In this document: positions 1 through 64,000 of the stretch, in pieces
Position numbering within the stretch: position 1 is the first letter of the stretch
How the letters are laid out: each line of letters opens with the position of its first letter
Assembly (NCBI GenBank): GCA_964016885.1
Contig: OZ024742.1
Coordinates: 280,550,001-280,614,000, forward strand
Direction of reading: 5' to 3'
DNA length: 64,000 bases
Source of the DNA: Eledone cirrhosa
Lineage: Eukaryota
Position numbers and translations under genes: made by a program
The notes under the pieces: model-generated
The model's database searches: none
Seen by the model: the letters and a program-made list of their open reading frames with translations, nothing else
Told to the model about the DNA's origin: nothing

Positions 1-846
1 ATATATATATATACATATACATCTATATATACATATTTATACATATATATATGTGTGTGTGTGTGTTTGTGTGTACATATGTTTATACACTCAAGTATTA
101 AGGGCAGTATTTTAAGAGATAGTTAATACTACATAGCTATTACTATAATTTAATTTAATAATATTTCAACTGTCGGCTTCTAAAACGGCTACTGTATATA
201 GTTTGATAGGAAGAAATGTAGGGCGGTCATCTGATTGGCAGGATATATTCGCCAAATACCTCACACGCTAGATATAAGATAACCATGTGGTTAAGAGACT
301 CGTTTCACAATTACATGGTTCATCGTTCAATCATATAGCAAGCCTTTTTGAATATTTGATGTTAACGATAATTTATATCAACGCAAGACATTTGAAAACT
401 GGTGGTTGGAATTTGAGTTGAGGCTCGTTGCATTGAACGTGTATATAGTCTTAAGGCATAGATGTTGGATGATTAGAATTGGGTCACTTAGTTGTGTAAT
501 GTGGGCAGTCGCCGGCTTTGTGGAAAGGACTAAATTAGTTGATCAGTTTTAAGTGATTTTCTGCACGATGGCATTACGTTAATATCAAGCAGACTAGGAA
601 ATGTATTTAGATTAGATGAAGGATGTCAGATTTAGGCTACTCTCCGCCAGCAAAAGCGAGAGAACTTGGGAGGTGAAAGTGACTAGAGTTGGTGGGAAAT
701 CACTCACACGCAAGTATATATATATATATATATACAAATCTACCTACCTTTACATACACTCAATACACGCTCACGCACACGCGCATGTACACCGAGACGT
801 ATATAAACACAAACATAAATACAAACATACACTTACATACATGCAT

Positions 847-894
<48 letters not shown>

Positions 895-898
<4 letters not shown>

Positions 899-1747
899 TT
901 CAAGATGCAACCAATAATACAACCAAGATGGAATGCAGTGTGGTGGAAAGAGATAAATAAAATACTGCCCCTGCATTACATCAAAAACATAGATCATCAA
1001 TAAGTATAGCCTTGACACTGTGATAGGAAGACTCCAACATAAGAAAACACCAGCACGAGACTTCATTGTCGGTTACTGGTAAAAAGAAAATCTGACATTC
1101 TATCAGATGTATCTTATCAACTTCTACTAGCCAACTACGAAGGCAATGCAAATGTACCAGGAATGTTGACATTAGCACAAACAGTATTGTCCCTCACGAA
1201 TAAAGACACCCACTTGGCAAAAAAATAACGACCCATTACATACCATAGATTTATGTATATAATATATACAGTCGGCCTGAACCTATCTCTCCAGGATCAC
1301 TGCGACAATAATAACATCATCCCAGATCTCCAAGCAGCAGAGAAAAAAAGTGTTTGAGGTGTGTTGAACAACTAATTAACAGATCCGGGATATCAGAGGT
1401 GCGATAACTTAGGCGGTATATGATTACGGTTTGGCTGGACTACAGGAAAGCATTTGATTCTCTTACCCACTCTTGGTTGATAGAGGCACTCCGAAATGCT
1501 AATGACCCAGACACAATTATCAGAGCTAAAGAGAACTTATCTTCTTTGGTTACTATATTAAAGTTAAAAACAGAGAAGGAGGACACTGTTTGCACTGATA
1601 ATATAGAATATCGCAGAATATTTCAAGGAAACAGTCCATCTCAGTGCTACTATTTATCTATCATTAAACCCCCTTGTCCTTTATCCTCAGGAAATGTGAA
1701 GGGATTGACTGACAAGAGGACATAATTACAAACCTAACTCATGACCT

Positions 1748-1750
<3 letters not shown>
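895..1750 (+). mobile_element. Decayed R4/Dong-like non-LTR retrotransposon RT fragment
   Basis: ORF 1420-1725 contains WLDYRKAFDSLTHSWLIE and IFQGNS, matching the RT motifs of the Dong copies at 22-37 kb. Upstream frames show KTPARDFIVGYW. Stops and frameshifts are present; flanked by (TA)n. Confidence 0.75.
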
Positions 1751-1830
<80 letters not shown>

Positions 1831-1834
<4 letters not shown>

Positions 1835-2048
1835 GTGGAACACTTGAAAGTAATATCCGTAGTGGTAGAGCACTCAGTCCAAGGGACGAGTTAGGTAGAA
1901 GTGGTTACACAACAGTTAGTTCACCATACCGAGAACAATTGTTTTACCTTAGCGGATCTTCAACTCGGAAAGATGATTCCGAGCTGAAAATCCGCTAAGG
2001 TGAAACAATTGTTCTCGGTATGGTGAACTAACTGTTGTGTAACCACTT
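1831..2048. repeat. Fold-back PLE-type 3' end: 72-bp inverted arms, each with an imperfect hammerhead
   Basis: Arms 1899-1970 and 1977-2048, loop AGATGA. The + arm reads ccgag CTGAAAA tcc gctaa ggt GAAA caattg TT ctcgg; the - arm has TTGAAGA and AAAA. Confidence 0.75.
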
Positions 2049-2290
2049 ATATATATGTACCCACGGGCTTACTAACTTCTTCTATCACCCTCCATTTGTT
2101 GAGAACAATCATGCTGTTTCTATTTAGCTGCTATTTTTAGTAACGAGATAGACAACACGTCTATGTTTTTCCCGCTTTCACCTCGGGTAGTTCACGTACA
2201 GGTCATTTTTCGGCCTTTTGTATCTGTGCTAGCTGGCAGATAACAATATATTTTATCGTTCCTGGGTCTTTAGCCCTAGGAAGGGAAAAT

Positions 2291-2372
2291 GCTTCTCTGA
2301 TGAGCCTTGATTTTCCATTAGAAATCCATTGGGTGTCTGGTGTTTTACAAGGCGAAACCGATCGGTAAGAGC
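2291..2372 (+). ncRNA. Type I hammerhead ribozyme with palindromic helix III
   Basis: gcttct CTGATGA gccttg..caaggc GAAA ccgatcgg TA agagc: full core, 6-bp helix II, GUA cleavage triplet. It lies in a 0.4-kb island between (TA)n tracts. Confidence 0.85.
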
Positions 2373-2452
2373 CATATGAATAGGTAAATATTTAAATTAT
2401 ATTTTTTAATTTATTTTAAAAAATTGGTTGAATTTTGCTTGTTCTGCTTATA

Positions 2453-2839
<387 letters not shown>

Positions 2840-5174
2840 TATGTTTACACATCTGCATCAGTATATCGCGCCCGCGTGCGTATAATGTAACACGTCTCAT
2901 TCACAAGATCGGGTACTAATACTCCGGCATGTGTCATGTGACATTCTGTGCTAACGTCATTAATATACAGTGTTTACAGATACAAACATAAACAATCTGA
3001 TATAGTCGCCCTTCTCTTTTTCCCCGCTCCAAGCTCAGGCATATGCTGAACTTAACACATGTGGTTTCATTTAAACCTCCTGTCAGACAGCGTCTGATGC
3101 TGGTGAGGTGGGGACGTGGAGTAAGAGTATCAGGTTGAGAATGGGTTGATGGGTGCTGTTTCTCGTTGAAACTTTGGTGACGAGACGGTTATTGTTATTT
3201 GTGTTGTTGGTGGTGGTGGGAATGGTGACGGGGAGTGTGGTGCTAATATTAATTGAGGGGTGGATTTGGTGCTCTTGGTGGTGTTAGATGTTTCTGATGG
3301 TGGTGACGGGGATATATTAGATGGTGATGGTGATTTTTGTGTATGTAATGGTAGTTTAAATACCACAGGTCAGCATTCATTGAAGAACCCCCTACTCCAG
3401 AGAATTCCGAAATTTCTATACATCCCCTTTCTTTTTACAAGTTAGGAATTCTTACCATAGTTGAATATTACACTTTATTAGTATTATTATATTAAACATA
3501 ATCAAGTACCAGTAATACACTGGGTATTTGCTGGCCTTGTGCCAAAAGTAGAAACAATTATATTAAACAGAATCATCAATATACACCAAAACCACTTCTT
3601 TCTGAACATAAATCCATGTATTTCAACGATGGTCGATGGATTTAGAAAATTTACAGTTCCTAGCAAATGAGGTAATATTGTAATTGTTGTAGATGCTGTT
3701 GATGATTTACCTCAGGTAGGGCCTGATCGAGCAAAAGTGGTATCCAAGGCGTTTCAGGCATCTATTCCAAATTGTTTTTAAAATATTCATCTAGGATTAT
3801 ATTACCCAATACATGATTAATCACACAGCCATTTCTGTGTAAAATATTTCCAAAATGTTTGTAGAATAGACTCACAAACTCCGAGAAATATTCCAAATAA
3901 TATAAACTGGTAAAATTACAATCATATTAGGGAAGTTTTTAAGTGAGAAATATATTAACAATATAATAGTTGAATATATTGTATACATTGTACTAATAGA
4001 CGCGTACAAGGAGGGCAGAAGTGCATGCGGGAAACGAACCTCGTACCTGCCGTGTGTCAACGGTTGTGAAATATCTCTCACAACATTTTTTCAAAGGTAA
4101 TTTATCAGATTTATTCGATTATTTTATAGTTAATATAAGCATTGTAGCAGCTTCACATAAGAAAAGTCAATCGATTTCAACAAAGCAAATGATAATTTAG
4201 TGTTGTTTTTTTTCTCTCCAATTTCACACGATCGCTTCAATATCTACTTTAATAAAAAGTGAGGAGCGAAAATTTTACTATCGGAAATTGAATTTTGTTT
4301 ATTAGGGTTCTACGTCATGAGTTGCGTGTGTATTTTTATATGCGAAGATTGTATATTTGTGAATCATTTCAGCAGTGTGCTGTGTTATGTCTGTTGCTTC
4401 CATCATTAAACCAGTATTATTGACAAGAATCCATTAGGTTAAAAATGAGTTGTCTACGAATATTTCCCTACCTGTTTCCTTCTCAATATGCAGTATAGAG
4501 TAATGTAAAAGCTCTTTCGTGTAAATGTATTGCGAGGCTTATTCCTCGTACTCATATGGTCAATACCGCAGGTTGAATATTCAAATTCATTGTAGCTTTT
4601 TATGTAGGTTTACCTCCTTATGGTGTAATTAGTAGTAAGAATTTAAGAAAATTGAATTTTAGGCTTTTTATAATAATAACATTTTTTCAACACGCTATCG
4701 CGTGTATGAACTTATTGTTATGGACGAGCAAACACAGACACATTTGCAAAACTAAATCGATTAAATTCATATATAGATTGTACACGTAAATGTAGTGAAA
4801 GTTAGACGCTGTATTCTGTAGTTCGTCATCACCACTTCCTACCTCACCTCTAGTGAGTGACACCATCACCCTTTCCTTCCTCAGTCATATCTAGTGTGTG
4901 ACAGAAGGACGGACCGATGGAAGTCGTTCAAATTTATATATAAATATAACTTGTCTTTCTTTAGTATTAAAAGTCAACACTGGCCAAAATGCATCCGTTA
5001 CAAAGATAAGAGCATGGTGTAGGGAATTTGGCGATGGGTTTAGATAATTTAATATTCCAAACAAACGGTAATTATATCATTAAAAAAACAAAACAAAACA
5101 GAAAACAAAGATAAAGCTAGCACACAAACATCTTTGCGGTTCAGATCAGAAATATATACAAATATATACAAATA

Positions 5175-5238
<64 letters not shown>

Positions 5239-6151
5239 GACGGAGTGAGCGAGAGGGAGAGAAATATATATATACATACACACGCACACACATAAATACA
5301 TATACATGAATGTAACACACACACACACGCATTTATATATATATATACATGTATGTATATGTATGTACATAGGATTGATGTATATTCCAAATTGGCTAGA
5401 CTGACCGAATTCTGCTGAATAGAATCGACTTTCAAAGAAGCATATAAAAACAAATAAAACGTGATATAAATTATATCGTACAATTTGATGTGTGCTGCGG
5501 GATGACATCGGCCCCTGACTGTAAAGCAGATGGATTTAATTGAAAAAATGGTGATAGCGTACTTAGATTATCTTGAACCTGTCACCAGACGGTACAAATC
5601 AAGCAAAGATGACGTCACTCACAACTCTGTTACGTTTGCGATGACATATAAGATGTTTCAAAATAGTTGAATTTGGATACACGAATTTGTGAGAAATTAT
5701 ATGTGCTCATATATTCTGAAACCTGTTCTCCTTTACGCTGTGGATGAGGCTGACATGCTCCCTAACCTCTGTACTATGCACTATGGTTGGGACACTTATA
5801 ACGTATGTATGTGTGTTTGTGTGTGTGTCTGTGAATGTGTATATATGTGTTCGCATGAGTATTTGTGTATGGATGATCGTGTGGGTGTGTGTGTGTGTGT
5901 ATGTGTGTATATGTGTGTATCTGTGTGTATCTGTGTGTAGTGTGTGTGTGATGGGGAAGGCTTATTAAGAAAATATTATATATGTCATGGATGAAAGGAA
6001 GGGAGAGAAATTGACGGCAGAAAGTGATGAGTACTGAAAGCTAACGCTCGTTACTAGATATCTATGCTTGCATACAAACCAAAGTCCACACATATACACA
6101 AACATACACACACATACACATATGTAAATATATATGTATATATATATATAC

Positions 6152-6330
6152 ATATGGTGGCTGCCAACTCGTTTTCGAGTACGGCAACTACTTTATATCT
6201 ATGTAGGAGAACACCTACCGATGCGCTGAACGAGTGTGACTTTTTAGTCCAGCCAGCGACTTGAAAACTCTGGTACAAACACTACACTTGTGACAATTAT
6301 TGACACATAGTGCTGAGCCCAAGGTACCAT
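6152..6330 (-). mobile_element. 3' end of an RTE-like LINE with a C-terminal C2H2 finger
   Basis: CSVCTRVFKSLAGLKSHTRSAH-stop followed by a short UTR running into (AT)n. The RTE assignment is inferred from this terminal finger. Confidence 0.55.
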
Positions 6331-6438
6331 GTGACGACACGTCAGAGAGATCTCCAGATATAAAGCAATGCCTGTGCCGTGAAGCTTTTATAGTGAGCAA
6401 AGGCACTGCACAAAGCCAATCCCACTCACTTAACCAAG

Positions 6439-6566
6439 ATGATATTTACCAAAAAGAAGAACATGCCAACATCATTCGATACCATCAGGGTTGCAGGTGT
6501 TATATCAGAGTTTTACTTCTCTTAGAATTCTGCCTTGACAAAGACTAAAGGGGTCATCTCTCCCGG

Positions 6567-6597
<31 letters not shown>

Positions 6598-6625
6598 CAT
6601 ACATACACACATATCTATCTATCTA

Positions 6626-6719
<94 letters not shown>

Positions 6720-6897
6720 TGTATGTATATAACTATATATCCAGGATGTATGTATGTATATATATATATCCGGGAGAGATGACCACTTTAGCCTTTGTCA
6801 AGGCAGAATTCTAGGAGAAGGAAAACTCTGATATAACACCTACAACCCTGATGGTATCCAATGATGTTGACTTGTTCTTCTTTTTGGTAAATATCAT
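6439..6897. repeat. Inverted repeat (about 130-bp arms) centred on a (TA)n tract
   Basis: 6439-6568 is the reverse complement of 6766-6897 with scattered mismatches. Confidence 0.9.
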
Positions 6898-6902
6898 ATA
6901 TG

Positions 6903-6989
<87 letters not shown>

Positions 6990-7132
6990 TTATCCGTAGT
7001 GTTGTAATATGAATATTATACACAGTAGATGGACAGCTCACGTAGGGTTTGCTCGACGGTTCCAGTTGTACTTTCAAAAGTAATCCGGAGAAAATAGAAG
7101 GATTTAAATGGATACTGTTCAGTAAAAGGAAT

Positions 7133-7253
7133 TTATTGACACGTGTTTCAATAACAGTTATAAAACCTGAAAACAGCTGCTTTCTACAAAGTATTAATTA
7201 TGCAGACACTCAATATTTCAATGTTATTTTCAACTCCCATTTCATCAGAATAA
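7133..7253 (-). ncRNA. Type I hammerhead ribozyme in a PLE-like 3' end (about 6987-7540)
   Basis: Minus strand: ttatt CTGATGA aat..att GAAA cacgtg TC aataa, with palindromic helix III and a GUC triplet. The downstream tail resembles 52890-53030 (ttttctccggatt, gagcaa, tccatc). Confidence 0.8.
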
Positions 7254-7704
7254 TATCATTGAGAACTTGTTTGGTTTTTATAGAGAATATTTAGAGGGAG
7301 GAGTGAAGTTGTTAGAAGAATAGTTAAGGGAGTGGATAGACATTTTTGATAGCAGTGGATAATTAGATTCCCATCTGTTATTTTGTTAGTTGAGTTTGAC
7401 ATTTTTATAGAATATTCATTATCTGGCGTTGGCTGTATTGGTTATTTTTCTAAATCTATAGAAGGATTAGAGATAGTAAAGATATGCACGGTTGGTTTTG
7501 TGTTTGCACTTAATTCACATACAGACTTAAATTTGTCTTTCAAGTGTACGTATCCGTTCGCCCACACATAAATATATGCGTATATATACTTATTTTTTAA
7601 AACATACACATTCACACACTTACATATATGTACACCTCTACAAATACATACACTCACATACACATACATACATGCTCATACTTACATACATATATACCTG
7701 TACA

Positions 7705-7735
<31 letters not shown>

Positions 7736-7749
7736 GTGTACATAAATAC

Positions 7750-8309
7750 GCATTCGCAACCACGCATTATTCTTCTTTCTTCTCATGTTTTTTATATATA
7801 TTTACCTCGGCTGCGTTTGTCTGTTTCTCTCTTACTGCTTCGTCGTTCTATCTGTTGCTGTCACCTTCTTTCGCCCCCTCTGTCAGTTACACTTTCTCTC
7901 GACTGACCTCTTCCTGGCACTTCCACTCACTCACTCTCTGTTTCTGCCCTTCTCACTTCCCCACGTTTGGCTAGTAGTGGGTTCCCTTGTTGCTCACATC
8001 TCACTCACGTCGGACAGTTTATATCTTGATCGCTCATGAAATCCACCAGCTTATGCTGACCAGATATCCATGTTGCTTGTTTATTCCCATCTTTGCGTTG
8101 CTTTCATCCTTCTATGTTGTTTACATGTCTCACTCGCTTTACGCGATATACTTGTCCCAATAGCTTTTTATAGTTATTGCTCGCACCAACCTGAGATATA
8201 TGATTTTTAATGCGACGAAATATCAATGATGGTTGGCAAATCACTGACGAAGGACTAATTTTATTATATCTAACCCATGTGCAACCACGCAGTCTTCTTC
8301 TTTCTTCTC

Positions 8310-8315
<6 letters not shown>
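7750..8315 (+). mobile_element. Pyrimidine-rich non-autonomous repeat with a terminal direct repeat and an HHR remnant
   Basis: gcaaccacgca..ttcttctttcttctcatgtttt occurs at 7756 and 8281 (period about 525). atcaCTGACGAaggactaa at about 8240. Homologous to 58826-59356. Confidence 0.65.
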
Positions 8316-8407
<92 letters not shown>

Positions 8408-8418
8408 TGTGTATACAT

Positions 8419-8477
<59 letters not shown>

Positions 8478-8480
<3 letters not shown>

Positions 8481-10517
8481 ACTAAGTGCGGACCTCGTGC
8501 TTGCGACAGGTTCAGAAAAGAACTCACAGCCTCCTTTAAAGGCTTCAACCTCTCTATACAGGTGGAAGCCAATCTCTCGGTCGTTAATTACCTCGACGTT
8601 ACCCTCAATTTATTGAATGTGTTGTATTACCCGTATAGAAAGCCGAATGATACGCTTAATTACATAAGTAAGCATTCCAACCATCCTGCCAGCATAACCA
8701 AGAACCTGGTAAGAAACGTTTCGTTGAGGCTTTCCCGTCTTTCCACCAACGAGCGTATTTTCAACGACCATTCCACTTATTACAATGAAGCTCTTGCTCG
8801 AAGTGGATTTGTCGATAAGGTAGCATATACAGAGTACGAACATATACCTAGAAGAAATAGATCCCGTCGCATTTGTTGGTATAACGCACCATATAATATG
8901 GAGGTGGCCACACCATTAGCCAAGACCTTTCTTTCCCTTATTACGAAGCATTTTCCCCCTACACATAAATATAGTAACATTTTTAATAGAAATACTATTG
9001 AAATGTCTTACTCTACGACTCCTAAACTTGCACATAACATCACAGCTTCAAATTTAGCTAAACTACCTAGCCGTAGGAACACGTGCAACCCTGTAGTTAG
9101 TACTAACTGTAACTGTAGGAATCGGGCTGATTGCCCCCTATCCGGGAAATGCCTCTCTAGTAACATTGTCTACAAATGTAAGGTTGTAACACCCACGTCC
9201 CGTAGGGCCTACATAGGGTTAACCGCCAATAGTTTCAAGCAGCGTCTTTACATGCATACCCATTCTTTTCGCTACCCTCTAAGAAGGAATATGACGTCAC
9301 TTTCAGCTTATATCTGGAGTCTAAAAGACAACCACACCCAATATAAGTTACACTGGGAGATCCTAGCTAGGGCTAGATCGTATAGCGGAAATAAAATACC
9401 ATGTGACCTCTGCGCCGCTGAGGCCCTGGAAATACTCTACGCCACAGACCACATCTTAAACAAAAGATCTGAGGCAATTTCGGCTTGTAAATATAAATTG
9501 CACAAAACTTTCCTGTATTACAGCCCCACGTTATACCCTAACGAATAGTACGATCTATACGTGGATATTTTACGTCTTGATGAGGGAGCTAAGTATATGG
9601 TTTGTTTATTCCTTTACTTATTTGCATAGGTAAGTATATTCTACCCGTATGTTTTGTGAAGGTACGTATAACTTCTCGTACGTATATTTGATTGTTATGG
9701 CGTATAATTTTATATATTCTGGTACATATGGTTTGGCTATGTGTATACGGGAGTTTTTGCGTCTGTGTGAGTATGCAGGTTCGTACGTATGGTGGGTGTG
9801 TGTATATGTGTACTTCTTGTTTTAGTTGACTTACGTCTCCGAACATTCGTGTATTTATATGTAGGCATGTGTGTGCGCTTGTTATATACGTATTTATTTA
9901 TTCATATACGTTTATATAATTATTTATTTATTTGTATACAAGCATACACACACACACATATTTATATGTGCGTGGTTTTTTATACCTATGGTAAGGTTTT
10001 GCGTATGCTTGTGTATGTACGTATTTGTTTGCGTGTATGTATTTATTTACTTTGTTCTTAACTCGGTAGCGGAGATTCATTTGGTCTCCTAGTTAGAATT
10101 TTAGTCTACGACTTCTGCTATACCATTTACGTGGTTTTGTCCTTGCGTGCTATTGTTCTCCACGCTCCACATATGACGTATTATCTTCGTTTTTTCGTTC
10201 ATTGCCAGAGAACGTCTCTATGCACCACCTAAGAGAACATTAGTCTACGACCTCTTTTATACCATAAACGTGGTTCTGTCTTTGCGCGTAATTGTTTTTC
10301 ACCGCTCCCATTAATGACGTATTATTCGTTTTTTCCCGTTCTTTGCCAGCGAACGTTTCCACGAACCAAAGCATCGTCTTCCTGTCTTCCACCGGTTGCA
10401 ACGTTTTTTGAAATATCCACTTCTGCGTTTACAGATTGACTTTGTTAGTTTCAGAAGATCCCGTTAAGGGTGAAAGCAGCGATTCTTTGCTTAAACTTTA
10501 ATCTGTTATTTTAATAA

Positions 10518-10521
<4 letters not shown>
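8478..10521 (+). mobile_element. 5'-truncated Penelope-like element (Naiad-like): RT C-terminus, GIY-YIG and 3' UTR
   Basis: Open frame 8478-9548 with [37 protein letters not shown] and CDLC..LNKRSE..C. The 3' UTR has two ~139-bp direct repeats (about 10100-10368) and a degenerate HHR at 10447-10497. The 5' end abuts (TA)n. Confidence 0.93.
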
Positions 10522-10593
<72 letters not shown>

Positions 10594-10598
<5 letters not shown>

Positions 10599-10712
10599 AA
10601 GGTGCGTGGCTGAGTGGTTAGAGAATTGGATTCGCAACTGTGAGGTTGTGAGTTCGGTTCCCGGATCATGTGAGGCGTTATGTCCTTGAGCAAGACACTT
10701 TCTTTCACGTTT
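10594..10712 (+). mobile_element. tRNA-derived CORE-type SINE, partial
   Basis: A-box tggctgagtgg and B-box gagttcggttccc, followed by the CORE-like tgtccttgagcaagacactt. Confidence 0.7.
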
Positions 10713-10987
10713 CACCTTCTACCTGGATTTGCGACTGATAGATAGTATTAGCAATTGAAAAAAGACCGATGGAAACATAGTTTCCTCGGTCCGATTTGAC
10801 GAAAGTCGATCGACTGTCATATATACACAAAATACAATATTTTGTATTTCTGGTCTGTAATACATCTGATAATTTACATTTAGCTAATTTTCTCACTGGT
10901 AATTGGGTAATACAAAATGTAAAACTTTCGTATTTATAATTGTATATATATTATAGATATAAGTATAAATACTATTATTATATATGC

Positions 10988-11063
<76 letters not shown>

Positions 11064-11078
11064 CTATATATATATATA

Positions 11079-11116
<38 letters not shown>

Positions 11117-11119
<3 letters not shown>

Positions 11120-11291
11120 TCGGCTGAGAAATTCATAGGCTAATCATAAATGAGTGATACTAGCGCAGTGCAATCTTGTATACATTAATTTCAAATCTCA
11201 TCAATTGTTTCTTTCCATGGATTATGTTGAAAAATGAAACTCATTTGATCTTTCCATAAGAATTTATTGATCGGCCTATGGATTTTTCCGC

Positions 11292-11295
<4 letters not shown>
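11117..11295. mobile_element. MITE-like element with imperfect TIRs, probably Tc1/mariner-derived
   Basis: tcggctgagaaattcataggctaatca versus the reverse complement of tgatcggcctatggatttttccgccga, flanked by TA. The same TIR start recurs at about 16680. Confidence 0.55.
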
Positions 11296-11359
<64 letters not shown>

Positions 11360-11639
11360 GCGGAAAAATCTATAGGCCAATCAAGAAATTTTACACTCTA
11401 ATATTCATCTGTAATAAATGATTTTAAAAAATTGCCAGATACAAGTCTTTCATTTTACATTTGATGTAAAAATTATTTCCATGTGTGTGAACAGTTATAA
11501 TATAAATACATTATAATTACGGCGTCGATAAAATAAAGTACCAGTAATACACTGGTTGATTGCTGGACTTGTGCCAAAAGTAGAAACAATAATATTCTCT
11601 AATTGGTATTGATCACTTTCTCCTATTAACTGAATATAT

Positions 11640-11699
<60 letters not shown>

Positions 11700-11936
11700 A
11701 TACTTGGGGAGGGTCATATTTATGTAATATTGCCAGAATTAATAACAGAACACACTCACTGTTTGGTTGGTTTTCGCTTTTCGCTTCTGTGTCTTTTATA
11801 TCGGTAATCTAATTTATTCGGTCCTCAATGTTGCCATTGACTGACCAAATCAAAAATAATACAGATACAGATACAGATAATATTGTTTCGACACACGATT
11901 TCATATCAAAAACCTCGCAAAACTAATTCATCGCCG

Positions 11937-12009
<73 letters not shown>

Positions 12010-12200
12010 ATATGTATATATGTATATATATACACATATATAGAATTCACAAGAATCAAAGCTATGTTCAAAGCATTTATTCACTTACAATTGTTTCATC
12101 GAAAACTAGCCTTGGGATCTTTGGAGAATTTTTCAATGTTTGCACATATAATTGACCTCCTTTCCGACGCAAGGGACATACAGATACATATATATATATA

Positions 12201-13700
12201 TTGATGTACACTGGGAGCGACAGCCCCCACAGCCATAATGCAATACCTAGCAACCAGACTTCTACACAACATAATAACCAGCAGGTTAACTTCCAAAATT
12301 ATTGTAAATGTAGATCTAATAGTCCCTGCCCTTTAGATAAAAACTGCTTAATGAAGGACATCATATACTCATGCACCGTCAGAACTAGAAACTCTTCTGA
12401 AACCTATATAGGCTCTACTTCGAACTGCTTCAAAACCAGATACAATTCATACCTCCATTCTTTCAAAAAACATATTCTAGCCATCTCCACTTCACTATAT
12501 AGCTACATACACTATCTAAAATCTAGAAATAGATATTATACTCTTCAATGGGAAGTGATAGGTAGGGCGGCATCGTTCAGACCACCTAATAAATCATGTA
12601 ACCTCTGTCTACTAGAGACCCATACTATAATCTTCTTGAACCTTAATCTCCTTAATAAAAAATCGGAGTGTTTGCGTCGTGCCAGCACCGCTTCCGGCAC
12701 TCCTTCCAAAACTTTAAACCCAATATATAACAATGTCAGACTTGAACCCATCACCGCTTCTAACACCACACCTCAAGGGCACACCTTACACCACAACACC
12801 ACACTCTCTGCTCCACCCTATCTCGACACAAATCATTCCATCTATCTATAACTTTATACCCTAGAAATATCTCCATAATCACCTACTTTTAATATAATTA
12901 CTTTCAATTACTTATAATTATGTAGTGATATAATACAGTCTATATAAACCTTAAATACTAGATACGGCAGTGAATTATATATGCAATTGTAATTAAATGT
13001 ATGGAGTAATAACATTGGCTATATATAGGATTAATTTATTAACATAATAGATCTGTCTAACTTATATGTAGGGTGCTGCAATGAATTATATATGAATTAT
13101 ATAAGAATTATATATGCAAGTATAACTTGATGGATAGATTAATGACATTGTAAATGAGGGATGTATTTGTCTGCCCTATTTGGTTTTGTCATGCAAACAG
13201 CCATACGCTACTCCATAACTTACCAGGGGTTATGTAGACCACATTCTAATACGTCCTCTGATGTGTTTTGAGAGTAGACTGTATTTACAGTGAACTTTGA
13301 TATAAAGATATGGCACTTTGTATGGGAAATTCAATTGCGGCACTATATAATAAGGAGTAATCAACTTACTATAGATACCTTTAGTACATTATGATAGAGT
13401 AGACTGTATTTAAAATTGAAAAATATATATAAATATATAACCGTTTATATAAGGGACTCAATTGAGGCACCATATAATGTATGTTAGAACAATGAATTTA
13501 GTTATGAGAATCAGCTAGTTACCTCCCCTTACGCATTAACTCCCCTTAATTACACACATAATTCCGGGTAATAAACTACTGTAAATTCTCGCAGTAGAAA
13601 GAACCTATTCTATAAATATGGATTAAATAACACTGAGCTTCAATACACTACAATAATTGAATGCATCAAACATTCACTACGGAATCATCGTTACTTATGT
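12201..13700 (+). mobile_element. PLE 3' fragment: GIY-YIG endonuclease and 3' UTR
   Basis: CKCR..CPLDKNC..DIIYSC..YIGST..FKTRY..CNLC..LLNKKSE, with a frameshift near the end. The 3' boundary is approximate. Confidence 0.85.
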
Positions 13701-13733
13701 GATGGATGTAAAAACGATTTTCTTGACGAGAAA

Positions 13734-16589
<2,856 letters not shown>

Positions 16590-17133
16590 TATAACTATAT
16601 GTATATATATATATATGTTATATGTATATATGTATATATATACATTTATATATTATACACACACATTATGTATATACGATGGTCGGCTGAAGATATCTTT
16701 TCAGGCGCAGCCACTCAACTTACTGAAAACGGATGAGGTTATAAGACTGATGCATCTACCAAATAAGATTGTAGAGAAGGAAATTGGACTAGAGAGTCAT
16801 ACCAGACCATTGCTTTGTGTACTCGTTCCTACCCAACCCCGTGTAGCTAAATATACCTTGCAAATATAAACGAAAATGCTGAGAGTCGTGTAGATATATA
16901 AAAACAAATACGTTATATGACCACCGTGTTTGATTAGAATTATCTAATAGAAATATATACACATAGCCATACATAAAGCTTCACACATTCACACGTACGC
17001 ACAACCACACACACGTAAGCATACACACACGTATATACATATATTTAAGTAAGTGTGACGTAGTTGATCAAGCTATAGTTCATGGTCTTGTCTGATCTTT
17101 GCTACCCAAGGCATGTGGCCTAAACCGCCTCGC

Positions 17134-17216
17134 AAATGCAACGTGTTGCGTGGAAATGCAATGTGTTGCTTGGAAATGCAATGTGTTGCGTGGAAATGCA
17201 ACGTGTTGCGTGGAAA
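17134..17216. repeat. Minisatellite, 20-bp unit, about 4 copies
   Basis: aaatgcaa(c/t)gtgttgc(g/t)tgg repeated. Confidence 0.9.
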
Positions 17217-18059
17217 GCGGGTGAGTTATCATCTTACCCTCCTGCGCACTCCGAAGAAATGACACGAAGAAAGGAAATGTCCTACGGAGTTCTTAACTAA
17301 ATCTGTAAATTCTATGTACATTTACGTTACCTAATATTATATGAGCATCGCATCCGAATGAGATTTGTTTTATCGAAATTGAACAATACTAAAACTGAAA
17401 CCAAAGCCGTCACTCGAAATCGTGTATGACGGAGTCGTATTAGCCTTGACACGTTAAGGGTTTTAGGTGCCCATGCATTCGGGAAAATACACTTACACAC
17501 TCCCGACTTTCTCTCTTTTGACATAGCTAAACAAACAAGATGTAACAGTTGGAAGGATAGAAGGCTGCAGAAATGATGGAAGGCAAATTAAATCTCAGAA
17601 GGCAGATATTTGAAACAAGAACATGACGCTCTAAATATTGTGATAAATCAATTGCCCTCTCAATACTAAAATAGCGTCACATACTGTATTTTATTGAAAG
17701 TGTTCGTAGTTAAGGTTTTCAGACAATTTTGAAAAACCGGACTTAAGAAATATACTACAAAAGTGTGTATTTTATAGTCTGGATTTGATTGAAGTAAAAG
17801 TATCTCATTACCGTTGTATTCAAAATAAGAGTAGACAACTGAATGGGTAGATAATACTTTTAGGAAAAGGAAGTAAAGTATACGAGAAAAAAAGGAAGAT
17901 AAGAAAGAAATTAGGGTATCATAGTTATATTGAAAAATAAAAGAAATACTACACAAAATATACAAAACAATTTGAGTGTAAAGAAAAAGAAATTTAGCCG
18001 GCGTTAATATAAGAGATAAACATAATCAAGTTAAAACGGTAGTGTGGCAGAAGGTAAAT

Positions 18060-18238
18060 ATTGTTTCTACTTTTGGCAAAAGGCCAGCAATTATCCAGTG
18101 TATTACTGGTACTTTATTTTATCGACCCTGTAATGATGAAAGGCAAAGTTAACCTCGGCGGGATTTGAACTCAGATCATAAAGGGAGGTAACTCAATGCT
18201 TCAAAGCATGGCGTCCGAGCCTCTACCGATACTGCCAA
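18060..18238 (-). mobile_element. tRNA-derived SINE, about 180-bp family
   Basis: Minus strand: A-box tggcagtatcggtag, B-box gagttcaaatccc, central gcctttcatc..gggtcgataaaataaagtaccag, ending agaaacaat. Many copies in the window. Confidence 0.85.
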
Positions 18239-18364
18239 ACAACGTATATATGGTGCGTTATGGTCCACCAGGTTCCTTACCACACTTCTCGACAAGTGTG
18301 AAAGAGGTGATTCTTTGCATAAACGTTAATCTGTTATTTTAATAAATACATATTTATATATTCA

Positions 18365-18512
18365 ATGATATTAAACAAATGGAAACTATATTTATAAAAC
18401 CATATTTATTCTATTATATATATGTCAAGGGTACCAAATCTTTGGTACGCTCTCATCAGATAAAGTACAGAGTTTGTTTAATAAATATAGTTTCCATTTA
18501 TTTAATATCATT
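18365..18512. repeat. Fold-back repeat related to 59776-60078
   Basis: gatattaaacaaatggaaactatatttat pairs with ataaatatagtttccatttatttaatatc. CTGATGA on the - strand. Confidence 0.6.
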
Positions 18513-18600
18513 GAATATTATACCCCAGAAAACTTTTCGAGGGCTTCGAATCAGTTATAAACATATATAAGAATTACCCACAAATTAACTATCCCTTTTG

Positions 18601-19388
<788 letters not shown>

Positions 19389-19849
19389 AATTTATATTTG
19401 TATATACACATAATGGAGATAACCGCGACTGTATAGATGTACTCATTTCGTGTATAGACCTGTAAAGATGCCGAACACATAATTCCCTGTACATTATTAA
19501 AAAATGATGAATATAAATATGAATATATATTTATGTATATATATATATACATATACATATATATATATATGTGTGTGTGTGAGTATGTGAGTGTGTGTGT
19601 GTGTGTGTGCGTGTGTGATGACATGTGCGCGTGTCTCTGTGTGTGTGCGTGTATATGCTCTTGAGAATAAAGTCAATGTGATTAACCTTCCGTCAGAAGG
19701 TAAATAATTATAAAGTAATTACTTAGAGGTGTGCCGACCGGATAATAATAATTCAATCGCATCAAAACATGCCTAGCTAATGAAGTATGCACGCACAATA
19801 ACATATATATATACATATATATATAAATACATATATATATATATATATG

Positions 19850-21019
19850 TAGGATAGAAGAAAGGAAAGGCACAGAAACGAAGAAAGGAATCCTTTGATA
19901 TTTTAATTATTTTGGTGTTGGCCTCGATGCCGGCGAGGACGGCAGCCAGTAGCCAGGGAATGTTGATAGCCGATGGAACGTGGGTCACCCTGATCTTCAC
20001 CAGTCTCTGGCCACAATAGTTTGAGACGAGTGTGAAGTCGTCGCTTCTTAATGGGGCCATGGAGTTCTCTCTGGCCTCCTGTGGTGTTCCAAAGAACACG
20101 TCCACGGTTCCATATTTCTGCCCACGTCTGATGTGGGGTTTTTTTCGCCAACACATGCCCAAAGCTTTTGGGATTTGGGGCTCGAATGCCCGTTCCACTC
20201 GGCGCAATTTTGTGTTAAACGTCCGATAAGACACGGTGCAAAGGCGCCGATGCTCCATTTTATTAGGTGTGTGTGTGGGGGCGGTGTTAGGCTGACCCTG
20301 TACCCATCTTTCTTTACCATTCTCTTGGTTTCATTTAATTCCTCCTGAGTTACCTCGATTTTTTTTTGCATCTCTTCGCTGCTTTTGCAAACGACACGTT
20401 TGCGGTGGTGTTGATGTTTCTGTTGTTATTCTCATTGTTGTTGTTGCTGTTGTTATTGTTATTTTTGTTATTGTTATTTTTAGTTTCAGTTGTGATGGTG
20501 GTGGCGTCAGTGGTGTTCGGTGTGGAAGAGTTGATTCTGGATGAATCCATTTCGATGTCAAGAGATAATATTTTTTTTTCTTTTGTTTATGTTGTCGCTG
20601 TGGTGGTGGGAGGAGTAGCTGCTTTAACACCTGCAGCTTTTGGTAATGGCGGGAAATGAATGTCTGCATGAGACAAATTTAAATTGTTGCTACTGCTTAT
20701 ATTTTTAGTAGTAAACGTAGTAATACTTACAATGGTGGTGTTGGTGTGAGGTGTTAGTTTGTGAGGAAGGCTGTCAGCATGGTGCGGCTGTGAGTCGTCC
20801 ATGATTTTTTCAAAGACATTTTTTTTTGTTTGATAATTATAAAAGTTTAAATTTTGGGATCAATGCCCCAATCTTTTTTACTGTCTTTTTACGAAAGAAA
20901 TATATGTGAACTTATAAACACTTAACAACAAAAATTTTCCATAAATGGCAATTTGAAAAAACTGAAAACAACAAACCTTTCCGGGGTTCACGATAATGCG
21001 ATTTCCTACGTAGGTCGCC

Positions 21020-21020
<1 letters not shown>
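19850..21020 (-). mobile_element. Probable 5' part (UTR and frameshifted ORF1) of a LINE
   Basis: Overlapping minus-strand ORFs from ATG 20802: a low-complexity N-terminus, a SFAKAAK motif, then HIRRGQKYGTVDVFF..LVKIRVTHVP. ORF1 identity is inferred. Confidence 0.45.
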
Positions 21021-21063
<43 letters not shown>

Positions 21064-21067
<4 letters not shown>

Positions 21068-21245
21068 TGTTTCTACTTTGGGCATAAGGCCAGCAATTAC
21101 TCAATACATTACTGGTACTTTATTTTATCGACACCGTAAGAATGAAAGGCAAAGTTAACCTCGGCTGGATTTGAACTTAGAATGGTAAGGGCCGTAACTC
21201 TAAACGTCAAAGCATGGCGTCCGGCCCTCTAATGATACTGACAAA
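21064..21245 (-). mobile_element. tRNA-derived SINE with (TTA)n tail
   Basis: Full-length copy of the 18060 family. Confidence 0.85.
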
Positions 21246-21282
21246 CCAATCTTTATAATAATAATAATATTAATAATAATAA

Positions 21283-21463
21283 TAATTGTTTCTACTTTTG
21301 GCACAAGGCCAGCAATTACCCAGTACATTATTGGTACTTTATTTTATCGACCCCATAAGGATGAAAGGCAAAGTTAACCTCGGCGGGATTTGAACTCAGA
21401 ATGGCAAGGGCCGTAACTCTATGCGTCAAAGCATGGCGTCCAACCCTCTACCGATACTGCCAA
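21283..21463 (-). mobile_element. tRNA-derived SINE with (TTA)n tail
   Basis: Second tandem copy of the same family. Confidence 0.85.
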
Positions 21464-21515
21464 TTCACCGAATAATAATAATAATAATAATAATAATAAG
21501 AAGAAGAAGAAGAAG

Positions 21516-24500
21516 AATTGAATAGAACTGTTATGCAATGTTACCTGAAAAGTAACCCCAAGGAGAGGGGCTACAGGAGACGGATGCATAACATCTGGAA
21601 CGAGATTGGTCTATTTAAATTAGATGAACAAAAATTGGCTGGGCAGGCTCGGGTAATAAGAACTAACGGGTGGATAAGCGAGCTGGAACTGGAGGAACTG
21701 AGCAGAGAGAATAGCTTGGAGATGGAGGGTGTAGTATGCCAGACAAACGAGCCAGTGGGAAATGAAGGTGAAGAGGTCGAGAGAACGGAGGAACCACCCG
21801 AAGCAGACAATGATCTGAACACTAAGATAAATAATACCTGGAACAGAGATACGGCCACTGAGGAGATGAATGCTGACGGGCTAGGACAAGATTCGGTTGA
21901 CATCCTAAATTTAGTGGTAGATGAATTGAACAATGATAGTGGGAGACCTATGAACCTAAGATTTGTAGACAGGAAAAAGTTAAAAGAAACAACAGCTAAG
22001 GTAAACAAAGTCATCCCATACCTTGAGGCGATGAGCCTTCACCAGTGCAACAATATCCTCAAAGCAACAGCAAATACGGTGAGGAAACTACTTGGTATAA
22101 AAGCGAGAGGAAACAACAAACAAGAAAGAGCAGAGCCTTGGTGGAAGAAACGACTGAGTGGTCAAATCAGGGAAATGAGAAATGACATAGGAAAGCTTGA
22201 GTCACTACTGAATGGGACACTAAAAAACATAGGCACTAAAAATAGACTGGAAATAAAGAACAAAACTAGGAGGAAAAAGCTAAATATTATCATAGAGGAA
22301 CTGAAGCAACGCATTGTAGCAAAGAGTGCAAAAATCAGGCGATACGAGAACAGAGTCAGTCAGTATAAACAGAACCGCATGTTCGACAACAACCAGAAGA
22401 TGCTGTTTGGACAGCTTGAGGGGAAAGAAAGAGGCAACGACGTGATCCCCGAGGCGGAACAAACTAAAATATTCTGAAGAGGAATATGGGAGAAGGATGT
22501 TAGACATAATGACCAGGCAGGGTGGATTGAGACAGTACAGAGGTAGATCGGTGAGAAGGCACACCAAAAAACTGATTTGAGTATCACAGTTGAAACTCTT
22601 AAGGGGCAGGCAAAAAAACTAACCAACTGGAAATCAGCAGGCCCAGATGGTGTGCAGGGGTATTGGATTAAAAATTTAACATCCCTCTACCCAAAACTGA
22701 CGGCCATGTTCAATGACTGCTTGGTGTCGGGTGAGGTGCCAGAGTGGTTGACAAAAGGTACCACAGTTCTGATAATGAAAGACCGAATCAAGGGTAATGA
22801 TGTTACCAACTATAGACCTATCACATGTCTGTCCGTAATGTGGAAACTTTTGACGAGCATTGTGTCCGAGGAAATCTACCATCACCTCCACACAAACAAC
22901 TTGTTACCGGACGAACAGAAAGGATGCCGAAAGAAGTCACGTGGTACAAAGTACCAGTTACTTATTGATAAGATGGTAATGGGGAATTGCAGGAGGAGAC
23001 ACACTGATCTTGTCATGGGATGGATAGACTACAGAAAGGCATTTGACATGGTGCCTCACTCTTGGATCACAAAAAGCCTGGAGATCTTCAATGTGGCAGA
23101 TAACATCAGACAGTTGCTGGGCAGGAGTATGGGGTCCTGGGAGATAAAGTTGACATCAACTGGAGAATCCTTGGGAAGCGTGAAGATCAAGAGAGGTATC
23201 TCCCAGGGAGATAGCCTCTCCCCTCTGTTGTTTGTCCTTGCCCTGATGCCCTTGAACATTATGCTGCGAAAAGTGAGAGCAGGATACAAGTTGGGAAAGG
23301 GAGAGCTTACCATCAATCACCTCCTCTTCATGGACGATCTTAAGGTCTTCGGGAAGAGTGAGAAGGAGTTGGATGTGCTTGTTGACACTGTGCGTATTTT
23401 CAGCAGTGATATATGTATGCAGTTTGATATTAGTAAGTGTGGAGTCATTGTGATGAGGAGGGGTAGGCTTAGCAGAAGTAACGGAATCCAGATACCAACA
23501 GGTGAGATGATAAAGGAAATTGACTCTGAGGAACGATACAAGTATTTGGGCGTTCTGGAGTCTGATGGCATAAAGAACAAAAAATTGAAGGAATTGTTAA
23601 GAACTGAATACATTCGGAGAGTAAGGAGCGTATTGAAGTCACATCTGAACAGCAGAAATGCCATAAGCGCAGAAAATTTTCGAGCTGTGTCTATTATTAG
23701 GTACAGTGCGGGAATTCTGAGATGGGATGTTGCTGAACATAAAAAAAATGGATAGGAAGACTAGGAAGCTATTGACTATTTTCAACATGTTCTACAAGAG
23801 GAGTGATGTCGATAGACTCTACCTAAGGAGATCTGAGGGTGGAAGAGGTCTTATCAGCATAGAGGACTGTGTTCAGATGGAGAAAAACAACCTATACAAA
23901 TACGTGACTGATAGTAAGGAGCCAATGCTCAGAACTGTTCTGAAGGAGGGGACAGTAGGCCAGGGGATGTCCAAGGAGGAAATAACATCAAGGAGAAAGA
24001 GCAGCCTTCAGGGAAAATCACTTCATAGTACCTTCTTTGAGAAAACTGAATTTAAAGATACACAGACATGGAACTGGTTGAGAAGAGGAGACCTCAAAAA
24101 GGCTACAGAAGGAATGTTAATGGCTGCGCAGGAGCAGGCCCTCAAAACGAAGTGGTTGAAACACCATATTTACAAGGAGGAGGCTAGCCCACTGTGCAGG
24201 ATCTGTGGAGAGAGAGAGGAGACTGTGGCTCACATTGTATCCGAGTGTAAACACCTAGCCCATACCCGCTATAAGGGCTGGAGACATGATGTGATGGGCA
24301 GGGTGATCCACTGGCACCTGTGCAAAGTAAACAGTTTACCACATCCTGAGATATGGTATGAGCATAGGCCAGAGGCGGTGATGGAGAACGATCAGGTGAA
24401 GGTGCTGTGGGATTTTAGGATACAGACGGACAAGAAACTGGAACACAATAGACCTGACCTGGTGGTTGCGGACAAAGAAAAAAGAGCGTGTCTGATTGTA

Positions 24501-24848
24501 GATGTGGCCTGCCCATTCGACACGAGAGTGCAAGAGAAGGAGAGGGAGAAAATTAACCGATACCAGGACTTAAAGTGGGTGGTAAAAAGGATTTGGAACT
24601 GCCATGAAGTCAAAGTGATCCCGATTGTCATAGGCGTACTGGGGACTATCTCCAAAAGTTTCCAGGGATGGTTAAAGAAAATCGGCCCCTTCACGCTTTT
24701 TAGAACGCTTCAAAAGGCATGCTTGCTAGGAACAGCAAGAACCCTCCGATACGTCCTGAATATCTGAGGCTGCAGGTAGTGGCGTGATATTCATTCCAAC
24801 GGACTTTCCAGTTAACCAACATCAATGACAGATTCAAGGAATAATAAT

Positions 24849-24908
<60 letters not shown>
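21516..24908 (+). mobile_element. R4/Dong non-LTR retrotransposon, family A, 5'-truncated and inactivated
   Basis: RT ([29 protein letters not shown]), CCHC knuckle (CRICGE..HIVSEC) and restriction-like endonuclease (RHD, RPDLV..DVACP, K..RY). Stops at 22475 and about 22545, frameshift at about 23745, (TAA)n tail. Confidence 0.95.
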
Positions 24909-24910
<2 letters not shown>

Positions 24911-25201
24911 ATTGTGAAATAACAATTCTTAGTACAAATGTTGCATAAACCACCGAGTCAAGTCCCATAAAATTTCGGATCCATATTATATTGTTATATC
25001 GCTCAAATATTCAATTTTGTATTATATATTTTGAATTCAAAAAAGAAAATGGTTATAAATGGAAGAAAACACCATCTGTCTACACTATATAGAACAGCCA
25101 AATAACAGCAATTTCACCAACACCAGAAACTTGATAAACCACCTACCCCATCACACTAAAAATAACAGCCAGATAACGGCAATTTCACCACCACCACCAC
25201 C

Positions 25202-28032
25202 ACATAGAAATTTTCACAAACTATAAAGTAGGTGAACATGTTAAACAAACTAAACTTAGAAAACTGAAAAAAAAGTACAGTATAAAATCAACAAGTTACA
25301 TAGACATGCTGATAGAAATAATCAAACAAAAAGTGTCTGCCAAAGCTGCTCGTATAAGGCGCTTTGAATAACAATCTAGATTATATAAGGACAATAATAT
25401 GTTCAAAAACAACCAAAGAAACTTCTACAGAAAAATTGGTAAGTCAACAATAGCTGCTAAATCAATACCACCCAAGGAGGAAGTGCAAGAATTCTGGGAA
25501 AAGATCTGGGCCGAAAAAAAAGTTCATAACATACATGCCCCATGGATAGACAGACAAATGAAAGATACAGCTCACCTTGAGGAACAAATATGGGAAAATA
25601 TAACAGTTGAACAGTTGCGCTTGGCTCTAAGAAAAACCAGAAAATGGAAATCCCCAGGAAAAGACAAAATACAAAACTTTTGGATAAATGCCTTCACAGA
25701 GTCTCATGAGCTGTTAGCCCAACTTTACAATGAAATTAAGGAGCCAGAAAAGATACCATCATGGCTAGTTAACGGCATTACATTCCTGCTTCCGAAGAAT
25801 GATGAGATAAACAAGCCCAAAAATTACAGACCGATAACTTGCTTGACCACAATGTATAACATTTTAACATCAGTCCTAACTGAATACACATATGACCACC
25901 TGATAACAAATGACCTATTTCCCATTGAGCAGAAAGGGTGTAAACGAGGCTCATATGGCTGTAAGGATCAGCTTCTGGTTAAGAAAATGATACTGGAAGA
26001 TTGTCATAATAGACACAAACATGTATCGATTGCTTGGATAGATTATAAAAAAGCATTCGATAGTTTGCCACACAGTTGGATTGAAAAATGTTTAGAGATT
26101 TTCAAAATATCCCCCTTTGTCAGGAGGTTTTTGTCATTCAGTATGAAGACATGGAAAACGACACTCCTTTTGAATAGTGAAACAAAATCACTGGAAGCTG
26201 GAGAAGTTAATATTAATTGTGGAATTTTTCAAGGTGACTCTTTAACACCGCTTTTATTCTGCATCGCACTTATACCATTAAGTAAAATGCTCAATGAAAC
26301 AAAACATGGATATAAAGTCTATGACAAAACCATTAATCACTTGTTCTACATGGATGACCTGAAACTATTTGCAAAAAATGATGAACAATTGCTGTGGAGC
26401 AGTTCAGTGATGACATTAAAATGGAGTTTGGACTAGACAAATGCGCCAAAGCAACGTTCACCAGAGGAAAGCTGCTGAAGTGTTCAGACATTAATCTTGA
26501 TCGGGGGAACGTGATAAGAGAACTTGATCAAGAAAAAACTTGTTTGTGAAGGAGACGGAATCAAGCACTCGACAATGAGGGAAAGGATAAGGAAGGCATG
26601 TTACCGCAGAGTAAGAGCAATCTTAAGAACGGAATTGAATGCAAGGAATAGGATCGATGCCATAAACACGCTTGCCATACCAGTAGTAACCTACAATTAC
26701 AATGTCATCAACTGGTCAAGCACAGAGATCCGTAGGCTCGATACAAAAATTCGAAAACTCTTAACCATGCACAGAATGCATCACCCTAAGGCAGATATAG
26801 ATAGAATATATCTCCCTAGGAAAGAAGGAGGACGTGGGATAATCCAGTTAGACATTGCGTTGAAAACTGCAACAATTGGATTATCTACATATCTAAGGGA
26901 ATCACATGATTGGATGATCAAACTCGTTTTGAAACACGAAAGCATCAAAAGATCATATTCCATTACAAAAGATGCACAAAGATACAGTAATGGACTACAG
27001 ATTTCAGAAGTCCCATTTACTGCTGAAATGGAAAACACAGAAAAAGCAAAGCAGGTAAAAGTAACTGCAAAGAAAGAACTGCTACAGAAACTGGCTAAGA
27101 AATGGCAAGAAAAGCCTCTGTATGGAAAATACCCAGAGCGAGCTAACAATCCTGATGTTGACAAAACTTTAACCCATCAGTGGTTGGCATCCTCTGGACT
27201 GAAATCGGAAACTGAAGGACTGATTATATCAGCACAAGATCAGTGTGTGCCAACAAAAAATTACCAAGCCAACATCATAAAAACTGGATGCAGCCCATTA
27301 TGCCGTGTATGCAAAAAACAACCAGAGACCATTGACCATATAATTTCAATGTGCAGTCCTATAGCTCCAACCGAATACCTAAACAGGCATGACAGAGCTG
27401 CACAATACATACATTGGATAATGTGTAAGCATTTTGACCTGCCCCATCAAAAGAATTGGTGGGAGCATCAACCACCTCCCATACTTGAAAAAGATCACAT
27501 CTCAATCTTGTGGAATTTAGCATCCAAACAGACCGAAAAATAGATGCAAATAGACCTGATATAATATTGAATGACTTTAAAAAGAGGGTATGCCTGCTAA
27601 TTGATATGTCTGTTCCAATAGACAAGAATGTATCTATAAAAACATTTGAAAAATTGAGCAAGTATAAGGACCTGGAGATAGAAATTGGAAAAATGTGGAA
27701 ATTGAGAACTAAAACAATACCAGTGGTTGTTGGCGCTCTGGGAATGATACCTAAGGGGTCTAATGATTACTTATCGCAAATCCCAGGAAACCCGCGTATA
27801 GGAGAAATACAAAAGATAGTACTAATGGGAACTGCCCATATACTAAGGACGATTCTGTCAATATAAGTACATCACAAGACTAAACACTAAAGATGCATGT
27901 GTGAGTATGTATGTTCTTTCTTGAACATGGCGGACCTTGTTGTCTCTTGAGGTCACTGGTTGTCACTTGGTGATAACTCGTATGAACATAAAGCAAGATA
28001 AATGCAACTGTAATAATAATAATAATAATAAT
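25202..28032 (+). mobile_element. R4/Dong family B, 5'-deleted duplicate of 32168-34998
   Basis: ORFs are identical to those 6966 bp downstream except KACY versus KECY, and carry the same lesions. (TAA)n tail. Confidence 0.95.
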
Positions 28033-30078
28033 TTACCAACTATAGACCTATCACATGTCTGTCCGTAATGTGGAAACTGTTGACAAGCATTATGTCTGAG
28101 GAAATCTACCATCACCTCCACACAAACAACTTGTTACCGGACGAACAGAAAGGATGCCGAAAGAAGTCCCTTGGTACAAAGGACCAGTTACTTATTGATA
28201 AGATCGTAATGAGGAATTGGAAGAGGAGACACACTGGTCTTGCCATGGGATGGATAGACTACAAAAAGGCATTTGACATGGTGCTTCATTCTTGGATCAC
28301 CAAAAGACTGGAGACTTTCAAGGTGGCAGATAATATCAGACAGTTGTTGGGCAAAAGTATGAAGTCCTGGGAAACAGAGTTAACATCAGCTGGAGAATCC
28401 TTGGGAGGCGTGAAGATCAAGAGAGGTATCTTCCAGGGAGATAGTCTGTCCCCTCTGTTGTTTGTCCTTGCCCTGATGTCCCTGACCATTATACTGCGAA
28501 AAGTGAGAGCAGGTACAAGTTGGGAAAGGGAGAGCTTACCATCAATCACCTCCTATTCATGGAAGATCTTAAGCTCTTCGGGAAGTGCGAGAAGGAGTTG
28601 GATGTGCTTGTTGACACTGTCCGTATTTTCAGCAATGATATATGTATGCAATTTGGTATTAGTAAGTGTGGAGTCATTGTGATGAAGATGGGTAAATTGA
28701 GCAGAAGCAACGGAATCTAGGTGCCAACAGGTGAGATGATAAAGGAAATTGACACTGAAGAAGAATACAAGTATTTGGGTATTCTGGAGGCTGATGACAT
28801 CAAGAATAAAAAAATGAAGGAATTATTAAGATCTGAATACATTCGGAGAGAAAGGAGCGATTTAAAGTCACATCTGAACAGTAGGAATGTCATAAGTGCA
28901 GTAAATTCCCGAGCTGTGGCTATTATTAGGTACAGTGCGGGAATTCTGACATGGAATGTTGCTGTACAAAAAGAAATGGATAGGAAGACTAGGAAATTAT
29001 TGACTATCTACAACATGTTCCACAAGAGGAGTGATGTCGATAGACTCAACTTAAGGAGATCTGAAGGTGGAAGAGGACATATCAGCATAGAGGACTGTGT
29101 TCAGATGGAGAAAAACAACCTTCACAAATACGTGACTGATAGGAAGGAGCCAATGCTCAGAACTGTTCTGAAGGAGAGGACAATAGACCAGGGGATATCC
29201 AGGGAGGAAATAACAACAAGGAGCAAGAGAAGCCTTCAGGAAAAATCCCTTCATATTACCTTCTTTGAGAAAACTGAATGCAGAGATCCACAGACATGGA
29301 ACTGGTTGAAAAGAGGAGACCTTCAAAAGGCTACAGAAGGAATGTTAATGGCTGCGCAAGAGCAGGCCCTCAAAACGAAGTGGTTGAAACACCACATTTA
29401 CAAGGAGGTGGCTAGCCCACTGTGCAGGAACTGTGGAGAGAGAGAGAGGAGACTGTGGCTCACATTGTATCCGAGTGTAAACACCTAGCCCAGACTCGTT
29501 ATAAAGGCTGGAGACATGATGTGATGGGCAGGGTGATCCACTGGCACCTATGCAAAGTAAACAATTTACCACATTCTGAGAAGTGGTATGAGCATAAGCC
29601 AGAGTCGGTGATAGAAAACGATCAGGTGAAGGTGCTATGGGATTTTAGGATACAGACGGACAAGAATCTGGAACACAATAGACCTGACCTGGTGGCTGTG
29701 GACAAATAAAAAAGAGCGTGCATGATTGTGGATGTGGCCTGCCCATTCGACACGAGAGTGCAAGAGAAGGAGAGGGAGAAAATTAACCGATACCAGGACT
29801 TAAAGTGAGAGGTAAAAAGGATTTGGAACTGCCATGAAGTCAAAGTGTTCCCGATTGTCATAGGCGCACTAGGTTCTATCTCAAAAGGGTTACAGGGATG
29901 GTTAAAGAAAATTGACCCCTTCACGCTTTTCGGAACGCTTCAAAAGGCATGCTTGCTGGGAACAGCAAGAACCCTCAGATACGTCCTGAATATCTGAGGC
30001 TGCAGGTAGTGGCTTGATATTCATTCCAACGGACTTTCCAGTTAACCAACATCAATGACAGATTCAAGGAATAATAAT

Positions 30079-30135
<57 letters not shown>
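28033..30135 (+). mobile_element. R4/Dong family A, 5'-truncated, with a chimeric 3' end
   Basis: The body matches 34999-36990; the last ~45 bp and the downstream flank match the copy ending at 24840. Confidence 0.92.
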
Positions 30136-30137
<2 letters not shown>

Positions 30138-31031
30138 ATTGTGAAATAACAATTCTTAGTACAAATGTTGCATAAACCACCGAGTCAAGTCCCATAAAAT
30201 TTCGGATCCATATTATATTGTTATATCGCTCAAATATTCAATTTTGTATTATATATTTTGAATTCAAAAAAGAAAATGGTTATAAATGGAAGAAAACACC
30301 ATCTGTCTACACTATATAGAACAGCCAAATAACAGCAATTTCACCAACACCAGAAACTTGATAAACCACCTACCCCATCACACTAAAAATAACAGCCAGA
30401 TAACGGCAATTTCACCACCACCACCACCAATCCCAGCATCATAATAATAATTACTATTATTATTGTCTCAAGTTTTTTAAAAAAATGTTTAATCCCTATT
30501 TTACGGGAATATGTCAACACAATATATATTAAACATACGCGACACACACTCATATATACTACATATCACAAAACTCAGTAACATCAAAGCCGCCGCCGCC
30601 ACCACCCCACCCCATCCATCATTGCTACCACTATCCCACCACCGCCGCCACCACTCCTGCATTGCTACCACCACTATTCCCCTGTTAACTTGAGAGAGAA
30701 AGGGGAAGGTGGCGGTATCACTAGACAAGGGAGAAGCTAGCAAAATATTTAAATAGATTGACTTAGTGACCTGGCCACCGGCCAAACGTCAACATCAACA
30801 ACTATGGCACTGCTAGCTCACCCCTTCCTCACCAACAATATAAAAATCCCCAGCACAACCACCGACATAGCCAACAACAATAACAGGCAACTTCAGCAAA
30901 AAGTATATTATATTATTGTAATGCACTGGGTGATTGCTGGCCTTGTGCCTGGAGTGGAGACAATTATTAATAATTTCATTCTTAAGCCACGCAATGCTCA
31001 CAGTAAGGAACCACTCATGATAATAACAATT

Positions 31032-34000
31032 TAAAAAAGGCAACAAAAAGAAAAACCCCGTGACCAAGAAATACCGGGATGGCGGCCGGCGGGGAATAGC
31101 CGTGTCTCTAGGGGAGAACGACCCCTCTAGTCTTGGTTGACACTCGTTCTAGAAATGGTAACACGAAATGATTACCCCTTGGCGGATAAGGATAAAACGC
31201 GACAAAATAAAGTAAATGTCTAATGATAAAATCTCATACCGGATCAGCCGTCACCCGGGTAAAAAAGGGCCGCGTCCCTCAGAGAGGAACCAGACTGGGG
31301 TCGAAAAATCAGCTAATGGTTCAAACCTTCCCATCACTTCGGAGCTGGAGACTTCCCATAACCGGAATACTCCTACTGTTGGCACTCCATGCTCACCACC
31401 AAGAAATCCAAAGAAAAAGAGAGAAAAATGGTCAAGGGAAGATAATAAAGAAGTCCTTGAGGCTTTCTACACTGCCATGTACTACCCATCAAATACATCG
31501 AATACAGAACAGACATATATCTACTGGAAAAAGAAACATCCCGAAAACAGAGGCTATATTGACAGCAACAAACTAGCCAATATACGAAGAAATATTGTAA
31601 GAAAAAAGTTACTAACTGATATAGAAATTGATCAGATCAAGCTATTAGCACAAAGTCAGCGAAGGGAAAATGAAACATGTGCCAGTGAAAACGAGGTAAA
31701 TTGTAACACTTCGAATCCCAGGGTTGGGGCGGAATCATTGGCAACAGAACAAATTAAAGAAAGGATCGAAAAAGTGGAGGGAGTGCATGCACAGGATGAA
31801 ACTCAAAATGAAAATAATGAGATCGTAAATGATAAAGAAATGAATGAGAATGAACTTGCCAACTTGAAGGATGAAATTATGATCGAATGGATGAAAATGA
31901 AAGAATCTGACATGGGGCAACGAGACACCCTCCCTAAGATCCAGAACTCCAAACAGAACCAAAAGATAATACACAAGACTAACATAATTCTCAAAAACAT
32001 TATCATCACAAACAAACTAAACATTACTGATTTAAATCATCTCTATTATGGATCGGCTAAAGTCACCACTCACTTATGTGGAGTGAAGATGAAAAAACAA
32101 AGGAATTCCCACAAGAAATCTACGTGGCAAGAGAACATCAATCGCCAAATAAACCTTCTCCGATCTGACATAGAAATTTTCACAAACTATAAAGTAGGTG
32201 AACATGTTAAACAAACTAAACTTAGAAAACTGAAAAAAAAGTACAGTATAAAATCAACAAGTTACATAGACATGCTGATAGAAATAATCAAACAAAAAGT
32301 GTCTGCCAAAGCTGCTCGTATAAGGCGCTTTGAATAACAATCTAGATTATATAAGGACAATAATATGTTCAAAAACAACCAAAGAAACTTCTACAGAAAA
32401 ATTGGTAAGTCAACAATAGCTGCTAAATCAATACCACCCAAGGAGGAAGTGCAAGAATTCTGGGAAAAGATCTGGGCCGAAAAAAAAGTTCATAACATAC
32501 ATGCCCCATGGATAGACAGACAAATGAAAGATACAGCTCACCTTGAGGAACAAATATGGGAAAATATAACAGTTGAACAGTTGCGCTTGGCTCTAAGAAA
32601 AACCAGAAAATGGAAATCCCCAGGAAAAGACAAAATACAAAACTTTTGGATAAATGCCTTCACAGAGTCTCATGAGCTGTTAGCCCAACTTTACAATGAA
32701 ATTAAGGAGCCAGAAAAGATACCATCATGGCTAGTTAACGGCATTACATTCCTGCTTCCGAAGAATGATGAGATAAACAAGCCCAAAAATTACAGACCGA
32801 TAACTTGCTTGACCACAATGTATAACATTTTAACATCAGTCCTAACTGAATACACATATGACCACCTGATAACAAATGACCTATTTCCCATTGAGCAGAA
32901 AGGGTGTAAACGAGGCTCATATGGCTGTAAGGATCAGCTTCTGGTTAAGAAAATGATACTGGAAGATTGTCATAATAGACACAAACATGTATCGATTGCT
33001 TGGATAGATTATAAAAAAGCATTCGATAGTTTGCCACACAGTTGGATTGAAAAATGTTTAGAGATTTTCAAAATATCCCCCTTTGTCAGGAGGTTTTTGT
33101 CATTCAGTATGAAGACATGGAAAACGACACTCCTTTTGAATAGTGAAACAAAATCACTGGAAGCTGGAGAAGTTAATATTAATTGTGGAATTTTTCAAGG
33201 TGACTCTTTAACACCGCTTTTATTCTGCATCGCACTTATACCATTAAGTAAAATGCTCAATGAAACAAAACATGGATATAAAGTCTATGACAAAACCATT
33301 AATCACTTGTTCTACATGGATGACCTGAAACTATTTGCAAAAAATGATGAACAATTGCTGTGGAGCAGTTCAGTGATGACATTAAAATGGAGTTTGGACT
33401 AGACAAATGCGCCAAAGCAACGTTCACCAGAGGAAAGCTGCTGAAGTGTTCAGACATTAATCTTGATCGGGGGAACGTGATAAGAGAACTTGATCAAGAA
33501 AAAACTTGTTTGTGAAGGAGACGGAATCAAGCACTCGACAATGAGGGAAAGGATAAGGAAGGAATGTTACCGCAGAGTAAGAGCAATCTTAAGAACGGAA
33601 TTGAATGCAAGGAATAGGATCGATGCCATAAACACGCTTGCCATACCAGTAGTAACCTACAATTACAATGTCATCAACTGGTCAAGCACAGAGATCCGTA
33701 GGCTCGATACAAAAATTCGAAAACTCTTAACCATGCACAGAATGCATCACCCTAAGGCAGATATAGATAGAATATATCTCCCTAGGAAAGAAGGAGGACG
33801 TGGGATAATCCAGTTAGACATTGCGTTGAAAACTGCAACAATTGGATTATCTACATATCTAAGGGAATCACATGATTGGATGATCAAACTCGTTTTGAAA
33901 CACGAAAGCATCAAAAGATCATATTCCATTACAAAAGATGCACAAAGATACAGTAATGGACTACAGATTTCAGAAGTCCCATTTACTGCTGAAATGGAAA

Positions 34001-34998
34001 ACACAGAAAAAGCAAAGCAGGTAAAAGTAACTGCAAAGAAAGAACTGCTACAGAAACTGGCTAAGAAATGGCAAGAAAAGCCTCTGTATGGAAAATACCC
34101 AGAGCGAGCTAACAATCCTGATGTTGACAAAACTTTAACCCATCAGTGGTTGGCATCCTCTGGACTGAAATCGGAAACTGAAGGACTGATTATATCAGCA
34201 CAAGATCAGTGTGTGCCAACAAAAAATTACCAAGCCAACATCATAAAAACTGGATGCAGCCCATTATGCCGTGTATGCAAAAAACAACCAGAGACCATTG
34301 ACCATATAATTTCAATGTGCAGTCCTATAGCTCCAACCGAATACCTAAACAGGCATGACAGAGCTGCACAATACATACATTGGATAATGTGTAAGCATTT
34401 TGACCTGCCCCATCAAAAGAATTGGTGGGAGCATCAACCACCTCCCATACTTGAAAAAGATCACATCTCAATCTTGTGGAATTTAGCATCCAAACAGACC
34501 GAAAAATAGATGCAAATAGACCTGATATAATATTGAATGACTTTAAAAAGAGGGTATGCCTGCTAATTGATATGTCTGTTCCAATAGACAAGAATGTATC
34601 TATAAAAACATTTGAAAAATTGAGCAAGTATAAGGACCTGGAGATAGAAATTGGAAAAATGTGGAAATTGAGAACTAAAACAATACCAGTGGTTGTTGGC
34701 GCTCTGGGAATGATACCTAAGGGGTCTAATGATTACTTATCGCAAATCCCAGGAAACCCGCGTATAGGAGAAATACAAAAGATAGTACTAATGGGAACTG
34801 CCCATATACTAAGGACGATTCTGTCAATATAAGTACATCACAAGACTAAACACTAAAGATGCATGTGTGAGTATGTATGTTCTTTCTTGAACATGGCGGA
34901 CCTTGTTGTCTCTTGAGGTCACTGGTTGTCACTTGGTGATAACTCGTATGAACATAAAGCAAGATAAATGCAACTGTAATAATAATAATAATAATAAT
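31032..34998 (+). mobile_element. Apparently full-length R4/Dong family B element, inactivated
   Basis: Structured 5' UTR, ATG 31216, N-terminal REKWSREDN..LANIRRNI domain, RT (YMDDLK), CCHC and RPDII..D endonuclease to 34832. Stop at 32335 plus frameshifts; (TAA)n tail. Confidence 0.93.
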
Positions 34999-37065
34999 TT
35001 ACCAACTATAGACCTATCACATGTCTGTCCGTAATGTGGAAACTGTTGACAAGCATTATGTCTGAGGAAATCTACCATCACCTCCACACAAACAACTTGT
35101 TACCGGACGAACAGAAAGGATGCCGAAAGAAGTCCCTTGGTACAAAGGACCAGTTACTTATTGATAAGATCGTAATGAGGAATTGGAAGAGGAGACACAC
35201 TGGTCTTGCCATGGGATGGATAGACTACAAAAAGGCATTTGACATGGTGCTTCATTCTTGGATCACCAAAAGACTGGAGACTTTCAAGGTGGCAGATAAT
35301 ATCAGACAGTTGTTGGGCAAAAGTATGAAGTCCTGGGAAACAGAGTTAACATCAGCTGGAGAATCCTTGGGAGGCGTGAAGATCAAGAGAGGTATCTTCC
35401 AGGGAGATAGTCTGTCCCCTCTGTTGTTTGTCCTTGCCCTGATGTCCCTGACCATTATACTGCGAAAAGTGAGAGCAGGTACAAGTTGGGAAAGGGAGAG
35501 CTTACCATCAATCACCTCCTATTCATGGAAGATCTTAAGCTCTTCGGGAAGTGCGAGAAGGAGTTGGATGTGCTTGTTGACACTGTCCGTATTTTCAGCA
35601 ATGATATATGTATGCAATTTGGTATTAGTAAGTGTGGAGTCATTGTGATGAAGATGGGTAAATTGAGCAGAAGCAACGGAATCTAGGTGCCAACAGGTGA
35701 GATGATAAAGGAAATTGACACTGAAGAAGAATACAAGTATTTGGGTATTCTGGAGGCTGATGACATCAAGAATAAAAAAATGAAGGAATTATTAAGATCT
35801 GAATACATTCGGAGAGAAAGGAGCGATTTAAAGTCACATCTGAACAGTAGGAATGTCATAAGTGCAGTAAATTCCCGAGCTGTGGCTATTATTAGGTACA
35901 GTGCGGGAATTCTGACATGGAATGTTGCTGTACAAAAAGAAATGGATAGGAAGACTAGGAAATTATTGACTATCTACAACATGTTCCACAAGAGGAGTGA
36001 TGTCGATAGACTCAACTTAAGGAGATCTGAAGGTGGAAGAGGACATATCAGCATAGAGGACTGTGTTCAGATGGAGAAAAACAACCTTCACAAATACGTG
36101 ACTGATAGGAAGGAGCCAATGCTCAGAACTGTTCTGAAGGAGAGGACAATAGACCAGGGGATATCCAGGGAGGAAATAACAACAAGGAGCAAGAGAAGCC
36201 TTCAGGAAAAATCCCTTCATATTACCTTCTTTGAGAAAACTGAATGCAGAGATCCACAGACATGGAACTGGTTGAAAAGAGGAGACCTTCAAAAGGCTAC
36301 AGAAGGAATGTTAATGGCTGCGCAAGAGCAGGCCCTCAAAACGAAGTGGTTGAAACACCACATTTACAAGGAGGTGGCTAGCCCACTGTGCAGGAACTGT
36401 GGAGAGAGAGAGAGGAGACTGTGGCTCACATTGTATCCGAGTGTAAACACCTAGCCCAGACTCGTTATAAAGGCTGGAGACATGATGTGATGGGCAGGGT
36501 GATCCACTGGCACCTATGCAAAGTAAACAATTTACCACATTCTGAGAAGTGGTATGAGCATAAGCCAGAGTCGGTGATAGAAAACGATCAGGTGAAGGTG
36601 CTATGGGATTTTAGGATACAGACGGACAAGAATCTGGAACACAATAGACCTGACCTGGTGGCTGTGGACAAATAAAAAAGAGCGTGCATGATTGTGGATG
36701 TGGCCTGCCCATTCGACACGAGAGTGCAAGAGAAGGAGAGGGAGAAAATTAACCGATACCAGGACTTAAAGTGAGAGGTAAAAAGGATTTGGAACTGCCA
36801 TGAAGTCAAAGTGTTCCCGATTGTCATAGGCGCACTAGGTTCTATCTCAAAAGGGTTACAGGGATGGTTAAAGAAAATTGACCCCTTCACGCTTTTCGGA
36901 ACGCTTCAAAAGGCATGCTTGCTGGGAACAGCAAGAACCCTCAGATACGTCCTGAATATCTGAGGCTGCAGGTAGTGGCTTGATATTCATTTCAACAAAC
37001 TTTCCAGTTAACTAACATCAATGACTGAGACTCAAAGAATAATAATAATAATAATAATAATAATA
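34999..37065 (+). mobile_element. R4/Dong family A, 5'-truncated
   Basis: Begins at NYRPITCL immediately after the tail of the previous element; contains frameshifts and stops. Confidence 0.93.
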
Positions 37066-38000
37066 CAATGCTCATAATTGTACTGAAGGAGAGGACAATA
37101 GACCAGGGGATGTCCAAGGATGAAATAACAACATGGAGAAAGAGCAGCCTTCAGGAAAAATCCCTTCATAGTACCTTCTCTGAGAAAACTGAATTCAGAG
37201 ATCCACAGACATGGAACTGGTTGAAAAGAGGAGACCTTCAAAAGGCTACAGAAGGAATGCTAATGGCTGTGCAAGAGCAGGCCCTCAAAACGATGTGGTT
37301 GAAACACCATATTTACAAGGAGGAGGCTAGCCCACTGTGCAGGATCTGTGGAGAGAGAGAGAGGCGACTGTGGCTCACGTTGTATCCGAGTGTAAACACC
37401 TAGCCCAGACTCTCTATAAGGGCTGGAGACATGATGTGATGGGCAGGGTGATCCCCTGGCACCTATGCAAAGTAAACTATTTACCTCATTCTGAGAAGTG
37501 GTATGAGCATAAGCCAGAGTAGTGATAGAAAACGAACAGGTGAAGGTGCTGTGGAATTTTAATATACAGACGGACAAGAAACTGGAACACAATAGACCTG
37601 ACCTGGTGGTTGTGGACAAAGAAAAAAGATCGTGACTGATTGTGGATGTGGCCTGCCCATTCGACCCGAGAGTGCAAGAGAAGGAGAGGGAGAAAATTAA
37701 CCGATACCAGGACTTAAAGTGGGAGGTAAAAAGGATTTGGAACTGCCAAAAAAGGATTTGTCATAGGCGCATTAGATACTATCACAAAAAGTTTCCAGGG
37801 ATGGTTAAAGAAAATTGGCCCCGCCACGCTTTTTGGAACGCTTCAAAAGACATGCTTGCTGGGAACAGCAAGAACCCTCCGATACGTCCTGAATATCTGA
37901 GGCTGCAGGTAGTGGCTTGATATTCATTTCAACAAACTTTCCAGTTAACTCACATCAATGACTGAGAATCGAAGAACAATAATAATAATAATAATAGTAA
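37066..38000 (+). mobile_element. R4/Dong family A, short 3' copy
   Basis: CCHC and endonuclease region with the same 3' UTR and a TAA tail. Confidence 0.9.
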
Positions 38001-38606
38001 TGAGAATAAAAATGATGATGGTGATGAGGATGATGAAGATGAAGTTGGTCCTGATGATTATGATGCAAAATTATTTATGGTGATTATGATCATCATGATA
38101 AGTATGATGTTGATGAGGGTGATGATAATGATGATGGTAATGATGAGGATAATAATAGTAATAATATGGCACTTGTAATAATATTTTTTTATAATAATAA
38201 TAATGGTAATGATATTAATAACATAGTAATATTATTATAGTTAATAAAAATAATAATAACAACAACAAATCATCAACTACACCAACAATAACGGAAATAG
38301 CATCAATACCAAAAAAACAATAATACATAAATAAATACTAAATAAACAATTCAAATAAAATTTCAAGTCTGTCATCTTCTCATATCTGTTTATATATTTT
38401 ATGTTTTGATTTTGTTGTCGTTTATTTCTTGTTTCTTTTTCTATAATGTTCGTGTGTTTTATCTATTTTGTTTCACAATTCCTAAATATTACAAAATACA
38501 TTTCAGAGCTTTGCAATTCGGTAAATGGAAATATCATGCAATTACAGAATTAGTTGTTTTCAAATGTTTTTAAAATTATATTTTGCTTTAGTTCGTCGTC
38601 ATGTCT

Positions 38607-38660
<54 letters not shown>

Positions 38661-39497
38661 CTTCTTATTTTCTTTGTTTGTTTGTTTTGTTTTGACGCGG
38701 TGACAAGCAGTTCACTAATATTTAACCAGGAGTCGTAAGCACTTCACTCTTACTCCTATTCTTGTGGGACGAGCAGAATTATAATCAAAAGTAGTATACT
38801 TGTGGCTACGTCATCGATTTCTTGAGCAGCTCATGATGGTGGTGATGATGACAATGATGACGATATTGATGACGATAATGATGATAATGATGGATCTTTC
38901 GTCGCTCTCGATAATGAATACGTAGTCGTTCTATCAACCGAAGAAGTAATTTAGATTTTCACAGACACGTTTACGATTTACGTAATTCCGAATACAAAGC
39001 AGTATGATACAATATATGACAAGGCTGGACGAGTGAATTACGATTTTAATCCGTGAGACGGGGTTTCACAAAGATTCTACCTGCCCAATTTCAATCAAAA
39101 TGCTAGGATCTATCTCAAACTATTACAAAGACGATTGCCTAAGAAACCAGGCAGAGAGATCGAACATGAAACCTTATGATAGCAAAGCAAACTTCATAAC
39201 CCCTGAAAGGTCGATAACTTATTTATGAGTCTGTCCATTCCTCGCATAGATGTTCGCTAGTCTGTTAGTGACAGTATGAATACATTACTTCACCATATTT
39301 GCTGCTACAAGCTTATTTACCTGTTCATTAAGTCGGAGATCCATTCAAGTATGTGATTTGAGTGATATTTGGTTATTATTTCTGAAGTCTGTCGAGCCAC
39401 CACGTAATAAATCTTTTCAATCTATAAATCAAATACTTTACTACGCTGGCTGCTATACGTTCGCACTGATTTTTTAAGTCAGTAGCAAGACAGCATA

Positions 39498-39625
39498 TTG
39501 GCAGTCGGTAGAGCGTCAGATTAAAATTGTAGATATTTATTGCTACTCTTTGTATTCAGAATTTAAATTCCCTAGGTCAATTGTTGCCTCTTTTCATTTG
39601 GTGGTCAATAAAAAAGTACCAATCC
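39498..39625 (+). mobile_element. Diverged tRNA-SINE copy
   Basis: tggcagtcggtagagcgtc..gcctcttttcatttggtggtcaataaaaaagtacc. Confidence 0.5.
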
Positions 39626-40117
39626 TTTAGTGCGGTCGATTCGTTATTTCTTTCACTTTTCATTCTGCTCTTGAACAAATCGGCTATGGTTTGACTAGGC
39701 GAGTCATGGGCTTCATAGGATTTCTAATGACGAAGATATGGTGTATGTTAAAGTGGTACCTCCACGAATCCAGCGGGCGTTGAGAACCCTTATTTTAGTT
39801 TGTTGTCCATTCCATTCCATGTAATTTTGATAGCAATATCAGAGTAGTGCTTGATTTGAAGGATATTTGGTTGCTATTTCTGAAGCCTTCAAAACCCACC
39901 ACTCTATCTACAGAACAATTACTTCATTACGTTGGCTGATATAAGTCAAGTCTATTTACTTCTTTAAGTCAATTGTTGGTTGTTTAATTGTTTCTCTATT
40001 TCCCTGTTATTCTGTTTACAGACAGCTTTGATCAGCATTCAACAATGATATATATATTTGATATGACATCAACATAAATTCCTATTTATCTTTGATAACA
40101 GGAAATAAAACTATCAT

Positions 40118-40258
<141 letters not shown>

Positions 40259-40461
40259 ACAATAATCCTGAGCTCACATAATTGTTGACGAGTGTGCTTA
40301 GTTATACAGACACTCACAGTAACACGAATACATACACAAATATGATTCCGTGTTTGTACATGTTTGACGTATACATATAAAAGCACACATGCACACACAT
40401 ATATACATTTATGTATATACACACAAACACACACGGGCTCGCGCACATACGTACACATGCA

Positions 40462-40529
<68 letters not shown>

Positions 40530-40531
<2 letters not shown>

Positions 40532-41190
40532 ATAGAAATGGCTGTGTAGTTGGTATTTAAGGTAACTTAAAATGCAGTAGGAATACGAGAAAAGCAAGAA
40601 CGGAGGGTGGGGTGAGGGATTTTTCTTCATCAGTTGTCTACTGGGGTTCTCGGATATTTAAAGACAATATATCTCGCCCCAGAGCGAGCGTCAATAACTG
40701 TATAAGTTATTGGGAAAATTGAGGGGGGAGGCAGAAAAGAGAAAACAGTAAAAAAACACCGAAAAAATAACAAACCGAGCAATGTGCGAGCAACTTAAGG
40801 GAAGGAAATCCAAGACCACTCGATAGAGAACTTAAGTTCAAGACTGATTCGTCGAGAGAAAAAAGACATACGTCTGATCGTCGCAGTTGAGAAGAGAAAT
40901 GCTAAACGGCCAGAAGAGGGGGTGAAAGTAAGGGGGAGAAAGGGTGAGGAAGAAAGTGGGGTAAGCGTAGATAGGGAGAAAGGGAGTGTAAGAAAGAGGG
41001 GTGAGAGTAGAAAGTAGCGAAATAGGTAGGTAGAAGGGAGAGATGAATGGCCACAGCGAAAACATGATGAAATATATGGAGAATAGAAATGGTTGTGTAG
41101 TTGTTATTTAATGTAACTTAAAATGCAGTAGGAATACGAAGAAGCAAGAACTTTCCTAATCAGTTGTCTACTGAGGGTCTCGGATAATTC
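40530..41190 (-). mobile_element. Non-autonomous repeat with terminal direct repeats (period about 550) and an HHR remnant
   Basis: 40530-40660 is repeated at 41081-41190. The minus strand is pyrimidine-rich and has gagatatattgtctttaaa..caaCTGATGAag, resembling 59283-59343. Confidence 0.6.
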
Positions 41191-41261
41191 TACGCTTTAA
41201 ATATATATATATGTATATATATTGTTGAACAATGAAACAAGTTGAAGTGGTGTAATTATTC

Positions 41262-41364
41262 CATTGTTTTAAGATAGTTTCACAAATCAAAATTATCTTT
41301 ATGCAGACTATATATAAACCTTGAAAATGTACATTCATTCTTCCATCTATCGTCAGAAACAATG
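41262..41364 (-). ncRNA. Degenerate type I hammerhead
   Basis: cattgttt CTGACGA tagat..atttgt GAAA ctatct TA aaacaatg: 8-bp helix I, damaged helix III. Confidence 0.6.
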
Positions 41365-41684
41365 ACTTGCTCAAATTTTGATTAAACAAGTAAGTCAGCA
41401 GGAGTCATGGGAGAAAAGTTAGATCAAGTATCGATACATAAATACACACTTAAATATATATATATATATATATATTTGTGTGTGTCTGTGTGTGGGTGTA
41501 TGTGCCGCGTATATATTTGCAGAGAGAAACATTTTAATTTTGCAATTAGGTTCTCCTCTTGTACGCTAAATTTATTTACATTAATGCATTTAAATATCAA
41601 ATTAATTTCAATTACCTATATCATCACCTACATCTATCTATCCCTCTACCTATAAATCTATCTATCTATTTATCTCAATCCCCC

Positions 41685-41748
<64 letters not shown>

Positions 41749-42266
41749 GTGTGTGCGTGTGTGCGTGTGTGTGTGTGAGTATAAATCAGAGAGATATTGA
41801 GAGAGGTTATTTATTTATTATATTGTAATTATTCGATCACACGTATTCAATGATTTAATGATTCATTCGGCTTCATACAAATAGGAATACAAATGGTTTT
41901 AATGAGAATATCAGAATTAGCTTCCCACCAACATCGTTGGTTGCGTTAATTTACAGAGGAATTCGATTTTCATTTAAAGTTACGCTACAAAAATGAAAAC
42001 GTTTCCATATATTTTGACTGACATTTATTATATTCACCTTTGAAATAACATAGTTTTATCTGCGAGTTTTTTGTCCCTGTGGTTGAGTGGGATTGTTAGG
42101 GGGGTGTTGATACTTTCCTAGAATTGAACATAATATACGTTTGAAAATGTTATAAGGGTATTTTTTAAACATTTAAACTCAATTTCGCTTTATATATTTG
42201 AATAGTTAGAAAGGAATGAAACATAGTTGGAAAGGAATGAAACAAATGTATGTTCTCTCGCATTTC

Positions 42267-42396
<130 letters not shown>

Positions 42397-42565
42397 ATCA
42401 TTATTATTAATATATATATATATATTTATATACTAAAGCACACAATAAACAAACATATATATATATATGAATGATGTAATTCCGTCGGAAAGGTCCAGGA
42501 AAAAAGATTGCTCTATGTAGGTTACAGAGCTTATTAGTTATGTAATAAACAACATGAGACAATTA

Positions 42566-42626
42566 TTTCATTTACCAATGGTTTCTTCAAAGCAAACAAA
42601 ATTTGCTTTCAGTCATCAGAATGAAA
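42566..42626 (-). ncRNA. Type I hammerhead, inverted arm
   Basis: tttcatt CTGATGA ctgaaagcaaa..tttgctttgaa GAAA ccattgg TA aatgaaa. Confidence 0.75.
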
Positions 42627-43795
42627 AATCCTCGTGTATTTATTGACAGTGGATTTTAAAAACAAAAATATAATCTATATGAAAGTGAGGCTGGAAAAGG
42701 AAGAAGGAAATGAAAAAGAATAAATATAAAAGTAGATAAACACACATGCACACACACACACACACGCCCGCACACACACATATACATCCACATATTTATA
42801 TATATATATATACATACACACATATATATACACACGTACATACACACACTTACATACACACATATATACACGGATACATACGCACACACATATATGTACA
42901 CATACCTACATACGCACACACACAATTAATTATAAGACAAAATAAAAATAAAAAACAATGGACAACCATATAATGCAATAGGCAGTCACATAAAAATAAA
43001 AAATAAAAAAATATACGACTTAAGAAAAATTCTAATTGTAGGAGAATAAATCCAGGATGCAGTTGCAGGAAACCGGATGAATGCCCATTACAGGGCAAAG
43101 GAAATACCAAATCCGTTGTATATGAGGCCAAAGTGACACCTTTGATTAACAACCAGCCAGCCGGGCGTGAACGATATGTTGGCATGACACAGGACAGGTT
43201 CAAAACCAGGTTTTATGCACATGTCGCTTCTTTTAAACACTCTGATAAAAGAACAGCAACGGCTCTCGCAAATAAGGTGTGGGAATTCAAAGATAAAAAA
43301 CATCCCGTACTCTAACGATTGGTCTATTTTAGACCATTCGAGGGAATACCAACGGGGCACAAAGAATTGATCTTTGTGTACCACTGAAAAATTTAGGATT
43401 CTACAAATTTAAAGCCACTTCAACTTGCCTGAACTCCAAGCCCGAGATCTTCAGATGTTGTCCTCACCTGGAATCATATCTGCTCTGTAACTGGATTGAC
43501 ATTCCTACGTGACTCAACCACCTTGTACTTCTTCTCTGCTCTCTACGCCTTACATCCACTACGATTTGTATTACTCTCTGAACTCACTTTTCTGTACTCT
43601 TATATCCTTTTTCCTGTTATTTATTTTCCTTATTCCCCCCTACTTTCTGCCTTACCCTTTACATACCCACCTTTTTTTATTTATAGATATTTATTTCTGT
43701 GTGTATGTATGTGTTGTGTATATGTGTATATGTATGTATATATATATGTGTATATAATTATATATATCTGTACGTATATGTATGTGTGTATATAT

Positions 43796-43895
<100 letters not shown>

Positions 43896-44403
43896 CTGGG
43901 GGTGTGTGTTTATATGTGTGTGTGTATTTTTATTAATGTGGTGACGTAACCTTTTGTATAAATGTGTGTGTCTGTATATTAGTGTGTGTGTATATGTGTA
44001 TTTATATATAAATATATATATATTTATATGTATATATATATAATAGCCGTCAAAACGGTTTGAGCTCTGCTGTCGGGGTCATACTTTTTCATATATATAT
44101 ATACATGTATATATATATATATGTGTATATGTATGTATATATATATATGTATATATGTGTGTATTTGTATGGTTGTGTGTGTGTATATATATGTGTATGT
44201 ATATGCATAATTTCATACGGAGTGATTTAATGTTTATTTTCATTGATTATTTGCTCCAGGAATTTGTTGAGTGCTCTAAATTAGGTATAAACATTTATAC
44301 CTTCATCTATTTATTTATTTATTTATTATTTGTCGTATTCCCAACTATTTGTTTACCCTCCACCTTTTTACTTTTATATATATATATAATATTTATGCAT
44401 TTT

Positions 44404-44464
<61 letters not shown>

Positions 44465-44523
44465 ATATATATGTATAGATATATATCAGAATTGGATATA
44501 TATATATATATATAAGAATTGTA

Positions 44524-44624
<101 letters not shown>

Positions 44625-45100
44625 GTGTGTGAATGTGTGTGTATCTATATATTTATATGTATGTATGTGTATGTGTAAATGTGTGTATTGCTTACCACGT
44701 GTGTTTGTTTATTTATTTGTGTCCTTTCCTGTATCGCTGTCAACTTTATAATAATTTTTATTTTCTTAAGTCGAATATTTTTCATGGCACTTTATGGTTG
44801 TCCATTGTTTTTTATTTTTATTTATTCTTATAATTAATTGTGTGTGTGCGTATGTAGGTGTGTGTACTTATATCTATATATGTGTGTGCGTATGTATGCG
44901 TGTATATATGTGTGTATGTATGTGTGTCTATGTACGTGTGTTTATATATGTATGATTATGTGTGTGTGTATATATATATATATATATGTGTGTGTTTGTA
45001 TATTTATGTGTATGTGTATGTATGTATGTATGTATATATATATATATGTATATATGTATATATATTTATATATATGTGAATGTGTATATATGTGTGTATG

Positions 45101-45194
<94 letters not shown>

Positions 45195-45392
45195 TATATA
45201 TATATATTTATATATATATATATATGGGTGTGTGTATGTATATGTGTGTGTGCATGCGTGTGTGTGTGCATGTGTGTTTATCTACTTTCATATTTATTCT
45301 TTTTTCCTTTCCTGCTTCCTTTTCCATCCTCACTTTCATAGAGATTATATATTTGTTTTTAAAATCCACTGCGAATAAATACACCAGGATTT

Positions 45393-45453
45393 TTTCATTC
45401 TGATGACTGAAAGCAAATTCTGTTTGCTTTCAAGAAACCACTGGTAAATGAAA
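45393..45453 (+). ncRNA. Type I hammerhead ribozyme
   Basis: tttcatt CTGATGA c tgaaagcaaa ttctg tttgctttca a GAAA ccactgg TA aatgaaa: 7-bp helix I, 10-bp helix II. Confidence 0.82.
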
Positions 45454-45484
45454 TAATTATATCATGTTGTTTATTACATAACTA

Positions 45485-45524
<40 letters not shown>

Positions 45525-45587
45525 ACTTACGTTAAGTAGAACCGAATGTGTGTACATATGCTTCAAAATGTGACTTCGATTCTACTT

Positions 45588-45630
<43 letters not shown>

Positions 45631-45673
45631 ATCTCTCTCTCTCACACACTCTCTCTCTCTCCCTCTCTCACTC

Positions 45674-45734
<61 letters not shown>

Positions 45735-45753
45735 TTATATATATATATATATT

Positions 45754-46069
45754 TTAGTAAAAGGAAAAGAAATGCTGACAAATTGTTCCCAGTGAAAGAT
45801 AGTTTAATTAGGAATTAGTAAAAATTAGTAATAATTATTGGTTAGTATTCAGTTTTAGTTCTTACCGGTTTTTTTACCGGTTTTTACCGGTTGCGCATAT
45901 CTAATGATTTTCAAAAATAATTTTGAGATAGAGCGCCCGTGATGTTTGCTCTAATCAGATTAGAGCAAACTGAATACTAACCAATACCTATTACTAATTT
46001 TTGCTTATTCCTAATTAAACTATTTTTCACTGGGAAAAATTTGTCAGCATTTTCTTTTCCTTTTACTAA
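45754..46069. repeat. Fold-back (about 100-bp arms) with an internal perfect hairpin
   Basis: 45754-45855 pairs with 45968-46069; internal gtttgctctaatc-a-gattagagcaaac. Confidence 0.8.
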
Positions 46070-46104
46070 TATATCACAACTCGTGTCTTACACCTCTATT
46101 CTTT

Positions 46105-46281
<177 letters not shown>

Positions 46282-46458
46282 GTTATATAGTAAGGTGTAT
46301 TATTGGTTGTGTCAATAAATTGTTGTTAGCAATATTAAGTTCTCCACGCTTTTGTATATCTCCATTTCCATTGATGGGAACAGCTAGATGATGTAAAACG
46401 GAGTAGTTGTATCAAAATAAAGATCCGAAGGCATGGTATAAATTTCCAATCATTTTAA

Positions 46459-46532
46459 TCACGATATATGTTTCAATAAGATATAAATCGATTGTGTAGC
46501 CATGATCGATTATCACTGATCTCGTCAGGTGA
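46459..46532 (-). ncRNA. Type I hammerhead with one helix III mismatch, in a PLE-like 3' end
   Basis: tcac CTGACGA gat..att GAAA catata TC gtga. The tail runs into (TA)n at about 46277. Confidence 0.65.
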
Positions 46533-46708
46533 AAATGAATTGTCTTCAAATCCCTGATATTAGGAAGAAAATTTGCGATGTTCACAGTGTTTAGTCCCTC
46601 ATATGAAGATCAAGCAGTCAAAACACGGCGACTGCTATCGTCCTCAGTTAGGGTCATAAAACTATCAAGTCTCTATCTCCCAATAGCTGTAAAAGACGCT
46701 GGACATCA

Positions 46709-46932
46709 ATCAAATCTGTAGAATTACAGTCGGTCACTGTTAATGTGAGTGGGTACACACACACTCACACACACCGACGCGAGGTTAAAGAAAAAAGAAA
46801 AAATATATACATATACCAACATAGCATCAAATCTGTAGAACTATAGACAGTCACAGTTAGTGTGAGTGAGTACACACACACTCACACACAGCAACGTGAG
46901 CTCAAAGAAAAAATATAAATATACCAACATAG
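46709..46932. repeat. Tandem direct repeat, about 115 bp x2
   Basis: atcaaatctgtagaa..tacacacacactcacacaca..ataccaacatag occurs twice. Confidence 0.8.
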
Positions 46933-48386
46933 TATTCACCGAAAGTTAGTTTACAAAACAACAAAATATGTTATATTGGTCAAATCTCAATTTGACTATG
47001 TAAATTGGAAAATTTGGGTCAACCACAACGCTATACACTCGCAAGTAAGTTCAGTTCAATGTTCAGCTATACGTGTATAGATTGAATTGTAACATCCATA
47101 TCTCCAAATAGTTTATATTATGGTATATACATATCCGTATCATCCAAAAAAAGGGCATGTTTTGGTACATAAACATCCTTGTGAAGAACAAATAGTCAGC
47201 TCATATCGAAATTAGTATGTGCTGGTGTCCCATTGAGAATCTGAGTCCCAAGATCTGTGCGTGCAAGCAACCGCCATGTAGGCCACCAAGGGGCTCTGTG
47301 TAGGGTTGCGTATTTCGGTTAAGATGTCAGTATGTGCGATTTCCTGTCATATGGGCCCTTGGGCTTTTAAGATAGAAGTTTGAGTGGTGGAGGTGTGATA
47401 TCCAACACAAAAATAAAAATAAAATAAAATAAAATAAAATAACAAAGAATCGCAAAATCCAGAGGATGTGTGTAGTCCCATTAATGGTGTGTAAGTATTA
47501 TTGTCCAATCTGTAACCGTGAGCACTCCATGGTTAGATGATCCCGGATCAAAACCTAGTGTGGTGTTCAATCGATAGGAACGTGACCAGTCATAACTGTA
47601 GGAACTCAGTGTCTAAAGAAACCAAGAACTCTGTGTAGAGTTATGTATAGAGAGCGTTGGGAAGTCAAGCGCTAAACGACGGTAAAGTGGTAAGATTGTG
47701 AGTTCGATTCAGCGTAGTGCGTTTCGTCTTTCAGATAGGGAATTTATTTCGTGTTGTTCCAGTCTACTCAGAGTTGTAGGTGCTATTAACAAAAGACGGC
47801 TTCTTTAAACAGTGACGCGTTGAATTAAACTGATAATTAAGTATACACGTGTCAGTGGAATGATAAGTCAGCTGCACTTTAGTTTTGCGCGCCGTCTGTG
47901 CTTGTATATACGTGTGCATGTGTGTGTGTGTTTGTCAGTTGCTCCTGTATATGAATGATTATGCGCGCGTGTATGTATCCGCGCATGATTTCACGTTTGT
48001 GTGCCCGTGTACGTATATTTCTGTGACTTACGGTATGCTTCTCTATATATGTATGTGTGAACATGTGTGTGTGTTTCAGGAATACTTATTACAGATTTAA
48101 AATATCACTTGTGTCAGGGAAATTGAAAAGTTTCCGATTCAATGCAACTATAATGTAATATTTATTTGTTGCATAGATTTACACATTAACATACATACAA
48201 ATGTTGTTGTTGTTAGTGCTGATTGTTGTTGTTGTTGTTGTCGTTGTTGTTGTTTTTCAGACGCAGATGTGGGTGTACTAATTAAAAGAGACGATGATGT
48301 TTTGTAAACCCATATAACACTTATGCTGCAACATCTTAATTGCTTTTCCAGATAAACAAAATCTACATATATATTCTCAATTATAC

Positions 48387-48417
<31 letters not shown>

Positions 48418-48424
48418 TGTATGT

Positions 48425-48962
48425 TATCTCTTTCTTTTAATTTAGAGTATATTTTTGACCGGCCACCTTCCTGGTGGCAAGGTTGTAAAAGAAAAGAAAT
48501 TATCATACCTTGAATCGCAAGAATGTTTTACAAATTTTGAAGTTGCCAGCTATCGCAGCCATTTGTAGACTATGAATTAGGAAGTTGCGCTCTTTGTTCG
48601 CAAATCCAAGTTCAGTCATACTTTGGTCCAAGCGGGTTGGTATATAAGCCGTAGCTCCAATAATGTTGGGTATGAAACTAAAGATGTATCTTGGATACTG
48701 GATTTGTAAACTCCTCATCAATTGTCCGTAGATGTCTTTCTTCTCCTGTATTTTTCTAACAACGTTTACATCAAGTGGGCAGCTGATCTCCACAACAGAA
48801 CACCTTTTCAATGTGAGGTCCCAAACAACAATATCAGGCCGGATGTACTTTAATTTGGTGGCAGTTTTTATTTTCAGGTTCCACCAGTATTCTTAAGTGC
48901 CATCTGTCTCAATATATTCTTTCGCAGCTTGCAACAATGTGGCTTACATCTTCGATCTTTGT
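48425..48962 (-). mobile_element. 3' end of an R4-like LINE with a restriction-like endonuclease
   Basis: RPDIVVWDLTLKRCSVVEISCPLD..K..Y..L..IP.IIGA; (ATGT)n on both sides. Confidence 0.8.
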
Positions 48963-49849
48963 TTATGTATGTATGTATGTATGTATGTATGTATGTATGT
49001 ATGTATGTATGTATGTATGTATGTATGTAGGTATGTATGTAAACGTATGTAATTTTTCTCAGCTCGCTCTTAAGACAAACTGTCTCAGAATCGGGCCGTC
49101 GGTGTCTAAAGCGACAACCACACCAAATTTGATTGACCAGGATGAGGATTTTGGACAGCCTACAGGATGAAAAACAAAACCACATAAAGGGCGGAGGAAT
49201 TCATGAGAGTCGACGGCCTTTTCATAGCACATACATATACATATATTGTGTCGGTGCGTAAATATATATATATTCGGTTTGGTGGGGGGTAGTTTTCGCG
49301 TGCGTATGTGTGTGCATACATAATATATATATATAAGTAGAAATTTTTCTAAAAATCTTTAAATATTTATTAAATATTTATTTATTAGGATAAACCTGCA
49401 GTTGATACAACTGGAAATAATCTTTTTTTTCCTGCGAGGCCACTCTGGAAACAATTGCAGTGATACAGCTACCAATCATCTTGCGTCCGTTTCTGATTTG
49501 TTTCTGGCTCTTAATACTTAGAGAGTAGAAAGTGTGTTGCACAAGCACATGCTACTTTGAACTTCTTTTGCAGATGCCTCTTCAATGTCCTTGTGCAGAT
49601 GCCTCTTAAAATAACTAAAGAGGTGCTAATCTACACGCAGGTGTCATAATACTTACTTAACGTCCTTGCGAGCTTTTGGAGTAGGAATTGTTTTGTGCGG
49701 AATCTTTGGTGTCAGAGCAGCCCTTTCAAGTGTGAACATTGATCCCCCGAATCGAGTCTGAGTTGCGATTGTTGAAAGAGAATTGAGCAGGTTGAATATT
49801 GATATAATTGCAGGCTCTGAAACTCGCGAGAGTGGTGAAGGTCACCTGA

Positions 49850-50245
49850 TAAGGACTGGTAATGGCTATACGTTCTTCAACATAGGGAAAGCAAATGGCT
49901 ACGGATATAACAAAGTGGCCTGTACAAGAAGGCATTAGTGATGAAATTATTCATCTGCGAGTTCCTCTTTCAAGGAGACGTTTCATGACTGCCATTCTGT
50001 GTCTTCCCGTAACCTGGATTGTATTCAGGAATCAATCATAGCTTTGTACCACGATTTACGAGCCAAAGGAGATACACAAGGAAACAAGGTTACATAAATA
50101 CAAACATGGACACACCTTGAATGATATCACCACCAGGAAGAGCAAAAGCCAGTCTTATGTTTGGGAAGCTTGAGAAGCGAGTATGGTCAGATTGGTTATC
50201 ACGAAAGACACAAAGCTCTCTATGTATGATGCCTGTGTTCTATGA
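49850..50245 (+). mobile_element. Heavily decayed RTE/BovB-like LINE remnant
   Basis: Fragments DEIIHLRVPL (APE-like) and KASLMFGKLEKRVW..TKLSMYDACV (RT C-terminus-like). Confidence 0.45.
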
Positions 50246-50396
50246 ACATGCATCGCTAAGTACCATATACGAAATAGTAGCATAAACACTCACTCGGTCA
50301 CACTCACACACACACACACACACGCACATATATCTATCTATCTACCTATCTATATATCGATCGATCTATCTATCTACCTATCTCACTCTCTCTCTC

Positions 50397-50440
<44 letters not shown>

Positions 50441-50445
<5 letters not shown>

Positions 50446-50472
50446 AAATGTGGAGAGGAAGCACACGAGTTA

Positions 50473-50524
<52 letters not shown>

Positions 50525-50558
50525 CCTAACTCGTGTGCTTCCTCTCCACATTTTATTA
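50441..50558. repeat. 35-bp inverted repeat centred on (TA)n
   Basis: taataaaatgtggagaggaagcacacgagttagga and its exact reverse complement. Confidence 0.9.
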
Positions 50559-50574
50559 TATATATGTATATATA

Positions 50575-53030
50575 AACAAACGCAACTACACTAACCAACA
50601 TTAATAACACAGCATGTGATATTGTTAAGAAACTGAAAATTGACGACAGAACGGTACCCCTATCTCCAGCTACACCGACTTTTAATCTGAAGGACCATAA
50701 GGATAACTTCGATACTAACCCTTAAATTAGATTAATATGTCCACAAAGTCCGATATAGGTAGAATTAGTAAGTACATATTAGATCGTATTATCCCCCAAG
50801 TTAAGGCTAAGGTAGATATTAAATTATGGGGTAATACTCATCAGGCAATAAGATGGTTCAATAACAAATCTTCTTTTATTCAATTCGATATAGACGAATA
50901 CTATTCCTCTGTTTCACCCGAAACCCTGCATAAGGCCCTCTCTTTCGCTAAGACTAACTCGGACCTCACAAACGAGGAAATTAATATTATACTTGAAGCT
51001 AGACGCACAGTAGTGCACTTTGAAAATAGTTATTGCGTCCGCAGAGATAGACCCTCGGAATTCGACATTATGATGGGTTCTAATGATTCGGCGGAGGTCA
51101 CGGATCTGGTTGGGATCTATATAGCCCATAGACTCCAGAGCGAATTTACGGACCTCCACGGCGGAATATACCGCGACGATACACTTCTATTAGTCAAGAA
51201 TATGAACAAACAAAACCTAGAAAGGCGACGTGAAAACATTAGGAAACTTTTCTTAGAACTAGGGCTTAATATTACCTTCGAACACAATCTTAAGGTGGTC
51301 AACTTCTTGGATGTCACCTTCAACCTTAATAACGGTAATATAAAGCCATTTCACAAACTTAATGAAAATCTCAAGTACCTTAATGTAAAATCGAACCATC
51401 CTCATTCCATTATTAAATCTATCCCTAAAAAATATATCCATAAGGATCTCCCGACTGTCGTCTAATTTGCAGACCTTCAACGAGCATGCTGAATATTATA
51501 ATGACTCACTTAGAAAAGCTGGTTACTGCGAGAAAATAGAATATCTAGACGATAACCACATAAGTACTAGGAATAAAACACATCTAAGTCGAACTAGTAT
51601 TGCACCACACACACATATCAATAGGCATACTAATAGGTGCAAACCAGCAAATAGAGTCAGACGCAGAGAGTACATATGGTATAACCCCGTGTACAATTCT
51701 TCTATTAGCACTAAGATTATCTCACAATTCTATACACTAATCAATAAACACTTTACAACTTCACATAAATACTATAAAATCTTTAACTCGCGCACCATTA
51801 GACTCTCATACTCCACTGCACCTAACATAGAACAACTAATTAAGAAACTCAACCCAGCAATACTGAACAACGCACTAACACGCAACTACAATCCCACCAA
51901 ACTATCCAGGATTCTACTGCAAAACATAAAAATAATTGTAACTGCACCAAACTGGTTTGGTGCAGTTACGTGTTACAGTTACAATTTGGTGCAGTTACGT
52001 GCCCACTGAATAACCAGTGCCTAGCACGCAATATTGTCTACCGATGTACAATAAATTCCGGAACCAACAAATGGTATTACGTCGGATGTACCGCAACTTC
52101 TTTCAAGGCTCGCCTATACCAACATCGATCTTCGATAAGGCACGAGAAAATGCGCTCCGTAACAACCCTCGCCGATAAAGCCTGGCGGCTCCGGAGGAAC
52201 AATCAAGCATTCTCCCTTGATTGGCAAATTATTGCAGGTGCGCCTGCATATAAGCAAAATCATCGATTCTGCAAGTTATGCAATTTGGAGACATACTGCA
52301 TTTTAACGTCGGTAAACAAACTTTGAACAGCAAAATTGAACGTTCTCTATACTGTAACCATCGTTTGAAAACGACTTTTTCTTTTTTTAAATGCATATAA
52401 TGTTACCTTTTTACACCACCGTTTGCAAATTTCTGTTTTATATGTTTATACACAAGATATGGCTTTCTATAATAATAGTACTAAACACTGTTTTCTGGAC
52501 CCCTTTAGAAATAACCTGCTACTATAATAGCCCCAATAACTTGTCTGTGACACTGTACCACTTTGAACCCTTTAATTAAATTTTGTCCGAACAACACCAC
52601 TAGCAGAATTTACTTCCCCCGCCAACCCTAACACGCCTCATTAAGCTAACTGCTGCCAAAACATTCTCCCCTTACTCACTTCCCTCTTCCCCTTCTCTTC
52701 CTACCTCCTTCTTTATCTTTTATCTAGTGTATAAAATATTTTCCTATCATTCCAATACAAAGGTCTGACGACATGGTGTGTTTGCTTACGGTGTACCTTC
52801 GGTTTATGATAATATTTTTATATTATTCAAATAGCGAGGTATAGGTAACCCATACACTATAGAAACAATTGTTACCTAATAAATTCTGTATACCCGCATT
52901 TCCATTTCATAAACTTCTTCTCCATATTTTCTCCGGATTTTAAAACACACTTTATTATACGTTGAGCAATCTCTGACGTCGGTTGACTCCATCCAATGCA
53001 ACTACTTAGTAACAGTGGAATACAAATTTA

Positions 53031-53033
<3 letters not shown>
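50575..53033 (+). mobile_element. Decayed Naiad-like Penelope element
   Basis: LKDHKDNF..NP.IRLI, KSDIGRISK, FIQFDI, MGSNDSAEV, GIYRDD, NIVY..YVGCT and CKLC, with frameshifts. HHR at 52761-52877; ends at (TA)n. Confidence 0.93.
52761..52877 (+). ncRNA. Type I hammerhead with a long helix II
   Basis: aggt CTGACGA c atggtgtg..tacactat a GAAA caattg TT acct. Confidence 0.78.
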
Positions 53034-53093
<60 letters not shown>

Positions 53094-53099
<6 letters not shown>

Positions 53100-54660
53100 A
53101 CAGGGAGAAGGAGACGATTATTAGGAAGAAAAATTTTTTTTTTTCCTTTTTTTATCTCTCTCTCTCTCTCTTTTCTGGGTTAGAAAATTATTAAAACGAA
53201 ATGTTTTACTTTGTGTGAAGTGTTAAGGTAATAGTTGATTTATTTATTAATTAACAATGGCATTTATTTATCTATTTATATATTTAATAATTGTCTATTA
53301 CCGGTTTCAGCATTTTTATGCTTTATCAAATGATAGTGGTATGTATTGGTGTAGAATGGTGGTGTTGCACATGTTACAGAATTTGTGCAGAAAGAATAAT
53401 GTTATTTACAAACAAGGTTTATGAAGTGAAAAGAAAAAAAGAAAAAAGAAATAAAAGGAACGTAATGTCGAGCATAACAATTCAATGTGACAGAAAAATA
53501 ATGTTATTTACAGGCATAGTTCTTGATGTTAAGTAGATCAAAATGTGTTAATATAGCAAGGGTGCTTAGTTGATCCATGATTCCATGATGGAAGCAAATT
53601 GTGGACTAGGGTTTGATATGATTTCCTTTTTTAGAGAGTTAATATGCAGGGCGAGGCAATTCATGCTGGATGATATTTAATTTATTTAAACAAGGACAAT
53701 ATTTCACAGTTAAACACAACTTTACTTGTGCATATGAAAACCTAATCTATGTTTTGACCTGCTCAGGTTGTCAAGAGCACTACACAGGACAGACAAAAAA
53801 TAGCCTACGTCAACGTATGACCGTCCATAAATCATAAATTAAAATACAGGAATACAGAAAGATGGCATTTAGTGAACATAGCGGCCAATTGTGCACAGAA
53901 CCAACATCCAAACATTAAAATGTTATCCATTTACAAATTCATAGACAACGTACTTTCATCCATCGTAACAATAGGGAAACATATTTCATTAACAAATTCC
54001 AACCTCTAATAAATGCACTAAACTTCGGACCAAACTAAAACTGGAACAAACAATCAAACATTTACAAGAGTTACCTCCCTCACACCCTACCTAATCCTTT
54101 TTATTAAATGAATTAAATATCATCCAGCATAAATTGTCTCACCCTGCATATTAACTCACTAAAAAGGGAAATCATATCAAACCCCAGTCCACTATTTTCC
54201 TCCATCATGGAATCATGGATCAACTAAGCACCCTTGCTATATTAACACATTTTGATCTGCTTAACATTATTTGTTCATTCACATTGAGTTTTTATGCTCT
54301 ACATTACGGTCCTTCTTTTTATTTGATTTTTTTTTATTTTCACTTCATAAACTTTGTTTGTAAATAACATTATTCTTTCTGCACCATTTCTTTAAAATGT
54401 GCAACACCAATGCATACCACTATCATTTTATAATGCATAAAAATGCTGAAACCAGTAATAGACAATTATTAAATATATAAATAGATAAATAAATGCCATT
54501 GTTAATTAATAAATAAATCAACTAATACCTTAACACTTCACACGAAGTAAAACATTTCGTTTTAATCATTTTCTAACCCAGAAAAGAAAGAGAGAGAGAT
54601 AAAAAAAGGAAACAAATATTTTTTTCTTCCTAATAATCGTCTCTTTCTCCCTGTTTTCAT
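53094..54660 (+). mobile_element. Neptune-like PLE GIY-YIG fragment between ~580-bp inverted repeats
   Basis: From 53691 it translates to FTVKHNFTC.YENLIYVLTCSGCQEHYTGQTKNSLRQRMTVHK and ends RETYFINKFQP. 53094-53690 is the reverse complement of about 54100-54660. Not shown in the ORF track. Confidence 0.8.
53295..53336 (-). ncRNA. Minimal hammerhead with U3-A8 core and weak helix I
   Basis: ctatcat TTGATAA agcat aaaa atgct GAAA ccgg TA atag. The mirror copy at about 54420-54461 is degenerate. Confidence 0.55.
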
Positions 54661-54690
54661 ATATATATATAATAAATATATATATATATA

Positions 54691-54746
54691 TATTTATTAA
54701 AATAACAGATTAAAGTTTAAGCAAAGAATCGCTGCTTTCACCCTTA
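54691..54746 (-). mobile_element. Extreme 3' end of the 8.5-kb PLE family
   Basis: The reverse complement matches about 10465-10520. A related fragment lies at about 18298-18348. Confidence 0.85.
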
Positions 54747-54752
54747 TATATA

Positions 54753-55106
54753 TATATAAGTATGTATACGTACATACATATATGTATAAAGACGTACAGT
54801 AGTATGTATATATATATACATACATGCACACATATATATATGTACGTATGGACTAACCGAACATTTATTATAATGCTCGGTGTGTTTGTAAACAAACATC
54901 CCGATTTAAGCCGCATTAAGGGCAACGATGGTTGGTAAACACTGTACGGTTTAATTCGGGATGTTTGTTGACAAACACACCGAGCGTTATAATAGATGTT
55001 CGGTAAATCCATACGTACATAAATATATCTGTGCATGTATGTATATATATATACATACTACTGTACGTCTGTATACATATATGTATGTACGTATACATAC
55101 TTATAT
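54753..55106. repeat. Fold-back with about 160-bp arms
   Basis: 54753-54915 pairs with 54945-55106; no HHR core seen. Confidence 0.85.
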
Positions 55107-55933
55107 TTAAGTAATAGCCGTACTAAGAGTGAGAAATGAAACTTCGTTTCATTTTTTCCGTTTATATTATGTAATGATACCAAGAGATTTTTGTATCAAC
55201 TTTGTATAGATATTTAATGTAAAAAATGAATTTCGAAACTAATATGCTTTAAGCATTAATGCTTTGATAACTCAGCTTTAGCCGCCTTAATATTAGCTAA
55301 TCGTTAAGTTATAGAATTAATGAATTCTGAAATTACACGTACAGTTATTTCGAATTACATTTCCTGTAAATTATTCATTAATTTAGATCGTATTGCAATA
55401 CGTCTTTTTTTTTAATATATCATTCAACCGTTGTAACACACCGCGTCGCTCCATCGATTTCGCTTAGCGGGTAACGTTTCTTTTCTCTTGGTTTTGCCTA
55501 GCGGATCATATTTAGGGTCGATTTTGCTTAGCAGTACATATTAAACGTTGGCATTGCTTAGTGGGTGATATTTTACGTTGTTTTTATTTATTGGGTTATA
55601 TTTTGCGTCAGTTCCTTTTAGTGGCTACCATATTGTAAAGGACTTGCTTATTAGCTCATATCTTGTTCAGTCCTCATATCTTGTGGCTGTGAGTCACATG
55701 GTATGAATATACTACAAAACCATAGCCGCTTACTGACTTGTGGTTCATCAAACGGAAGAAGATTTCTTCCTCCAACTTTTGAAAGCCTATAAATGAAGTT
55801 GAGGAGGCATGCGACTCAGGGATTAAGGAGTTGAATTTAACATAATTTGCCCGAGCTTTCCATTTGCGCTGCATTTTTTAGGAAGCTATTTTATTTCACG
55901 TTATTCTGTCTGCCATGTGGTGCGACCGGGAAA

Positions 55934-56110
55934 TAATTGTCTCTATTTGTGGCACAAGGCCAGTAATTATCCAAGTGCATTACTGGTGCTTTACTTTATC
56001 GACCCCCGTAGGGATTAAAGGCACAGTTAATCTCGGCGGGATTTGAACTCAAGCCGTAAAGGGGCGTAACTATGCTGCAATGCATGGCATGCGACATTCT
56101 ACCGATACTG
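55934..56110 (-). mobile_element. tRNA-derived SINE
   Basis: Same family as 18060. Confidence 0.8.
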
Positions 56111-57062
56111 AATACTGTATAAGCTGTCCGATCTAATGACAGGCTCCTTTTCCTCTTTTCTCTCCTTTAAATAAAGTGTATTTTCAACAGATTCTCGAGG
56201 AGTGCTGATACATCTATCAGAGAAACCGCGTATATAAGAGCGTGACTCAATAAATGCTTTAACCCTTTACTAATCTGGATTGCTATACCGACAATTGGAA
56301 GCACTGCTTCCTTGATTCGATCTGAATGTGGTCTTCTTTCCTCTTTTTTTTTCCATTAAATGACCAATTTTTCTAAAGATATTCGTAGAGAGCGAATACT
56401 TATGTAAGAATAAGTAGGAACACCAGGAGATGATTGAATTGATATTTCACCCATTTTATAAAATTAGATATTATTCCAAGATTCCTGAATTCCTAATGTC
56501 TTTTGCTGGAACAGACCACCCTCAGACTGAATAACAATCCTTCAACTTTGAAATAAGGAATTTTTTTGGAATGTTATGCTCCAGGCATAACATTTTGTGG
56601 GTGTTTCGCAATTTTACTCCAAACAAATATACATTAGACGCGTTAATGTAAAACATTGAAATACATAAATTTTATAATAAACTTCTGGGTGTCTGTTTAT
56701 TTACATCTAGCATACTTTTGATTATATATATATATATATATATATATGTTTATTGTATATAAACGTATAAAAGTTTATACACATTATTATATAACCTCTC
56801 TCTCCTGTTCTCTCTCTCTCTCTATATATATATATATGTGTGTGTGTGTATATATATATATGTGTGTATGTGTGTGTGTATCTGCGTGTGGGTATGTGTA
56901 TGAGTGTGTGTATGTGTGTATGTGTTACTTTGTGACTTTGTGTGTGTATATATGCGCTTTACTGTGTACTTACGTATGTTTGGAACTATGTCTGTTAGTG
57001 GACGTGACACTATATTATTGTAGTCATTACTTTCATTCAACGCTGTCAGATATGGTTTCCAC

Positions 57063-57178
57063 ATAATTGTTTCTACTTTTGGCACGAGGCCAGCAATTAC
57101 CCAGTGCATTACTGGTACTTTATTTCATCGACCCGGTAAGGATGAAAGGCAAAGTTAACCTCGGCCTTTCATCCTTAC
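57063..57178 (-). mobile_element. 5'-truncated SINE ending in a short inversion
   Basis: SINE 3' half followed by gcctttcatccttac, the reverse complement of 57136-57150. Confidence 0.75.
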
Positions 57179-57374
57179 GTCCACATAATAATATGTTCTG
57201 AGAAACCTGAACAACCAAACTAGCATGGAGAGCATCATTGGGATAAAAGAAAAAGGATTTCACCAACTGTGAAAGTCGTAGAGATTCAATCCTAATACTT
57301 GGTGTGTTATGAATATTCAGGACTGGCGTAGCCTAACAGCCACAGCAAATGTCTTCCAGAGACACAATGACAGA

Positions 57375-57416
<42 letters not shown>

Positions 57417-57435
57417 GATAGAGAGAGAAAGAGAT

Positions 57436-57477
<42 letters not shown>

Positions 57478-57757
57478 AGACAGAGAGAGAGAGAGAGAGA
57501 GAGAGATGTGGGAGGGAATAGTAAAGATACAGGATGAATCGACTGGCATTTTATTTGTCGACCTGGATAGGATTAAATTCAATTTTAACCTTGACGTTAT
57601 ATCAACCACGAACATTTGAGCCGGGACAAATACGATGCCACAATAACACTCCTTACTCACTGCCTCAAAATTGAAATATTGTTAAAGTCCAAGAATATAA
57701 AAAGTATGGCTAGAGAGAAGCAAAATAACGTATGAGAAGCATAGAAGGAGATCGTGT

Positions 57758-57801
<44 letters not shown>

Positions 57802-57865
57802 GGGTTCAATTGGGGGTAACCACATCATATAAACTACTCAATACATATCTAAGCATAAATATCAG

Positions 57866-57917
57866 TGCTTCGTGATGATTTCTCCCGAATGAAACAGTTC
57901 CGGCCCTGTAGAAGGCA
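57866..57917 (+). ncRNA. Degenerate type I hammerhead (C3 to G)
   Basis: tgcttc GTGATGA tttc tccc gaat GAAA cag..ctg TA gaaggca. Confidence 0.55.
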
Positions 57918-58242
57918 TTTCTATATTAAATATATATCAATATATATATAAAAACAAATAACGAAACGAAATTAAATTTCGCTTCGTTTGTAACTCACTT
58001 TTGTATGACTGACGCTTAAACAATTAAGTTAAAAATGTACATCCATATATGTATACTGAAATACTAGTATGCATATGAATACACACACGTATACATATGT
58101 AGATGTACCAAGTCTTTCACTGGTTACTTTACTGTGAGTATCCAGCTATTCTGTATGTAAACACACAGAGAAACCGGTTTTTAGAGTCATACTGGTTTTT
58201 GAGGAAACACCTTTCCTCTATTCTCCAGAAAGCCAGACAAGG

Positions 58243-58287
58243 AATATTGAACTAGTTTCGTTGTTGTTACAACTCATCAGCAATATT
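58243..58287 (-). ncRNA. Minimal type I hammerhead ribozyme
   Basis: aatattg CTGATGA gttg taacaa caac GAAA ctag TT caatatt: perfect core and helices. Confidence 0.9.
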
Positions 58288-58708
58288 TACCTATCTACCG
58301 GCCTTTCTGGAGAATCGTAAAAGCACATATCGTTATATGCTTTTTCTATGAAAATTAGTAGTGGGCAGACTAATTTGCATAGAGTGTGAGTACGTACCGG
58401 TTCAACGGAGACGATAAAAACAAATAACGAAACGAAATTAAATTTCGCTTCGTTTGTAACTCACTTTTGTATGACTGACGCTTAAACAATTAAGTTAACA
58501 ATGTACATCCATATATGTATACTGAAATACTAGTATGCATATGAATACACACACGTATACATATGTAGATGTACCAAGTCTTTCACTGGTTACTTTACTG
58601 TGAGTATCCAGCTATTCTGTATGTAAACACACAGACAAACCGGTTTTTAGAGTCATACTGGTTTTTGAGGAAACACCTTTCCTATATTCTCCAGAAAGCC
58701 AGACAAGG

Positions 58709-58753
58709 AATATTGAACTAGTTTCGTTGTTGTTACAACTCATCAGCAATATT
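58709..58753 (-). ncRNA. Minimal type I hammerhead ribozyme, second copy
   Basis: Identical to 58243-58287. Confidence 0.9.
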
Positions 58754-58825
58754 TACCTATCTACCGGCCTTTCTGGAGAATCGTAAAAGCACATATCGTT
58801 ATATGCTTTTTCTATGAAAATTATA

Positions 58826-59352
58826 TATTATTCATATGTAACCCATTTGTAACCACGCAGCACGCCATGTTTTCATATTTTTCATATATATTTTCCTCCG
58901 CTCTGACCCGTCTGTTTCTTTCTTACTGCTACATTTTTCTCTATATCACTCACTTCCTTTTACCCCCTCTACCAGTCAATCTCTCCGTTAGCCTATTCCT
59001 CACACGTTCACTCACTCACTCTCTGCTACTCCCTCTCCTACTTCCTCTCGTTTGATCTGTGCGAGATTTTCCTCACTCACACTTCGACCAGGTCGGATGT
59101 TATTTATTCTCTCTAGTCTACGATTTACGATTTCACAGAACTTATGTTCATCGATTTCAGGGACTTGACTCCTTCTTCCTAACTCTTCTTTGCATTACCA
59201 TCTTTGTTTCTTTACTGTCTCGCTCGTTCGCCCTATTTACGTGTCCCAACGACTTTCTTTAGCCGTTGCTCGCACCAACCAGAGGTATATGGTCTTTAAA
59301 ACCATGAAATACCAATGAAGGCTGGAAGATCACTGATGAAGGACTAAATTTG

Positions 59353-59356
<4 letters not shown>
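58826..59356 (+). mobile_element. Copy of the 7750 repeat family, with the HHR cut off by (TA)n
   Basis: Shares aacccat..aaccacgca, ttgctcgcaccaacc and atcaCTGATGAaggactaa. Confidence 0.65.
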
Positions 59357-59400
<44 letters not shown>

Positions 59401-59405
59401 TATAC

Positions 59406-59495
<90 letters not shown>

Positions 59496-59775
59496 TAGGT
59501 AGAACGGTGAAATACTTGTGTTTGTACCAAATCAAGCATTCTATGCACAGGCAGAGTGTATATAATAGAAAAAACAGGAAGTTGCGTTTACATATGAAAA
59601 ATATTTATTGCGTACCAGATCGATATGTATAAATATTTTTCATATGTAAACGAAACTTTCTCGTTTTTTCTATTATATATATATATGTAGAGGTTATATT
59701 TAATTTGTTGGGATACAACAAGCAAAATTTTTTTATAACTGATATAAAGTACTCAACAAATTATTGGAGTAAATA

Positions 59776-60183
<408 letters not shown>

Positions 60184-60296
60184 GAAGATCAGGATTAAAA
60201 CAGTATTAAACTCAGTCAAACCATTATTCAACAACGTACTTGACTCTTGGGTTAGTAGTGTGACCTCTAATATATATATATATAGAGAGAGAGAGG

Positions 60297-60329
<33 letters not shown>

Positions 60330-60330
60330 C

Positions 60331-60380
<50 letters not shown>

Positions 60381-60381
<1 letters not shown>

Positions 60382-62807
60382 ATTTCTTTATTAGCCACAA
60401 GGGCACAAAAGAAGGGGACAAATACAAATGGGGAGTTTACATACAGGTATATGAAAATAAAACTATTAATAAAATAACAAATAACGATTGATATCCTCAA
60501 TAGGGGGGAGGCGTTACACAGGGGTTGTACACACCCCGAAAAAATGTACAACCCTCATCTCCAGGAGCACCAAGAGTGAGTACTCCCTTCCTCTTTTTCC
60601 TCAACCTACAGGATTATATAGAAAGAAGGCTCAACCACTCGGGCCACTTTTGCCACATTCACCCACCTTTTATAAAATTTGCTGGGTTACAGAACTCCTC
60701 TCTCCATCCTGATTCTTCTTCCAAAATCATATTTGAAAAAAGAACCAGTTGCTCGTCGGAGAGAAAGTTGACCACAGCCCTTTTAACCTCGTCCACCATG
60801 TAACATCTTTCAACATAGCCATAACACATAGGAAAACCTCCTCTCCCTCGTGTTTGAAGGAGGGTGGCGGTTTGATCATGACAATGGACTCGGTGGTCAA
60901 CTGGATTGGTCCCACCAGCGACAATAGTCGTTCTACATAGCCCCACAGGTCGGTAACGCCCGGGCAGTGTAAAAATGCGTGCGCGACGGTTTCCACGAAG
61001 GGTCCCTACCCGCGTGCCCGTGTCTGTAGAGCTTGTCTCGAACTGGTAGAGCTCCTCGGTAGCACTGCCAGGCCAGGGATTTGGGAAGTTGTCCATTGGT
61101 CCCGGGCGGAAGGTCCTACCGAACAGTCTGGCCAGTTCGTCCTCCTCTACGCCTTTTCTCCGAGTTTCTCCGAGCGTGTCGTCGCACTTGCTGCGGACCA
61201 ACCCTCAAAAGAATGTCGAAATGGAGTCTCCACTGATCGCCGGGTCCCTTTGCCAGAGGTCTGTGAGCGCCTGAGCACATTCGATGTGCCAGTGGCCCAT
61301 TTTCCTCGGTCTTTGCTTGACCCAGGACCGCAGCTCGGTCAGCGAGACGAGTTGTGGCAAGGCTCCCCTCAAGAACAGGGCCCACACCGGTTGTCTGGTG
61401 AGGAATACGTGGAGGTGCTGCAGCCTGAGCGCGTGTTTGCGCATCGTCAGCCACGGCATCCCCATCCCTCCGTTTGAAGGGTGTTGGCAGCAGATAGATC
61501 CTCTCACCAAAGGAGCCCTTTTCTTCCAAAGGAATTGGAAGAGCGCGCGCACCATTTTGGTGAGCATTTTGGCTGTACAAGGCACGACGGTCAAGCGGTA
61601 GTAAATGACGGACGCTATAAAAGTGCTCGCCACCTCCGCTAGACCTTGCAAGGATAGTTTGCACTCGGCCCACTTCTGGGTGAGGGCAAACACCTTGGCC
61701 GTCATCTCGTTCAAGTTCTTCTCCACCTGGAGGTCCGGACCAAACCAGACACCGAGCAGCTTTACCGGTCCTTCCGTCCACGTCCGACGACGCCATCGGA
61801 AGGCATCACTTTGCCTCTCCACGTTCCGAGTTGCAAACCGACGTATTTGTCCCGGTTCAACTTCGCTCCTCTGAATCTTTTGTATTCCTCCAATAAGGTG
61901 CCGATCTCCCCGATTTGTGAGGTGCTCTACACCATTTACTATCTCGTCGTCGGCTTAGGCCGACGCCGCTTTTCGCAGTCCCGGTTTCAAATGGATGCCC
62001 TGCAATAGCTCCAACTTCCGCAGTAGTGGCTCGAGAGTCAGTACGTACAGAAGGGAGGAGAGAGGGCATCTCTGTCGGATGGATCGCGTGATATGGAACG
62101 GCTCCGAGAGGTAGCCGTTCACCTTGACCCTTGAGCAGATGTTGCTGCTGTGCATTGCAGCAATCCAGCCCCTCAACATGGGTCCGAAGCCTGCCGCCTC
62201 GAGCACCACATCCAGGTAACGATGGTCAACCCTATCGAAAGCCTTAGACTGATCCAAGTTGATCAGGGCCCCACCGAAGCCGGGTTTACACCCTACCCTC
62301 TCTATGATGTATCGCATTAGGTGGAGATTGTCGTGTATGGACCTGGTCGCGATTGCGCAAGTCTGCGCTTCTCCCACCAGGTTGCACACGACAAGAGCCA
62401 GCCTCTTTGCCAACACCTTGGCCCAAATCTGTAACTCTGTGTTGAGCAGAGTTATGGGCCGGAATTTGCCTATGTCATCCCTCTTGTTCTCGTTCTTCCT
62501 GACTAACGTGATTACGCCCTTGGCCATAGAACTGGGAATTCTCCCGTTCTGCTGCCAGTTGCAGTAGACCGATTTCAGGAGACCGGAGAACAAGTCCGCC
62601 ATTGCTACGTAAAATTCGTAGGGTAGACCGTCGAGACCTGTAGATTTGCATTTGCCGCATAGGCTCAGCGCGTCCTCTATCTCAGCGGCCGAAATCGGCC
62701 TTTCGCAGAACTTCGCCTCGCTGTCCGAGTGTCGCGGTAGGCCGCCGAGGTGTGGACCGATATCCATATACCCTCCCGGCGCGCCGCCCTGCGCGAGCAG
62801 TTGAGCA
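60381..62807 (-). mobile_element. 5'-truncated L1/Tx1-clade LINE
   Basis: KSTGLDGLPYEFY, FRPITLLN, LDQSKAFDRVDH, RQRCPLS, KLLGVWF, GGMGMP and ETVAHAFLHC. The 3' end gtggctaataaagaaat runs into (TATC)n. Confidence 0.9.
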
Positions 62808-62826
62808 TAGATAAATAGATAGATAG

Positions 62827-63210
62827 ATTTCTTTATTAGCCACAAGGGCGCAACAAGAAAGGGGACAATACAAAGACATGCCGGGGATTTTACATACAGT
62901 CGTGTAAAAAATATAAAAACAAACAATTTCAACAATCGAAATCCCCAATAGGGGGGAGGCGCCACAAATGGGTTGTTTAATACCCCGTCGATAGAACAAC
63001 CCTCAACTCAAGGAGCGTGTTGTGCAAGTGCTCCTTTCTTCCTTTTGCTCTCTTCCTCAACCTACAGGCTTATAAACAGAGAAGGCCCAATCACTCGGGC
63101 CATTTTCGCTTCATTCACCCACCTTTCAGTAAATTTACTGGGGTGCAGTGCCTCTCTCTCCACCCTGATTCTCCTTCTAAAGTGATACTTAAAGAATGGA
63201 ATCAATTGTT

Positions 63211-63211
<1 letters not shown>
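62827..63211 (-). mobile_element. Short 3' fragment of a related Tx1-clade LINE
   Basis: Homologous to 60381-60750; (TAGA)n on both sides. Confidence 0.8.
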
Positions 63212-63246
<35 letters not shown>

Positions 63247-64000
63247 CTAGATAGATAGATAGATGATAGATAGATATGGGGTGGAATTTGTGCGTGCGTA
63301 TGTGTGTTTATAAAGTCGGGTGTATGTATTCATGAATATATAGGGACTGCGTAGTAAATAACTAGTGCAAACTAATAAATTCAAAAATCCCAGCTGACAG
63401 CGGAATATCTATCTTGCTTGTTAATAAAATATGTACATTTCCGGTACAATGTGACGATGGGTGTCATTCCTGAACGTTACTTCCGTTCTTCCGTTCTACA
63501 TAACTTTGTTGGTACAGATAAGAGAAAAACTGCAATGCTTCAAGGGAAAGATTAAGGGGTTCTTTTGTATGTTACGTTACATATGTCAAGGGAGTTTTAA
63601 GGACTTTTTACCTTATTTATTTAGTTTCTTTTTGAATTTTTGTATTATTTCACTTTACTATATTTTATCAGCTTATGTCTCGCGTTTTCTTTCCTTTTAC
63701 TTTTGATTAAATGATTTCATGGTTTTTAATATTCCATATGGATTGTTGATTTGATAGAAGCGTTTCAGCGTTTATAGTTTCTACTGGATTCCTGGTCACC
63801 ATGTTTAAGTCATAGTGTTACCCATTTGCATTCCATTCTTTCCGATATCGCACAAATGGTGAAAATAAAGAAAATTTTTATCGGTTCCATATACATTATT
63901 TCTGGAAGGAAAGGTAAAGATAATGACTGGAACTGCTTTGATCATGAGCTTGCTTGATTATAGATCACCTGAAGAAAAGAAAAACAACAGGGAGCGTGCA

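What the first reader, a model, noticed from the sequence alone, without database searches (positions are those of the whole stretch)
57948..58823. Retrozyme-like 466-bp dimer with two intact minimal hammerheads: candidate circular RNA source
Seen: two near-identical 410-bp direct repeats (period 466) with no ORF. Each carries a perfect minus-strand type I HHR with a palindromic helix III (ACTAGT), nested in a further 13-bp stem (58220-58232 with 58303-58315). Known: metazoan non-LTR retrozymes and PLE pLTRs carry such minimal HHRs, which cleave best as dimers and yield small circRNAs. Inference: read-through transcription would release a 466-nt monomer that could circularise and be copied by a PLE reverse transcriptase in trans.
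Basis: partly seen in the sequence, partly recalled or inferred. Interest (0 to 1): 0.85.

Follow-up and report, generated by a model that had tools for sequence, protein, structure and literature searches.

The report
Edited circular-RNA retrozyme copied by Penelope
A 466-base non-coding repeat carrying a predicted self-cutting hammerhead RNA sits at more than 2,400 places in an animal genome, and the changes shared by all units of one insertion suggest each was likely copied round and round from a single edited RNA circle by a Penelope-type retrotransposon, a step so far only proposed.

Summary
Observation confirmed. The dimer is a 5'-truncated 1.88-mer of a 466-nt unit with a type I hammerhead. 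It belongs to a young family: 9,462 hammerheads and at least 2,453 insertions. Copies carry the Penelope-like (PLE) signature: (TA)n targets, 5' truncation, head-to-head arms and two fixed 3' ends about 70 nt apart. Of 96 two-armed insertions, 87 pair one short with one long end and none pairs like ends; a coding Hydra-type PLE of this genome does the same (9 of 9). New: variants shared by all units of an insertion are A>G-biased on the hammerhead strand (33 vs 11 T>C sites) and avoid a 5' G, while single-unit variants are symmetric. Arms never differed at a fixed site (32 insertions). This fits one ADAR-edited monomer, probably circular, re-read by rolling-circle reverse transcription from two priming sites. 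The window dimer carries such an A>G in both copies. Not shown: cleavage, expression, circles, the partner PLE. A stricter filter weakened the replication (7 vs 4). Verdict: new non-LTR retrozyme family with unusually direct genomic evidence on mechanism.

The parts
57948..58823 (-). Whole insertion: one-armed, 5'-truncated 1.88-mer (unit positions 359-466, 1-466, 1-302; unit position 1 = first base after the cleavage site)
58250..58715 (-). Cleavage-to-cleavage monomer, 466 nt; predicted template circle; folds at -152.8 kcal/mol, z -9.8 (opposite strand -131.1, z -6.7)
58709..58753 (-). Upstream type I hammerhead; predicted cut between 58716 and 58715 (GUU)
58243..58287 (-). Downstream type I hammerhead; predicted cut between 58250 and 58249
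58220..58315 (-). 13-bp stem enclosing the downstream hammerhead (58303-58315 with 58220-58232; the same 466 bp higher for the other copy); 2 pairs show changes on both sides in the family
57948..57960 (-). Long (L) 3' end at unit position 302, abutting an AT run; the family's commoner fixed end, inferred RT start site
58017..58022 (-). Short (S) end site, unit positions 228-233 (internal here, also at 58483-58488); the other fixed end in the family, inferred second RT start site
57948..58016 (-). PLE-type 'tail' between the S and L sites (about 70 nt) with a long hairpin
57982..57982 (-). A268G against the subfamily consensus in the 3' copy (C on the + strand; 99% of laid depth of run X1 reads T); candidate fixed A-to-I edit
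58448..58448 (-). The same A268G in the middle copy
58823..58830 (-). 5' truncation point (unit position 359) joined to a short AT run

Best explanation
This is one copy of a young, non-coding, hammerhead-bearing tandem repeat family that inserts in (TA)n with Penelope-type ends, and it was likely made by a PLE reverse transcriptase-endonuclease copying a single, probably circular and ADAR-edited, 466-nt RNA. Proposed cycle: (1) a locus with two or more units is transcribed on the minus strand (inferred; no RNA data). (2) Two hammerheads pair through ACUAGU into a double hammerhead and cut out a monomer (motif shown; cleavage inferred). (3) The monomer is closed, most plausibly by RtcB (gene present; step taken from PMC7229834); a lone circle has no partner and would stay uncut. 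(4) ADAR edits a few A's of the hairpin-rich RNA (inferred from the variant spectrum). (5) A PLE protein, most likely of the Hydra clade and working as a dimer, nicks both strands of a (TA)n tract and primes one cDNA at site L and the other at site S (end pattern shown; protein and dimer inferred). (6) Each RT runs round the template for a variable length and the two cDNAs are joined head to head, often at short overlaps (arrays and joints shown; rolling inferred). The window copy is a one-armed L product of 1.88 turns. It keeps two intact hammerheads, so it could seed further rounds if transcribed.
For: Family size: 9,462 hammerhead matches, control 0; 2,453 L ends abutting TATA, control 0. 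Ends: 226 of 229 S or L ends abut (TA)n; 87 of 96 two-armed insertions are L/S, none L/L or S/S; 21 of 24 in the loci picked by hammerhead pattern rather than by an end. Coding PLE H1 has the Hydra motifs DKT and CxCx5C, an intact 716-aa ORF, and is L/S in 9 of 9 two-armed loci; H2 shows two alternate ends in 5 loci. Two RT start sites bracket the tail of a PLE in vitro, both strands are cut and extended, and a dimer is predicted (PMC11167929). One template: no arm-specific fixed difference in 32 insertions; 42 of 78 insertions with overlapping arms share a variant in all units of both arms; L116 has 18 of 18 identical full units; both arms exceed one unit in 32 of 87; 415 of 429 matched cleavage junctions are exact. 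Editing: all-unit variants A>G vs T>C are 19 vs 6 (first set) and 42 vs 14 (80 new loci); 33 vs 11 distinct sites (p 4e-4); single-unit variants 48 vs 56; a 5' G at 1 of 33 sites vs 13 of 48 single-unit A>G (p 0.006); 8 of 10 changes recurring in several subfamilies are A>G. ADAR avoids a 5' G (PMC5625713). Adenosine-deaminase-domain and RtcB loci are in the genome. Structure: 97.7% of cells paired, 3 pairs with double changes; the double hammerhead is 5.5 kcal/mol better than two single ones.
Against: No RNA evidence of any kind. With a stricter 'private variant' filter the new set gave only 7 A>G vs 4 T>C of 27 (p 0.25), though the first set gave 14 vs 1 of 23; events within a subfamily share ancestry. 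23 of 33 A>G sites turn A-U into G-U, so structural tolerance may add to the bias; C>T, also tolerated, has only 9 sites. Of 15 arrays with six or more full units, 3 are fully identical, 3 have no two units alike, and some have 3-4 or 6-unit higher-order periods, so DNA-level growth or multimeric templates also occur. No sequence link to any of three PLE families tested (best 8 of 200 shuffles in 6 tests). Neither active hammerhead fold is the predicted minimum. GUU is a weak triplet (recalled); 8 of 9 Xenopus dimers did not cleave in vitro (10.64898/2026.07.22.740005); hammerhead cleavage was not needed for insertion by an anole PLE in vitro (PMC11167929).
Confidence: 0.7

Rival explanations
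1. Same PLE-dependent element, but the template is a linear uncut multimeric transcript from homogeneous master arrays; the hammerhead is weak or dispensable and no circle is needed.
For: Large arrays exist that could give multimers; higher-order periods in L063 and the C1:95.6 Mb array; uncut RNA was the main substrate of an anole PLE in vitro (PMC11167929); neither active fold is the minimum.
Against: Edits on a linear multimer would fall in single units, but the A>G excess is in all-unit variants and absent from single-unit (48 vs 56) and partial ones (8 A>G of 83). A variant fixed in 10-20 units of both arms needs a step in which one unit became all units. The hammerhead and its stems are kept with double changes.
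Confidence: 0.15
2. The RT re-reads one cleaved linear monomer by jumping from its 5' end back to its 3' end (pseudo-rolling); no covalent circle forms.
For: Explains single-template arrays equally well; helix I holds the two ends of the monomer together.
Against: 415 of 429 matched junctions are exact, whereas template jumps usually add or lose bases (recalled). 5' truncation points are spread over the unit rather than piled at the cut site. Related retrozymes are largely circular in vivo (PMC7229834).
Confidence: 0.08
3. Monomer-sized insertions were expanded and homogenised at DNA level (slippage, unequal exchange, conversion), and the A>G bias comes from selection on RNA structure or a strand-biased mutation process, not ADAR.
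For: Heterogeneous and higher-order arrays; most A>G give G-U pairs; the stricter replication was not significant.
Against: Arrays end at the fixed S and L sites in both arms; L116 arms of about 7 and 13 units are 0.05-0.08% diverged; 5' G avoidance and recurrence across subfamilies are not predicted; the coding PLE H1 shows no A>G excess (9 vs 25, a looser count).
Confidence: 0.06
4. The dimer is only the pseudo-LTR end of a truncated coding PLE.
For: It has PLE-type ends, and PLE pLTRs here carry hammerheads.
Against: None of 42 one-armed 5' flanks shares sequence or leads into an ORF and the unit has no match to Hydra protein ends; units follow one another directly in long arrays; nearby PLEs are separate insertions beyond TA runs.
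Confidence: 0.01

Closest known systems
Metazoan non-LTR retrozymes (Cervera and de la Pena 2020, PMC7229834; parts 2-4 of 6 read, supplement unreadable)
   Same: Tandem non-coding units, one type I hammerhead each, low GC, strongly self-paired, short palindromic helix III favouring dimers (as in axolotl), co-occurring PLEs; circle as RT template is their proposed model.
   Different: Unit 466-469 nt against about 170-400 nt in their examples. Expression is not shown here. Here the insertion ends, arms and shared A>G variants bear on the reverse-transcription step, which they only proposed.
Non-LTR retrozymes as non-autonomous PLE derivatives (Li, Clavereau and Pollet 2026, 10.64898/2026.07.22.740005; parts 1-3 of 5 read)
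   Same: Co-occurrence with PLEs; monomers, dimers and multimers; unit length within their 51-972 bp range.
   Different: They link 24 of 57 Xenopus families to known elements, nearly all PLEs, by sequence and propose local tandem growth as the route to arrays. Here no sequence link was found, but the link is by end structure, and young arrays look template-made.
PLE insertion anatomy and the Hydra clade (Craig et al. 2021, PMC8557442; passages and section 11 read)
   Same: 5' truncation, partial tandems, inverted 5' copy, a tail often on one end only, (TA)n targets, hammerheads in Hydra elements; non-autonomous multicopy Chlamys elements are a parallel.
   Different: Tail is about 70 nt here and 80-83 nt in H1 and H2 (two H3 ends lie roughly 100 nt apart) against 30-40 nt; the one-tail pattern appears as a strict long/short pairing; no ORF.
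PAc Poseidon PLE in vitro (Frangieh et al. 2024, PMC11167929; parts 1-2 of 4 read)
   Same: Two internal RT start sites that define the tail, AT-rich target, both strands cut and extended, predicted dimer, hammerhead upstream of the start sites.
   Different: Coding element tested with linear RNA; hammerhead not needed in vitro; no assignment of the two sites to the two strands.
PLE hammerheads (Cervera and de la Pena 2014, PMC4209133; parts 1-2 of 4 read)
   Same: Helix III with a 2-nt palindromic insertion as in D. virilis PLEs; dimer logic; circles proposed as templates for more-than-unit copies.
   Different: Not the strict min-HHR; no extra base before helix II; sits in a free-standing non-coding unit.

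Membership tests
Non-LTR retrozyme | Type I hammerhead in each tandem unit | tested here: met
Non-LTR retrozyme | Short head-to-tail units, multicopy, dispersed | tested here: met
   466-469 bp; 69 of 146 insertions have two or more tandem hammerheads in one arm
Non-LTR retrozyme | No coding capacity, no LTR pair | tested here: met
   Longest ATG frame 50 codons; the repeats are a permuted tandem. PBS and PPT were not searched formally.
Non-LTR retrozyme | Stable self-paired monomer | tested here: met
   z -9.8; pairs kept across 18 haplotypes
Non-LTR retrozyme | Self-cleavage of the transcript | not testable with these tools
   Only folding energies
Non-LTR retrozyme | Accumulation as linear and circular RNA | not testable with these tools
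   No RNA holder listed; indirect genomic support only
Non-autonomous PLE derivative | 5' truncation, inverted 5' arm, tail, microsatellite target | tested here: met
Non-autonomous PLE derivative | Intact autonomous PLE with the same end behaviour in the genome | tested here: met
   H1, H2, H3 with long open frames; L/S pairing in H1
Non-autonomous PLE derivative | Sequence similarity to the pLTR of a partner PLE | tested here: inconclusive
   None with H1-H3 or other PLE flanks in 1.3 Mb of loci; most PLE families of the genome were not sampled
Strict minimal hammerhead (min-HHR) | No helix III or loop 3 | tested here: not met
   ACUAGU palindrome present
Plant-type LTR retrozyme | Type III hammerhead in two LTRs round an internal region | tested here: not met
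   Type I topology, tandem units
Terminus of a coding PLE | Unit joined to a PLE ORF | tested here: not met
   0 of 42 one-armed 5' flanks

The most novel reading that the evidence does not exclude
The genome holds a fossil record of single molecules: each insertion was written from one ADAR-edited ribozyme circle by a PLE dimer whose two subunits start at two different fixed sites on the same circle and roll in parallel from opposite strands of a (TA)n target. This would be direct in vivo evidence that retrozyme circles are the retrotransposition template, would explain the inverted arms and one-sided tail of PLEs in general, and would show RNA editing being written back into the germ-line genome and driving the element's evolution.
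Probability: 0.5. Interest if true: 0.82.

Novelty: new member of a known kind. Interest (0 to 1): 0.64.

Why it matters
Retrozymes are known, but the step from circle to genomic array, and the origin of the PLE tail and inverted arm, are still proposals. This family is young and numerous (over 2,400 insertions, plus a sister family with 11,655 hammerheads), and intact PLEs with the same end rule are in the same genome. That gives a countable genomic test now and a small defined substrate for an in vitro test. The strict long/short pairing and the edits shared by all units make two sharp predictions. I found neither described in my searches, which cover only the held library and not most supplements.

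Tried and rejected
Expression: no RNA holder listed. Run X1 covers unique flanks and introns and is genomic DNA. X4, X5 and X6 show only low-depth repeat cover and no spliced joint on a ribosomal L13e gene, so they look like trace DNA. X4 holds one 496-nt contig (466+30), which a closed cycle would give, but a homogeneous DNA tandem gives the same; not used as evidence. Partner PLE: H1, H2 and H3 were fetched and compared, and all PLE flanks in the fetched loci scanned; no significant match. A pattern for longer helix II variants returned 25 hits: 21 of the loci held this family, 1 the sister family, 3 no match. The 2,817-bp period at C1:95.6 Mb is six units, not a PLE. Nearest-neighbour distances between insertions were uninformative. 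Pfam found only a weak GIY-YIG in 1 of 5 PLE frames, so the clade rests on motifs. One search had one sequence on the wrong strand and a misregistered structure; one search is the valid count, on 18 of 103 haplotypes chosen by hand. A Pol III promoter or tRNA origin was considered by eye only and not pursued. Target-site duplications cannot be read inside (TA)n. The host looks octopus-like from recalled repeat features; this was not tested. Earlier scan notes for this genome and sequence were empty.

Full report
OBSERVATION. The two repeats are 410 bp, 466 bp apart, with 3 mismatches, and the longest ATG frame is 50 codons. Both copies carry an intact type I hammerhead on the minus strand with a 7-bp helix I, a 5-bp helix II, the palindrome ACUAGU and a GUU site. 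Rfam HH9 gives 38.6 bits, E 6.8e-7, under its gathering score. My descriptor finds these two only, against 0.02 per shuffled window. The 13-bp enclosing stem is as stated. I number the unit from the base after the cut (window 58715, minus strand). The insertion is then units 359-466, 1-466 and 1-302: a tandem of 1.88 units, not two terminal repeats. The monomer folds at -152.8 kcal/mol, z -9.8; the other strand at -131.1, z -6.7.

FAMILY. The genome is a 3.0-Gb animal assembly; its repeats look octopus-like to me (recalled, untested). A DNA search scored 39 of 726 candidates and gave 155 matches, the full-length ones 98-100% identical. A hammerhead pattern has 9,462 matches, control 0. The long 3' end followed by TATA has 2,453 matches, control 0, a floor on insertions. 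Four main subfamilies lie 0.6, 2.8, 3.0 and 11.2% from the window unit; the most distant cuts at GUC. Helix II changes on both sides between subfamilies. On 18 haplotypes picked from 103, 97.7% of cells in 43 pairs are paired and 3 pairs change on both sides; related sequences can inflate this. A sister family shares the layout, the ACUAGU palindrome and both end motifs (270 of 498 aligned columns identical) and has 11,655 hammerhead matches.

INSERTION ANATOMY. I examined 146 insertions: 65 from early searches and 81 from 80 new stretches of contig C1 (79 picked by the long end, 1 by a short end). 3' ends fall at 228-233 (S) or about 302 (L), and 226 of 229 such ends abut (TA)n. 5' ends are spread over the unit. 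Of 96 two-armed insertions not cut by a region edge, 87 pair an L arm with an S arm, 9 have one irregular end, and none pairs like ends. The new set has one fixed end by construction and 30 early loci were found with a query ending at L, so the fair subset is the loci found by hammerhead pattern: 21 of 24. Arms meet head to head; 42 of 87 joints overlap by 1-12 nt, 10 abut, 28 have a gap, 7 overlap more; both arms exceed one unit in 32. This is the PLE anatomy of PMC8557442 (passages: inverted 5' copy, tail often on one end, (TA)n for Hydra), and PMC11167929 (parts 1-2) shows that the tail lies between two RT start sites and that both target strands are cut and extended.

THE MACHINERY. The window itself holds PLE fragments. 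Family H1 is 99% identical between copies, has a 716-aa ORF with the Hydra motifs DKT and CxCx5C, forms 3,531-bp tandems and has ends 80-83 nt apart, paired long/short in 9 of 9 two-armed loci. H2 and H3 also have long open frames and two ends. None shares significant sequence with the unit: best 8 of 200 shuffles among 6 tests, nothing in other PLE flanks. The partner is therefore unnamed; a Hydra-clade PLE is inferred from target and ends, and H1 is a candidate only by its youth. The unit is not a coding PLE's end: 42 one-armed 5' flanks share nothing.

ONE TEMPLATE PER INSERTION. In 32 insertions with two or more units per arm there is no fixed difference between arms (6,956 site tests). 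42 of 78 insertions with overlapping arms carry a variant in every covering unit of both arms, some of them sub-lineage markers; arms belong to the same subfamily in 72 of 72, which is weak evidence because subfamilies differ in age. L116 has 18 of 18 identical full units over two arms. Of 429 matched cleavage junctions 415 are exact; the pattern would miss badly broken ones. Against: of 15 arrays with six or more units, 3 have no two units alike, and L063 and the C1:95.6 Mb array have higher-order periods, so later DNA-level growth or multimeric templates occur too.

EDITING SIGNATURE. I noticed three clustered A>G in all units of L116 and tested the class. Against subfamily consensus, in 104 insertions of the four main subfamilies, all-unit variants were A>G 19 and T>C 6 of 47 in the first set and 42 and 14 of 111 in the new set. 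Single-unit variants were 16 and 26 of 206, and 32 and 30 of 286. Events share ancestry, so distinct sites are the better count: 33 vs 11 of 85 (p 4e-4), 28 vs 6 when the other three subfamilies fix the direction, 24 vs 10 by position alone (p 0.009). Only 1 of 33 sites has a 5' G against 13 of 48 single-unit A>G (p 0.006), the known ADAR preference (PMC5625713, passages). Eight of 10 changes that recur in more than one subfamily are A>G; one insertion has 7. Partial variants show no excess (8 of 83). The window dimer has A268G in both copies, where 99% of X1 depth has the consensus base at 57982. Against: a stricter filter that keeps only variants seen in at most two other insertions gave 14 vs 1 of 23 in the first set but 7 vs 4 of 27 in the new set (p 0.25); that filter removes recurrent hotspots, but the result stands. 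23 of 33 sites make G-U pairs, so tolerance may contribute; C>T and G>A have 9 sites each, which tolerance alone does not predict. H1 shows no A>G excess in a looser count (9 vs 25). The genome has deaminase-domain loci (PF02137, shared with ADAT and ADAD, recalled) and RtcB.

MECHANISM. Edits on a linear multimer would be independent in each unit. Edits present in all units of both arms mean that one edited monomer became the whole insertion, in this round or an earlier one. A circle re-read by RT is the simplest route and is the model proposed in PMC7229834 (parts 2-4) and PMC4209133 (parts 1-2). The strict pairing of ends fits two RT subunits, one per target strand, each bound to its own start site. 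In the window precursor the double hammerhead lies 9.7 kcal/mol above the predicted minimum and two single ones 15.2, so cutting should need two units and perhaps a protein, as for the anole PLE. Shown: motif, family, ends, arms, variant spectra. Inferred: transcription, cleavage, ligation, ADAR, rolling, dimer. My odds: PLE-mobilised non-coding hammerhead family 0.95; ADAR origin of the bias 0.75; covalent circle as template 0.7; this locus an active source about 0.3.

EXPRESSION. No RNA holder was listed and the four laid runs look like DNA. This says nothing for or against expression.

NOVELTY. The element meets every testable feature of a non-LTR retrozyme, so it is a new member of a known kind; the 2026 preprint (parts 1-3) already argues for a PLE origin in vertebrates. 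Searches for cephalopod hammerhead repeats, for editing in retrozymes and for rolling or twin priming in PLEs returned no paper whose listing describes this family, the long/short rule as such, or shared edits; one search was seen as a listing only, apart from PMC5625713. An octopus repeat annotation (PMC13282606, part 1 and a word search) does not mention ribozymes in its main text. The supplement of PMC7229834 could not be read, one of three files of PMC4209133 was not searched, and bioRxiv supplements are closed; these, or repeat libraries, may already list the family. Interest 0.64: an ordinary kind of element that makes an open mechanistic question directly testable.

Noticed in passing
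window 54739-55168: Two-armed relic of the sister retrozyme family (no hammerhead left), ending at its short and long end motifs between AT runs; the family has 11,655 hammerhead matches with a GUA site.
   Followed up: partly
window 13727-15145 and flank to about 16480; G000 C1:437198329-437214407: Very young Hydra-type PLE (H1), intact in many copies, with 4.5 near-identical 3,531-bp tandem units at one locus; its hammerhead appears to have the rare U3-A8 core and a 6-bp helix III.
   Followed up: partly
window 8274-9548, 12156-12851, 50731-52326: Further Hydra-type PLE fragments; first-look counts of 86,000-96,000 candidates suggest the clade is very abundant in this genome.
   Followed up: partly
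window 45400 (+), 42619 (-), 2297 (+), 7248 (-): Other hammerhead-like cores of different families, found by a loose scan; they did not pass my stricter descriptor.
   Followed up: no
window 57869-57916 and 58828-59340: Left of the dimer lies a degenerate hammerhead like that of another PLE family (L252); right of it another high-copy repeat whose end joins back to its start in contigs. Elements appear to nest in each other's AT runs.
   Followed up: no
unit positions 325-369 (window 58347-58391): A hairpin holding the octamer ATGCAAAT is conserved between the two retrozyme families and is the densest A>G hotspot (336-345, 357); promoter or protein-binding role unknown.
   Followed up: partly
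G000 C1 about 95.60-95.68 Mb (L117-L124, L256): Satellite-like array of the 469-bp subfamily with a six-unit, 2,817-bp higher-order repeat and some broken hammerhead cores.
   Followed up: partly
window 25372-29488 and 32338-36454: 6,966-bp tandem duplication of LINE-type RT fragments with identical translations; recent duplication or assembly artefact.
   Followed up: no
window 59770-60084 and 53088-53530 / 54240-54660: Further inverted-arm repeats flanked by AT runs, probably other PLE-dependent elements.
   Followed up: no
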